A stretch of DNA of 64,000 nt, taken from the NCBI RefSeq assembly GCF_048403405.1, contig NZ_CP183129.1; one strand, written 5' to 3'. Source of the DNA: Escherichia coli. GTDB taxonomy: Bacteria > Pseudomonadota > Gammaproteobacteria > Enterobacterales > Enterobacteriaceae. The first letter of the stretch is position 1. Every line of letters begins with the position of its first letter. A program made the position numbers and the translations under genes. The notes below the pieces were generated by a model. The model did no database searches. It was given only the letters and a program-made list of their open reading frames with translations, and was not told the origin of the DNA. Of the stretch, positions 1 through 64,000 are shown one piece after another.

Positions 1-2
1 TA

Positions 3-644
3 TTGATTGCCGCCGTTTGCTATGTGCTCTCCACCACCGCGATTATGGGGATGATCCCTAATGCCGCACTGCGCGTTTCTGCCTCGCCATTCGGTGATGC
101 CGCACGGATGGCGTTGGGTGACACCGCCGGGGCCATTGTTTCCTTCTGCGCAGCTGCGGGTTGCTTAGGTTCACTGGGCGGCTGGACATTGCTGGCGGGT
201 CAAACGGCGAAAGCCGCTGCCGATGACGGACTGTTCCCACCAATTTTTGCCCGTGTAAATAAAGCGGGCACGCCAGTGGCGGGGCTGATTATCGTCGGTA
301 TTTTGATGACCATCTTCCAGCTCAGCAGCATTTCACCAAACGCGACCAAAGAGTTCGGTCTGGTTTCTTCCGTCTCGGTCATCTTTACACTGGTGCCATA
401 TCTTTACACCTGTGCGGCGTTACTGCTGCTCGGCCACGGTCACTTTGGTAAAGCACGTCCGGTATATCTGGCAGTTACTACCATTGCCTTCCTCTACTGC
501 ATCTGGGCCGTGGTGGGGTCCGGGGCGAAAGAGGTTATGTGGTCATTTGTCACCCTGATGGTCATCACCGCCATGTATGCGCTGAATTACAACCGGCTGC
601 ATAAAAACCCGTATCCCTTAGATGCACCAATAAGCAAAGATTAA
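3..644 (+). CDS. adiC: arginine:agmatine antiporter, C-terminal part (5' end lies upstream of the window)
   Basis: Frame open from window start; hydrophobic APC-family transporter C-terminus recognised as AdiC; stop TAA 642-644. Confidence 0.8.
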
Positions 645-655
645 TTCCCCTTAAT
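641..655 (+). promoter_or_regulatory. candidate BasR(PmrA)-type direct repeat TTAAT-N5-TTAAT upstream of eptA
   Basis: ttaattccccttaat read directly about 95 bp upstream of the eptA ATG; PmrA-family regulators bind YTTAAK direct repeats; half-site spacing not checked against footprint data. Confidence 0.3.
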
Positions 656-668
656 CCAGCAAACATAA

Positions 669-706
669 AAGCCAACCTTAAGAACTTAAGGTTGGCTTAA
701 TTTTGC
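669..706 (+). terminator. rho-independent terminator downstream of adiC
   Basis: Perfect 14-bp inverted repeat aagccaaccttaag / cttaaggttggctt (669-682 / 685-698) followed by T-rich run aattttg. Confidence 0.65.
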
Positions 707-747
707 TTTGCGAGCATATGCGCACTTTGTTCGATGGAAACACCGTG

Positions 748-2391
748 ATGTTGAAGCGCCTACTAAAAAGACCCTCTTTGAATTTACTCGCCTGGCTATT
801 ATTGGCCGCTTTTTATATCTCTATCTGCCTGAATATTGCCTTTTTTAAACAGGTGTTGCAGGCGCTGCCGCTGGACTCGCTGCATAACGTACTGGTTTTC
901 TTGTCGATGCCGGTCGTCGCCTTCAGCGTGATTAATATTGTCCTGACACTAAGCTCTTTCTTATGGCTTAATCGACCGCTGGCCTGCCTGTTTATTCTGG
1001 TCGGCGCGGCTGCACAATATTTCATAATGACTTACGGCATCGTCATCGACCGCTCGATGATTGCCAATATTATTGATACCACTCCGGCAGAAAGTTATGC
1101 GTTGATGACGCCGCAAATGTTATTAACGCTGGGATTCAGCGGCGTGCTTGCTGCGCTGATTGCCTGCTGGATTAAAATCAAACCAGCCACCTCGCGCCTG
1201 CGCAGTGTTCTTTTCCGTGGTGCCAATATTCTGGTTTCTGTACTGCTGATTTTGCTGGTCGCCGCACTGTTTTATAAAGACTACGCCTCGTTGTTTCGCA
1301 ATAACAAAGAGCTGGTGAAATCCTTAAGCCCCTCTAACAGCATTGTTGCCAGCTGGTCATGGTACTCCCATCAGCGACTGGCAAATCTGCCGCTGGTGCG
1401 AATTGGTGAAGACGCGCACCGCAACCCATTAATGCAGAAAGAGAAACGTAAAAATTTGACCATCCTGATTGTCGGCGAAACCTCGCGGGCGGAGAACTTC
1501 TCCCTCAATGGCTATCCGCGTGAAACTAACCCGCGGCTGGCAAAAGATAACGTGGTCTATTTCCCTAATACCGCATCTTGCGGCACGGCAACGGCAGTTT
1601 CAGTACCGTGCATGTTCTCGGATATGCCGCGTGAGCACTACAAAGAAGAGCTGGCACAGCACCAGGAAGGCGTGCTGGATATCATTCAGCGAGCGGGCAT
1701 CAACGTGCTGTGGAAAGACAACGATGGCGGCTGTAAAGGCGTTTGCGATCGCGTACCTCACCAGAACGTCACCGCGCTGAACCTGCCTGGTCAGTGCATC
1801 AACGGCGAATGCTATGACGAAGTGCTGTTCCACGGGCTGGAAGAGTACATCAATAACCTGCAGGGTGATGGCGTGATTGTCTTACACACCATCGGCAGCC
1901 ACGGTCCGACCTATTACAACCGCTATCCGCCGCAGTTCAGGAAATTTACCCCAACCTGCGATACTAACGAGATCCAGACCTGTACCAAAGAGCAACTGGT
2001 GAACACTTACGACAACACGTTGGTTTACGTCGACTATATTGTTGATAAAGCGATTAATCTGCTGAAAGAACATCAGGATAAATTCACCACCAGCCTGGTT
2101 TATCTTTCTGACCACGGTGAGTCGTTAGGTGAAAATGGCATCTATCTGCACGGTCTGCCTTATGCCATCGCCCCGGATAGCCAAAAACAGGTACCAATGC
2201 TGCTGTGGCTGTCGGAGGATTATCAAAAACGGTATCAGGTTGACCAGAACTGCCTGCAAAAACAGGCGCAAACGCAACACTATTCACAAGATAATTTATT
2301 CTCCACGCTATTGGGATTAACTGGCGTTGAGACGAAGTATTACCAGGCTGCGGATGATATTCTGCAAACTTGCAGGAGAGTGAGTGAATGA
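748..2391 (+). CDS. eptA: lipid A phosphoethanolamine transferase (sulfatase-family membrane enzyme)
   Basis: ORF 703-2391 trimmed to ATG 748 ([14 protein letters not shown]...), giving 547 aa; N-terminal TM helices plus sulfatase-like domain; stop overlaps basR start (ATGA). Confidence 0.9.
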
Positions 2392-3056
2392 AAATTCTGA
2401 TTGTTGAAGACGATACGCTGTTATTGCAGGGATTGATTCTGGCGGCGCAAACCGAAGGCTACGCGTGCGATGGCGTGACAACCGCGCGGATGGCGGAACA
2501 AAGCCTTGAGGCCGGTCATTACAGCCTGGTGGTACTGGATTTAGGGTTACCCGACGAAGATGGACTGCATTTTCTCGCCCGTATCCGGCAGAAAAAATAC
2601 ACCCTGCCGGTACTGATCCTCACCGCTCGCGATACGCTGACCGACAAAATCGCCGGGCTGGATGTCGGTGCCGATGACTATCTGGTGAAGCCTTTTGCGC
2701 TGGAAGAGTTACACGCCCGTATCCGCGCCCTGCTACGACGCCATAATAATCAGGGCGAAAGTGAGCTGATTGTTGGCAATCTGACGCTGAATATGGGTCG
2801 CCGTCAGGTATGGATGGGCGGTGAAGAGTTGATTCTGACGCCCAAAGAATATGCTCTGCTGTCACGGTTAATGCTCAAAGCAGGCAGTCCGGTGCATCGG
2901 GAAATTCTCTACAACGACATCTATAACTGGGACAATGAACCCTCGACTAACACCCTGGAAGTGCATATCCACAATCTGCGCGACAAAGTGGGCAAAGCCC
3001 GTATCCGCACCGTGCGCGGCTTTGGCTATATGCTGGTCGCAAATGAGGAAAACTAA
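2388..3056 (+). CDS. basR: two-component response regulator (OmpR/PhoB family)
   Basis: 222 aa; receiver domain plus winged-helix domain; sits between eptA and basS as in K-12. Confidence 0.9.
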
Positions 3057-3065
3057 TTGAATCTG

Positions 3066-4157
3066 ATGCGTTTTCTGCGCCGACCAATATCGCTGCGCCA
3101 ACGGCTGATATTGACCATTGGGGCCATTTTGTTGGTGTTTGAGCTGATCAGCGTCTTCTGGCTATGGCATGAAAGTACCGAGCAGATTCAGCTGTTTGAG
3201 CAGGCGCTACGCGACAATCGCAACAACGATCGCCACATCATGCGTGAGATCCGCGAGGCGGTCGCCAGCCTGATCGTCCCCGGCGTCTTTATGGTCAGCC
3301 TGACGCTATTTATCTGCTATCAGGCGGTACGCCGCATCACCCGCCCGCTGGCGGAGCTGCAAAAAGAGCTGGAAGCGCGCACCGCCGACAACTTAACGCC
3401 CATTGCCATTCACAGCGCCACCCTCGAAATCGAAGCGGTGGTTTCGGCGTTAAACGATCTGGTCAGTCGCCTGACCAACACGCTGGATAACGAAAGGTTG
3501 TTTACCGCTGACGTCGCGCACGAACTGCGAACGCCACTGGCGGGGGTGCGTTTGCATCTGGAACTGCTGGCGAAAACGCATCACATTGATGTAGCACCGT
3601 TAGTGGCACGGCTTGATCAGACGATGGAGAGCGTCTCCCAGCTGCTGCAACTGGCGCGTGCCGGACAGTCATTTTCTTCCGGTAATTATCAACATGTAAA
3701 ACTGCTGGAAGATGTCATTCTCCCCTCGTATGACGAACTCAGTACCATGCTCGACCAGCGACAGCAAACCCTGCTATTGCCAGAGAGCGCCGCCGACATC
3801 ACCGTTCAGGGTGATGCAACCCTGCTGCGGATGTTATTGCGAAACCTGGTAGAAAACGCCCATCGTTACAGCCCGCAAGGCAGCAACATTATGATTAAGC
3901 TGCAAGAAGATGGCGGAGCGGTCATGGCCGTTGAAGATGAAGGACCGGGTATTGATGAGAGTAAATGCGGGGAGTTGAGTAAAGCGTTTGTACGTATGGA
4001 CAGCCGTTATGGCGGGATTGGTCTGGGGTTAAGTATTGTCAGCCGCATTACACAGTTGCATCACGGGCAGTTTTTCCTGCAAAACCGGCAAGAGACTTCC
4101 GGCACGCGGGCCTGGGTACGGCTGAAGAAAGATCAGTACGTGGTAAACCAGATATAA
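3066..4157 (+). CDS. basS: two-component sensor histidine kinase
   Basis: ORF-track TTG start 3057 trimmed to ATG 3066 (MRFLRRPISL...), 363 aa; HAMP, H-box (ELRTPLA) and ATPase motifs. Confidence 0.88.
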   Translation: MRFLRRPISLRQRLILTIGAILLVFELISVFWLWHESTEQIQLFEQALRDNRNNDRHIMREIREAVASLIVPGVFMVSLTLFICYQAVRRITRPLAELQKELEARTADNLTPIAIHSATLEIEAVVSALNDLVSRLTNTLDNERLFTADVAHELRTPLAGVRLHLELLAKTHHIDVAPLVARLDQTMESVSQLLQLARAGQSFSSGNYQHVKLLEDVILPSYDELSTMLDQRQQTLLLPESAADITVQGDATLLRMLLRNLVENAHRYSPQGSNIMIKLQEDGGAVMAVEDEGPGIDESKCGELSKAFVRMDSRYGGIGLGLSIVSRITQLHHGQFFLQNRQETSGTRAWVRLKKDQYVVNQI

Positions 4158-4222
4158 AGAAAGCTGCTGACCACCAGCACGCTGAACACGGTAGTTAAAC
4201 TTTCATAAACACGGTTTTTCAT
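4133..4222 (-). CDS. pmrR: small membrane peptide PmrR, 29 aa (MKNRVYESLTTVFSVLVVSSFLYIWFTTY)
   Basis: Hand-translated minus-strand ORF: ATG at 4222-4220, stop TGA at 4135-4133; GGAGG Shine-Dalgarno 5-9 nt upstream; overlaps last 25 nt of basS on the opposite strand; below the 60-aa ORF-track cutoff. Confidence 0.7.
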   Translation of the reverse strand: MKNRVYESLTTVFSVLVVSSFLYIWFTTY

Positions 4223-4226
4223 TGCA

Positions 4227-4252
4227 CTCTCCTCCGTTAACCTGGAGGAGAG
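4227..4252. other. 9-bp stem inverted repeat ctctcctcc-N8-ggaggagag immediately upstream of pmrR
   Basis: Read directly; on the minus-strand RNA one arm is the pmrR Shine-Dalgarno GGAGGAGAG; no T-run on either side. Confidence 0.35.
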
Positions 4253-4292
4253 TATGCGCGTCAGAGATTAAGTGAACCTTAAGACTTCAATT

Positions 4293-4318
4293 GGCCTGAT
4301 AAGACAGCGTCTCAGGCC
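4293..4318 (-). terminator. REP-like hairpin downstream of proP (probable proP terminator)
   Basis: ggcctgataagacagcgtctcaggcc palindrome 13 bp beyond the proP stop codon. Confidence 0.45.
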
Positions 4319-4330
4319 ATCCGTTTCAGC

Positions 4331-5833
4331 TTATTCATCAATTCGCGGATGTTGCTGCACCAGGCGGGTACGTTTCGCCTGCAAATCGGCAATCTCGTGG
4401 TCAATATCATCGATTTTCTGCTCGATATTATCGTAATGCTCGACGAGAATTTCCTTCGCTTCCTGTATATCTGACGCCGCCGGTGTCGCACCTTTCAACG
4501 GACGATTTGCCGTCTCTTTCATGGTTACGCCGGTGATTAAACCAACCACCGCCACTACCATCAGGTAATAGGCAGGCATCATCAGATTCTGCGAGCTTTC
4601 GACCAGCCAGGCCGCCAGTGTTGGCGTCAGACCGGCAACCAGCACCGAAATATTAAATGCCGCCGCCAGCGCGCTGTATCGGATATGCGTCGGGAACATC
4701 GCTGGCAAGGTAGAAGCCATAACGCCCGTAAAGCAGTTAAGGATCACCGCCAGCATCAGTAACCCGGCAAAAATCAGGCCGATGACGTTACTGTTAATCA
4801 GAATAAACGCCGGGATCGCCAACACAAACAGTGCAACACTACCAAGTAGCACAAACGGACGACGGCCAAAACGGTCACTCAGCAAGCCCATCACCGGCTG
4901 GACAAACAGCATACCGATCATAATGGCGATAATAATCAGCACCCCGTGGTCTTCGGAGTAATGCAGGTTATGCGACAAATAACTCGGCATATAGGTCAGC
5001 AACATGTAGTAAGTCACGTTGGTGGCAATTACCAGACCAATACACGTCAACAGGCTGCGCCAGTGTTTGGTGGCAATCTCTTTAAACGAGACTTTCGGGC
5101 CATCCTGCAAACCTTCGCGGTCGCCCTGTTCCAGTTTATCAACATGCTGCTGGAACGCCGGAGTCTCTTCCAGCGCATGGCGCAGGTAAAGCCCGATAAT
5201 CCCTAACGGCAGAGCAATAAAGAACGGAATACGCCAGCCCCAGTCGAGGAAGTTCGCTTCGCCGACAATGGTCGAAATTAACACCACCACGCCCGCACCC
5301 AGCACAAACCCGGCAATAGAACCGAAGTCCAGCCAGCTGCCCATAAATCCACGTTTACGGTCAGGGGAGTATTCCGCAACAAATATCGACGCCCCGGTAT
5401 ATTCACCGCCGACCGAGAAACCTTGTGCCATCTTACAGATCAACAGCAGAATCGGTGCCCAAATACCAATCGTATCGTAGGACGGTATTAAGCCAATACA
5501 GAACGTACTGATCGACATAATCACAATAGTGATAGCGAGGATCTTCTGGCGACCATATTTATCGCCCAACATACCAAAGAAGAGTCCACCAAGCGGTCGA
5601 ATCAGAAAGGGAACGGAGAAAGTGGCAAGTGCAGCAACCATCTGCACGCTGGGGTCAGCCCCCGGGAAAAAAACTTTACCTAATGCGTAAGCAACAAAAC
5701 CATAAACACCAAAATCAAACCATTCCATTGCATTACCCAGTGATGCTGCGGTAATGGCTTTACGCAGTTTACCGTCATCAATAATGGTGACATCACGAAG
5801 GGTAATTGGTTTTACTTTTTTCCTTTTCAGCAT
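4331..5833 (-). CDS. proP: proline/glycine betaine:H+ symporter (MFS osmosensory transporter)
   Basis: ORF 4331-5866 trimmed to ATG 5833 (MLKRKKVKPITLRDV...), 500 aa; MFS fold with C-terminal coiled-coil extension. Confidence 0.9.
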   Translation of the reverse strand: MLKRKKVKPITLRDVTIIDDGKLRKAITAASLGNAMEWFDFGVYGFVAYALGKVFFPGADPSVQMVAALATFSVPFLIRPLGGLFFGMLGDKYGRQKILAITIVIMSISTFCIGLIPSYDTIGIWAPILLLICKMAQGFSVGGEYTGASIFVAEYSPDRKRGFMGSWLDFGSIAGFVLGAGVVVLISTIVGEANFLDWGWRIPFFIALPLGIIGLYLRHALEETPAFQQHVDKLEQGDREGLQDGPKVSFKEIATKHWRSLLTCIGLVIATNVTYYMLLTYMPSYLSHNLHYSEDHGVLIIIAIMIGMLFVQPVMGLLSDRFGRRPFVLLGSVALFVLAIPAFILINSNVIGLIFAGLLMLAVILNCFTGVMASTLPAMFPTHIRYSALAAAFNISVLVAGLTPTLAAWLVESSQNLMMPAYYLMVVAVVGLITGVTMKETANRPLKGATPAASDIQEAKEILVEHYDNIEQKIDDIDHEIADLQAKRTRLVQQHPRIDE

Positions 5834-6096
5834 AGCTTTCCTCGCAGAGTTGGCCCATTTCCGCAAACGCCAGAAAAATCAGCGCGACGGCCGCAAAAGG
5901 GGAGCGGGAATTGCAGGATGCAATCTCTGTAACAAGCGTAGCGGGTTTGCTTACACCCTCCGGTTAAGGAATGTACAATCAAACCAGTTGACGCCTGAAT
6001 TGGGCAGTTAATGACCTTTTTACCCTACCAGTGTTTAAATTTGTGATCAACTTCACACATGTATTTCGTTTAGGACTCATTGGTGTAACTGATTAT

Positions 6097-6975
6097 TTAC
6101 ACCAAATTTACAGAGAAGATTTCCTCGACCATTGCCCCCGCCAGACGCTGCGCTGAACAGAGTCGTGGCATCCCCAGCGCGACAGTTTGCCAGCGTTGGG
6201 TCACTGACCAGCAAACGGGTTGTTTATCTGCCGTGGTCCACTTTCCCAGCCAACTTAAAAAATCAGCATGATCCCCGCCCGTCGGAATGGTCGAAGAGGC
6301 AAACCACTGATGGTAATAGTGACGCGTGGTCGGTGCCGCATTGATACTCTCTGCCAGATGTTGTGTCGCTTTCTCGCGCAAATCACCCAGCAACAACGCC
6401 ACCGCTTGCGGGCTTCCCAGACGGCAGGCATCGCCAAATGCCCCCCAGCGCAACTCCTCCAGAACGATAAAACAGCGCCCAGGCAACGACCAGGCGTTAT
6501 ACGCCCCAGCACGCCAGCGGGTAAAAATTTGCTCGCTCTGTTCACCCGCCTGCACCAGTAGGCCTCGTTGCGTTAACGCCTTTTCCTTCCAGCGACAACG
6601 GGCTGAAAACCACTCATACAAGGCGGCAATTTGCTGGGGGAGCTCCGGGAAAGCAGAGTGCTGGCGGTGATCCATTTTTTGCAGCAGCGCCAGATGCTGC
6701 GCGATCTGCGTCAGCGCCAGATGACCGGGATCCAGCATCGACGCCAGTTTTTCCACCAATGTCAGACGCAGGCTAAGCGGCGCATTTAACATCCCGCCGT
6801 TCGTCCATGCCTGAAGCTGCACACGCGCAAGAAGTTCCTGCATCAGTCGTTCACGAAACTGCTGCTGATGGGTTTGTGGATGGCGGGCATCATCGCCCTG
6901 CGCCAGATCCACTAAAAAGCGCGGATGAACCGACTCCAGCACGCGACCGGGGCCGTCCAGTAACGTCTTGATCAA
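6097..6975 (-). CDS. yjcZ: uncharacterised protein, partner of the dynamin-like yjdA
   Basis: 292 aa ORF; start overlaps yjdA stop by 4 nt (translational coupling); matches K-12 YjcZ length and position. Confidence 0.8.
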   Translation of the reverse strand: MIKTLLDGPGRVLESVHPRFLVDLAQGDDARHPQTHQQQFRERLMQELLARVQLQAWTNGGMLNAPLSLRLTLVEKLASMLDPGHLALTQIAQHLALLQKMDHRQHSAFPELPQQIAALYEWFSARCRWKEKALTQRGLLVQAGEQSEQIFTRWRAGAYNAWSLPGRCFIVLEELRWGAFGDACRLGSPQAVALLLGDLREKATQHLAESINAAPTTRHYYHQWFASSTIPTGGDHADFLSWLGKWTTADKQPVCWSVTQRWQTVALGMPRLCSAQRLAGAMVEEIFSVNLV

Positions 6976-9200
6976 TATCGTTCTGCCGTGAAAAGTGTTT
7001 GAATATCATCGCGTAACAGCTGAGCGTCGGTGTAAATCCAGCTGTGAGTCATCACAGCCTGCTGCAATTGCTGCTGCATCAGCCTGACCACCGATTCATT
7101 TTGTTGACGCAGAGCCAGGCTTTCGCGTAAACGCGTCTGTAATTCCGTCAAACATGAAGCGAACTCAGCGAAAAAAGTATTCATGCCTGCCGTAACAGAT
7201 TCATCGACCTGCTCTGCCAGAACTTTAGCCATTTGTTGGCAATAAAGATCGACTTCTGCGCTTAATGCTCGTTGCAACACACTGTAATCAACCGTCTCTG
7301 TCGGGGATTTCTCATTTCCCCGTCCCCAGTCGGGCTGATTCAACCAGCGCGAAAAAGTCTCACGCACAACGCCTAAACGCGTGCTCTGCTCGTCCGTTGC
7401 TTCCTGGCGCGAAATGACTTCACTGAACAGCTGGCGAGTGTTGAAGTGGGGAACTGCGCCGTGAAAAACAGGAAAATGAAACCCAGGACGAAACCCTGAC
7501 TCGCTCAATTCCATTTTGACTTGTTGCTCAATGGGGCGAATAACATCGGTTAACACCCGGCAAAGGGTGGATTCCAGCTCGGCAAAACGCAGCGTAAAGT
7601 CGCGACTGATGGTGTTCTGCGCCGTCTGTAACAGTGTCTCACAGCGGGTACGAATCTCGCTTAACGGCTCCGAATCATCCTGAAACAAGGCGGCTAACTG
7701 CGCATTCACCGCATCTTGCTGTTGACGCAGAAAGTAGTTGGCGGAGGTCAGGGCCAGCTCGATTTCATGTTTAATTTCGCCGCTCACCTGCGCCTGATTG
7801 AGTTGCAATAGCTGCAAACTTTCTTCGATCTGATGGATATTTTGCCGCAATTGTTCACAAGCGACGTTTAACCCGTGCGCACGAAAATCCAGGTATTCCC
7901 GCGCCTGCTGCCCGTAATTCAACAGTTTATGCGCGGCAGATCGCAGAGCATACAACGAGGCGTTAGTGTAAGCGGCATGAAGCAACGCCTGAATTGGCTT
8001 GGCGAACAGCGAATCTTCCCACAACTGATCGGCAGCATGACGAATATGTTCGAGGTCCGCCAGATCGGCATGACGCCAGCGCCTGCCGAGCGCGGCATGG
8101 GCAAAATCTTCCACCCAGCGTTGTTGCTCTGGCGCGGGTAACTTACCGTTGTTGGCTAACTCATGGCGCGCCCGATTCGCCAGGTAGCCCCACATCGACG
8201 ACACTGGAAATATCTGCTGTGGCGTAATACAGCCTTTCATCAGCGTCCCGGAAATCAGTGCCCGCACCTGGTCGGCGTCGTCACTGTTACGATCCTGTTG
8301 ATCGAACTTATTGACCAGCACATACAGCGGCACCGATTGCCCCACCGCCAAAATCGCCTCACGGACCTCTTCATCGGAGATCGATTTCAGTTGCGTATAA
8401 TCCAGCACCGCCAGTACCGCCGAGGCGCGTGCCAGCTGCTGGTTAAGCATTTTTTGCAGATGCGGTTGCCCGGCTTCATTTGGCCCGGGGGTATCCAGTA
8501 ACGTCAACTGACCGGGATAACTCTCCAGCCCCGCCAGATGGACAAACTCCACTTCAATCACGGGAATATGCTCAATGGCGGCGTAAGCAGAAAAAGGAAA
8601 ATCGACGTCCAGCGCCTTCGCCAGTCGCACCAAATCATTCAAACTTTTCAGACAATGAAAAATAGGCTGGGCACCCAGATAATATTTTTCGAAAGCGACG
8701 CCATTTTCGATCCGCTGCATAAGCGCACGCATATCTTTATCTATTTCCAGCACATCGGTCAGATGCTTAATATCGCAATCACGCAGGCGCTGTTGTAATT
8801 TTTGAATTAAACAATCGATTGGCGCGACATGTGAAAAATGCAGTACCGGTTCCTTTTGCCCGGGCGTATGGCGAATAAGCGTCGGCAGCGCAGTCATTGG
8901 GCGATTACGATTAGGCAGAACCTCCGTACCAACAATGGCATTAATGGTGGTTGATTTCCCTGCTTTCATGGTACCGACAATCGCCAGCACCATTTCCAGT
9001 CGGGAAATTTTACGCAACTCATTATTCAGCATCGCGTGACGTTCGGCGATATTAGGCTGACTCCAGGGTAAAGCCAGTTGTGGCGCATCGTCTCCGGGGA
9101 CAGAGAGAGGCATTTTTTCCAGTAACTGCAACTGTTGGCGAGAAAGCTGTAACAGGCGTTCAGCCTCCTGACTTAACTCATACAGGGTCTGTGTGTACAT
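6972..9200 (-). CDS. yjdA: bacterial dynamin-like GTPase
   Basis: 742 aa; P-loop GTMKAGKSTTINAIVGTE and long coiled-coil regions; K-12 yjdA/crfC position. Confidence 0.85.
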   Translation of the reverse strand: MYTQTLYELSQEAERLLQLSRQQLQLLEKMPLSVPGDDAPQLALPWSQPNIAERHAMLNNELRKISRLEMVLAIVGTMKAGKSTTINAIVGTEVLPNRNRPMTALPTLIRHTPGQKEPVLHFSHVAPIDCLIQKLQQRLRDCDIKHLTDVLEIDKDMRALMQRIENGVAFEKYYLGAQPIFHCLKSLNDLVRLAKALDVDFPFSAYAAIEHIPVIEVEFVHLAGLESYPGQLTLLDTPGPNEAGQPHLQKMLNQQLARASAVLAVLDYTQLKSISDEEVREAILAVGQSVPLYVLVNKFDQQDRNSDDADQVRALISGTLMKGCITPQQIFPVSSMWGYLANRARHELANNGKLPAPEQQRWVEDFAHAALGRRWRHADLADLEHIRHAADQLWEDSLFAKPIQALLHAAYTNASLYALRSAAHKLLNYGQQAREYLDFRAHGLNVACEQLRQNIHQIEESLQLLQLNQAQVSGEIKHEIELALTSANYFLRQQQDAVNAQLAALFQDDSEPLSEIRTRCETLLQTAQNTISRDFTLRFAELESTLCRVLTDVIRPIEQQVKMELSESGFRPGFHFPVFHGAVPHFNTRQLFSEVISRQEATDEQSTRLGVVRETFSRWLNQPDWGRGNEKSPTETVDYSVLQRALSAEVDLYCQQMAKVLAEQVDESVTAGMNTFFAEFASCLTELQTRLRESLALRQQNESVVRLMQQQLQQAVMTHSWIYTDAQLLRDDIQTLFTAERY

Positions 9201-9601
9201 AGAAAATTCTTCCTTAAAGCAAATTTTGTTACTTTTATTTAGCCAGATTGTTTTTGAGTTCTGTTTTCGGCTTTTATAATTACTGCAAGAAATAATTTTA
9301 TATTTAGAGTGTTGTTTTTTATTAGAATAAATAACGTCTTCCGATACGTTTAAAACGTCAGAAAGATAAAAATATCATTTGAATTAAAAAAAGAACAAGT
9401 AGAGCATTAACCTTATCTTAAATAATAAATGGAGGCAAAAAGATTATTTTCTTTTTGCGTTTCCTTTCAAATGAAAACGATCGTCGTCTAAAATCAGCAG
9501 TACCCCCGACAAACTCAGGGATTTTGTGTATAATTGCGGCCTTTTTCGGCAATCTGCCGTTTTTTGGCGCTTTTGCCCTGCTGACTTTTGAGGAAATCCA
9601 C

Positions 9602-9937
9602 ATGTCATTACCACACTGCCCAAAATGCAACTCCGAATACACCTACGAAGATAACGGCATGTACATCTGCCCGGAATGTGCCTACGAATGGAACGACGCA
9701 GAACCTGCACAGGAAAGCGACGAGCTGATCGTTAAAGATGCTAACGGCAATCTGCTGGCTGACGGCGACAGCGTTACCATCATTAAAGATCTGAAGGTGA
9801 AAGGTAGCTCTTCGATGCTGAAAATTGGCACCAAAGTGAAAAACATCCGCCTGGTTGAAGGCGACCATAACATCGATTGCAAAATCGACGGTTTTGGTCC
9901 GATGAAACTGAAATCTGAGTTTGTGAAAAAGAACTGA
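9602..9937 (+). CDS. phnA: PhnA-family zinc-ribbon protein
   Basis: ORF 9455-9937 trimmed to ATG 9602 ([17 protein letters not shown]...), 111 aa; two CxxC pairs. Confidence 0.85.
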
Positions 9938-9955
9938 TTGTATTGTGATCGGTAA

Positions 9956-10031
9956 GCCGGATAAGGCGCTCGCGCCGCATCCGGCAACGATGCCGACTGC
10001 CTGATGCGACGCTGACCGCGTCTTATCAGGC
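9956..10031. repeat. REP (repetitive extragenic palindrome) pair
   Basis: gccggataaggcgctcgcgccgcatccggc and gcctgatgcgacgc...gcgtcttatcaggc read directly between phnA and phnB. Confidence 0.75.
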
Positions 10032-10096
10032 TTCCCTCTCATCTGTATAAATTTCGAACTACACTTAAGTGGCTTCTCTTAACTGAGGTCACCATC

Positions 10097-10540
10097 ATGC
10101 CGTTAAGTCCCTACCTCTCTTTTGCCGGTAACTGTGCCGACGCAATTGCTTATTATCAACGTACGTTGGGCGCTGAACTGCTCTATAAAATCAGCTTCGG
10201 CGAAATGCCAAAATCAGCGCAGGACAGCGCCGAGAACTGCCCTTCCGGAATGCAATTTCCCGATACCGCCATCGCCCACGCCAATGTGCGCATTGCCGGA
10301 AGCGATATCATGATGAGCGATGCTATACCGTCAGGAAAAGCCAGCTACTCCGGCTTTACGCTGGTGCTCGATTCGCAACAGGTCGAAGAAGGAAAACGCT
10401 GGTTTGACAACCTTGCCGCTAACGGAAAAATCGAAATGGCCTGGCAGGAAACTTTCTGGGCGCATGGCTTCGGCAAAGTCACCGATAAATTTGGCGTACC
10501 GTGGATGATTAATGTCGTCAAACAACAACCAACGCACTAA
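10097..10540 (+). CDS. phnB: glyoxalase/VOC-family protein
   Basis: 147 aa ORF; K-12 phnB/yjdN position upstream of phnC. Confidence 0.8.
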   Translation: MPLSPYLSFAGNCADAIAYYQRTLGAELLYKISFGEMPKSAQDSAENCPSGMQFPDTAIAHANVRIAGSDIMMSDAIPSGKASYSGFTLVLDSQQVEEGKRWFDNLAANGKIEMAWQETFWAHGFGKVTDKFGVPWMINVVKQQPTH

Positions 10541-10566
10541 CCCGCCGGGAGGGCCGCCCTCCCGCA

Positions 10567-10628
10567 CTGTCATCGAAATCTCGTTAACTCTTCATCCGTT
10601 AGTCACTTTTAGTTAACAAAATCGTCAC
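10567..10628 (+). promoter_or_regulatory. PhoB-dependent phnC promoter: array of Pho-box half-sites with 11-bp periodicity
   Basis: 7-mers ctgtcat(10567), atctcgt, tcttcat, tagtcac, agttaac, tcgtcac(10622) spaced every 11 bp, followed by -10-like aataat 10629-10634; phnC ATG at 10673. Confidence 0.6.
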
Positions 10629-10672
10629 AATAATCCGCCACGATGGAGCCACTTTTTTAGGGAGGCTGCATC

Positions 10673-11461
10673 ATGCAAACGATTATCCGTGTCGAGAAGC
10701 TCGCCAAAACCTTCAATCAGCATCAGGCGCTGCACGCGGTTGATCTGAACATTCATCACGGTGAAATGGTGGCTCTGCTTGGGCCGTCGGGTTCCGGCAA
10801 ATCCACCCTTTTACGTCACTTAAGCGGTTTGATTACCGGCGATAAATCTGCCGGTAGCCATATCGAGCTGCTGGGCCGCACAGTCCAGCGCGAAGGCCGC
10901 CTGGCCCGCGATATCCGCAAAAGCCGCGCCAACACCGGCTACATCTTCCAACAATTCAACCTGGTGAATCGCCTGAGCGTACTGGAGAACGTGCTGATTG
11001 GCGCGCTCGGCAGCACGCCATTCTGGCGCACCTGTTTTAGCTACTTCACTCGCGAGCAGAAACAGCGCGCGTTACAGGCGCTAACCCGCGTTGGCATGGT
11101 GCACTTTGCCCATCAGCGCGTTTCCACCCTCTCCGGCGGACAGCAGCAGCGTGTGGCGATTGCCCGCGCGCTGATGCAGCAGGCGAAGGTGATTCTGGCG
11201 GACGAACCCATCGCCTCGCTGGACCCGGAATCAGCGCGCATCGTGATGGACACCCTGCGCGACATCAACCAGAACGACGGCATTACCGTGGTCGTCACGC
11301 TGCATCAGGTGGATTACGCCCTGCGCTACTGCGAACGCATCGTCGCCCTGCGCCAGGGGCACGTCTTCTACGACGGCAGCAGCCAACAGTTTGATAACGA
11401 ACGCTTTGATCATCTCTATCGCAGCATCAACCGCGTCGAAGAGAACGCGAAAGCTGCCTGA
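10673..11461 (+). CDS. phnC: phosphonate ABC transporter ATP-binding protein
   Basis: 262 aa; Walker [13 protein letters not shown] signature LSGGQQQR. Confidence 0.92.
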
Positions 11462-11485
11462 CATCCCCATCATTGAGGAAAACGA

Positions 11486-12502
11486 ATGAACGCTAAGATA
11501 ATTGCCTCGCTGGCCTTCACCAGCATGTTCAGCCTCAGCACCCTGTTAAGCCCGGCGCACGCCGAAGAGCAGGAAAAGGCGCTGAATTTCGGCATTATTT
11601 CAACGGAATCACAGCAAAACCTGAAACCGCAATGGACGCCGTTCTTACGGGATATGGAGAAGAAGCTGGGCGTAAAGGTCAACGCCTTCTTTGCCCCGGA
11701 CTACGCGGGCATTATCCAGGGGATGCGCTTCAATAAAGTGGATATCGCCTGGTACGGCAACCTGTCGGCGATGGAAGCGGTGGATCGCGCCAACGGTCAG
11801 GTCTTCGCCCAGACGGTCGCGGCGGATGGATCGCCAGGTTACTGGAGCGTGTTGATCGTCAACAAAGACAGCCCGATCAACAACCTGAACGATCTGCTGG
11901 CGAAGCGGAAAGATCTCACCTTCGGTAATGGCGATCCTAACTCCACCTCTGGCTTCCTCGTCCCCGGTTACTACGTCTTCGCCAAAAACAATATCTCCGC
12001 CAGCGACTTCAAGCGCACCGTCAATGCCGGGCATGAAACCAACGCGCTGGCCGTCGCCAACAAGCAGGTGGATGTGGCGACCAACAACACCGAGAACCTC
12101 GACAAGCTGAAAACCTCCGCACCGGAGAAGCTCAAAGAGCTGAAAGTGATCTGGAAATCGCCGCTGATTCCAGGCGATCCGATCGTCTGGCGCAAAAATC
12201 TGTCCGAAACCACCAAAGACAAGATCTACGACTTCTTTATGAATTACGGCAAAACGCCGGAAGAGAAAGCGGTGCTGGAACGCCTGGGCTGGGCCCCGTT
12301 CCGCGCCTCCAGCGACCTGCAACTGGTACCGATTCGCCAGCTCGCGCTGTTTAAAGAGATGCAGGGCGTGAAAAGCAATAAAGGGCTGAATGAGCAGGAC
12401 AAGCTGGCGAAAACCACCGCGATTCAGGCGCAGCTGGATGACCTGGACCGCCTGAACAACGCGTTAAGCGCGATGAGTTCGGTAAGTAAAGCGGTGCAGT
12501 AA
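11486..12502 (+). CDS. phnD: phosphonate ABC transporter periplasmic binding protein
   Basis: 338 aa with N-terminal signal peptide (…LLSPAHA). Confidence 0.9.
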   Translation: MNAKIIASLAFTSMFSLSTLLSPAHAEEQEKALNFGIISTESQQNLKPQWTPFLRDMEKKLGVKVNAFFAPDYAGIIQGMRFNKVDIAWYGNLSAMEAVDRANGQVFAQTVAADGSPGYWSVLIVNKDSPINNLNDLLAKRKDLTFGNGDPNSTSGFLVPGYYVFAKNNISASDFKRTVNAGHETNALAVANKQVDVATNNTENLDKLKTSAPEKLKELKVIWKSPLIPGDPIVWRKNLSETTKDKIYDFFMNYGKTPEEKAVLERLGWAPFRASSDLQLVPIRQLALFKEMQGVKSNKGLNEQDKLAKTTAIQAQLDDLDRLNNALSAMSSVSKAVQ

Positions 12503-12516
12503 TGTGCTCGATCGAT

Positions 12517-12603
12517 CCCCTCTCCCTTGAGGGAGAGGGTTAGGGTGAGGGGGAAATGCGCACGCTGATGCCCTCACCCCGGCCCTCTCCCACAGGGAGA
12601 GGG
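12517..12603. repeat. GC-rich nested palindromic intergenic repeat (three hairpin modules)
   Basis: ccctctccc-ttga-gggagaggg (12518-12539), gggtgaggg...ccctcaccc (12543-12580), ccctctccc-aca-gggagaggg (12583-12603) read directly between phnD and phnE. Confidence 0.6.
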
Positions 12604-12627
12604 AGAAAACATTAAACGGAGCAATAT

Positions 12628-13407
12628 ATGCAAACCATCACCATCGCCCCACCCAAGCGCAGCTGGTTCTCGCTTCTGAGCTGGGCCATTGTACTCGCCG
12701 TGCTGGTCGTCTCGTGGCAGGGCGCGGAAATGGCCCCGCTCACGCTGATCAAAGACGGCGGCAACATGGCAACCTTCGCCGCCGACTTCTTCCCGCCCGA
12801 TTTCAGCCAGTGGCAGGATTACCTCACCGAAATGGCCGTCACGCTGCAAATCGCCGTCTGGGGCACCGCGCTGGCGGTGGTTCTCTCCATCCCCTTTGGC
12901 CTGATGAGCGCCGAAAACCTGGTGCCGTGGTGGGTTTACCAACCCGTTCGCCGCCTGATGGACGCCTGCCGCGCCATTAACGAGATGGTCTTCGCCATGC
13001 TGTTCGTGGTCGCCGTCGGTCTCGGTCCGTTCGCTGGCGTACTGGCGCTGTTTATCCACACCACCGGCGTGCTCTCCAAACTGCTTTCCGAAGCGGTAGA
13101 AGCAATTGAACCCGGCCCGGTGGAAGGTATTCGCGCCACCGGTGCCAACAAGCTGGAAGAGATTCTCTACGGCGTGCTGCCACAGGTGATGCCGCTGCTG
13201 ATCTCCTACTCCCTCTATCGCTTCGAATCCAACGTCCGCTCGGCGACCGTCGTCGGCATGGTCGGCGCGGGCGGGATCGGCGTCACCCTGTGGGAAGCGA
13301 TTCGCGGTTTCCAGTTCCAGCAAACCTGCGCCCTGATGGTGCTGATTATCGTCACGGTCAGCCTGCTGGATTTCCTCTCTCAACGGTTGCGTAAGCACTT
13401 TATCTGA
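12628..13407 (+). CDS. phnE: phosphonate ABC transporter permease, apparently intact
   Basis: Uninterrupted 259-codon ORF with GGAG Shine-Dalgarno 8 nt upstream; polytopic membrane protein. Confidence 0.85.
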
Positions 13408-13427
13408 TAAGCGAGGCATTGATATCT

Positions 13428-14153
13428 ATGCACTTGTCTACACATCCGACCAGCTACCCAACACGCTATCAGGAGATAGCCGCAAAACTTGAGCAGGAGC
13501 TTCGTCAACACTACCGCTGCGGCGACTATCTTCCCGCCGAGCAGCAACTGGCGGCGCGCTTTGAGGTGAACCGCCACACCCTGCGCCGCGCCATCGACCA
13601 ACTGGTGGAAAAAGGCTGGGTACAGCGCCGTCAGGGCGTCGGCGTGCTGGTGCTGATGCGCCCGTTCGATTACCCGCTCAACGCCCAGGCGCGTTTTAGC
13701 CAGAACCTGCTGGATCAGGGCAGCCATCCCACCAGCGAAAAACTGCTGTCTGTGCTGCGCCCGGCCTCCGGTCACGTCGCTGACGCGCTGGGGATAACCG
13801 AGGGCGAGAACGTTATCCACCTGCGCACCCTGCGTCGGGTCAACGGCGTCGCGCTCTGTTTAATCGACCACTACTTTGCGGACCTCACCCTCTGGCCGAC
13901 GCTGCAACGCTTCGACAGCGGCTCGCTGCACGATTTTCTGCGCGAGCAAACGGGGATTGCGCTGCGCCGCAGCCAGACGCGGATCAGCGCCCGCCGCGCC
14001 CAGGCCAAAGAGTGCCAGCGTCTTGAAATCCCGAATATGTCGCCGCTGCTGTGCGTGCGCACCCTTAACCACCGTGACGGTGAAAGCAGCCCGGCGGAGT
14101 ACTCCGTCAGCCTGACGCGCGCCGACATGATTGAATTCACTATGGAGCACTGA
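13428..14153 (+). CDS. phnF: GntR-family transcriptional regulator of the phn operon
   Basis: ORF-track TTG start 13419 trimmed to ATG 13428, 241 aa; N-terminal HTH. Confidence 0.85.
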   Translation: MHLSTHPTSYPTRYQEIAAKLEQELRQHYRCGDYLPAEQQLAARFEVNRHTLRRAIDQLVEKGWVQRRQGVGVLVLMRPFDYPLNAQARFSQNLLDQGSHPTSEKLLSVLRPASGHVADALGITEGENVIHLRTLRRVNGVALCLIDHYFADLTLWPTLQRFDSGSLHDFLREQTGIALRRSQTRISARRAQAKECQRLEIPNMSPLLCVRTLNHRDGESSPAEYSVSLTRADMIEFTMEH

Positions 14154-14606
14154 ATGCACGCAGATACCGCGACCCGCCAGCACTGGATGTCCGTGCTGGC
14201 ACACAGCCAACCGGCTGAACTGGCAGCCCGCCTGAAGGCGCTGAACATCACTGCCGACTATGAAGTAATCCGCGCCGCTGAAACCGGCCTGGTGCAGATT
14301 CAGGCGCGGATGGGTGGCACCGGCGAACGCTTTTTTGCTGGCGACGCCACGCTCACCCGCGCCGCCATACGCCTGACTGACGGCACGCTCGGCTACAGCT
14401 GGGTGCTGGGGCGCGACAAACAGCACGCCGAACGCTGCGCGCTGATCGACGCGCTGATGCAGCAAACCCGCCATTTTCAAAACTTATCAGAAACTCTTAT
14501 TGCCCCGCTGAACGCTGACCGTATGGCACGCATTGCCGCACGCCAGGCCGAAGTAAACGCCAGCCGGGTCGACTTCTTTACGATGGTTCGCGGAGACAAC
14601 GCATGA
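14154..14606 (+). CDS. phnG: C-P lyase core complex subunit
   Basis: 150 aa; start abuts phnF stop (TGAATG). Confidence 0.88.
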
Positions 14607-15187
14607 CCCTGGAAACCGCTTTTATGCTTCCCGTGCAGGATTCCCAGCACAGTTTTCGTCGCCTGTTAAAGGCCATGAGCGAGCCGGGCGTGATTGTCGC
14701 CCTGCATCAGCTCAAACGCGGCTGGCAGCCGCTGAATATCGCCACCACCAGCGTGCTGCTGACGCTGGCCGATAACGACACGCCGGTGTGGCTTTCTGCG
14801 CCATTAAGTAACGATATCGTCAGCCAGAGCCTGCGTTTTCATACCAACGCGCCGCTGGTCAATCAGCCGGAACTGGCGACCTTCGCGGTAACGGATGAGG
14901 CGATTTCCAGCGAACAGCTCAACGCTCTTTCCAGCGGCACCGCTGTTGCGCCGGAAGCGGGCGCGACGCTGATTTTACAGGTCGTCAGCCTGAGCGGCGG
15001 GCGCATGCTGCGCCTTACTGGCGCGGGTATTGCCGAAGAACGAATGATCGCTCCGCAGCTGCCGGAGTGCATTCTGCACGAACTCACCGAGCGCCCGCAC
15101 CCGTTCCCGCTCGGCATCGACCTGATCCTGACCTGCGGCGAGCGGCTGCTGGCTATCCCGCGAACCACTCATGTGGAGGTGTGCTGA
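14603..15187 (+). CDS. phnH: C-P lyase core complex subunit
   Basis: 194 aa; ATGA overlap with phnG. Confidence 0.88.
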
Positions 15188-16251
15188 TGTACGTTGCCGT
15201 GAAAGGGGGCGAGAAGGCGATCGACGCCGCCCACGCCCTGCAAGAGAGCCGACGCCGGGGCAATACCGATTTGCCTGAACTGAGCGTCGCCCAGATTGAA
15301 CAGCAGCTTAATCTTGCAGTAGATCGCGTGATGACCGAAGGCGGCATTGCCGACCGCGAACTGGCGGCGCTGGCGCTGAAACAGGCCAGCGGCGATAACG
15401 TCGAAGCGATTTTCCTGCTACGCGCCTACCGCACCACGCTGGCGAAGCTCGCGGTAAGCGAGCCGCTCGACACCACGGAGATGCGTCTCGAACGGCGTAT
15501 TTCAGCGGTTTATAAAGACATTCCCGGCGGCCAACTGCTTGGCCCAACCTACGACTACACCCATCGCCTGCTCGATTTCACCCTGCTGGCAAACGGCGAA
15601 GCGCCGACGCTGACCACCGCCGACAGCGAACAACAGCCGTCGCCGCACGTTTTCAGCCTGCTGGCGCGTCAGGGGCTGGCGAAGTTTGAAGAAGATAGCG
15701 GCGCACAGCCGGACGACATCACCCGCACGCCGCCGGTTTACCCCTGCTCACGCTCCTCCCGCCTGCAACAATTAATGCGCGGCGACGAAGGCTATTTGCT
15801 GGCGCTGGCCTACTCCACCCAGCGTGGTTACGGACGCAATCATCCGTTCGCAGGCGAAATCCGCAGCGGCTATATCCACGTGTCGATTGTGCCGGAAGAG
15901 CTGGGATTTGCGGTGAACGTCGGCGAACTGCTGATGACCGAATGTGAAATGGTCAACGGTTTTATCGACCCGCCGGATGAGCCGCCGCACTTCACGCGCG
16001 GCTACGGGCTGGTGTTCGGCATGAGCGAGCGCAAAGCGATGGCGATGGCGCTGGTTGACCGCGCTCTACAAGCCCCGGAGTACGGCGAGCACGCGACAGG
16101 CCCGGCGCAGGATGAAGAGTTCGTGCTGGCGCATGCCGACAACGTCGAAGCCGCAGGCTTTGTCTCGCACCTTAAACTCCCGCACTACGTCGATTTCCAG
16201 GCCGAACTGGAGCTACTCAAACGTCTGCAACAGGAGCAGAACCATGGCTAA
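15187..16251 (+). CDS. phnI: C-P lyase core complex subunit (nucleosidase-like)
   Basis: ORF 15067-16251 trimmed to ATG 15187 ([13 protein letters not shown]...), 354 aa; start overlaps phnH stop by 1 nt. Confidence 0.88.
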   Translation: MYVAVKGGEKAIDAAHALQESRRRGNTDLPELSVAQIEQQLNLAVDRVMTEGGIADRELAALALKQASGDNVEAIFLLRAYRTTLAKLAVSEPLDTTEMRLERRISAVYKDIPGGQLLGPTYDYTHRLLDFTLLANGEAPTLTTADSEQQPSPHVFSLLARQGLAKFEEDSGAQPDDITRTPPVYPCSRSSRLQQLMRGDEGYLLALAYSTQRGYGRNHPFAGEIRSGYIHVSIVPEELGFAVNVGELLMTECEMVNGFIDPPDEPPHFTRGYGLVFGMSERKAMAMALVDRALQAPEYGEHATGPAQDEEFVLAHADNVEAAGFVSHLKLPHYVDFQAELELLKRLQQEQNHG

Positions 16252-17089
16252 TCTGAGCGGCTACAACTTTGCCTACCTCGACGAGCAGACCAAACGCATG
16301 ATCCGCCGCGCCATCTTAAAAGCGGTGGCGATCCCCGGTTATCAGGTGCCGTTTGGCGGGCGCGAGATGCCGATGCCGTACGGCTGGGGAACTGGTGGTA
16401 TCCAGCTTACCGCCAGCGTGATTGGCGAAAGCGACGTGTTGAAGGTGATTGACCAGGGTGCGGATGACACCACCAACGCCGTGTCGATTCGCAACTTCTT
16501 TAAGCGCGTGACCGGGGTAAACACCACTGAACGTACGGACGATGCGACGCTTATCCAGACGCGTCACCGCATCCCCGAAACGCCGCTGACTGAAGATCAG
16601 ATCATTATCTTCCAGGTGCCAATCCCGGAACCGCTGCGCTTTATCGAGCCGCGCGAAACGGAGACCCGCACTATGCACGCGCTGGAGGAGTACGGCGTGA
16701 TGCAGGTGAAACTGTATGAAGATATCGCCCGCTTCGGTCATATCGCCACCACTTATGCCTATCCGGTGAAGGTGAACGGGCGCTACGTGATGGACCCGTC
16801 GCCGATCCCGAAATTCGATAACCCGAAAATGGACATGATGCCCGCCCTGCAGCTGTTCGGCGCAGGGCGCGAGAAGCGCATCTATGCGGTGCCGCCGTTT
16901 ACCCGCGTGGAAAGCCTCGATTTCGACGATCACCCGTTCACCGTTCAGCAGTGGAATGAGCCATGCGCCATCTGCGGATCGACCCACAGCTATCTTGATG
17001 AAGTGGTGCTGGATGACGCCGGAAACCGCATGTTTGTCTGCTCCGATACCGATTATTGCCGCCAACAGAGCGAGGCAAAAAACCAATGA
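16244..17089 (+). CDS. phnJ: C-P lyase catalytic subunit (radical SAM-type 4Cys cluster)
   Basis: ORF 16055-17089 trimmed to ATG 16244 (MANLSGYNFAYLDEQ...), 281 aa; C-terminal CxxC...C...C cysteine cluster. Confidence 0.9.
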   Translation: MANLSGYNFAYLDEQTKRMIRRAILKAVAIPGYQVPFGGREMPMPYGWGTGGIQLTASVIGESDVLKVIDQGADDTTNAVSIRNFFKRVTGVNTTERTDDATLIQTRHRIPETPLTEDQIIIFQVPIPEPLRFIEPRETETRTMHALEEYGVMQVKLYEDIARFGHIATTYAYPVKVNGRYVMDPSPIPKFDNPKMDMMPALQLFGAGREKRIYAVPPFTRVESLDFDDHPFTVQQWNEPCAICGSTHSYLDEVVLDDAGNRMFVCSDTDYCRQQSEAKNQ

Positions 17090-17844
17090 ATCAACCGTTA
17101 CTTTCGGTCAATAACCTGACCCACCTTTACGCGCCGGGCAAAGGCTTTAGCGATGTCTCTTTTGATTTATGGCCGGGGGAAGTGCTGGGCATCGTCGGGG
17201 AATCCGGCTCCGGGAAGACCACGCTGCTGAAATCAATCTCCGCGCGCCTGACGCCGCAGCAGGGGGAGATTCGCTATGAAAACCGCTCCCTCTATGGCAT
17301 GAGCGAAGCCGACCGCCGCCGTTTACTGCGCACCGAATGGGGCGTGGTACATCAGCATCCGCTCGACGGCCTGCGCCGCCAGGTGTCGGCAGGCGGCAAT
17401 ATCGGCGAGCGGCTGATGGCGACCGGGGCGCGTCATTACGGCGATATTCGCGCCACCGCGCAGAAGTGGCTGGAAGAGGTGGAGATTCCCGCTAACCGGA
17501 TCGACGACCTGCCAACCACCTTTTCCGGCGGCATGCAGCAGCGTTTGCAGATTGCCCGCAACCTGGTGACGCATCCGAAGCTGGTGTTTATGGACGAACC
17601 AACCGGCGGGCTGGATGTGTCGGTGCAGGCGCGCCTGCTCGACCTGCTGCGCGGCCTGGTGGTGGAGCTGAACCTGGCGGTGGTGATTGTCACCCACGAT
17701 TTAGGCGTCGCCCGCCTGCTGGCGGACCGTTTGCTGGTGATGAAGCAGGGGCAAGTAGTGGAGAGTGGGTTAACCGACCGCGTGCTCGACGACCCTCACC
17801 ATCCATATACCCAGCTGCTGGTGTCATCGGTTTTGCAGAATTGA
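17086..17844 (+). CDS. phnK: C-P lyase accessory ABC-type ATPase
   Basis: ORF trimmed to ATG 17086 ([11 protein letters not shown]...), 252 aa; Walker [10 protein letters not shown]. Confidence 0.9.
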
Positions 17845-17850
17845 GCCAGT

Positions 17851-17933
17851 GCCGGATACGGCGTAAACGCCTTATCCGGCCGACAAATGCGCTCCCCGTA
17901 GGTCGGATAAGACGCGTCAGCGTCGCATCCGAC
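17851..17933. repeat. REP pair inside the phn operon (phnK-phnL intercistronic)
   Basis: gccggatacggcgtaaacgccttatccggc and ggtcggataagacgcgtcagcgtcgcatccgac read directly. Confidence 0.75.
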
Positions 17934-17954
17934 ACCCGAACCACGAGGCGAAAA

Positions 17955-18635
17955 ATGATTAACGTACAAAACGTCAGTAAAACCTTCATCCTGCACCAGC
18001 AAAACGGCGTGCGCCTGCCCGTCTTACAACGTGCCTCGCTCACCGTCAACGCAGGCGAATGCGTGGTGCTTCACGGCCACTCCGGCAGCGGCAAATCAAC
18101 TCTGCTGCGCTCGCTGTACGCCAACTATCTGCCCGATGAAGGGCAAATCCAGATCAAACATGGTGACGAGTGGGTAGACCTGGTCACTGCGCCAGCGCGC
18201 AAAGTGGTGGAAATCCGCAAAACCACTGTCGGCTGGGTGAGCCAGTTTCTGCGCGTCATCCCGCGTATTTCGGCACTGGAAGTGGTGATGCAGCCTCTGC
18301 TCGATACCGGCGTACCGCGTGAAGCCTGCGCCGCTAAAGCCGCCCGATTACTGACGCGCCTGAACGTGCCTGAGCGCCTGTGGCACCTTGCGCCATCAAC
18401 CTTCTCCGGCGGTGAACAACAGCGCGTCAACATCGCCCGCGGCTTTATCGTCGACTACCCTATTCTGCTGCTCGACGAACCCACCGCCTCGCTGGACGCC
18501 AAAAACAGCGCCGCGGTGGTGGAACTAATTCGCGAAGCCAAAGCCCGTGGCGCGGCCATCGTCGGCATTTTCCATGACGAAGCCGTACGCAATGACGTCG
18601 CCGACCGCCTGCACCCAATGGGAGCCTCTTCATGA
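17955..18635 (+). CDS. phnL: C-P lyase accessory ABC-type ATPase
   Basis: ORF trimmed to ATG 17955 ([11 protein letters not shown]...), 226 aa; Walker [10 protein letters not shown]. Confidence 0.9.
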
Positions 18636-19768
18636 TTATCAATAACGTTAAGCTGGTGCTGGAAAACGAAGTGGTGCACGGTTCGCTGGAGATGCAGGAC
18701 GGTGAAATCCGCGCCTTTGCCGAAAGCCAGAGCCGCCTGCCGGACGCGATGGACGGCGAAGGTGGCTGGCTGCTGCCGGGGCTGATTGAGCTGCATACCG
18801 ATAATCTGGATAAATTCTTCACCCCGCGCCCGAAAGTTGACTGGCCCGCCCATTCAGCGATGAGCAGCCACGACGCGCTGATGGTGGCAAGCGGCATCAC
18901 CACCGTACTGGACGCCGTGGCGATTGGTGATGTGCGCGACGGCGGCGATCGGCTGGAGAATCTGGAGAAGATGATCAACGCCATCGAAGAGACGCAGAAA
19001 CGCGGCGTCAACCGCGCCGAGCACCGCCTGCACCTGCGCTGCGAACTGCCGCACCACACCACGTTGCCGCTGTTTGAAAAACTGGTGCAGCGCGAACCGG
19101 TGACGCTGGTATCGCTGATGGACCACTCGCCAGGCCAGCGCCAGTTCGCCAATCGCGAGAAGTATCGCGAATATTATCAGGGCAAATATTCCCTCACCGA
19201 TGCGCAGATGCAGCAGTACGAAGAAGAGCAATTGGCGCTCGCCGCACGCTGGTCGCAGCCAAATCGCGAAACCATCGCCGCAATGTGCCGCGCGCGACAC
19301 ATTGCGCTCGCCAGCCACGATGACGCCACGCACGCCCACGTTGCCGAATCCCACCAGCTTGGCAGCGTGATCGCCGAATTTCCCACCACGTTCGAAGCGG
19401 CAGAAGCCTCGCGCAAGCATGGCATGAACGTGCTGATGGGCGCGCCGAATATCGTGCGCGGCGGTTCGCACTCCGGCAACGTGGCGGCCAGTGAACTGGC
19501 GCAGCTTGGCCTGCTGGATATCCTCTCTTCCGACTACTACCCCGCCAGCCTGCTCGATGCGGCATTTCGCGTCGCCGATGACGAGAGCAACCGCTTTACG
19601 CTGCCGCAGGCGGTGAAGTTGGTGACCAAAAATCCGGCGCAGGCGCTTAATCTCCAGGATCGCGGGGTGATTGGCGAGGGCAAACGCGCCGACCTGGTGC
19701 TGGCGCATCGCAAGGGCAATCACATTCATATCGACCACGTCTGGCGTCAGGGTAAAAGGGTGTTCTGA
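18632..19768 (+). CDS. phnM: amidohydrolase-family C-P lyase pathway enzyme
   Basis: 378 aa; ATGA overlap with phnL. Confidence 0.9.
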
Positions 19769-20325
19769 TGACGGGAAAACTGATTTGGTTAATGGGGGCC
19801 TCTGGCTCCGGAAAAGACAGTCTGTTGACGGAACTCCGCCAGCGGGAACAAACTCAGCTACTGGTAGCGCATCGCTACATCACGCGCGCCGCCAGCGCCG
19901 GAAGTGAAAACCATATCGCCCTGAGCGAGCAGGAGTTTTTTACCCGCGCGGGGCAAAATCTGCTGGCCTTAAGCTGGCACGCTAACGGCCTGTATTATGG
20001 CGTCGGCGTCGAGATTGACCTCTGGCTGCACGCTGGATTTGACGTGATGGTCAACGGCTCACGCGCCCATCTGCCGCAGGCGCGGGCGCGCTATCAATCG
20101 GCGCTGCTGCCCGTTTGTTTACAGGTTTCGCCGGAGATCCTGCGCCAGCGCCTCGAAAACCGTGGTCGTGAAAATGCCAGTGAAATTAACGCCCGACTGG
20201 CACGCGCTGCCCGCTATACTCCTCAGGATTGTCTTACGCTCAATAATGACGGCAGCCTGCGCCAGTCGGTCGACAAGCTGCTGACGCTGATTCATCAGAA
20301 GGAGAAACACCATGCCTGCTTGTGA
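19768..20325 (+). CDS. phnN: ribose 1,5-bisphosphate phosphokinase
   Basis: 185 aa; P-loop GASGSGKDS; start overlaps phnM stop. Confidence 0.9.
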
Positions 20326-20746
20326 GCTTCGCCCGGCTACGCAGTACGACATCGACGCAGTTTACGCGCTGATTTGTGAGCTAAAACAGGCGGAGTTTGA
20401 CCACCACGCGTTTCGCGTGGGGTTTAACGCCAATCTGCGCGACCCGAACATGCGCTACCATTTGGCGCTGCTGGATGGCGAGGTTGTCGGCATGATCGGT
20501 CTGCATTTGCAGTTTCATCTGCATCATGTCAACTGGATCGGCGAAATTCAGGAACTGGTGGTGATGCCGCAGGCGCGCGGTCTGAACGTCGGTAGTAAAT
20601 TACTGGCATGGGCAGAAGAAGAAGCCCGCCAGGCCGGGGCAGAAATGACCGAGCTTTCCACCAACGTCAAGCGCCACGACGCGCACCGTTTCTATCTGCG
20701 CGAAGGCTATGAGCAGAGCCACTTCCGCTTCACCAAGGCGCTGTAA
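20312..20746 (+). CDS. phnO: GNAT-family aminoalkylphosphonate N-acetyltransferase
   Basis: 144 aa; 14-nt overlap with phnN. Confidence 0.88.
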
Positions 20747-20747
20747 C

Positions 20748-21506
20748 ATGAGCCTGACCCTCACACTTACTGGCACTGGCGGCGCACAGGGCGTTCCCGC
20801 ATGGGGCTGTGAGTGCGCGGCCTGCGCCAGAGCGCGGCGCTCATCGCAGTATCGCCGCCAGCCATGCAGCGGCGTCGTGAAGTTTAACGACGCGATCACC
20901 CTGATCGACGCCGGGCTGCACGATCTCGCCGATCGCTGGTCGCCCGGATCGTTCCAGCAGTTTTTGCTGACGCACTACCATATGGATCACGTGCAGGGGC
21001 TGTTTCCGCTGCGCTGGGGCGTGGGCGATTCGATCCCGATCTACGGCCCGCCGGATGAACAGGGCTGCGACGATCTGTTTAAACATCCGGGCCTGCTTGA
21101 TTTCAGCCACACGATGGAACCGTTTGTGGTGTTTGATTTACAGGGGTTACAGGTCACGCCCCTGCCGCTCAACCACTCAAAACTGACCTTCGGTTATCTG
21201 CTGGAAACGGCACACAGCCTGGTGGCGTGGCTGTCTGACACCGCTGGCTTGCCGGAAAAAACGCTGAAATTTTTACGCAATAATCAGCCGCAGGTAATGG
21301 TGATTGATTGCAGCCATCCGCCGCGTGCGGATGCGCCGCGTAATCACTGTGATTTAAACACCGTGCTGGCGCTGAATGAGGTTATCCGCTCGCCACGGGT
21401 GATTCTGACGCATATCAGCCACCAGTTTGATGCGTGGCTGATGGAAAACGCACTGCCGTCGGGGTTTGAGGCGGGGTTTGATGGGATGGAGATTGGGGTG
21501 GCGTGA
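20748..21506 (+). CDS. phnP: metallo-beta-lactamase-fold phosphodiesterase
   Basis: ORF 20709-21506 trimmed to ATG 20748 ([12 protein letters not shown]...), 252 aa; HxHxDH motif (THYHMDH). Confidence 0.9.
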
Positions 21507-21560
21507 TGGGATGGAGATTGGGGTGGCGTGATGGGATGGAGATTGGGGTGGCGTGATGGG
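21480..21560. repeat. tandem direct repeat, 25-bp unit gatgggatggagattggggtggcgt x3 plus a partial copy
   Basis: Units at 21480-21504, 21505-21529, 21530-21554 are identical; the first unit encodes the last phnP codons and the stop TGA 21504-21506. Confidence 0.9.
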
Positions 21561-21597
21561 GAGAATGTGCTCGCTGGCCCCCTCACCCGAGCCTACC

Positions 21598-21927
21598 TCA
21601 TCGCCCATACTCATCTTCCATTCTCCGCTCTTCATCCTCCAGTTGCCGACGCTCCTGATCAAGCTGGCGCTGGCGATCGTCCAGCTGCCTGCGGCGATCT
21701 TCAAACTGGCGGCGGCGGTCGTCATATTGTCTGCGCCGATCGTCGCTCACTTCACGCTGCCAGCCGTCGTCGTGCGAATCTTCATAGTCTCGCCCACGGT
21801 CAGGGTTATAAGCATCGTTAATCGCCTGCTGAATATTGCCAATGGTGTCGTCGATAATATCGGCCTGGGCCGGAACGGTGGACAGCGTGAGCAGGGTGAA
21901 TAAAAGAAATAGCGGAAAGCGTTTCAT
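21598..21927 (-). CDS. yjdP: secreted low-complexity protein with charged DDRRRQ-type repeats
   Basis: 109 aa; N-terminal signal peptide followed by RRRQ/DDRRRQ repeats; convergent with phnP. Confidence 0.8.
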   Translation of the reverse strand: MKRFPLFLLFTLLTLSTVPAQADIIDDTIGNIQQAINDAYNPDRGRDYEDSHDDGWQREVSDDRRRQYDDRRRQFEDRRRQLDDRQRQLDQERRQLEDEERRMEDEYGR

Positions 21928-21995
21928 TAGCCAACCTCAAAAAGAAACTCTATCCACATTAGTCATTACTCATCCATGCAAGTAGTGGATGAATC

Positions 21996-22313
21996 TCAAT
22001 TTCTCCGCTGCTCTATTGCCGTAATCGCCTCCACGTGTTGTTGATGACGACCGCCTTCGTACTGCGCGCCCAGCCACGCATCCACAATCATTTTTGCCAG
22101 TTCGAGGCCAACCACTCGTGAACCAAAAGCCAGTGCAACTTCACTGGCATAATGCGGATAATCAGTGCGCTCTGACGACCTGGTGTCTTTATCAATCACC
22201 TCACTCATTGACCATGAATAAAAGGCTGGCACAGCAACGCAGAATCCTGCGGTGCCAGCGACATGACCGCCCATTGCTCCGGTACGTTTTTTAATAAAAA
22301 ACACCGGTTGCAT
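21996..22313 (-). pseudogene. rpiB: degraded ribose-5-phosphate isomerase B remnant
   Basis: Translation ends ...FGSRVVGLELAKMIVDAWLGAQYEGGRHQQHVEAITAIEQRRN, matching the RpiB C-terminus as I recall it, and contains SERTDYPHYAS; about 52 internal residues including the ICGTG active-site Cys region are missing and the N-terminal GCDHVG motif reads GGHVAG. Confidence 0.6.
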
Positions 22314-22565
22314 TGATTAATTGTGCTCAGTATTTGCCGAAGTACAATATATATAATAAATATATAAAACACCTCATATTATTTACAGAGATAATAAATT
22401 CGCGTAATTTTCCCTCTTCAGCACAAATGCCTAATAAAATGGCGCGTTCAGCTCACACTTCTACTTATTAAAGTCGCAATTTCCCAATTATGATAACGCC
22501 AGCTTTAAATGACGTATTTTGCATGGATTACATATTTACGACACAAATGATAAATGGAGATTTAT

Positions 22566-24551
22566 ATGAATAACTCTCGGTTATTCCGTTTGAGCAGGAT
22601 TGTTATTGCGTTAACTGCCGCCAGCGGCATGATGGTAAATACCGCTTACGCAACAGATGAAGCGAAAGCCGCCACTCAATATACCCAACAGATTAATCAG
22701 AATTACGCCAAATCATTACCGTTTAGCGATCGTCAGGATTTTGACGATGCCCAGCGTGGATTTATCGCCCCGCTGCTGGATGAAGGTATTCTGCGTGATG
22801 CTAACGGTAAAGTTTACTACCGCGCAGACGATTACAAATTTGATATTAATGCCGCTGCGCCGGAAACCGTAAACCCCAGCCTGTGGCGTCAGTCGCAAAT
22901 CAACGGTATTTCTGGCCTGTTCAAAGTCACCGATAAAATGTATCAGGTGCGCGGCCAGGATATCTCTAACATTACGTTCGTTGAGGGCGAGAAAGGCATT
23001 ATTGTTATCGACCCACTGGTGACGCCGCCTACCGCAAAAGCCGCACTTGATCTTTACTTCCAGCATCGTCCGCAAAAACCGATTGTTGCTGTGATTTACA
23101 CCCACAGCCACGCCGACCATTATGGCGGTGTGAAAGGCATTATCTCTGAAGCCGATGTTAAATCCGGCAAAGTTCAGGTGATTGCTCCAGCTGGCTTTAT
23201 GGACGAAGCCATCAGCGAAAACGTGCTGGCGGGTAACATCATGAGCCGCCGTGCGCTCTACTCTTACGGTCTGTTACTGCCGCACAACGCGCAAGGCAAC
23301 GTGGGCAACGGCCTTGGCGTGACGCTGGCAACGGGCGACCCGAGCATTATTGCACCGACTAAAACTATCGTCAGAACTGGCGAGAAGATGATTATCGACG
23401 GCCTGGAGTTTGACTTCCTGATGACCCCAGGTAGCGAAGCGCCAGCCGAAATGCACTTCTATATTCCGGCCCTGAAAGCCCTGTGTACCGCCGAGAACGC
23501 CACGCATACCCTGCACAACTTCTACACTCTGCGCGGCGCGAAAACCCGCGATACCAGCAAGTGGACCGAGTACCTGAACGAAACGCTGGATATGTGGGGT
23601 AACGACGCGGAAGTACTGTTTATGCCGCACACCTGGCCGGTCTGGGGCAATAAGCATATCAATGATTATATTGGTAAATATCGCGATACTATCAAGTACA
23701 TTCACGACCAGACCCTGCACCTGGCGAACCAGGGCTACACCATGAATGAAATCGGCGACATGATTAAGCTGCCGCCTGCGCTTGCCAATAATTGGGCCAG
23801 CCGCGGCTATTACGGTTCTGTCAGCCACAACGCCCGCGCGGTATATAACTTCTATCTTGGCTATTACGACGGTAACCCGGCTAACCTGCATCCCTATGGT
23901 CAGGTGGAGATGGGTAAACGTTACGTGCAGGCGCTGGGCGGTTCTGCCCGTGTCATCAACCTGGCGCAAGAAGCGAACAAGCAAGGTGATTACCGTTGGT
24001 CGGCAGAACTGCTGAAACAGGTGATTGCCGCCAACCCAGGTGACCAGGTCGCGAAGAATCTGCAAGCGAATAACTTTGAACAGCTGGGCTATCAGGCCGA
24101 GTCCGCCACCTGGCGCGGTTTCTACCTGACCGGCGCGAAAGAGCTGCGCGAAGGGGTACATAAGTTCAGCCACAGCTCCACCGGTTCCCCGGACACCCTT
24201 CGCGGGATGTCGGTCGAAATGCTATTCGACTTTATGGCCGTTCGCCTCGATAGCGCGAAAGCCGCAGGTAAGAATATCAGCCTGAACTTCAATATGAGCA
24301 ACGGCGATAACCTCAACCTGACGCTGAACGATAGCGTGCTTAACTACCGTAAAACGCTGCAACCTGAAGCCAACGCCTCTTTCTACATCAGCCGTGAAGA
24401 TCTTCACGCCGTGCTGACCGGACAAGCCAAAATGGCGGATCTGGTAAAAGCGAAGAAAGCCAAAATTATTGGCAATGGTGCGAAACTGGAAGAAATTATT
24501 GCCTGTCTGGATAATTTCGATTTGTGGGTGAATATCGTAACCCCAAATTAA
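22566..24551 (+). CDS. yjcS: alkyl/aryl-sulfatase-like metallo-beta-lactamase-fold protein, secreted
   Basis: ORF trimmed to ATG 22566 (GGAG 8 nt upstream), 661 aa; signal peptide; HxHxDH motif YTHSHADH. Confidence 0.85.
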
Positions 24552-24561
24552 TGCCACTCAC

Positions 24562-24598
24562 TTTTGGGGGCCCTTAAGCCCCCAAAAGCATTTATTTA
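24562..24598 (+). terminator. rho-independent terminator of yjcS
   Basis: 10-bp stem ttttgggggc / gcccccaaaa with 6-nt loop, followed by catttatttaaaaaa. Confidence 0.7.
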
Positions 24599-24759
24599 AA
24601 AAATATATACAGCAAATTAATACATAAAATATATAAGTTATGAATGCGGTGGCTGAATAAAGCTATTTTTATTCATCGAGAAAATAGCCATACTGACGCC
24701 TTCAATGGATATTGATATTCACTACAGATATTGTTCGCAGCAGACAGGATGTATTTAAT

Positions 24760-25035
24760 ATGCCAACAGTTCTCTCTCGCATGGCGATGCAACTCAAAAA
24801 AACAGCCTGGATAATTCCCGTCTTCATGGTTTCGGGATGCTCATTATCTCCGGCAATCCCGGTGATCGGCGCTTATTATCCCAGCTGGTTTTTCTGCGCC
24901 ATTGCCAGCCTTATTTTGACGCTCATCACGAGGCGAATTATTCAGCGGGCAAATATCAATCTGGCATTTGTCGGAATTATTTATACCGCCCTTTTTGCTC
25001 TCTACGCCATGCTGCTCTGGCTGGCATTTTTCTAA
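24760..25035 (+). CDS. ytcA: small lipoprotein-like membrane protein upstream of mdtN
   Basis: ORF trimmed to ATG 24760 (MPTVLSRMAMQLKK...), 91 aa; lipobox-like VSGCSL. Confidence 0.75.
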   Translation: MPTVLSRMAMQLKKTAWIIPVFMVSGCSLSPAIPVIGAYYPSWFFCAIASLILTLITRRIIQRANINLAFVGIIYTALFALYAMLLWLAFF

Positions 25036-25053
25036 TTTATTTGAGACGCGCTC

Positions 25054-26085
25054 ATGGAAAGTACGCCGAAAAAAGCTCCTCGCAGTAAATTCCCTGCTCT
25101 GTTAGTGGTTGCGTTGGCGCTGGTTGCCCTTGTTTTCGTTATCTGGCGCGTAGACAGTGCGCCATCAACTAATGACGCCTACGCGTCAGCAGATACCATT
25201 GATGTGGTGCCGGAAGTCAGCGGTCGCATTGTAGAACTGGCGGTCACCGACAACCAAGCGGTGAAACAGGGCGATTTGCTGTTCCGCATCGACCCGCGCC
25301 CGTACGAAGCCAATCTGGCGAAAGCCGAAGCCTCCCTCGCGGCGCTGGATAAGCAAATTATGCTCACCCAGCGTAGCGTTGACGCGCAACAGTTTGGTGC
25401 CGACTCGGTTAATGCCACGGTAGAAAAAGCCCGTGCCGCCGCGAAACAGGCCACAGATACATTACGCCGCACCGAGCCATTACTGAAAGAAGGTTTTGTC
25501 TCAGCGGAAGACGTTGACCGTGCAAGAACTGCGCAGCGCGCTGCAGAAGCGGATCTTAATGCCGTATTGTTACAGGCGCAGTCAGCCGCCAGCGCCGTCA
25601 GCGGCGTCGATGCGCTGGTGGCGCAACGTGCGGCGGTCGAAGCGGATATTGCCCTGACCAAACTGCATCTGGAAATGGCGACCGTTCGCGCGCCGTTTGA
25701 TGGCCGGGTCATTTCCCTCAAAACCTCCGTCGGGCAATTTGCTTCTGCCATGCGCCCTATTTTCACCCTAATCGACACTCGTCACTGGTACGTGATCGCC
25801 AATTTCCGCGAAACTGATCTGAAAAATATTCGCTCAGGTACACCCGCAACGATTCGCCTGATGAGCGACAGCGGCAAAACCTTCGAGGGTAAAGTGGATT
25901 CGATTGGCTACGGCGTGCTACCGGATGACGGCGGCCTGGTGCTGGGCGGCCTGCCGAAAGTGTCTCGTTCTATTAACTGGGTCCGCGTTGCCCAGCGTTT
26001 TCCGGTCAAAATCATGGTTGATAAACCTGACCCGGAAATGTTCCGCATCGGCGCTTCGGCAGTCGCTAATCTTGAGCCGCAATAA
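25054..26085 (+). CDS. mdtN: efflux pump membrane fusion protein (HlyD family)
   Basis: 343 aa; single N-terminal TM helix then coiled-coil periplasmic domain. Confidence 0.88.
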   Translation: MESTPKKAPRSKFPALLVVALALVALVFVIWRVDSAPSTNDAYASADTIDVVPEVSGRIVELAVTDNQAVKQGDLLFRIDPRPYEANLAKAEASLAALDKQIMLTQRSVDAQQFGADSVNATVEKARAAAKQATDTLRRTEPLLKEGFVSAEDVDRARTAQRAAEADLNAVLLQAQSAASAVSGVDALVAQRAAVEADIALTKLHLEMATVRAPFDGRVISLKTSVGQFASAMRPIFTLIDTRHWYVIANFRETDLKNIRSGTPATIRLMSDSGKTFEGKVDSIGYGVLPDDGGLVLGGLPKVSRSINWVRVAQRFPVKIMVDKPDPEMFRIGASAVANLEPQ

Positions 26086-28136
26086 TGAGCGCGCTCAACT
26101 CCCTGCCATTACCGGTGGTCAGGCTGCTGGCGTTCTTTCATGAAGAGTTAAGCGAGCGGCGACCAGGCCGCGTGCCGCAGACTATGCAACTCTGGGTAGG
26201 CTGCCTGCTGGTGATTCTGATCTCGATGACTTTTGAGATCCCTTTTGTGGCGTTATCACTGGCAGTGCTGTTTTACGGTATTCAGTCGAACGCGTTTTAC
26301 ACCAAATTTGTGGCGATCTTGTTTGTGGTCGCCACGATGCTGGAAATCGCCAGCCTGTTTTTGATCTACAAATGGTCATATGGCGAACCGTTGATCCGAT
26401 TGATCATTGCCGGACCGATCCTGATGGGCTGCATGTTTTTGATGCGCACCCATCGGTTGGGGCTGGTCTTTTTCGCCGTCGCCATTGTCGCTATTTACGG
26501 GCAAACCTTCCCCGCCATGCTCGACTATCCGGAAGTGGTCGTGCGCTTAACCCTGTGGTGTATCGTTGTTGGCCTCTATCCAACCTTGCTGATGACGTTA
26601 ATCGGCGTGCTGTGGTTTCCCAGCCGCACCATTACGCAAATGCATCAAGCGCTTAATGATCGGCTTGATGATGCCATTAGTCACCTGACGGACAGCCTCG
26701 CACCGCTACCCGAAACGCGGATTGAAAGAGAGGCGCTGGCGCTGCAAAAACTCAATGTCTTTTGCCTCGCGGACGATGCCAACTGGCGAACTCAGAGCGC
26801 ATGGTGGCAAAGCTGCGTGGCAACGGTAACCTACATTTACTCGACGCTGAATCGCTACGATCCCACCTCTTTTGCTGATTCTCAGGCAATTATTGAATTT
26901 CGGCAAAAATTAGCCACAGAAATCAACAAACTGCAGCATGCCATTGCCGAAGGTCAGTGCTGGCAAAGCGACTGGCGGATCACTGAAAGTGAAGCGATGG
27001 CGGCACGGGAATGTAACCTGGAGAATATCTGCCAGACATTGTTGCAACTGGGTCAGATGGACCCGAATACGCCGCCAACGCCCGCCACCAAACCGCCATC
27101 AATGGTCGCCGACGCTTTTACCAATCCAGACTATATGCGCTACGCGGTAAAAACGCTGCTCGCCTGTTTGATCTGTTACACCTTCTACAGCGGCGTGGAC
27201 TGGGAAGGCATTCACACCTGTATGCTGACCTGCGTGATCGTCGCTAACCCGAATGTTGGTTCGTCGTATCAGAAAATGGCGCTGCGTTTTGGCGGTGCCT
27301 TCTGCGGTGCAATTCTGGCGCTGTTATTCACGCTACTGGTCATGCCCTGGCTGGACAATATTGTCGAATTGCTGTTTGTGCTGGCACCGATTTTCCTGTT
27401 GGGCGCATGGATTGCCACCAGCTCTGAACGCTCTTCTTATATCGGCACACAGATGGTGGTTACCTTCGCGCTCGCCACGCTCGAAAATGTTTTTGGCCCG
27501 GTGTACGACCTGGTGGAAATTCGCGATCGCGCCCTGGGTATCATCATTGGTACCGTGGTGTCCGCGGTGATTTACACCTTTGTCTGGCCTGAAAGTGAAG
27601 CGCGCACACTGCCGCAAAAACTGGCTGGCGCGCTGGGTATGTTGAGTAAAGTAATGCGGATCCCACGCCAGCAGGAAGTCACGGCTCTGCGCACTTATCT
27701 GCAAATTCGTATAGGTCTGCATGCGGCGTTTAATGCCTGTGAAGAGATGTGCCAACGCGTGGCGCTGGAGCGTCAACTGGACAGCGAAGAACGCGCTTTA
27801 CTGATTGAACGTTCGCAAACGGTTATTCGTCAGGGCCGCGATATTCTTCACGCCTGGGATGCAACCTGGAACTCGGCGCAAGCGCTGGATAACGCACTAC
27901 AGCCGGACAGAGCAGGTCAGTTTGCCGACGCACTGGAGAAATACGCCGCCGGTCTGGCAACCGCACTCAGCCGTTCTCCTCAAATAACGCTTGAAGAAAC
28001 ACCCGCCTCGCAGGCCATCCTGCCGACCTTATTAAAACAGGAGCAACACGTCTGCCAGCTTTTCGCCCGCTTGCCAGACTGGACAGCCCCGGCATTAACG
28101 CCCGCCACGGAACAGGTACAAGGAGCCACGCAATGA
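26085..28136 (+). CDS. mdtO: efflux pump inner-membrane component (FUSC/ArAE-like)
   Basis: 683 aa; two hydrophobic TM blocks; start overlaps mdtN stop. Confidence 0.88.
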   Translation: MSALNSLPLPVVRLLAFFHEELSERRPGRVPQTMQLWVGCLLVILISMTFEIPFVALSLAVLFYGIQSNAFYTKFVAILFVVATMLEIASLFLIYKWSYGEPLIRLIIAGPILMGCMFLMRTHRLGLVFFAVAIVAIYGQTFPAMLDYPEVVVRLTLWCIVVGLYPTLLMTLIGVLWFPSRTITQMHQALNDRLDDAISHLTDSLAPLPETRIEREALALQKLNVFCLADDANWRTQSAWWQSCVATVTYIYSTLNRYDPTSFADSQAIIEFRQKLATEINKLQHAIAEGQCWQSDWRITESEAMAARECNLENICQTLLQLGQMDPNTPPTPATKPPSMVADAFTNPDYMRYAVKTLLACLICYTFYSGVDWEGIHTCMLTCVIVANPNVGSSYQKMALRFGGAFCGAILALLFTLLVMPWLDNIVELLFVLAPIFLLGAWIATSSERSSYIGTQMVVTFALATLENVFGPVYDLVEIRDRALGIIIGTVVSAVIYTFVWPESEARTLPQKLAGALGMLSKVMRIPRQQEVTALRTYLQIRIGLHAAFNACEEMCQRVALERQLDSEERALLIERSQTVIRQGRDILHAWDATWNSAQALDNALQPDRAGQFADALEKYAAGLATALSRSPQITLEETPASQAILPTLLKQEQHVCQLFARLPDWTAPALTPATEQVQGATQ

Positions 28137-29599
28137 TCAATCGTCAACTTTCACGTCTGCTGTTGTGCAGCATTCTCGGCAGCACGACGCTGATTTCCGG
28201 CTGTGCCCTGGTACGCAAGGATTCTGCGCCTCATCAACAGCTCAAACCTGAACAAATCAAACTGGCCGATGATATTCATCTTGCCAGCTCCGGCTGGCCG
28301 CAGGCGCAGTGGTGGAAACAACTCAATGACCCGCAGTTGGATGCCCTGATCCAACGGACGCTAAGTGGTTCACACACCCTCGCCGAAGCGAAACTGCGGG
28401 AAGAAAAAGCGCAGTCCCAGGCCGATTTGTTAGATGCTGGTTCACAGTTGCAGGTGGCAGCGTTAGGGATGCTCAACCGCCAACGTGTCTCGGCGAACGG
28501 CTTTTTAAGCCCTTATGCGATGGATGCGCCCGCACTGGGGATGGACGGGCCGTACTATACGGAAGCCACAGTCGGTTTGTTTGCCGGATTGGATCTTGAT
28601 TTGTGGGGTGTGCATCGCTCAGCGGTTGCCGCCGCCATTGGCGCGCATAATGCCGCGCTGGCAGAAACCGCAGCAGTAGAGCTATCGCTGACCACGGGCG
28701 TAGCGCAGCTTTATTACAGTATGCAGGCCAGCTATCAGATGCTCGATCTGTTAGAACAAACTCGCGATGTGATTGATTACGCGGTAAAAGCGCACCAGAG
28801 TAAAGTGGCGCACGGTCTGGAAGCGCAAGTGCCTTTCCACGGCGCGCGGGCACAGATTCTGGCGGTCGATAAACAAATTGCTGCCGTTAAAGGGCAAATC
28901 TCCGAAACGCGAGAATCTCTGCGCGCATTGATTGGCGCGGGAGCCAGCGATATGCCGGAGATCAGACCGGTGGCATTACCGCAAGTCCAGACCGGCATTC
29001 CGGCGACACTCTCTTATGAGTTGCTCGCCAGACGCCCGGATCTGCAAGCCATGCGCTGGTATGTTCAGGCGTCATTAGATCAGGTGGATTCCGCGCGGGC
29101 GTTGTTCTACCCGAGCTTTGATATCAAAGCGTTTTTCGGCCTGGATTCTATCCACCTGGATACCTTATTCAAAAAAACCAGTCGCCAGTTCAACTTTATC
29201 CCAGGTCTGAAATTGCCGCTGTTTGACGGTGGACGGTTGAATGCCAATCTCGAAGGCACTCGCGCCGCCAGCAACATGATGATTGAACGTTACAACCAGT
29301 CAGTGCTGAATGCGGTGCGCGACGTTGCCGTCAACGGCACGCGTCTGCAAACGCTCAACGACGAGCGAGAGATGCAGGCTGAACGCGTGGAAGCAACGCG
29401 CTTCACCCAGCGCGCTGCCGAGGCCGCCTATCAGCGCGGCTTAACCAGCCGCTTACAGGCCACCGAAGCCCGGTTGCCAGTGCTTGCCGAGGAGATGTCA
29501 TTACTGATGCTGGACAGCCGCCGGGTGATCCAAAGCATTCAGTTGATGAAATCGCTGGGCGGCGGGTATCAGGCAAGTCCCGTCGTCGAGAAAAAATAA
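28133..29599 (+). CDS. mdtP: outer membrane efflux channel lipoprotein (TolC/OMF family)
   Basis: 488 aa; lipoprotein signal LISGCAL; ATGA overlap with mdtO. Confidence 0.88.
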   Translation: MINRQLSRLLLCSILGSTTLISGCALVRKDSAPHQQLKPEQIKLADDIHLASSGWPQAQWWKQLNDPQLDALIQRTLSGSHTLAEAKLREEKAQSQADLLDAGSQLQVAALGMLNRQRVSANGFLSPYAMDAPALGMDGPYYTEATVGLFAGLDLDLWGVHRSAVAAAIGAHNAALAETAAVELSLTTGVAQLYYSMQASYQMLDLLEQTRDVIDYAVKAHQSKVAHGLEAQVPFHGARAQILAVDKQIAAVKGQISETRESLRALIGAGASDMPEIRPVALPQVQTGIPATLSYELLARRPDLQAMRWYVQASLDQVDSARALFYPSFDIKAFFGLDSIHLDTLFKKTSRQFNFIPGLKLPLFDGGRLNANLEGTRAASNMMIERYNQSVLNAVRDVAVNGTRLQTLNDEREMQAERVEATRFTQRAAEAAYQRGLTSRLQATEARLPVLAEEMSLLMLDSRRVIQSIQLMKSLGGGYQASPVVEKK

Positions 29600-29729
29600 A
29601 ATGTCTGCCGCGTGATGGCTGTCACGCGGTATTTCGTTTCGTCACGTCAAAACTGACGACAGCCTGTTTTTCGTCAGAGTTTTGAATAAATAGTGCCCGT
29701 AATATCAGGGAATGACCCCAAATAAAATG

Positions 29730-29745
29730 TGGCATAAAAGATGCA
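29730..29745 (+). promoter_or_regulatory. sigma-54 (-24/-12) promoter of fdhF
   Basis: TGGCATaaaagATGCA, with GG and GC 12 bp apart, 52-67 bp upstream of the fdhF ATG; fdhF is a known FhlA/sigma-54 target. Confidence 0.65.
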
Positions 29746-29796
29746 TACTGTAGTCGAGAGCGCGTATGCGTGATTTGATTAACTGGAGCGAGACCG

Positions 29797-31944
29797 ATGA
29801 AAAAAGTCGTCACGGTTTGCCCCTATTGCGCATCAGGTTGCAAAATCAACCTGGTCGTCGATAACGGCAAAATCGTCCGGGCGGAGGCAGCGCAGGGGAA
29901 AACCAACCAGGGTACCCTGTGTCTGAAGGGTTATTATGGCTGGGACTTCATTAACGATACCCAGATCCTGACCCCGCGCCTGAAAACCCCCATGATCCGT
30001 CGCCAGCGTGGCGGCAAACTCGAACCTGTTTCCTGGGATGAGGCACTGAATTACGTTGCCGAGCGCCTGAGCGCCATCAAAGAGAAGTACGGTCCGGATG
30101 CCATCCAGACGACCGGCTCCTCGCGTGGTACGGGTAACGAAACCAACTATGTAATGCAAAAATTTGCGCGCGCCGTTATTGGTACCAATAACGTTGACTG
30201 CTGCGCTCGTGTCTGACACGGCCCATCGGTTGCAGGTCTGCACCAATCGGTCGGTAATGGCGCAATGAGCAATGCTATTAACGAAATTGATAATACCGAT
30301 TTAGTGTTCGTTTTCGGGTACAACCCGGCGGATTCCCACCCAATCGTGGCGAACCACGTAATTAACGCTAAACGTAACGGGGCGAAAATTATAGTCTGCG
30401 ATCCACGCAAAATTGAAACCGCGCGCATTGCGGACATGCACATTGCACTGAAAAACGGCTCGAACATCGCGCTGTTGAATGCGATGGGCCATGTCATTAT
30501 TGAAGAAAATCTGTACGACAAAGCATTCGTCGCTTCCCGTACAGAAGGCTTTGAAGAGTATCGTAAAATCGTTGAAGGCTACACGCCGGAGTCGGTTGAA
30601 GATATCACCGGCGTCAGCGCCAGTGAGATTCGTCAGGCGGCACGGATGTATGCCCAGGCGAAAAGCGCCGCCATCCTGTGGGGCATGGGTGTAACCCAGT
30701 TCTACCAGGGCGTGGAAACCGTGCGTTCTCTGACCAGCCTCGCGATGCTGACCGGTAACCTCGGTAAGCCGCATGCGGGTGTAAACCCGGTTCGTGGTCA
30801 GAACAACGTGCAGGGTGCCTGCGATATGGGCGCGCTGCCGGATACGTATCCGGGATACCAGTACGTGAAAGATCCAGCTAACCGTGAGAAATTCGCCAAA
30901 GCCTGGGGCGTGGAAAGCCTGCCAGCGCATACCGGCTATCGCATCAGCGAGCTGCCGCACCGCGTAGCGCATGGCGAAGTGCGTGCCGCGTACATTATGG
31001 GCGAAGATCCGCTGCAAACTGACGCGGAGCTGTCGGCAGTACGTAAAGCCTTTGAAGATCTGGAACTGGTTATCGTTCAGGACATCTTTATGACCAAAAC
31101 CGCGTCGGCGGCGGATGTTATTTTACCGTCAACGTCGTGGGGCGAGCATGAAGGCGTGTTTACTGCGGCTGACCGTGGCTTCCAGCGTTTCTTCAAAGCA
31201 GTTGAGCCGAAATGGGATCTGAAAACGGACTGGCAAATCATCAGTGAAATTGCCACTCGTATGGGTTATCCGATGCACTACAACAACACCCAGGAGATCT
31301 GGGATGAGTTGCGTCATCTGTGCCCGGATTTCTACGGTGCGACTTACGAGAAAATGGGCGAACTGGGCTTCATTCAGTGGCCTTGCCGCGATACTTCAGA
31401 TGCCGATCAGGGGACTTCTTATCTGTTTAAAGAGAAGTTTGATACCCCGAACGGTCTGGCGCAGTTCTTCACCTGCGACTGGGTAGCGCCAATCGACAAA
31501 CTCACCGACGAGTATCCGATGGTACTGTCAACGGTGCGTGAAGTTGGTCACTACTCTTGCCGTTCGATGACCGGTAACTGTGCGGCACTGGCGGCGCTGG
31601 CTGATGAACCTGGCTACGCACAAATCAATACCGAAGACGCCAAACGTCTGGGTATTGAAGATGAGGCATTGGTTTGGGTGCACTCGCGTAAAGGCAAAAT
31701 TATCACCCGTGCGCAGGTCAGCGATCGTCCGAACAAAGGGGCGATTTATATGACCTACCAGTGGTGGATTGGTGCCTGTAACGAGCTGGTTACCGAAAAC
31801 TTAAGCCCGATTACGAAAACGCCGGAATACAAATACTGCGCCGTGCGCGTCGAGCCGATCGCCGATCAGCGCGCCGCCGAGCAGTACGTGATTGACGAGT
31901 ACAACAAGTTGAAAACTCGCCTGCGCGAAGCGGCACTGGCGTAA
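29797..31944 (+). CDS. fdhF: formate dehydrogenase H, selenocysteine-containing molybdoenzyme (in-frame UGA at codon 140 is read as Sec)
   Basis: ORF-track ORFs 29797-30216 and 30265-31944 are in the same frame, separated only by TGA 30214-30216 with a SECIS hairpin directly downstream; N-terminal 4Fe-4S Cys motif CPYCASGC; joined length 715 aa. Confidence 0.93.
30214..30258 (+). other. UGA-Sec codon plus SECIS stem-loop
   Basis: tga cacggcccatcggttgcaggtctgcaccaatcggtcggtaatgg read directly; matches the fdhF SECIS as I recall it. Confidence 0.85.
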
Positions 31945-31957
31945 TACAGTCCTTTCT

Positions 31958-31987
31958 ACAGCCTCCTTTCGGAGGCTGTTTTTTTAT
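31958..31987 (+). terminator. rho-independent terminator of fdhF
   Basis: 9-bp stem acagcctcc / ggaggctgt with loop tttc, followed by a run of 8 T. Confidence 0.8.
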
Positions 31988-32037
31988 CCATTCGAACTCT
32001 TTATACTGGTTACTCCCTACCCAATCGTATTATCAAA

Positions 32038-46996: not shown

Positions 46997-48646
46997 TTAC
47001 TGATTTTCCTCAATCAACAACGCTTCAAGCAAATCGAGATCGTGCAGTAATTTTTGCAGCGTTTCGTTGCTGATCTCCCGCGTGGCGCGCAGGTGGTACA
47101 GTTCAGCACGTTCAGAACGCAATGCCGCCAGACGGAAGCGACGCTCAAGGTTCTCTTCCTGCACGGAACTTTCAACGTCGTTACGTCCATCGGCGCGACG
47201 ACGCAGGTTACCAATGACGCGAGAACTGACCTCCGTGAGCAGCTGGTTATCGATATTCTCTTCGGTATCCGCCGCCAGACGCTCCTCCATTTTCTGGATC
47301 GCCACAATCGCCACTTCTGCCGTTGCCGCTCGCGCAATACGTTCCTCTTTCAATTGTTGCGAATGGTCCGCGACTTCAATGTGTTGTAGCAGAATAGGCA
47401 ACATCACCACGCCGACAAACAACGAGAAGAGAATGACACCAGCCGCCAGGAATACCAGCTCATAGCGCGCCGGGAAGACGTTACCATCCGGCAAGAGCAG
47501 CGGGATAGAGAGCACACCAGCCAGAGTGATCGCCCCACGCACCCCGGCGAAAGACGCGATCAGGATTTCTCGTGTGGTCCACGAACCAAACTCCATCGGC
47601 TTCTTCTTCAGGAAGCGGTTGCTGAACTTTTTCATCGTCCACAGCCAGCCGAAACGGACCAGCATCAGCGCCGCATAAATCAGAATGATATCGGTAAACA
47701 GCATCCAGATTTCGACGTTAGGGTCGATTTCTGCCGCCATCAGCGACGTCTCCAGAATACCCGGCAGCTGCAGACCTAACAGCAGGAACACCATACCGTT
47801 AAAGACAAATTCCAGCATCGCCCAGGTGCTGTTTGCGCGCAGGCGCATTGCCAGCGGCGCACGGCGCATCACACCGGAGCGGGTGATGGTCATCCCGGCG
47901 GCAACCGCAGCGAGGATGCCGGAAACGCCAATATGTTCGGCAATCAGATAAGAAGCGAATGGCAGCAAGAACAGTAGAACAATCTGCGTCGCAGGTTCAT
48001 CACCGCCCCAGCGGCTGAGGAATCGCAGCGAGCGACCATACAGCCAGCTCACTACAAAACCGGCGAGAATACCGCCAATGGCCACTTTCATAAATTCGAC
48101 CGTTGCACCGCCGACGGTGAAGATCATCGTCCCCATCGCCACTGCTACGGCAAACTTCAACGACACCAGGCCAGAGGCGTCATTCATCAACGCTTCGCCC
48201 TGCAAAATGCCCATGATTTTTTTCGGGATGCGCCCTTCGCCAACAATCCCGGAGAGCGCCACAGCATCGGTCGGAGAAAGCACCGCCGCCAGCGCAAAGG
48301 CGGGGATCAGCGGAATGCCCGGCACCACCCAGTAAATAAGGAAGCCAATGCCGACCACGGTGACCACCACCAGCGCCAGCGCGAGGCCGAAAATCTCTCG
48401 ACCATGTTCGAGAAATTCACGGGTCGGCGTTTTCCAGCCATCAGCGAACAGCAACGGCGGGATAAACAAGACTAAAAAGAGTTCAGGATCAAACTCCACA
48501 TGCAAACCAAACGTCGGCCACGCCAGTAGCGCACCGATGGCGATTTGCATAAGCGGAAGCGGGATCTGAAAGGGCATGACACGAGTGACCACCCCGGACA
48601 GCGAGACCACGAGGGTCATTATCAGTATGGTGAAGAAGATTTCCAT
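46997..48646 (-). CDS. yjcE: Na+/H+ exchanger (CPA1 family)
   Basis: 549 aa polytopic membrane protein. Confidence 0.85.
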   Translation of the reverse strand: MEIFFTILIMTLVVSLSGVVTRVMPFQIPLPLMQIAIGALLAWPTFGLHVEFDPELFLVLFIPPLLFADGWKTPTREFLEHGREIFGLALALVVVTVVGIGFLIYWVVPGIPLIPAFALAAVLSPTDAVALSGIVGEGRIPKKIMGILQGEALMNDASGLVSLKFAVAVAMGTMIFTVGGATVEFMKVAIGGILAGFVVSWLYGRSLRFLSRWGGDEPATQIVLLFLLPFASYLIAEHIGVSGILAAVAAGMTITRSGVMRRAPLAMRLRANSTWAMLEFVFNGMVFLLLGLQLPGILETSLMAAEIDPNVEIWMLFTDIILIYAALMLVRFGWLWTMKKFSNRFLKKKPMEFGSWTTREILIASFAGVRGAITLAGVLSIPLLLPDGNVFPARYELVFLAAGVILFSLFVGVVMLPILLQHIEVADHSQQLKEERIARAATAEVAIVAIQKMEERLAADTEENIDNQLLTEVSSRVIGNLRRRADGRNDVESSVQEENLERRFRLAALRSERAELYHLRATREISNETLQKLLHDLDLLEALLIEENQ

Positions 48647-48744
48647 GCGTTCCCTGTTTGCGATGTTTTTTATGATCTGAGAAAGACGTTATGCCTGAAT
48701 TCTCATTTTTTCAGAATATCGCAAAAGCTCACACAATGTGCGGA

Positions 48745-48779
48745 GAAAATAAAAACGGGCAGCCATTGCCACCCGTTTT
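48745..48779 (-). terminator. rho-independent terminator of ghxP
   Basis: Stem aaaacggg / cccgtttt; on the minus strand followed by a U-rich run. Confidence 0.6.
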
Positions 48780-48796
48780 CAGAATCATATGAAAGA

Positions 48797-50146
48797 TTAG
48801 ATAGCCCAGCCACCCGCATAGAAGGTCACCAGCGCCACAGCGATAACGACCGTACCGATGTTCAACTTGCGCCATTCGCCGGAAACCAGACGACCAATCA
48901 CCAGAGTCGCGAAGCCGATCATGATGCCTGTTACGATGTTACAGGTCAGCACGATGAATACCGCCGTAACCAGACCCGCCATCGCATCAACAAAATCAGC
49001 AAAGTCGATTTTCGCCACGTTACTCAGCATCAGCAGGCCAACGTACATCAGCGCCGGAGCCGTTGCATACCCCGGAACGAGGTAAGAGAGCGGAGAGAGG
49101 AACAGAATCAGCAGGAACAGCACGCCAACGGTGATAGCCGTCAACCCGGTTTTACCGCCCGCCGCCGTACCCGCCGCAGACTCGATGTATACCGCTGCCG
49201 GAGCTGCACCCACCAGGCCAGAGAAAACGCTGCTCATGGAGTCAGTGGTCAGTGCTTTACCGCCGTCGATGATCTGCCCATCTTTATCCAGCAGGTTCGC
49301 CTGACCGGCGACGGCGCGGATAGTTCCGGTGGCATCAAATACTGCCGTCATCACCAGCGCCAGAACGCTTGGCAGGACTACAGGATTCAGCGCGCCCATA
49401 ATGTCCAGGCTGCCAATCAGTGAATTGCCGTTTTCATCGCTCAATGAAGGCATGGCGAAAACGCCGGAGAAATGGACGTTAGGATCGAAGATCAAACCGA
49501 CAATTGAGATACCGATAATGGTCAGCAGAATGCCACCAGGGACTTTCAGTTTTTCCAGGCCGATGATCACCGCCAGACCTACCAGTGACATAATCACCGG
49601 GAAGGTCGCGAAATCACCCAGCGCAACGGGCAGACCATCAAGCGGGTTTTTAATCACCAGACCGACACCATTAGCGGCAATGAGCAGCAGGAACAGACCG
49701 ATACCGATCCCCGTGCCGTGCGCCACACCGTGCGGCAAGTTGCGCAAAATCCAGCTACGGATACCCGTGGCAGAAATTACCGTAAACAGTACACCCATCA
49801 GGAACACGGCACCCAGCGCGACAGGTACGCTAATATGTTGCCCCAGCACCAGACTGAATGCGGTAAACGCCGTCAGGGAGATGGCGCAACCAATCGCCAA
49901 CGGCAGATTAGCCCACAGACCCATCACGATAGAACCGAGTCCGGCAACCAGACAGGTCGCAACGAAAACTGCCGCAGGCGGGAAGCCTGCTTTACCCAAC
50001 ATGCCTGGAACGACGATAACCGAGTAGACCATCGCCAGAAATGTTGTTAACCCGGCAACCACTTCCTGACGGACAGTGCTTCCACGTTGTGAAATTTTAA
50101 ACCAGGCGTCGAGTGAACCGCCGGTACGCGCTGATGGCGTAGACAT
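48797..50146 (-). CDS. ghxP: guanine/hypoxanthine permease (NCS2 family)
   Basis: 449 aa; recognised as K-12 yjcD/ghxP. Confidence 0.88.
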
Positions 50147-50260
50147 AAGAAAACATCCCCTGAGAGTTTAATTTTCGTCAAGATGCGTGGCGGACAATCC
50201 CCTGCCAGCGAAACGTTATCTTCCTGCTCCAGGTTTGCGACAAATTGGTGCGTCGCAAAA

Positions 50261-50275
50261 AAGCAAACGTTTAGC
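50261..50275. promoter_or_regulatory. PurR-box-like operator upstream of ghxP
   Basis: AGCAAACGTTTAGCT resembles the PurR consensus ACGCAAACGTTTGCGT; two weaker copies at 50303-50317 and 50401-50417. Confidence 0.5.
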
Positions 50276-50562
50276 TCCGCGCATACAAAACGGGTGGTAA
50301 AAAAAGCAAACGATTATCCGGCGATCATAGCGGCTTTTTCAACCGAAGTTTGCTGCTTTTTTCTCTTTTATTGTCTTGACGATGAAAAACCAGGCAATTG
50401 ATGCGCAAACGTTATCGTCGATGCGCAAGATTGCAGCGTTATCGAGCCGCATACCGTTCAGGATTGCGATAAAAAATCGTCTGAGATGACAAAAATATTG
50501 CGGCTAAAAAGTGTACTTTTACACTGGCGAAGAAACGCCGGTGACATACAATTAAAGCATCA

Positions 50563-50702
50563 ACACCAACCGGAACCTCCACCACGTGCTCGAATGAGGT
50601 GTGTTGACGTCGGGGGAAACCCTCCTGTGTACCAGCGGGATAGAGAGAAAGACAAAGACCGGAAAACAAACTAAAGCGCCCTTGTGGCGCTTTAGTTTTG
50701 TT
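50563..50702 (+). ncRNA. ryjA: candidate small RNA convergent with and overlapping the soxR 3' end (position of K-12 ryjA)
   Basis: Plus-strand intrinsic terminator (stem aaagcgcc / ggcgcttt 50673-50693, then uuuaguuuuguu) with no plus-strand CDS upstream; 5' end is a guess from the ~140 nt length I recall for RyjA. Confidence 0.4.
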
Positions 50703-51156
50703 CATCTTCCAGCAAGCGTGCGCCGGTACCTTCTTCTCCTAAGCGGTCGCCCGGGTTACGCAATGGGCAATCACTGCGCGAAAGGCAGCCACAACCAATA
50801 CATCCGTCCAGCTCGTCACGCAGCGCCACTAAGGTATGAATGCGCCGATCCAACTCTTCTCGCCATTGGGACGAAAGCTGTTTCCACTCTTTCGCACTTA
50901 ATGTATGCCCTTCGGGCAACACGCCAAATGCTTCACGAATGGTCGCCAGCGGAATGCCAATACGCTGAGCAATTTTGATGATTGCGACATATCGCAACAC
51001 ATCACGTTTATATCGCCGCTGATTGCCACTATTACGGATACTGCTAATCAACCCTTTGCTTTCATAGAAATGCAGCGCCGATACCGCCACACCGCTGCGT
51101 TTTGCCACTTCGCCGGGGGTTAGCAGCGCTTTAATGCGGGGTAATTTCTTTTCCAT
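50692..51156 (-). CDS. soxR: redox-sensing MerR-family regulator with 2Fe-2S cluster
   Basis: 154 aa; C-terminal [12 protein letters not shown] cluster motif. Confidence 0.95.
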
Positions 51157-51167
51157 AAATCGCTTTA

Positions 51168-51185
51168 CCTCAAGTTAACTTGAGG
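51168..51185. promoter_or_regulatory. SoxR operator within the soxS promoter
   Basis: Perfect palindrome CCTCAAGTTAACTTGAGG in the soxR-soxS divergent spacer. Confidence 0.85.
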
Positions 51186-51241
51186 AATTATACTCCCCAA
51201 CAGATGAATTAACGAACTGAACACTGAAAAGAGGCAGATTT

Positions 51242-51565
51242 ATGTCCCATCAGAAAATTATTCAGGATCTTATCGCATGGATTGACGAGCATATTGACCA
51301 GCCGCTTAACATTGATGTCGTCGCAAAAAAATCAGGCTATTCAAAGTGGTACTTACAGCGGATGTTCCGCACGGTGACGCATCAGACACTTGGTGATTAC
51401 ATTCGCCAACGCCGCCTGTTACTGGCCGCCGTTGAGTTGCGCACCACCGAGCGTCCGATTTTTGATATCGCAATGGACCTGGGTTATGTCTCGCAGCAGA
51501 CCTTCTCCCGCGTTTTCCGTCGGCAGTTTGATCGCACTCCCAGCGATTATCGCCACCGCCTGTAG
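51242..51565 (+). CDS. soxS: AraC/XylS-family superoxide response activator
   Basis: 107 aa; recognised SoxS sequence. Confidence 0.95.
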   Translation: MSHQKIIQDLIAWIDEHIDQPLNIDVVAKKSGYSKWYLQRMFRTVTHQTLGDYIRQRRLLLAAVELRTTERPIFDIAMDLGYVSQQTFSRVFRRQFDRTPSDYRHRL

Positions 51566-51567
51566 TT

Positions 51568-53154
51568 TTATTGCCCGCGCGTTAACTCCCGCGCGGGTAA
51601 TTGCTCCATCCATTGCATAAACACCTGCGGCGGCATCGCCTTCGCAAAGAACCATCCCTGGCAATAGCGCACGCCGCGTTTGCGCAGCCAGTTAACCTGC
51701 TCCTCAGTTTCGACGCCTTCAGCGATCGTTTTTAACCCCAGACTGTGCGCCAGCTCGATGATGTGTTCCGCAATCAAATGACTGGTTTTATGGGTGGTCA
51801 GCGTCTCAACAAACGATTTATCGATTTTCAAAATATCGACATTCAATGATTTAAGGTTATGCAAGTTAGAGTAGCCAATACCAAAATCATCAATTGCCAC
51901 TTCGTAACCAGCCTGGCGGAAAGCCAGAATAATTGGTGTCATTTTGTCGACATCAAGAAATGCATGTTCAGTCACTTCAAATTTAATTTGCTGTGGACGC
52001 ACCGCGTATTGCTCTGTTTTCTGATTGGTTCGCGCTATCAACCGTGACGTATGAAAATCGGAGGCCGACAGGTTAATAGAAACATAGCGATCGGCATGTG
52101 TTGCCAGGTACGCGCCCAGATCGCGGAAGACATTATCAATAACATAATCAGTTACCTGTCCGATCATCCCCTCCTTTTCTGCCAGCGGAATAAACTCTGC
52201 CGGATTCATTACTTGCCCCTGCTCACCAGGCCAACGTAACAATGCTTCAGCGCCGATACATTTTTCTGTTTTGATATCGATTATTGGCTGGTAATAAAGG
52301 CAAAGTTGATGTTTTTCGAGGGCGCGTTGCAATTTGCGTTTGGGAGACAAATAGTTTTGCCGAATACGTAGCCAGAGTAATAACAGAACAAGACTCCCCA
52401 AAATACCGGCGGGTAACGCAAAAATAAGATGATTATAAAAATGCGCTATAAGACGTTGATATGAAGTCGCAACAATGGCTGCAATTGGGCGTTTTGTCGA
52501 ATAAACTGTCGCATATAAATAGCCATTTCTTTGTACGGTTAAATCATTCAAATGAATCAGTGGAGAAAACGTTGCTGCCGAGGCCTCGTTGCTTAACGAG
52601 AAAAAGGTTTTCGTTACCGTATCATACACACCCCATTGCAATGTCGGATCATCAGACATCACTTCACTCCAGAAGAGAGGGTTGATGACCACCACATAAT
52701 TTCCCCGCTGCATATAGGTCATTTTATAGCCAGAGAAAAAAGGCGTATCGCGGTAATAATAGATAGAAACGTTAGGTTCACGCTTATAATCGGCCGGTGC
52801 AATCGTATAGCCGTTTACAGGCGCTATCAGCGATGAGCATAAAAAATGGTTATCACGGGCATAGATCAATTCATTAATATAAAGATAGCCACGAATAATA
52901 TTCAACATTCGCTTTTGATGGGTTGGAGTGCAAACTTGCCCCTGATAGCGTTCAGCAGCATCGCTCACTAAATCTGCCTGGCGAATGACCAGCTCGGATT
53001 TATCCAGCGCCAGCTGAGCAAAAGTTTGGAGCTGACTATTCACTTCTGATTTTGCCCAAAGGAAGGCAATCCATAGCGACAGAATGATGGGAAAGAGAAC
53101 TAAAAAGATAATGCCCGGCAACGCCAGTAATTGGTGTCGTGCACGATGACTCAT
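51568..53154 (-). CDS. pdeC: c-di-GMP phosphodiesterase (CSS-motif sensor with EAL domain)
   Basis: ORF trimmed to ATG 53154 ([12 protein letters not shown]...), 528 aa; EAL-domain motifs. Confidence 0.85.
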
Positions 53155-53583
53155 TGCTATCAATTTCCTGCCTGTTTATACCCGGTCATTGCAAGGCGAG
53201 AACCCTGGTTATCGACGTCTTTAGATAAATCTTACGGTATAAATAGCACTTTTGCCTGATTTGAAATTGATACCTTTTTAATCGTCACCTGAATAAAAAT
53301 AATTCATTGATATTCAAAACTAATTTCCTACAGGAATGCAGAGGCGGTGGGAAGATATACCCTTAATGCCGCTGAAAAAACACATAATCTGTACGGCAAT
53401 AAAAATCACGGCCTAATCTGGCTAACAAACAATCAATTGTGATATAGTTCACAAAATTAATGAAACAAACAGAGTGTTTCATTTTTGTGTCCTGCAAGCC
53501 CCGCGATAGCCAGAGTGTACCACGCCTCCCGTGAACAACGCCGCGCTGTCCGAGGCATCGGCTCTTTTCAGAGGAATTGTTTG

Positions 53584-53865
53584 ATGGCTACCCTCACCAC
53601 TGGCGTGGTTCTTCTTCGCTGGCAACTTCTTAGTGCCGTAATGATGTTTCTGGCCAGCACACTCAACATCCGTTTTCGTCGGTCTGATTATGTCGGGCTT
53701 GCAGTGATCAGCAGCGGTCTGGGCGTGGTTTCTGCCTGCTGGTTCGCAATGGGGTTGCTTGGCATCACAATGGCGGATATCACCGCCATCTGGCACAACA
53801 TCGAGTCGGTGATGATAGAAGAGATGAATCAGACACCGCCACAATGGCCAATGATTTTGACTTGA
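53584..53865 (+). CDS. yjcB: small inner membrane protein
   Basis: ORF-track GTG start 53485 trimmed to ATG 53584 (GAGG Shine-Dalgarno upstream), 93 aa; two TM helices. Confidence 0.7.
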   Translation: MATLTTGVVLLRWQLLSAVMMFLASTLNIRFRRSDYVGLAVISSGLGVVSACWFAMGLLGITMADITAIWHNIESVMIEEMNQTPPQWPMILT

Positions 53866-53871
53866 TATGTA

Positions 53872-53900
53872 GAAGCCTCCAAAACGGAGGCTTCTTTTTT
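53872..53900. terminator. bidirectional rho-independent terminator between yjcB and ssb
   Basis: 9-bp stem gaagcctcc / ggaggcttc, loop aaaac, then a run of 6 T. Confidence 0.75.
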
Positions 53901-53963
53901 ACGGCTGGCAGATGTTTTAATCATCCACCTTAAAACAATATAACCTATTGTTTTAATGAAAAA

Positions 53964-54500
53964 TCAGAACGGAATATCGTCATCAAAGTCCATCGGCGGC
54001 TCATTAGACGGTGCTGCCGGAGCAGACTGCTGCGGGCGAGACTGCGCGCCGCCGCTGAACTGATTGCCGCCCTGCGGCTGCTGAGGCTGACCCCAACCGC
54101 CCTGCGGCTGACCACCACCGATATTGCCACCTGCAGGAGCGCCACCACCCTGACGACCACCCAACATCTGCATGGTGCCGCCAACGTTCACCACGACTTC
54201 TGTGGTGTAGCGATCCTGACCGGATTGATCGGTCCATTTGCGGGTACGCAGCTGACCTTCGATATAAACCTGAGAACCTTTACGCAGATATTCGCTGGCC
54301 ACTTCTGCCAGTTTGCCGAACAGCACAACGCGGTGCCATTCAGTCTGCTCTTTCATCTCGCCGGTCGCTTTATCACGCCAGGATTCGGAAGTAGCCAGCG
54401 TAATGTTGGCAACTGCGCCACCATTTGGCATGTAGCGTACTTCCGGGTCCTGACCCAGATTACCAACGAGAATAACCTTGTTTACGCCTCTGCTGGCCAT
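53964..54500 (-). CDS. ssb: single-stranded DNA-binding protein
   Basis: 178 aa; OB fold, Gly/Gln-rich tail, C-terminal DDDIPF. Confidence 0.97.
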
Positions 54501-54653
54501 GTTCGTGTCTCCTGAAAAAAAATCGTTCTGAATAAGTGTAAACGCGCGATTGTACCATTACCAATAGCGCTTTTACTATGTTGTGACCTCGGTTCCGGGA
54601 AACAAACCTGGCCAGACATTGTTACACAACACTCCGGGTAATGCATTCCAATA

Positions 54654-54669
54654 CTGTATATTCATTCAG
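54654..54669. promoter_or_regulatory. LexA box (SOS operator) shared by divergent ssb and uvrA promoters
   Basis: CTGTATATTCATTCAG matches CTG-N10-CAG. Confidence 0.85.
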
Positions 54670-54754
54670 GTTAATTTGTGTCATAATTAACCGTTTGTGA
54701 TCGCCGGTAGCACCATGCCACCGGGCAAAAAAGCGTTTAATCCGGGAAAGGTGA

Positions 54755-57577
54755 ATGGATAAGATCGAAGTTCGGGGCGCCCGCACCCATAATCTCAAAA
54801 ACATCAACCTCGTTATCCCCCGCGACAAGCTCATTGTCGTGACCGGGCTTTCGGGTTCTGGCAAATCCTCGCTCGCTTTCGACACCTTATATGCCGAAGG
54901 GCAGCGCCGTTACGTTGAATCCCTTTCCGCCTACGCGCGGCAGTTTCTGTCACTGATGGAAAAGCCGGACGTCGACCATATTGAGGGGCTTTCTCCTGCC
55001 ATCTCAATTGAGCAGAAATCGACGTCTCATAACCCGCGTTCTACGGTGGGGACAATCACCGAAATCCACGACTATTTGCGTTTGTTGTTCGCCCGCGTTG
55101 GCGAGCCGCGCTGTCCGGACCACGACGTCCCGCTGGCGGCGCAAACCGTCAGCCAGATGGTGGATAACGTGCTGTCGCAGCCGGAAGGCAAGCGTCTGAT
55201 GCTACTCGCGCCAATCATTAAAGAGCGCAAAGGCGAACACACCAAAACGCTGGAAAATCTGGCAAGCCAGGGTTACATCCGTGCTCGTATTGATGGCGAA
55301 GTCTGCGATCTTTCCGATCCGCCGAAACTGGAACTGCAAAAGAAACATACCATTGAAGTGGTGGTTGATCGCTTCAAGGTGCGTGATGATCTTTCCCAAC
55401 GTCTTGCCGAGTCGTTTGAAACTGCGCTGGAGCTTTCCGGTGGTACCGCGGTAGTTGCGGATATGGACGACCCGAAAGCGGAAGAGCTGCTGTTCTCCGC
55501 TAATTTCGCCTGCCCAATTTGCGGCTACAGTATGCGCGAGCTGGAGCCGCGACTGTTTTCGTTTAACAACCCGGCAGGGGCCTGCCCGACCTGTGACGGC
55601 CTTGGCGTGCAGCAATATTTCGATCCTGACCGCGTGATCCAGAATCCGGAACTGTCGCTGGCTGGCGGTGCGATCCGAGGCTGGGATCGCCGCAACTTCT
55701 ATTACTTCCAGATGCTGAAATCGCTGGCAGATCACTATAAGTTCGACGTCGAAGCGCCGTGGGGCAGCCTGAGCGCGAACGTGCATAAAGTGGTGTTGTA
55801 CGGTTCTGGCAAAGAAAACATTGAATTCAAATACATGAACGATCGTGGCGATACCTCCATTCGTCGTCATCCGTTCGAAGGCGTGCTGCACAATATGGAG
55901 CGCCGTTATAAAGAGACGGAATCCAGTGCGGTACGCGAAGAATTAGCCAAGTTTATCAGCAATCGCCCGTGCGCCAGCTGCGAAGGGACGCGTCTGCGTC
56001 GGGAAGCGCGCCATGTGTATGTCGAGAATACGCCGCTGCCTGCTATCTCCGACATGAGCATCGGTCATGCGATGGAATTCTTCAACAATCTCAAACTCGC
56101 AGGTCAGCGAGCTAAGATTGCGGAAAAAATTCTTAAAGAGATTGGCGATCGCCTGAAATTCCTCGTTAACGTAGGCCTGAATTACCTGACACTTTCCCGC
56201 TCGGCAGAGACACTTTCTGGCGGTGAAGCCCAGCGTATCCGTCTGGCGAGCCAGATTGGTGCGGGCCTGGTTGGCGTTATGTACGTGCTGGACGAGCCGT
56301 CTATCGGCCTGCACCAGCGCGATAACGAGCGCCTGTTGGGTACGCTTATCCATCTGCGCGATCTCGGTAATACCGTGATTGTGGTGGAGCACGACGAAGA
56401 CGCGATTCGCGCCGCTGACCATGTGATCGACATTGGCCCGGGCGCAGGTGTACACGGCGGTGAAGTGGTCGCAGAAGGTCCACTGGAAGCGATTATGGCA
56501 GTGCCTGAGTCGTTGACCGGGCAGTACATGAGCGGTAAACGCAAGATTGAAGTGCCGAAGAAACGCGTTCCGGCGAATCCGGAAAAAGTGCTGAAGCTGA
56601 CAGGCGCACACGGTAATAACCTGAAAGACGTGACGCTGACGCTGCCAGTCGGTCTGTTTACCTGCATCACAGGGGTTTCAGGTTCCGGTAAATCGACACT
56701 GATTAACGACACACTGTTCCCGATTGCCCAACGCCAGTTGAATGGGGCGACCATCGCCGAACCGGCACCGTATCGCGATATTCAGGGGCTGGAGCATTTC
56801 GATAAAGTGATCGATATCGACCAAAGCCCAATTGGTCGTACTCCGCGTTCTAACCCGGCGACCTATACCGGCGTGTTTACGCCTGTGCGCGAACTGTTTG
56901 CGGGCGTACCGGAATCCCGTGCGCGCGGTTATACGCCAGGACGTTTCAGCTTTAACGTCCGTGGCGGACGCTGCGAAGCCTGTCAGGGCGACGGCGTGAT
57001 CAAAGTGGAGATGCACTTCCTGCCGGATATCTACGTGCCGTGCGACCAGTGCAAAGGTAAACGCTATAACCGTGAAACGCTGGAGATTAAGTACAAAGGC
57101 AAAACCATCCACGAAGTGCTGGATATGACCATCGAAGAGGCGCGTGAGTTCTTTGATGCGGTGCCAGCTCTGGCGCGTAAGCTGCAAACGTTGATGGACG
57201 TTGGCCTGACGTACATTCGCCTCGGGCAGTCCGCAACCACCCTTTCTGGTGGTGAAGCCCAGCGCGTGAAGCTGGCGCGTGAGCTGTCAAAACGCGGCAC
57301 CGGGCAGACACTGTATATTCTTGATGAGCCGACCACCGGTCTGCACTTCGCCGATATTCAGCAACTGCTCGACGTACTGCATAAACTGCGCGATCAGGGC
57401 AATACCATTGTGGTGATTGAACACAATCTCGACGTGATCAAAACCGCTGACTGGATTGTCGACCTGGGACCGGAAGGCGGCAGTGGTGGCGGCGAGATCC
57501 TCGTCTCCGGTACGCCAGAAACCGTCGCGGAGTGCGAAGCTTCGCATACGGCACGCTTCCTCAAGCCGATGCTGTAA
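54755..57577 (+). CDS. uvrA: excinuclease ABC subunit A
   Basis: 940 aa; two ABC ATPase modules (GLSGSGKSS and GVSGSGKST) and zinc-finger Cys clusters. Confidence 0.97.
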
Positions 57578-57582
57578 TCGTT

Positions 57583-57610
57583 AAGGCCGCTTTCTGAGCG
57601 GCCTTTTCCT
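57583..57610. terminator. bidirectional terminator between uvrA and yjbR
   Basis: 8-bp stem aaggccgc / gcggcctt, loop tttctga, then T-rich run. Confidence 0.7.
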
Positions 57611-57611
57611 T

Positions 57612-57968
57612 TCAGAGTTGCACCAGCAATTTACGTTTTTCTTCCGGCAGCAAATTCACCGCCTGCTGATAAGACGCATCCACCAGATAATAGATTTGCG
57701 AATCCGGTAGCGATCCGTCGAGATACACGGTGCTCCAGTGCGCTTTATTCAGATGGCGGCTTGGACGCACATCGCTGTGCTGCTGACGTAGCAGCTCCGC
57801 CAGCTCCGGGCTGGTTTTCAGCGAAACCGCCGGGCGATTTTCTACTTCTTTCACCATCGCAAACAGTACATCTTCCACTTTGATCTGCGTCGCTTTCCAG
57901 TCGTTATGCACGCTCTGTTCTGCGCCTGGTTTTGCCATGCAATATTGTAGCAACTCCGAAATGGTCAT
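57612..57968 (-). CDS. yjbR: MmcQ/YjbR-family protein
   Basis: 118 aa; position after uvrA as in K-12. Confidence 0.8.
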   Translation of the reverse strand: MTISELLQYCMAKPGAEQSVHNDWKATQIKVEDVLFAMVKEVENRPAVSLKTSPELAELLRQQHSDVRPSRHLNKAHWSTVYLDGSLPDSQIYYLVDASYQQAVNLLPEEKRKLLVQL

Positions 57969-57971
57969 TTT

Positions 57972-58388
57972 TTACTCCCCTTGTAGTGTCGCGATAATGC
58001 GACGCGATCCGCCGTGGATGCGATGTTCCCCCAGCCAGATGCCTTGCCAGGTGCCGGTCTGAATACGCCCTTTATGCACCGGCAATACAAGCGATGTTCC
58101 CAGCATTGAGGATTTGATATGAGAAGGCATATCGTCTGCTCCCTCATAGTCATGCTCATAATTTCCGTTGTCGGGAACGGTGCGGAGGAAAAAACGCTCC
58201 ATGTCGTGGCGTACGGTGGGATCGCAGTTCTCATTAAGTGTCAGAGAGGCGGAGGTATGTTGCAGCAACAGATGCAGTAAACCGATGTTAACGCGCGGCA
58301 TATCAGCCAGCTGATTCAGAATTTCATCCGTTACCAGATGAAACCCACGAGATTTGGCGCTAAGCGTGAGCGTCTTTTGATACCACAT
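57972..58388 (-). CDS. yjbQ: YjbQ/UPF0047-family protein
   Basis: 138 aa; position as in K-12. Confidence 0.8.
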
Positions 58389-58455
58389 GTGCTGCTCCTT
58401 GATAAAACTCTCTTAATCAGTTTGCAGCAAGACAGAGAAAGGATAAAGGTGTGAT

Positions 58456-58493
58456 TAAAAAAACAGCATTCGGGAGAGTGTCACGCTCTCCCG
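58456..58493 (-). terminator. rho-independent terminator of aphA
   Basis: 8-bp stem cgggagag / ctctcccg 5 nt after the aphA stop; minus-strand run of 7 U follows. Confidence 0.7.
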
Positions 58494-58498
58494 CTCTG

Positions 58499-59401
<903 letters not shown>

Positions 59402-59612
59402 TCAATGAAGGATACATTAATTTTACGTTTATTATGATGAATCCTCTGCAAATGAGCGAAATTTGATAGAACATTTATCTGCTGTACGATTTAATGAACT
59501 TAATGATACAGCATTACAAAAACAATCGAAGTTTATAAAGATGATTTCTGATTGACCAGAACCCTACCCTACAATGGTGACTAATTTTATTACTCTCGAA
59601 GGAGATGATGAT

Positions 59613-64000: not shown

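Follow-up and report, generated by a model that had tools for sequence, protein, structure and literature searches.

The window analysed here, a 64,000-nt stretch of E. coli DNA, almost certainly carries an intact copy of fdhF on its plus strand (29797-31944), which encodes formate dehydrogenase H (FDH-H) and in which the UGA at codon 140 is recoded as selenocysteine (Sec), with a SECIS element lying downstream. Nothing observed argues against this reading. Within the formate hydrogenlyase complex, FDH-H is the subunit that oxidises formate. Its gene serves as the prototype for bacterial selenoprotein genes, and the fdhF SECIS as the reference for SelB-dependent recoding. The first-pass annotation of this DNA had described the locus as established biology rather than a novel finding, and we agree: fdhF is a textbook case that was already known, the result adds nothing new to biology, and its practical value lies in annotation.

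The list of open reading frames divided the gene into two plus-strand ORFs, one at 29797-30216 (139 amino acids) and one at 30265-31944 (559 amino acids). The starts of these ORFs lie 468 nt apart (156 × 3) and are therefore in a common frame, and translation of 29797-31944 as a single unit gave 716 codons with one internal stop, the TGA at 30214-30216 (codon 140), in addition to the terminal stop. The ORF list and this translation bear out the earlier reading of the region as one frame split by TGA 30214-30216 alone, and the sequence that had been quoted as following the TGA was found, letter for letter, at 30217-30260. The second ORF begins at 30265 because the ORF tool resumes at the first ATG past a stop. 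Besides being the only internal stop, UGA codon 140 (plus strand) stands opposite residue X140 of the PDB chain and is kept as TGA in at least 58 genomes, and we read it as selenocysteine. Two minus-strand ORFs that run over the site (29833-30246 and 30147-30521) were rejected as mechanical ORFs lying antisense to a conserved gene.

The identity of the gene product was established with a protein query in which Cys was put in for Sec at residue 140. Residues 1-715 of the joined product aligned with phmmer to residues 1-715 of the PDB chains named 'formate dehydrogenase H' (1AA6, 1FDI, 1FDO, 2IV2 and 7Z0T; 1667 bits), with only two differences: a conservative A390V substitution, whose codon is GTA at 30964-30966, and residue 140, at which the PDB chain has a non-standard X opposite the UGA codon. 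The same Cys-substituted product matched the NCBIfam equivalog TIGR01591 over residues 6-685 with 1096 bits (cut-off 666.25). The earlier proposal of a single 715-aa selenoprotein, carrying Sec at residue 140 when the joined translation is aligned to formate dehydrogenase H, is upheld by this end-to-end match, in which only A390V and residue 140 depart from identity, together with TIGR01591, the SECIS and the Sec genes described below; for the fdhF coding sequence at 29797-31944 (715 amino acids plus stop), RefSeq likewise annotates one CDS at the corresponding coordinates in TUM14771 and K-12. The genes around the site run in the order mdtO - mdtP - fdhF - yjcO - gltP - nrfG.

Other features of the protein fit the same enzyme. 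An N-terminal cysteine motif, read in the translation as CPYCASGC...LCLKG and encoded at 29818-29922 (plus strand), comprises C8, C11, C15 and C42 of the [4Fe-4S] domain, residues that are probably the cluster ligands, as established for FDH-H, and Pfam PF04879 (Molybdop_Fe4S4) is on record for the 139-aa fragment. Sec140 is presumably the molybdenum ligand, as in the FDH-H structures 1AA6 and 1FDO. Near-identity to the characterised enzyme suggests that the product would carry a bis-MGD molybdenum cofactor and oxidise formate within formate hydrogenlyase.

The full SECIS element lies at 30209-30263 (plus strand) and consists of an outer 5-bp helix, a lower stem and an upper stem-loop. It matched the Rfam family RF01988 (SECIS_2) at model positions 1-55 of 55 at 87.1 bits, where the gathering score is 70 (E = 1.8e-17 over the window), and at minimum free energy (MFE; −19.7 kcal/mol) the 55 nt were predicted to fold into exactly the Rfam consensus structure. 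In the outer helix, 30209-30213 pairs with 30259-30263, bracketing the UGA. The upper stem-loop at 30228-30244 (plus strand; GGUUGCA-GGUC-UGCACC) is the predicted SelB-binding core, with the loop GGUC at 30235-30238 and one U of 30230/30231 bulged; its pairing (GGU-U-GCA / GGUC / UGC-ACC) has the bulged U and the GGUC loop of the fdhF prototype. The minimal SECIS is the upper stem-loop, a 17-nt element with nucleotides G23, U24 and U17, and the core at 30228-30244 would be the SelB contact. The GGUC loop starts 18 nt past the UGA, within the range of 16-37 nt after the UGA given for the apical loop of bacterial SECIS elements (PMC10778597). Comparison of the fold after the UGA with the published fdhF SECIS, as had been recommended, gave a match above the RF01988 gathering score and base-for-base equality with K-12. 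A match to RF01989 (SECIS_3) was rejected, since at 35.8 bits it fell far under the gathering score of that family (63).

The earlier statement that the sequence after the UGA can fold into a stem-loop was correct as far as it went, but folding alone proved to be weak evidence. The 49 nt from the TGA form a hairpin of −14.9 kcal/mol with GGUC as its apical loop, and the stability of this 49-nt hairpin was not unusual (MFE z = −0.49), with 54 of 200 shuffled sequences folding equally well. Homologues with cysteine at this position (Cys-type) fold just as readily: the mean MFE of the 55-mers was −18.9 kcal/mol for the UGA-type genes versus −19.3 kcal/mol for the Cys-type genes (p = 0.83). Stability was rejected as a SECIS criterion on both grounds. 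Ordinary coding sequence rich in G+C would pass a stable-hairpin test just as a SECIS does; what distinguishes the two, when Sec-type and Cys-type genes are compared, is the specific loop and stem or constraint at synonymous sites.

For this comparison, 100,044 species genomes were scanned for the motif CCARV[U/C]HGP with synonymous positions left free, which returned at least 120 stretches. The matches listed included 58 TGA sites and 63 TGY sites, and the TGA-type genes listed came from Enterobacterales and Pasteurellales, from Escherichia to Haemophilus. The core RCA-GGUC-UGY was present in 58 of 58 UGA-type genes and in 0 of 62 Cys-type homologues among the matches listed, the latter denominator being the homologues with enough flanking sequence.

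Covariation within the element was thin because the element is nearly invariant. In the 32 distinct SECIS sequences compared, 91.3% of cells were paired, versus 23-50% when the partners were slid, and both partners had changed in a single pair, where G-C became U-A in six distinct sequences, all from Pasteurellales loci. Pair-counting measures of covariation stayed within the range of shuffled data (reached by 385 of 500 shuffles), whereas the percentage paired and the covariation score did exceed the shuffles. In the six Pasteurellales sequences, the bulge appears to have moved by one base, with U-A becoming A-U one column over. The same near-invariance was seen within E. coli, in which the 55-mer was 100% identical in 5,411 of 5,420 records; in contrast, the best match of the 2.5-kb region was below 99% identity in 1,474 of the 5,420 records.

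With so little variation in the element, covariation could not carry the argument, and we turned to synonymous diversity, with the Cys-type genes as a control. Codons 146-149 (GCA GGT CTG CAC) had zero synonymous diversity in the UGA group only; in the Cys group, codons 146-148 encode the same residues (A-G-L) with a synonymous diversity of 0.59-0.75, and the flanking codons were alike in diversity in the two groups. Averaged over codons 144-155, synonymous diversity was 0.169 in TGA-type genes, compared to 0.472 in the rest of the 200-codon region, and the corresponding values for Cys-type genes were 0.590 and 0.502. Among 189 sliding windows of 12 codons in the TGA group, the six lowest all began at codons 138-144. 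We conclude that, by synonymous-site diversity with a Cys-type control, the RNA is under constraint beyond the requirement of the protein.

The constraint on synonymous sites reached past the upper stem-loop, to codons 139, 141-142, 144-145, 151-153 and 155, which correspond to the lower stem and the outer helix spanning the UGA, and the outer helix was 99.4% paired, with C-G to U-G or G-C to G-U as its only pair changes. It is possible, although we hold this view only tentatively and consider it less probable than its converse, that the extended helix has an additional conserved role, such as masking the UGA from RF2 or timing SelB delivery, rather than merely stabilising the core.

If the TGA were instead a true stop, fdhF would be a pseudogene, or the locus would hold two genes of 139 and 559 amino acids. 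The mechanical ORF list does split the gene in this way, as many gene callers do, and both exact fragments have been deposited separately, on at least 1,000 contigs each. Nevertheless, genomes as far apart as Escherichia and Haemophilus, at least 58 in number, have the TGA at the same codon, a match to the curated SECIS model follows directly after the TGA, RefSeq has a single CDS, and the crystallised protein is a single chain of 715 residues with a non-standard residue at 140. The sequence past the UGA is also under purifying selection. Over codons 157-279 of 54 TGA loci, amino acid identity to the window averaged 0.82, 68% of the nucleotide differences were in the third position of a codon, and no additional in-frame stop occurred in 53 of these 54 loci, which were those with enough flanking sequence. 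Taken together, the downstream identity, the third-position bias and the open frames rule out a pseudogene, and we regard a true stop at codon 140 as effectively refuted, with scarcely any probability left to it. The one locus of the 54 with a further stop is an extra copy, frameshifted, in Cedecea neteri.

A different objection is that the UGA is read through without Sec, by near-cognate tRNA-Trp or tRNA-Cys or by leaky termination, so that an ordinary residue would be placed at position 140. No result of this analysis favours such readthrough. The Cys-type homologues with the same motif (63 TGY loci listed) indicate that Cys is compatible with the fold. Such readthrough would nevertheless leave unexplained a SECIS that is specifically constrained in UGA-type genes alone, and a construct that lacks the SECIS is the published control for Sec-independent misreading of UGA (PMC4513850). 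Furthermore, selA, selB, selD and tRNA-Sec are all present in the close relative TUM14771 described below. We consider Sec-free readthrough extremely improbable, and selenocysteine at codon 140 is the reading adopted here.

The genes for Sec synthesis and insertion lie outside the window, in which we found no tRNA genes and none of selA, selB, selC or selD, and they were located in a nearly identical genome. The window is E. coli chromosome and has 8 mismatches to E. coli TUM14771 (NZ_CP128875.1, 3612579-3676578, reverse complement) over its 64,000 bases. Around fdhF, a stretch of 25 kb is shared at 100% identity with TUM14771, GN02461 and MS 69-1, and no more than 9 of about 5,430 records come to 99% identity over this stretch. 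The RefSeq annotation of TUM14771 places selB at 3046400-3048244, selA at 3048241-3049632, tRNA-Sec (selC) at 3125013-3125107 (also called by ARAGORN, as tRNA-SeC with anticodon tca) and selD at 996494-997537. A search for these genes elsewhere in the genome had been advised, and all four are present in this relative, 8 of 64,000 bases removed from the window. Three of them are nearly universal in the species: among 5,426 complete E. coli genomes, K-12 selAB found a match in 5,425, and so did selD. For the fdhF query region (window 29600-32100), the number of E. coli genomes with a match was 5,419.

From what is established about the bacterial Sec pathway, we infer how recoding would proceed at this locus. 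SelD would make selenophosphate, and tRNA-Sec (selC, anticodon UCA) would be charged with serine and converted to Sec-tRNA-Sec by SelA and selenophosphate. The specialised elongation factor SelB, in its GTP form (SelB·GTP), would carry Sec-tRNA-Sec, and the C-terminal winged-helix domains of SelB would bind the GGUC loop and the bulged U of the hairpin 3′ of the UGA, a SelB-SECIS hairpin interaction that has been put to use (PMC7590224). The tethered SelB would bring Sec-tRNA-Sec to the A site at the UGA in competition with RF2, and recoding of UGA 30214-30216 would yield selenocysteine-140. Where recoding failed, the 139-aa fragment would be released.

The sequence upstream of fdhF contains candidate signals for its expression. 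A sigma-54-type -24/-12 element (TGGCAT-N5-ATGCA; TGGCATAAAAGATGCA) lies at 29730-29745 (plus strand), 52 nt upstream of the fdhF ATG, and this was the single match to the pattern TGGCAYNNNNNWTGCW in the whole 64-kb window. The match was not significant by itself, with 0.47 matches expected by chance in the window and at least one match in 38 of 100 shuffles. Expression of fdhF is known to be FhlA- and sigma-54-dependent and formate-induced (PMC11291172). From its position and this prior knowledge, 29730-29745 is the putative sigma-54 promoter of fdhF, and the element fits the known control of the gene by FhlA and sigma-54. A Shine-Dalgarno-like GGAG, 8 nt ahead of the ATG at 29785-29788 (plus strand), could serve as the ribosome binding site, judging from the letters of the sequence.

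The expectation of two fragments or a pseudogene from automated annotation held for naive gene callers but not for RefSeq, which annotates one CDS of 2,148 nt and does so without a pseudogene flag in both TUM14771 and K-12; some records name this CDS 'formate dehydrogenase H subunit alpha, selenocysteine-containing'. Some deposited entries identical to the 139-aa or the 559-aa fragment carry GenBank accessions and are called 'formate dehydrogenase subunit alpha', and the fragments occur as an adjacent pair of gene calls in four sampled assemblies. Plain ORF calling splits fdhF or makes it a pseudogene, and public protein collections already contain the split form widely. The gene should be annotated as a single selenoprotein of 715 aa, with codon 140 entered as a translation exception.

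Compared to known systems, the element in the window is a regular member of the RF01988 family, which it matches over the full model and with a predicted MFE structure equal to the family consensus. It departs from the family at position 2, where the window has U and C is the commoner base, giving a U-G rather than a C-G pair in the outer helix; 12 of the 32 distinct SECIS sequences likewise have U-G here. The Cys-type FdhF-like paralogues of Enterobacterales and other Proteobacteria share the active-site motif CCARV-x-HGP with FDH-H and often occur in one genome together with the Sec-type gene. Over 200 codons, their ungapped amino acid identity was mostly ∼58-71%, with lower values (38-41%) in five distant MAG loci. 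They differ from the gene in the window in that they have a Cys codon in place of the UGA, the GGUC upper stem-loop in none of 62 cases and free synonymous variation over the SECIS codons.

The closest known system is K-12 fdhF (b4079), which lies in the same locus order (mdtP - fdhF - yjcO - gltP in both) and has 99.02% nucleotide identity to the gene in the window. The two copies differ at 21 nucleotides, of which 20 are synonymous and one produces A390V. UGA140 and the SECIS are identical in the two, and since 0 of the 21 differences fall inside the recoding signal, the published recoding experiments were done on a SECIS identical to that in the window. In those experiments, UGA140 is followed by a SECIS that encodes residues 141-153, and the efficiency of recoding in vivo was 30-40% (PMC4513850). 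Both SelB binding and Sec insertion have been demonstrated for the identical K-12 sequence (PMC4513850; PMC7590224).

Among the matches listed in our scan of species genomes for the motif CCARV[U/C]HGP, many Enterobacterales genomes carried both Sec-type FdhF-like genes (TGA at the selenocysteine position) and Cys-type FdhF-like genes (TGY at that position), with the motif CCARV-x-HGP common to the two. Such pairs included the listed stretches L011/L012, L126 (sites at 6258 and 11896, + strand) and L067/L068, together with many others. The Sec-type and Cys-type genes of Silvania hatchlandensis were 5.6 kb apart on the same strand, and those of Hafnia paralvei were separated by about 12 kb on a single contig.

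Two homologues had unusual features. The Cys-type gene of H. paralvei (L068, around 1670-1720, + strand) contained GUUGCA-GGCC-UGCAAC at the position of the SECIS, the RNA hairpin that follows the UGA in Sec-type genes, a segment whose two arms would pair perfectly over 6 bp, leaving a GGCC loop and no bulge. The predicted hairpin may have arisen by chance or may be a relic of a Sec-to-Cys conversion. In Cedecea neteri, a TGA-type gene (L103) had an intact SECIS and a frameshift about 60 codons past the UGA; two further copies were present in the same genome, L104 (TGA-type, intact) and L102 (Cys-type), and the frameshifted gene is either a decaying duplicate or the product of an assembly error.

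The FdhF protein encoded in the window differed from that of K-12 and from crystallised FDH-H at residue 390 only, where Val (codon GTA, 30964-30966) replaces Ala. Upstream of fdhF, GTCAC/GTCA motifs recurred on the + strand within 29617-29680, 5′ of the sigma-54-type motif, and inspection of the sequence identified a perfect inverted repeat, CGTCA-AAAC-TGACG (29645-29658, + strand). The distance from this region to the -24/-12 element downstream of it is about 75-115 nt, which corresponds roughly to the location described for the upstream activating sequence that serves FhlA at fdhF.

Elsewhere in the window, three Rfam matches exceeded their own gathering scores: the sRNA STnc630 (4126-4291, - strand), the nucleoid-associated naRNA4 (9955-10032, + strand) and sraL (50559-50699, + strand), which is just downstream of soxR in the near-identical genome of E. 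coli TUM14771 (NZ_CP128875.1). RefSeq annotation of that genome also places a partial "hypothetical protein" pseudogene, lacking its C-terminus, between tyrB and aphA (window 59613-59975).

The lineage to which the window belongs is uncommon within E. coli: among about 5,430 records, just 9 matched it at ≥99% identity over 25 kb. Across the whole window (1-64000), TUM14771 differed at eight positions (1780, 10261, 13025, 46457, 46661, 47795, 48635 and 51874). In the annotation of TUM14771, the sole feature between yjcS and yjdP/phnP was a 105-aa "RpiB/LacA/LacB family" remnant (window 21996-22313, - strand). In contrast, E. coli K-12 has at this position the genes alsK-alsE-alsC-alsA-alsB-alsR, spanning about 6 kb, together with a complete rpiB of 149 aa, and thus the D-allose operon appears, from this comparison of gene content, to be absent from the lineage of the window.

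Follow-up and report, generated by a model that had tools for sequence, protein, structure and literature searches.

The DNA considered here is a 64-kb stretch of an Escherichia coli chromosome (the window, 64,000 nucleotides analysed at full length). It carries ghxP (also called yjcD; 48797-50146, minus strand), a 449-aa ORF so annotated in K-12 and 5,420 E. coli genomes, the product of which is a guanine/hypoxanthine transporter (an importer). The ATG is at 50146 and, ghxP being a minus-strand gene, its upstream side is the side of higher coordinates. On that side lie the gene of the small RNA sraL (ryjA; 50559-50699, plus strand; Rfam match of 153 bits) and soxR (50692-51156, minus strand). 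The 545-bp gap between soxR and ghxP, the soxR/sraL/ghxP intergenic region of E. coli, harbours all three of the boxes discussed below; it differs from that of K-12 MG1655 at seven of its 545 positions, none of them within any box.

The basic regulation of ghxP is known: the gene is already a PurR target, and what is new here is modest. In the literature, ghxP is a member of the PurR-1 iModulon; adenine represses it, a purR knock-out context derepresses it, and HAP lowers its expression 4-fold. By these published expression data, the gene adjacent to the boxes is repressed by purines in a PurR-dependent way.

The three boxes and the published PurR sites

All three boxes are read on the gene (minus) strand. 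Box 3 (O3; 50403-50418) is ACGATAACGTTTGCGC and lies at -272 from the ATG; box 2 (O2; 50304-50319) is GGATAATCGTTTGCTT, at -173; box 1 (O1; 50261-50276) is AGCTAAACGTTTGCTT, at -130. The sequence-only reading from which this analysis started had listed three PurR-like motifs, 115-270 bp upstream of the purine permease gene. Its strings are all present, starting at 50262 (AGCAAACGTTTAGCT), 50305 (AGCAAACGATTATCC) and 50403 (GCGCAAACGTTATCGT), its coordinates are 1-2 nt off, and its distances hold, the span found being 115-272 bp from the ghxP ATG. The bare core of these motifs is unremarkable, GCAAACG or its complement occurring 23 times in the window; it is the full 16-mers that stand out.

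Four matrices were used for scoring. Matrix A comprises 27 other ChIP motifs of Table 1 of Cho 2011, the box 3 motif being left out; matrix B is made from 15 classical targets, oriented, and matrix C from the same 15, symmetrised; matrix D, which may itself include ghxP sites, is the RegPrecise matrix of 313 sites given in the PMC4576408 supplement. The threshold, p<1e-4, is the FIMO cut-off of Cho 2011. With matrices A, B, C and D, box 3 scores 18.4, 18.5, 16.3 and 17.4 (p=3.4e-7 with A), box 1 scores 19.1, 17.6, 15.0 and 16.0 (p=1.9e-7 with A) and box 2 scores 11.4, 11.8, 10.3 and 15.2 (p=2.6e-5 with A). All three boxes are at p<1e-4 in all four matrices; the proposal of three sites was to fall if its second and third motifs scored below threshold, and both of them pass. 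A matrix A scan of K-12 also finds the sites of purA (16.8, 16.7, 14.8 and 16.7, in the same order of matrices) and glnB (13.7, 14.3, 13.1 and 15.3) and the second site of purR (11.0, 10.0, 9.5 and 13.8), all of which we take to be experimentally known operators. Across the four matrices, boxes 1 and 3 are at or above the level of the validated low-affinity operators of purA, glnB and guaB; box 2 is borderline, its score level being that of the second purR site.

In matrix D, the boxes are the three best matches of the whole 64-kb window; in matrix A, the next best match in the window scores 12.2, and box 2 itself 11.4. By chance, 64 kb should contain about 0.02-0.04 matches as good as boxes 1 and 3, and the intergenic region about 2e-4 to 4e-4; for matches as good as box 2, the number expected per 64 kb is about three. 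Box 2 alone is thus within chance, and a near-identical 16-mer, ATGCAAACGATTATCC, coincides with an ORF's start codon at 10673; box 2 is notable through its position and conservation, not through its score alone. The commonness of the core and the three expected matches at box 2 level are what can be said for regarding all of these boxes as chance matches without function. Two sites at p<4e-7, no more than 160 bp apart in front of a known PurR target, speak against it, and the conservation of all three boxes across some 80 species effectively refutes it.

The half-sites are of unequal quality. Boxes 1 and 2 each own one excellent half, AAGCAAAC, scoring 11.1. The weaker half of box 1, AGCTAAAC, scores 3.9 (compare 3.8 for purA and 3.6 for glnB), and that of box 2 scores -0.8 (1.4 for the second purR site); the weaker half of box 3, at 6.4, is inside the classical range of 5.8-12.2. 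The weaker halves of all 15 classical operators score at least 5.8, and boxes 1 and 2, which are both without G at position 3, fall below that value.

Two lines of published work have placed a PurR site upstream of ghxP. Cho 2011 (PMC3159470) reports a PurR ChIP-chip region, ryjA/yjcD, at 4,275,855-4,276,485, with a log2 ratio of 2.08 (the maximum of the table) that is seen only with adenine, and gives its motif as ACGATAACGTTTGCGC at 4,276,230-245. Sastry 2019 has a PurR motif upstream of ghxP at 4,278,206. Box 3 is identical to both, that is, to the Cho 2011 Table 1 motif and to the one in the Sastry 2019 supplement. The supplement of PMC4576408, on the other hand, has AGCTAAACGTTTGCTT at -130, which is box 1, among the 'true positives' that agree with RegPrecise, and that work calls AAGATAACGTTTCGCT at -76 (box 0, to which we return below) a 'novel' additional PurR site; its search ended at -236, so that box 3 was beyond its range. 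Box 1 and box 3 have accordingly each been named as 'the' yjcD PurR site by independent sources. We found no source that combines the two, and our literature search found no report of box 2, no PurR footprint or EMSA for ghxP in the searchable literature and no per-site PurR ChIP-exo data.

The three-site proposal had pointed to PurR ChIP data as one of its checks. The ChIP-chip region maps to 50163-50793 of the window; being 630 bp wide, it covers all three boxes without resolving them, and its centre is near box 3 (67 bp away, a usual offset, compared with 166 bp for box 2 and 209 bp for box 1). Elsewhere, the offset between motif and region centre has a median of 47 bp (the other 25 regions), and in only 2 of these 25 is it as large as for boxes 2 and 1. 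Because the centre is nearest to box 3 and offsets like those of boxes 2 and 1 are rare, ChIP centring weakly favours box 3 as the dominant in-vivo PurR site.

That box 3 is a working PurR site is as good as certain. It might also be the only one: box 3 alone would bind PurR in vivo, box 2 would be kept as a constraint of promoter and start, box 1 would be kept as one strand of an RNA helix (Px, described below), and the PurR likeness of the latter two would be incidental or a relic. The centring of the ChIP region speaks for this single-operator arrangement, as do the two ChIP/MEME-based sources, both of which give box 3 alone, the weak second half-sites of boxes 1 and 2, and the box-2-like sequence that has arisen by chance at 10673. 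It also demands that a match at p ~2e-7 in a known PurR target, box 1, should be incidental, which is very unlikely. What else bears on this choice comes from the promoter, from conservation and from the leader.

Promoter, conservation and spacing

When 50050-50750 was scanned on both strands, the only promoter-like match was a predicted sigma-70 promoter of ghxP (50313-50342, minus strand), with a -35 hexamer TTGAAA at 50342-50337, an 18-bp spacer and a -10 hexamer GATAAT at 50318-50313. TTGAAA-18-GATAAT is found in 81 of 81 Enterobacteriaceae sequences. Transcription is predicted to start at about 50307-50305; it should in any event start upstream of 50286, because the covarying RNA helices that lie downstream must be in one transcript. 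In the literature searched, no experimental start site of ghxP was found, nor anything relevant on its promoter, its UTR or a riboswitch; one hit was a misprint for ycjD. The idea of a second promoter, at box 3 or at box 1, was rejected, since no hexamer pair passes the scan at either place and the candidates picked by eye are not conserved.

Relative to the predicted start, box 3 would extend from about -111 to -96, box 2 from about -12 to +4 and box 1 from about +32 to +47. The left half of box 2 is the -10 hexamer and its right half, CGTTTGC, lies over the discriminator and the predicted start. Box 1 would sit inside the transcribed leader, where it doubles as the 5' strand of helix Px. The notion that box 3 serves the divergent sraL promoter instead was discarded: sraL is adjacent only in Escherichia, and box 3 and its spacing are kept where the upstream neighbour is a co-directional ORF.

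Conservation was followed in 80 ghxP loci, the best 80 matches of a genome scan, all of them from Enterobacteriaceae and with at least 90% protein identity; the genera sampled are Escherichia, Salmonella, Citrobacter, Enterobacter, Klebsiella, Raoultella, Kosakonia, Kluyvera, Buttiauxella, Cedecea, Trabulsiella, Mangrovibacter and others. Among the 81 sequences scanned, box 1 is matched in 81, box 3 in 80 (the exception is locus L080; Pluralibacter gergoviae is without box 3) and box 2 in 79, while the sequence that flanks the boxes diverges across the roughly 80 species. The substitutions that do occur in the boxes are biased toward bases common in known PurR sites (P=0.03 for box 3, 0.03 for box 2 and 0.001 for box 1), and the mean score change by substitution is -1.3 in box 3, +1.7 in box 2 and -0.7 in box 1, compared with about -3 for random changes. 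The tolerated changes A7T, T10A and A1G are seen in box 1 as well as in box 3, which ChIP supports, and the box 2 variants G1A and T15C are neutral or improving for PurR. Within E. coli, 5,210 of 5,399 genomes are identical over a 67-bp segment with boxes 1 and 2, the neighbouring 67-bp segments being far more polymorphic.

For the single-operator arrangement, it counts that GATAAT accounts for positions 2-7 of box 2, so that the left half of this box is fully explained by the promoter. Against it stand the substitutions in the boxes, which track PurR tolerance, and the right half of box 2: CGTTTGC is invariant in 79 of 81 loci while the promoter spacer varies freely, and it is gone only from two Mangrovibacter loci, which retain GATAAT. 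For box 2 as a working PurR site, a weak one on the -10 hexamer and start, the odds seem to us to be about even.

The two intervals between the boxes behave differently. From start to start, box 3 and box 2 are 99 bp apart in 78 of 79 loci. The 83-bp spacer between them (50320-50402, minus strand), which holds an A/T-rich stretch upstream of the -35 hexamer and the -35 hexamer itself, comes in 76 distinct sequences with a mean pairwise identity of 62% (57% over the first 45 nt). The distance from box 2 to box 1, in contrast, takes 22 values, from 42 to 205 bp, and that from box 1 to the ATG takes 23. Lineages with insertions carry the extra DNA directly behind box 2, and in them box 1 keeps the block on its 5' side. 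From these insertions and the fixed 99 bp it follows that the upstream operator is length-locked to the promoter, and that the downstream operator moves with the leader. No conserved RNA structure was found in the spacer between boxes 3 and 2, and an RNA structure or terminator between box 3 and the -35 hexamer was rejected as the reason for its fixed length, there being no covariation support for one.

A fixed distance between two operators brings DNA looping to mind. GalR forms loops with the aid of HU, and LacI is tetrameric; in the lac (O1/O2/O3) and gal (OE/OI) systems, as in the pairs lac O1/O3 and gal OE/OI, a promoter-proximal operator and an auxiliary one are about 90-115 bp apart, and the 99 bp of ghxP is alike. 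PurR dimers on O3 and O2 might then interact, directly or through a bending protein, in phase-locked cooperation. The constancy of 99 bp over 76 spacer sequences, when the other two spacings each take more than 20 values, would fit this, and at about 11 bp per turn, the in-vivo helical repeat from lac and ara looping studies, 99 bp is nine turns; by matrix A, purR and xanP also have secondary sites, at distances of 88 and 98 bp. A repeat of 10.5 bp would, on the other hand, make 99 bp equal to 9.4 turns, the fixed length could just as well reflect an UP element or the site of another factor in the spacer, and the pattern rests on three spacings only. It also counts against looping that PurR is a dimer without the tetramerisation helix of LacI; to our knowledge PurR is known only as a dimer and its binding to the two purR operators has been reported to be non-cooperative, and we know of no report of looping by it. 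We give cooperation or looping a slim chance.

A structured leader RNA around box 1

The leader RNA around box 1 (50181-50286, minus strand) is structured, as judged by covariation in an alignment (A1) of 71 distinct leaders. Its helix P1 joins 50286-50278 to 50189-50181 (minus strand), pairing GUAUGCG.G, which directly precedes box 1, with C.CGCAUAC, about 90 nt further on; compensatory changes are seen in 7 of 8 pairs, the variants including GTATGCG/CGCATAC, GTAAGCG/CGCTTAC, GTCTGCG/CGCAGAC and GTATACG/CGTATAC. The P2 hairpin (50258-50235, minus strand), which comes just after box 1, has compensatory changes in 7 of 7 pairs; the P3 hairpin is at 50202-50190 (minus strand). In a further helix, Px, positions 1-11 of box 1 (50276-50266, minus strand) pair with box 0 (50217-50207), in most genera as AGCUAAACGU with ACGUUUAGCU. 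Px is 90% paired and has one covarying pair, at the non-consensus position 3 of box 1 (CG in 26, UA in 25 and UG in 12). On no measure does any of 500 shuffles attain the observed values, and slid controls give far lower ones. Px and P2 are also predicted from the E. coli sequence folded singly, the stability of that fold being unexceptional (z=-0.12).

The leader is not a known Rfam family: against Rfam 15 it has no match at E<=1 and one meaningless match at E<=10, and only sraL is matched. It resembles the purine riboswitch (RF00167) in being a structured 5' leader with closing and internal helices upstream of a purine transporter gene; it differs in being without a meaningful Rfam match up to E<=10, in its long junctions and in its central helix, which is made from the transcript of a PurR box. 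No intrinsic terminator or attenuator, meaning a GC-rich hairpin with a U-run behind it, was found on the minus strand in the leader. The only terminator-like site in 50050-50750 is the sraL/soxR terminator at 50668-50698, and the U-run near the P2 hairpin precedes it and does not follow it.

Box 0 (50207-50222, minus strand; AAGATAACGTTTCGCT at -76) is sub-threshold, scoring 8.3, 6.8, 5.1 and 8.8 with matrices A to D. In most genera it is GACGTTTAGCT, the complement of AGCTAAACGT. It is most likely the RNA complement of box 1, that is, the 3' strand of Px, and not an operator; its likeness to a PurR site comes from its being complementary to an operator that is palindromic. A role as fourth PurR operator was rejected, given scores of 5-9 and a right arm that is TTTAGC in most genera. 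Its plus strand, CAGCGAAACGTT, presumably matches one half of the rbs operator, and the core centred on CG that is common to all the boxes is typical of the LacI family, so one might think of another regulator of that family with an ACGTTT-type core, such as RbsR, as the protein that binds some of them. Boxes 1-3 score best with PurR matrices, though, and carry the PurR-specific TTGC arm, box 0 does not keep its RbsR-like CGC outside Escherichia, and ghxP expression follows PurR; we regard such a role for a different regulator as very improbable.

The conservation of box 1 has in part an RNA explanation, and is confounded to that extent, because its positions 1-11 pair with box 0 in Px. This is the other support of the single-operator arrangement: the box 1/box 0 helix is 90% paired and covaries at box 1 position 3. 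A stand-alone RNA hairpin formed by box 1 itself was dismissed, since AAACGUUU leaves no loop. Box 1 is probably not explained by RNA alone, however, because its invariant TTGC arm lies outside Px, because of its match at p ~2e-7 in a known PurR target, and because it persists where its partner does not. In the clade that is without box 0 (loci L074, L075 and L078), box 1 is kept, and has been improved to the consensus AGGTAAACGTTTGCTT, with a score of 22.4. A single operator at box 3 is on these grounds unlikely, and box 1 is probably a working PurR site, a second operator inside the leader.

Probable repression of ghxP through more than one operator

Our preferred reading, to which we assign a probability of roughly 0.6, is that ghxP has a conserved sigma-70 promoter repressed by PurR through more than one operator. 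Corepressed PurR (as its hypoxanthine or guanine complex) would repress the TTGAAA-18-GATAAT promoter from several sites. O3, about 100 bp upstream of the start, would be where PurR mainly binds in vivo; how an operator at about -100 could repress alone is not obvious. At O1, about 40 bp downstream of the start, bound repressor could act as a roadblock to promoter escape or elongation. O2 would be a weak auxiliary site, the good half of which abuts the -10 hexamer, so that its occupancy would exclude RNA polymerase. What the data show are the sequence matches and their conservation, the constant distance from O3 to O2, binding of PurR to the region in vivo, and a repression of ghxP that depends on purines and on PurR; the position of the start, the occupancy of each box and the mechanisms of roadblock and occlusion are what we infer from them.

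In a more elaborate proposal, two coupled layers of control would act on ghxP from the same DNA: a phase-locked O3/O2 pair (99 bp) with O1 as a roadblock, and, as the second layer, an undescribed leader RNA switch. The central helix of the leader would be the transcript of O1 paired with box 0, and the leader might be a translational switch or one that responds to a ligand or protein, CCNCC by P1/P3 being able to pair with the GGGG of the Shine-Dalgarno sequence. We consider this distinctly unlikely; if it were true, the leader would be a new class of cis-regulatory RNA, belonging to an enterobacterial purine transporter.

PurR is the textbook one-operator repressor, and the suggestion that multiple operators would be unusual for a target of PurR turns out to be overstated in one respect and sound in another. 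A matrix A scan of 125 kb of K-12 around 17 established PurR targets finds 12 with a single site (purC, purM, guaB, glyA, purL, cvpA-purF, purB, purE, purH, purT, tsx and codB). Secondary sites are found at purR (88 bp away, score 11.0), xanP (98 bp, 11.9) and adeP (32 bp, 12.7), the last of these being the one used by RegPrecise (PMC4576408). Weak secondary PurR sites are thus not rare, notably at nucleobase transporter genes. Two sites with scores of at least 18, together with a third, are unusual: no other target in the scan has two sites of that score, and the ghxP arrangement is the richest in the scan.

In their individual features, the ghxP boxes resemble ordinary pur boxes: they are 16-bp imperfect palindromes, centred on CG and with the ACGnAAACGTTTGCnT pattern, and lie in front of a purine-related gene that adenine represses and that PurR binds in ChIP-chip. 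They differ in that none of them lies between -35 and -10, which is where 44% of PurR motifs are found (Cho 2011; PMC3159470). Several operators for one gene and an operator downstream of the transcription start have their counterparts in the two operators of purR and in the intragenic operator of purB; the purB and purR operators downstream of the start act on elongation, as roadblocks (Cho 2011; PMC3159470). In contrast with these, ghxP would combine an upstream, a promoter-overlapping and a downstream site, the downstream one would be in a structured leader, and its roadblock action is suggested by position.

What this analysis offers is, in the first place, a reconciliation of two annotations, that of the ChIP-based papers at -272 and that of the RegPrecise-type work at -130. 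To judge from their sequences and conservation, box 3 (-272) and box 1 (-130) are very probably both real, conserved and equally good PurR sites. The new details are the weak third site on the -10 hexamer and start, the fixed 99-bp distance, and the covarying leader RNA in which the downstream operator lies. Should they be confirmed, the ghxP promoter would have the most elaborate PurR control known and would be a handy system for studying the use of auxiliary operators by a dimeric repressor of the LacI family, as well as a layer of control at the level of RNA in enterobacterial purine uptake.

Spacing and insertions around the PurR-like boxes

The gene ghxP lies on the minus strand, and the PurR-like 16-mers upstream of it are box 1 (50261-50276), box 2 (50304-50319) and box 3 (50403-50418). 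Across the ghxP loci collected from Enterobacteriaceae species (L001-L080), box 3 lies 99 bp from box 2 and the promoter in 78 of 79 species, although identity in the spacer itself (50320-50402) is only ~60%. The other distances in the control region differ among loci by up to 160 bp. In several genera, 45-160 bp are inserted directly after box 2, between boxes 2 and 1 (loci L053, L057, L072, L038, L042, L074-L076 and L080), and many of these insertions contain GC-rich hairpins, such as CGCTCCCCC...GGGGGAGGCG in Klebsiella. In Buttiauxella and one Citrobacter, the insertions are placed instead between the leader structure and the Shine-Dalgarno sequence. (Two loci carry odd taxon labels: the contig of L001 is labelled 'Bacillota bacterium MAG' and that of L076 'Chryseobacterium sp. 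18061'. Since both have typical Enterobacteriaceae ghxP loci, the ghxP protein of L001 being 100% identical to that of E. coli, contamination or mislabelling of these public records is likely.)

Directly upstream of box 3 lies a conserved GTTGC...aTTGCGCAT (50421-50440, minus strand). It repeats TTGCGCAT, the end of box 3, creating two TGCGCA palindromes 20 bp apart; E. coli has an additional copy of GATAACGCTGC at ~50439-50449.

PurR-like matches at other sites

One base distinguishes box 2 from ATGCAAACGATTATCC, found at 10673-10688 of the window as the first 16 nt of a plus-strand ORF of 262 aa (10673-11461) whose protein starts MQTII. This chance PurR-like match lies within coding sequence and is useful for calibrating the box 2 match. 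When K-12 loci (NC_000913.3) are scanned with a PurR matrix built from 27 other ChIP motifs (Cho 2011), secondary PurR-like sites appear near the purR site at a distance of 88 bp (L085; 1,737,872), near the xanP site at 98 bp, within xanP (L091; 3,828,975), and near the adeP site at 32 bp (L092; 3,896,741). The spacings at purR and xanP, like the 99 bp between boxes 3 and 2 of ghxP, are near-multiples of 11. In uraA (L082; 2,619,769) the same matrix detects a strong, unannotated internal match, ACGGCAACGATTGCGC, scoring 17.3.

The soxR-sraL junction

The small RNA gene sraL/ryjA (50559-50699), on the plus strand between ghxP and soxR, overlaps the soxR 3' end by 8 nt. Since the sraL model hits its terminator hairpin (50668-50698) on the other strand as well, this element is probably bidirectional, terminating both soxR and sraL.

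A conserved RNA in the ghxP leader

Covariation predicts that the ghxP 5' leader (50181-50286, minus strand) forms a conserved multi-helix RNA, for which no match to any Rfam family was found. Compensatory changes are abundant in helix P1 (50286-50278 paired with 50189-50181) and in the P2 hairpin (50258-50235); P3 occupies 50202-50190, and boxes 1 and 0 (the latter at 50207-50222) form helix Px. In most genera box 0 is the exact complement of the left half of box 1. Its E. coli plus-strand sequence, CAGCGAAACGTT, resembles one half of the rbs operator. Box 0, at -76 (AAGATAACGTTTCGCT on the gene strand), has been reported as a novel PurR site (PMC4576408); its PurR matrix score is lower than those of known sites. 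The GGGG Shine-Dalgarno sequence (50157-50160) can pair with a CCNCC adjoining P1 and P3, a pairing that would suit a translational switch in the ghxP leader.

Follow-up and report, generated by a model that had tools for sequence, protein, structure and literature searches.

The interval between ghxP and the 3' end of soxR, in a stretch of 64,000 nucleotides of the Escherichia coli contig NZ_CP183129.1 (hereafter the window), raises the question of whether the plus strand encodes a transcript of its own, and of how such a transcript and soxR, which is read towards it from the minus strand, are both brought to an end. An earlier note, made from the letters alone, had proposed a small RNA of about 140 nt at 50563-50702, taken to be the K-12 ryjA RNA, with no plus-strand coding sequence upstream and with a 3' end that is antisense to the 3' end of soxR at a bidirectional terminator. 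The lack of a plus-strand coding sequence upstream is confirmed, the neighbour ghxP (48797-50146) being encoded on the minus strand.

The whole window was scanned against Rfam, which returned a match to sraL (RF01408, "sraL Hfq binding RNA") at 50559-50699 on the plus strand, covering positions 1-142 of the 142 of the model (153.3 bits for a gathering score of 39, E = 1.1e-34). Alignment to the coordinates of K-12 ryjA (b4459, NC_000913.3 4277926-4278066), which the note had named beforehand as a check, gave 141 identical positions out of 141. The ryjA ncRNA of the K-12 MG1655 record lies opposite soxR (4277469-4277933) with an overlap of 8 nt, as it does in the window, and the gene order pdeC-soxS-soxR-ryjA-ghxP-yjcE is common to both; no difference was found between the two in sequence, length (141 nt), soxR neighbour, overlap, promoter or terminator. 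Judged by its sequence, the gene at 50559-50699 is SraL (RyjA) itself, beyond mere resemblance. The identification given in the note was thus correct, and its span was approximately right, the true ends (from the Rfam match and the K-12 annotation) being 50559 and 50699, a shift of 4 nt for the former and of 3 nt for the latter. As a discovery this carries little weight: SraL/RyjA is already known as a curated Rfam family with published regulators and targets, and its K-12 annotation dates from 2001. The transcript has been detected by Northern blot (Silva et al. 2013, PMC3753932, citing Argaman 2001 and Wassarman 2001), and RNA-seq of E. coli showed RyjA at full length (Maes et al. 2016, PMC5389530); given the identity with K-12, SraL is presumably expressed in the present strain as well. 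The best overall explanation of the locus, to which we assign a probability of about 0.95, is a 141-nt trans-acting sRNA with a sigma-S-type promoter and a terminator hairpin shared with soxR.

In RefSeq/PGAP records of E. coli strains identical to the window, e.g. NZ_CP128875.1 (L002), soxR is annotated without sraL/ryjA, and ryjA was annotated only in the curated K-12 record (NC_000913.3, L001). A missing PGAP entry was considered as an annotation gap, and hence as no evidence against an sraL gene.

The sequence upstream of the gene fits a promoter of the sigma-S (RpoS) type. The putative -10 hexamer TACAAT (50547-50552, i.e. -12 to -7 relative to the annotated start A50559) is followed by TAA (to 50555), giving an extended -10 of the sigma-S type whose discriminator is A/T-rich (TAcAcTTAA in the consensus of 98 enterobacterial loci), and is preceded, with a 17-bp spacer, by a weak -35-like CTGGCG (50524-50529; acTGGcaAa in the same consensus). 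The ungapped alignment of these 98 loci gave the promoter consensus acTGGcaAa...TAcAcTTAAagTgTCAgC at a fixed distance from the start. CTGGCG was not flagged as sigma-70-like in the consensus scan, only 3 of its 6 bases matching. Silva et al. 2013 (PMC3753932) describe the sraL promoter as RpoS-type, its -10 being conserved, its discriminator A/T-rich and its -35 degenerate, and they report that SraL is nearly absent and its promoter-lacZ activity lost in a Salmonella rpoS mutant, and that the sraL promoter is enriched more than 100-fold in RpoS ChIP in Salmonella. E. coli K-12 RyjA is also among the listed RpoS-regulated, starvation-induced sRNAs (bioRxiv 10.1101/2024.06.20.599902). A near-perfect palindrome, AGTGTAC-TTT-TACACT (50510-50525), adjoins the -35 of sraL; it is probably fortuitous, since position 50513, a G in the window, is A in K-12 and other genera do not retain the palindrome.

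Conservation was examined within E. coli and across species. No substitution relative to K-12 was found in 50539-50763, for 46 differences (about 1.7%) in the flanking 2.6 kb. Of 5,426 complete E. coli genomes, 5,420 carried the sRNA, and in 5,400 its identity was 99% or higher, a level that the surrounding 1 kb reached in only 751 genomes. A REP-type repeat origin of the hairpin was discarded, the sRNA query being placed at a median of one site per E. coli genome (maximum two). For the cross-species survey, an exact-pattern scan with two internal motifs, applied to one genome per bacterial species, gave 102 loci, of which 99 were enterobacterial and covered more than 20 genera. The remaining loci, L026 (Thermoproteota), L032 (Gemmatimonadetes) and L064 (Actinopolyspora), were left out as chance matches to the pattern with no soxR within 800 nt downstream; L035 (Citrobacter sedlakii), which also gave no soxR match within that distance, was retained because sraL is present. 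The 90 distinct homologues had a mean column identity of 78% when aligned, and RNAalifold predicted 33 pairs for them, with compensatory double changes in 7. These were mostly located in the 5' helix (helix 1; A-U/G-C at 4-57 and 7-54, G-C/A-U at 5-56, C-G/U-A at 6-55), and the third hairpin also showed compensatory changes. The window sequence forms all the helices of the Rfam model, namely the 5' helix, two internal hairpins and the terminator hairpin.

The hairpin that the note had placed at 50673-50693 is real and larger than claimed: the perfect palindrome AAACTAAAGCGCC-CTTGT-GGCGCTTTAGTTT occupies 50668-50698, with a 13-bp stem (50668-50680 / 50686-50698) and a loop at 50681-50685, and the span given in the note is its inner 8-bp core with the loop. 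This structure was recovered by the terminator scan, by folding and in the homologue alignment, and can form on both strands. On the plus strand the consensus scan classed it among the terminator-like sites: 13 base pairs, of which 6 are G-C, enclose a loop of 5 nt, and TGTTCATCTT forms the tail. Folding of the 46 nt at 50660-50705 gave -20.5 kcal/mol (z -5.1) for the plus strand and -22.2 kcal/mol (z -6.1) for the minus strand, and none of 200 dinucleotide shuffles was as stable in either case. The 3' ends of the two RNAs read ...GGCGCUUUAGUUUUGUU (plus) and ...GGCGCUUUAGUUUGUUUUCC (minus), and, as had been claimed, a U-rich tract follows the hairpin on both strands (UUUAGUUUUGUU on the plus strand and UUUAGUUUGUUUUCC on the minus strand). 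The minus-strand site was absent from the scan output because only 4 of the 8 nt that follow the complete 13-bp stem are U, for a rule of 5 T in 8; it fell narrowly below this rule because part of the U-run was counted as stem.

That the hairpin terminates sraL is supported by the annotated K-12 3' end and by the published description of the terminator, the "same Rho-independent terminator" being reported for SraL in all species (PMC3753932). It most likely terminates soxR as well, as is suggested by the equal strength of the minus-strand hairpin and its U-run, by the presence of no other structure downstream of soxR, and by the conservation of the arrangement. The proposal of a bidirectional terminator thus stands, with a strong hairpin and a U-run on each strand, its use by soxR being read from the sequence. 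In the literature, no mapping of the soxR or ryjA 3' end was found, nor any naming of the pair as a bidirectional terminator. The soxR coding sequence (50692-51156, minus strand; SoxR of 154 aa) is convergent with sraL, and its TAA stop codon (50692-50694) is inside the 3' arm of the hairpin (50686-50698), so that both the overlap of hairpin and stop codon and the antisense position of the two 3' ends (annotated overlap of 8 nt) were as the note had described.

The stem of the terminator was more conserved than structure alone needs. ACUAAAGCGCC / GGCGCUUUAGU was invariant across the 90 distinct homologues (more than 20 genera), with a loop varying from 4 to 8 nt, a freely covarying 5' helix and a compensatory stem change in only two lineages (Pseudocitrobacter and Shimwellia); locus extraction had required GGCGCTTT in the 3' arm, a filter which only 1 of 99 loci failed. 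The coding of SoxR cannot explain this invariance, since it is just as strict at loci where 10-150 nt separate the stem from the end of soxR. A constraint from termination on both strands, recognition by a protein (Hfq, PAP I or PNPase) or a role in pairing are possible causes.

The position of soxR relative to the sRNA was then compared between genomes. Almost all of the 99 enterobacterial loci have a convergent soxR directly downstream of sraL, and the other neighbour of sraL varies (ghxP in the window, STM4267 in Salmonella). The gap between the sRNA and the soxR stop was measured for 96 loci, taking the last T of the run behind the stem as the sRNA 3' end and defining the hairpin by motif anchoring. 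An overlap of 1 nt or more is seen in 45 of the 96 loci; the gap is 0-14 nt in 23, 15-59 nt in 17 and at least 60 nt in 11, the largest gaps reaching about 150 nt, plus one of 509 nt. A stop codon within the stem (8-nt overlap) was found only in Escherichia and Citrobacter amalonaticus, where SoxR has 154 aa and ends in ...EDEQN; in most other genera it has 152 aa and ends in ...LLEDD or ...LLEED. It is the terminator's 3' arm that supplies both additional codons and the stop (50692-50700 in the window). In many Klebsiella, Raoultella, Lelliottia and others, the soxR TAA is read from the U-tail of the sRNA, with a 2-nt overlap. In Salmonella, where the neighbour is STM4267, 31 nt separate the predicted 3' end of the sRNA from the soxR stop (L072), which in the window lies in the stem. 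The tight shared terminator is thus the common state and not an obligatory one. What the survey adds to the known sRNA is the near-universal convergence of sraL and soxR in the Enterobacteriaceae, the lineage-specific character of the stop codon in the stem, and the unusual invariance of the stem.

Several loci depart from the common arrangement. Between 80 and 150 nt separate sraL and soxR in some Citrobacter, Cedecea, Enterobacter and Lelliottia (L016, L020, L024, L053, L055, L070, L031), and the spacers of L016 (5295-5600) and L020 (minus strand, near 8733-8874) resemble ERIC- or REP-type palindromic insertions. The gap of 509 nt belongs to Enterobacteriaceae bacterium 89 (L077). In Citrobacter sedlakii (L035), sraL has no soxR within 1.1 kb downstream, and in Enterobacter sp. 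EA-1 (L059) the 3' end of soxR is apparently frameshifted, its frame entering sraL by 31 nt.

Other readings of the locus were weighed against that of a trans-acting sRNA with a shared terminator. The hairpin could be the terminator of soxR only, with an ordinary intergenic sequence in the 110 nt upstream and no functional plus-strand transcript, as the RefSeq/PGAP annotation of identical strains, which lists soxR alone, would have it. This is contradicted by the full-length Rfam match far over its threshold and the annotated K-12 ncRNA, by a conservation exceeding that of the flanks, with covarying helices and a conserved promoter at a fixed distance, and by the detection of the RNA in published Northern blots and RNA-seq, and we give it practically no credence. 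Alternatively, the plus strand could encode a small protein and its transcript serve as a small mRNA or have a dual function; one example would be the 26-codon ORF that is present within the transcript (ATG at 50594 to TAA at 50672-50674; MRCVDVGGNPPVYQRDREKDKDRKTN). However, an ATG ORF of at least 10 codons occurs in only 37 of 90 homologues, with differing starts and frames, the column of the window ATG is ATG in only 10 of 90 (CTG in 31 and TTG in 23), and one-nucleotide indels occur inside the ORF span, so that a coding function appears very unlikely. The plus-strand ORFs at 50486-50674 and 50601-50978 were rejected as genes, not being conserved.

A third possibility adds to the role in trans: SraL might also act in cis on soxR, through an RNA duplex, RNA polymerase collision or a ribosome at the stem, and so couple soxR to the sigma-S-driven sraL. 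The 3' ends of the two RNAs are complementary over about 40 nt, including their loops (CUUGU and ACAAG), the soxR stop is inside the stem with an annotated overlap of 8 nt, the convergence persists in nearly all 99 enterobacterial loci though the other neighbour changes, the sequence of the stem is invariant beyond structural need, and collision-assisted bidirectional termination has been described for convergent E. coli genes. Against this, the literature search gave no experimental report of SraL regulating soxR, and both 3' ends are held in very stable hairpins. Moreover, the sRNA stops short of soxR in 51 of the 96 loci, and gaps of 60-509 nt are tolerated in 11, those of L016 and L020 resembling REP/ERIC-type insertions. 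Since these 51 loci have no overlap and wide gaps are tolerated, tight overlap is not required, which argues against an essential cis-antisense role, and an action in cis is considered as decidedly unlikely. More specifically, sraL transcription or the SraL RNA might tune the termination, stability or read-through of soxR, and a ribosome terminating on soxR may open the hairpin; we regard this version as decidedly unlikely too. If it were true, the coupling would tie superoxide sensing to the general stress response, and the invariance of the stem would fit.

Under the preferred reading of a trans-acting sRNA with a shared terminator, transcription would start at A50559 from the sigma-S-type promoter (TACAAT then TAA, with a weak -35), and SraL would accumulate in stationary phase and under stress, as demonstrated in Salmonella and K-12 and as the identity with K-12 leads one to expect here. 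It would end at the 13-bp hairpin with its G+C core (50668-50698) and U-run, with a 3' end near 50699; on the opposite strand the equally stable hairpin followed by UUUGUUUU would terminate the soxR mRNA just past its stop codon. One DNA element would thereby insulate sraL and soxR from mutual read-through, as the sequence and the conserved convergence suggest. From the roles established in Salmonella, the mature SraL would be stabilised by Hfq and would lower trigger factor by pairing with the tig leader, and its pairing with the rho leader would block premature Rho-dependent termination.

These steps correspond to published observations. SraL accumulates in stationary phase and is less stable without Hfq, and it represses tig in Salmonella, as established with compensatory mutants (PMC3753932). 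Two reviews (PMC6582626, PMC12360218) describe a pairing of SraL with the rho leader that overlaps a putative rut site, an antitermination that protects the rho mRNA. RyjA is polyadenylated, and its full-length form builds up in an E. coli pcnB mutant (Maes et al. 2016, PMC5389530). The Hfq co-immunoprecipitation of Sittka et al. had no sraL reads at early stationary phase, a result that is neutral on Hfq binding.

The segment GUGCUCG (50586-50592, plus strand) is a candidate for pairing with tig, as it is the complement of CGAGCAC, which spans -29 to -23 in the tig leader of K-12, 11 nt upstream of the Shine-Dalgarno sequence, in agreement with the published description. A 7-mer complementarity to this leader is at chance level (245 of 500 shuffles were equal), a second 7-mer (50571-50577) also matches it, and GUGCUCG is not kept in Klebsiella, Buttiauxella or Kosakonia. 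In the rho leader, the scan for perfectly complementary k-mers gave one 7-mer only, far upstream. With RNAduplex, full-length SraL formed pseudo-duplexes along its whole length with the K-12 leaders of tig and rho; these did not surpass those of shuffled controls and were discarded.

As in known bidirectional intrinsic terminators, the element is a perfect palindrome with a G+C core and A-rich / T-rich flanks, located between convergent units; it differs from the usual ones in that one of the units is an sRNA and that the stop codon of the protein gene is inside the stem. For the overlapping bidirectional sites of Ju et al., a dependence on polymerase collisions and a lack of resemblance to intrinsic terminators are reported, whereas the sraL/soxR element has the look of a canonical intrinsic terminator on both strands. 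Among co-listed RpoS-regulated E. coli sRNAs, SdsR and GadY are, like SraL, induced in stationary phase via sigma-S. GadY is likewise transcribed towards a regulator gene whose 3' end it overlaps, and acts in cis on the overlapping gadX-gadW mRNA. SraL differs in that no cis role on soxR has been reported for it, its validated targets, tig and rho, being trans-encoded.

Elsewhere in the window, three GCAAACG(A/T)T boxes occur upstream of ghxP (50263-50274, 50306-50317 and 50405-50416), which from their appearance we presume to be PurR operators. The middle one (50306-50317) overlaps the -10 GATAAT of the sole predicted minus-strand sigma-70-like promoter (50342..50313); over the whole window the motif shows no enrichment (32 matches for 25 expected). 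The Rfam scan also returned a full-length match to the enterobacterial sRNA STnc630 (RF02052) at 4126-4291 on the minus strand (183 bits for a gathering score of 55), a match to naRNA4 (RF02564), a REP-derived nucleoid-associated RNA, at 9955-10032 on the plus strand (87.5 bits for 59.5), and a match to the selenocysteine insertion element SECIS_2 (RF01988) at 30209-30263 on the plus strand (87.1 bits for 70), which implies a selenoprotein gene at that position.

Follow-up and report, generated by a model that had tools for sequence, protein, structure and literature searches.

A putative operator of KdgR-type descent beside a CRP site at the yjcB promoter of Escherichia coli

The spacer between the divergent genes pdeC and yjcB was studied in a 64,000-nucleotide stretch of Escherichia coli DNA (GCF_048403405.1, NZ_CP183129.1), referred to here as the window. 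Its genes are arranged in the order soxR, soxS, pdeC and then, divergently, yjcB, ssb and uvrA, with the MG1655 orientation reversed. The segment is not from K-12, and its pdeC-yjcB spacer shares 96.6% identity with that strain. The spacer measures about 427-429 bp, from the pdeC start at 53154 (minus strand) to the yjcB start at 53584 (plus strand), and RefSeq holds no annotated feature inside these 429 bp. YjcB, an uncharacterised small inner-membrane protein, belongs to a family (PF15940) that is restricted to Enterobacteriaceae. Expression of its gene is poor under standard conditions; yjcB has been listed among the genes with the strongest induction under severe acid stress (pH 4.4), and antibiotics have been reported to induce it as well (PMC12987492). 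The initial annotation had drawn attention to a palindrome in this divergent spacer, a location that proved correct. The features of the yjcB side of the spacer are the following, with window coordinates first and positions relative to the transcription start site (TSS) of yjcB where useful.

53396..53410, plus strand: MarA/SoxS/Rob-type marbox gcaataaaaatcacg, its centre at about -53 relative to the yjcB TSS
53418..53429, plus strand: conserved upstream block CTGGCTAACAAA, -38..-27, which holds the published -35 element CTAACA (53422-53427)
53438..53453, no strand: perfect CRP consensus core TGTGATATAGTTCACA (TGTGA-N6-TCACA), centred at -10.5
53440..53448, plus strand: extended -10 element TGaTATAGT, read from the sequence, inside the CRP site, its last base 8 nt before the TSS
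53456, plus strand: yjcB TSS (A), primary, MG1655 position 4275169 (minus strand), from a re-analysis of the dRNA-seq set GSE215300 (PMC12987492)
53459..53467, no strand: left arm L1 AATGAAACA, +4..+12, 5' side of the hairpin and a perfect left half-site of the KdgR type
53468..53474, no strand: spacer AACAGAG, by comparison a decayed inner half-site L2, with GAAACAG as its Salmonella counterpart
53475..53483, no strand: right arm R TGTTTCATT, +20..+28, 3' side of the hairpin and a perfect right half-site of the KdgR type
53483..53490, plus strand: T-run and GTG, TTTTTGTG
53498..53556, plus strand: second 5'-UTR element, a helix of GCC/GAUAGC (53498-53500, 53505-53510) with GCUGUC/GGC (53545-53550, 53554-53556)
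53571-53575, plus strand: Shine-Dalgarno sequence GAGGA of yjcB
53584..53865, plus strand: yjcB coding sequence, 93 aa, PF15940

A repeat finder delimits the palindrome as a perfect inverted repeat with 9-bp arms, AATGAAACA-N7-TGTTTCATT, at 53459-53483. It had been described earlier as atgaaaca-N7-tgtttcat at 53460-53482 with a T-run behind it, and both elements were confirmed, with aacagag as the spacer, one further pair on the arms and TTTTT plus GTG at 53483-53490. According to the same repeat finder, the TTTTGTG of the T-run region mirrors CACAAAA at 53450-53456. The two arms can also be written as a spaced half-site pattern, AATGNAAC-N9-10-GTTNCATT. When the 427-bp spacer was shuffled 2000 times with dinucleotides preserved, perfect inverted repeats with a loop of 3-10 nt appeared in 1.5% of cases for arms of at least 9 bp and in 6% for arms of at least 8 bp; the inverted repeat is more than chance. 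Both arms are identical in seven diverse E. coli genomes, except for the outermost pair in phylogroup-B2-type strains (CATG), where the ninth pair is missing, and the 54-nt block at 53436-53489 has 100% identity in 3782 of 5425 E. coli records. Both arms are likewise retained in E. albertii, E. whittamii and other non-coli Escherichia lineages, where the 7-nt spacer is scrambled. A search of Rfam at permissive thresholds over 53100-54000 returned nothing relevant, the sole match to the palindrome being ctRNA_pT181 (E = 8.7).

The TSS was placed in the window through the K-12 sequence and a gap-free alignment of the segment. The palindrome occupies +4..+28 of the yjcB mRNA, the first base of the stem being found 3 nt past the TSS, and it thus falls within the stretch of DNA occupied by RNA polymerase as transcription initiates. 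The yjcB promoter has been published as CTAACA-15-TATAGT (Shimada 2014), and its TATAGT hexamer (53443-53448) constitutes exactly the 6-bp spacer of the CRP core TGTGA-TATAGT-TCACA. The 64-kb window contains two exact matches to the CRP core, where chance alone would give 0.03. The other perfect site (6042-6057) belongs to proP P1, a promoter repressed by CRP. The pdeC-yjcB intergenic region is also among the top CRP predictions of PhyloScan, deletion of crp has been shown to raise yjcB expression by RNA-seq and qPCR, and yjcB and proP are both members of the crp-KO iModulon; direct CRP binding at 53438-53453 was not found in the literature. Given a perfect site centred at -10.5, over the -10 element, CRP would have to repress yjcB by occlusion, with cAMP-CRP expected to cover the extended -10. 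This would resemble repression at proP P1, since in both cases a CRP consensus site overlaps core promoter elements and expression is up in crp mutants, whereas the location of the -10 hexamer within the 6-bp CRP spacer is particular to yjcB.

Further upstream, MarA ChIP-seq data have included a predicted site, gcaataaaagtcacg, in the yjcB<>yjcC spacer, and the targets of SoxS in ChIP-exo include yjcB (PMC5684230). The marbox copy in the window is one base off the published MarA site and is not conserved beyond Escherichia. From its position at about -53, MarA, SoxS and Rob would be expected to act positively on yjcB. A second marbox, over the palindrome or at -37..-18, was considered and rejected, with partial matches only and a position without known activator function. 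A scan of the remaining upstream spacer (53157-53440) found no promoter-like site or plus-strand gene.

Conservation was followed through a YjcB-alignment scan of species-representative genomes, which yielded 80 loci and allowed 76-79 distinct promoter sequences to be compared. GTGATA[T/C/G]AGTTCACA is present in 80/80 loci, and GTTTC follows the TCACA block at a distance of 20-24 nt in every locus, usually at 22-23 nt. When 79 distinct sequences were profiled for information content, almost all positions of the CRP/-10 block reached 2.0 bits, and the composite CRP/-10 16-mer is invariant or nearly so in about 80 species. The upstream block has an invariant CTGG and a nearly invariant AA.AAA in the same 79 sequences. 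A sigma-54 promoter in the conserved CTGGCGAATAAAACAGCAAAT block was rejected, the GG..GC spacing being off by one and the GC absent in E. coli. Within the palindrome, the conservation check proposed with the initial annotation showed an invariant right arm, a moderately conserved left arm and a lost T-run. GTTTC is invariant at 2.0 bits, the next A nearly so (77/79; 1.8 bits) and the TT that follows is strongly conserved; the left arm is moderately conserved across genera as TG-N-AAC. After the right arm the information falls to near zero (0.05-0.8 bits, the T-run itself 0.05-0.4; 79 sequences). Only E. coli, E. albertii and one closely related Escherichia sp. keep the T-run; it has decayed elsewhere in Escherichia (TTTTGATG, TTTCGGTA), and it is missing in other genera while the arms persist. 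The family consensus is TATG[A/T]AAC(g)A-GAAACA-N-YGTTTCATT, with the loop conserved in most genera too.

This distribution bears directly on the suggestion that the palindrome and its T-run form an intrinsic terminator. The initial annotation had proposed that it could end an unannotated small RNA from the region 53170-53460 or act as an attenuator in the yjcB leader; as a terminator or attenuator, the hairpin and U-run would release a transcript of roughly 30-35 nt, a tiny sRNA or a premature yjcB stop. In E. coli and E. albertii, a stem followed by UUUUUGUG does have the appearance of a Rho-independent terminator. However, the stem has only 2 G-C pairs of 9 and a predicted energy of -6.9 kcal/mol (z = -1.26), compared with -17.8 kcal/mol for the neighbouring yjcB/ssb terminator, and a terminator scan requiring at least 3 G-C pairs left the palindrome uncalled while calling that real terminator at 53871-53895. 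The U-run decays within Escherichia and is missing in other genera that keep the arms, and, unlike a terminator, the element is situated at the 5' end of its transcription unit. With the TSS at 53456, there is no upstream promoter that needs termination. The transcript ends looked for in the spacer consist of the 5' end at 53456; the Term-seq tables of Adams et al. show no 3' end at MG1655 42751xx, a reading tempered by the fact that such libraries may miss RNAs of about 30 nt and that yjcB is weakly expressed, and the only yjcB-annotated ends in those tables are at the ssb/yjcB terminator. A start site 3 nt before the stem, a weak stem, an unconserved T-run and the lack of a mapped 3' end speak against the sRNA terminator, and the last three disfavour the leader attenuator equally, so that termination in any form appears very improbable here.

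The same conserved stretch could, in principle, encode a small ORF, acting as a micro-protein or a leader peptide. On the plus strand, an ATG at 53460 opens 24 nearly leaderless codons, 4 nt from the mRNA 5' end, and the N of the L1 NTG, being A, G or T in nearly all orthologues, always leaves a possible start codon. On the minus strand, an ATG at 53482 opens 39 codons; an AGGA is found 7 nt upstream of it. Against this, the plus-strand ATG has no Shine-Dalgarno sequence, and among 63 distinct orthologues its ORF varies in length from 1 to 45 codons or more, 26 of them having nothing but a start followed by a stop (M*), while the minus-strand ORF falls into two different frames depending on whether the spacing is 22 or 23 nt. 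A coding role is accordingly the least credible of the explanations considered and can be regarded as extremely improbable.

A function at the RNA level deserves more attention. In the yjcB mRNA, L1 and R could pair as a 5'-terminal hairpin that would protect the transcript against 5'-end-dependent decay (RppH/RNase E) or tune its translation, a role that is conceivable, if rather doubtful. The TSS leaves only 3 unpaired nt ahead of the stem, and the hairpin is predicted as the minimum free energy structure and as the centroid, whether folded alone or within the complete 145-nt UTR. Across the orthologues, 82.9% of cells are paired between L1 and R, against 31-41% in slid controls. The outer two pairs are AU in 44 cases, GU in 10, UA in 4 and GC in 1, and these compensatory or wobble changes are exemplified by GTG..CAC in Kosakonia, TTG..CAA in Phytobacter and GATG..CATC in Klebsiella. 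Covariation amounts to 0.081, compared with 0.058 in shuffles, a value matched by 1/500 shuffles. In Kosakonia the stem is lengthened by G-C pairs and reaches -9 to -12 kcal/mol, and in Escherichia the arms are conserved around a scrambled loop. A second conserved helix is found further down the yjcB UTR, with an RNAalifold consensus of 9 pairs in 21 long-UTR orthologues, 3 of which have compensatory changes; its block is missing from the short Enterobacter-type UTRs. This second helix suggests that RNA structure matters in the yjcB leader and makes RNA-level control of the gene plausible.

Nonetheless, several properties of the stem are not those expected of a hairpin selected for pairing. 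Double changes are limited to 2 of the 8 pairs (9 cells), and the six pairs that never vary on the 3' side carry no covariation evidence. The central stem position is mismatched, in a U.U-type fashion, in 32 of 76 sequences (ATGTAAC), whose hairpins are predicted to fold at no better than -1.5 to -4 kcal/mol. The E. coli stem itself is no more stable than shuffled sequences (z = -1.26), 22 of 200 of which fold equally well. It also appears that the invariance of the right arm exceeds what pairing needs: its outer ATT is invariant, yet finds a pairing partner in only 29/76 sequences, which fits protein recognition rather than RNA pairing. Likewise, a central mismatch in a left arm that otherwise stays TG-N-AAC fits a half-site with one tolerated position. 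As Emory, Bouvet and Belasco are said to have found in 1992, 5'-terminal stem-loops of the ompA type stabilise E. coli mRNAs. The yjcB hairpin shares with them a start within 3 nt of the 5' end and differs in being weak, A/U-rich and often mismatched in other genera. We know of no sRNA complementary to the right arm. It should be noted that an RNA stem-loop and a DNA operator are not mutually exclusive.

Protein recognition finds its clearest counterpart in the operators of the KdgR and PlaR regulators. The KdgR box is AATRAAAYRNYRTTTYATT. The K-12 boxes recovered were those of kdgT (AATAAAACAGCGTTTCAAT), kdgK (AATGGAACACTGTTTTAAT) and kduI (AATGAAACATTGTTTTATT and AACGAAACAGTGTTTCACT), and a position weight matrix (PWM) was built from these four sites. 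The box of PlaR (YiaJ), ATnTGAAACnnnGTTCAnTT, has been described as KdgR-like, and the consensus of this IclR-family type was taken as AATRAAAYR-N-YRTTTYATT, a 19-bp box with the core GAAAC-N3-GTTTC. On the yjcB elements, the KdgR PWM gives a median of 15-16 bits and a maximum of 22, with a match that always starts at +10/+11; in 384 kb of flanking DNA, only 4 positions reach 14 bits. Scores of 21.3 bits were obtained for Salmonella (ACAGAAACAGTGTTTCATT) and 20.1 for the Citrobacter freundii group, with values of mostly 15-19 in Enterobacter, 17-20 in Raoultella and about 20 in Leclercia, all of which thus share a full KdgR-type box with the kdgT, kdgK and kduI operators. The left half alone, which is independent of the right arm, exceeds the 99th percentile of the background in 57% of distinct orthologues. 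Moreover, the Salmonella yjcB core, GAAACAGTGTTTCA, is identical to one of the kduI sites, and the element is located over the transcription start, as would be expected of a repressor operator. With fairly high confidence, the element in most genera can therefore be predicted from its sequence to be a KdgR/PlaR-type operator just downstream of the TSS. It differs from the known KdgR operators in its extra outer left half-site, which is conserved in all genera, and in belonging to a gene that is not one of pectin or KDG catabolism.

The comparison between genera also indicates how the E. coli arrangement may have come about. In Salmonella, the element reads AAT-GAAACA-GAAACA-G-TGTTTC-ATT and, minus one GAAACA copy, scores 28.7 bits. 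The ancestral arrangement, as preserved in Salmonella, would on this comparison be a perfect KdgR box in which GAAACA had been duplicated in tandem, giving the half-sites L1, L2 and R, and Escherichia would have let the inner copy L2 decay while retaining the outer L1 and R. In E. coli, L1 and R match the consensus of the KdgR half-sites and each reaches the highest score possible for a half-site, 14.1 bits (background p = 2.6e-6); joined by one central base, they reach 28.7 bits, which exceeds all four real sites, while L2 scores -2.1 as a left half (p = 0.09). The gap between them is 7 nt, compared with 1 in the canonical operator, and is thus 6 bp too wide for a canonical KdgR/PlaR dimer. 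The best 19-mer amounts to 12.5 bits in E. coli, a value equal to the best chance match in 64 kb, to 6.7 bits in E. albertii and to 4.7-8.4 bits in other Escherichia lineages, and the spacer differs per lineage (AACAGAG, GATTTAG, CACTAAT, CAATAAT). The same pattern, with the inner half-site lost and L1-R kept, has been detected in some Kosakonia species. As for expression, accessible data give no sign that yjcB depends on kdgR or plaR: the gene is missing from the set de-repressed in the deletion iModulon that contains kdgR and from the PlaR gSELEX targets given in PMC6958661, which is consistent with a loss of KdgR control in E. coli. In the literature, PPTP-seq supplements included, no experimental link of yjcB to KdgR, PlaR or CytR was found, nor any report of KdgR or PlaR binding to this element in E. 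coli or in another genus.

The spacing raises the question of CytR, which constitutes a special case of an operator acting at the DNA level. In this case, the arms would be CytR octamers, bound by a flexible CytR dimer tethered to the adjacent CRP dimer. The CytR consensus obtained by SELEX with CRP is AATGYAAC-N10-13-GTTRCATT, and each of the arms agrees with the published octamer in 7 of 8 bases, L1 being ATGTAAC or ATGCAAC, and so meeting the Y position, in about 30 orthologues. As at the CytR/CRP operators of udp, deoP2, cdd and nupG, the inverted octamers AATGnAAC/GTTnCATT are about one helical turn apart and about 26 bp from a CRP centre. The exact distance from palindrome centre to CRP centre is 25.5 bp, compared with 25 and 27 bp from the udp octamer to its two CRP centres, and no E. 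coli regulator other than CytR is known to accept half-sites set far apart while depending on CRP next to them. On the other hand, the TGCAA/TTGCA core of the GTTGCATT octamers is absent from the right arm in 76/76 sequences (GTTTCA) and occurs in L1 of only about 5. This core is clear at the udp, cdd, deoP2 and nupG operators; tsx and cytR gave no octamer match. The octamer gap of 9-10 bp is one short of the SELEX range. Furthermore, known CytR promoters are activated by CRP, whereas the single CRP site of yjcB is placed at -10.5, where CRP already represses, and the literature mentioning yjcB, partly judged by title, contains no CytR link. An operator of CytR proper is, for these reasons, distinctly unlikely.

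Other regulators were considered for the same bases and rejected. Cra (FruR) matches through a TGAAAC half-site; it requires its two halves to be adjacent, however, and the arm flanks misfit the right half of its consensus. A second CRP site downstream (TGTGT at 53486) matches in one half and is unconserved. A minus-strand promoter using the arms as -35 and -10 would have no acceptable hexamers, and the promoter scan finds none.

Taken together, these data point to the palindrome as a putative promoter-proximal operator of yjcB, acting at the DNA level, of KdgR-type descent and set beside a promoter-occluding CRP site, a reading to which we would give about an even chance. Among the suggestions of the initial annotation, that of a binding site for a dimeric regulator is therefore the best supported, in that the arms are perfect KdgR-type half-sites and the orthologues carry canonical KdgR/PlaR boxes, although the spacing in E. 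coli is non-canonical. A repressor dimer across +4..+28 would block open-complex formation or promoter escape, and would thereby supply a second negative input besides CRP. As for the protein that might occupy it in E. coli, the spacing and the adjacency to CRP, with centres 25.5 bp apart, would suit a flexible dimer such as that of CytR, or an IclR-type complex of non-canonical form, better than a standard KdgR dimer. Among the observations that stand against an operator, Escherichia and Kosakonia keep or strengthen the complementarity of L1 and R after loss of the inner half-site, and the outer pairs show compensatory and G.U changes, as an RNA stem would. It is conceivable, if unlikely, that the outer L1-R pair of a KdgR operator with duplicated GAAACA was repurposed, either as a 5' RNA hairpin or as a site for a CRP-tethered flexible repressor, with Escherichia and Kosakonia having independently dropped the canonical register. 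In many genera, such a repurposed hairpin would carry an AUG-UAA start-stop four nt from the 5' end.

No description of the yjcB palindrome was found in the published literature, and it is probably an undescribed but ordinary piece of promoter control, a finding that changes no general principle. What stands out is the extreme conservation of the promoter core, in which one 16-mer is both a perfect CRP site and an extended -10 and is followed by the palindrome; judged from these sequences, such conservation indicates tight multi-input control of yjcB across Enterobacteriaceae. If the KdgR-type operator is real, most genera of the family would have yjcB tied to the sensing of plant polymers and hexuronates, and the element would offer a clean natural example of a change in operator spacing. 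Escherichia would then have rewired a KdgR-type input at this promoter, which would provide a handle on the function of YjcB.

The -10 hexamer of yjcB constitutes the 6-bp spacer of a perfect CRP consensus, TGTGA-TATAGT-TCACA, at window positions 53438-53453, and this composite 16-mer is invariant or almost so across about 80 Enterobacteriaceae species, being far better conserved than the yjcB protein itself. Only one other perfect CRP core occurs in the 64-kb window (TGTGATCAACTTCACA, 6042-6057), located upstream of a proP-like ORF on the minus strand (4331-5866) and adjoined by a 9-bp inverted repeat, TTGGTGTAA..TTACACCAA, at 6080-6105. A crp-KO iModulon common to proP and yjcB has been reported. 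On the divergent side, the published promoter of pdeC (yjcC) is TTTTCA-16-TATAAA, whereas the -35 in the window strain reads TTCTCG (53196-53203; plus strand gcgagaac, against gTGAAAAc in K-12), a naturally occurring variant of the predicted pdeC -35.

Beyond the promoter, the following elements have been located along yjcB and towards its convergent neighbour ssb:

53498-53556, plus strand: conserved 5'-UTR helix of yjcB, GCC..GAUAGC / GCUGUC..GGC
53871-53895: strong stem flanked left and right by T-runs, in the interval where yjcB and ssb converge
53930-53956: perfect 9-11-bp inverted repeat, TTAAAACAATATAACCTATTGTTTTAA, A/T-rich, just downstream of the ssb stop

The segment closed off by the 5'-UTR helix varies in length, CCAGAG being conserved just inside the helix, and compensatory changes have been detected in three of its nine pairs. 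The entire block is missing from the short yjcB UTRs of the Enterobacter/Lelliottia type, and a permissive-threshold Rfam search of 53100-54000 gave no match to the helix region. At the other end of the gene, the ssb 3' ends determined by published Term-seq (MG1655 4274757/8, plus strand) map to the stem at 53871-53895, which is therefore a bidirectional terminator. In the literature, the yjcB-ssb interval, inside which the A/T-rich repeat lies, is named as a hotspot at which a defence island integrates.

In the inverted repeat at the start of the yjcB transcript (53459-53483), 26 of the 63 distinct orthologues carry ATG-TAA, GTG-TAA or TTG-TAA as the left arm, which makes a start-stop mini-ORF some 4 nt away from the inferred 5' end. 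Such arms occur at yjcB loci L021-L031, L050, L056-L060 and L064-L084. The translation start of yjcB in many genera is TGTTTCATG (loci L013, L015, L018, L019, L020, L033, L034, L038, L044-L049 and L078), which duplicates the right arm and contains the start codon; it lies in the stretch made up of the yjcB ATG and about 8 nt ahead of it. The E. coli version, TGTTTGATG, carries one mismatch (window 53578-53586). As the yjcB start region repeats the right arm, it is complementary to the left arm, and an alternative pairing between the two might take place.

Unusual alleles and records of this promoter have also been found. Locus L008 lies on a 9.5-kb contig (NZ_JAUFQN010000013.1) of an assembly labelled Flavobacterium paronense; its yjcB is identical to that of the window, with an upstream region of K-12 type. 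The contig is almost certainly contaminating E. coli DNA in that assembly. In strain 20 (locus L094), CAT in the right arm has become CTT, so that one pair of the palindrome is broken. The yjcB promoter and palindrome of E. coli 14EC007 (locus L093, NZ_CP024131.1) are those of an E. albertii-type allele, its spacer being GATTTAG and its right arm CGTTTCATT. This allele suggests that recombination between species has taken place at the yjcB locus.
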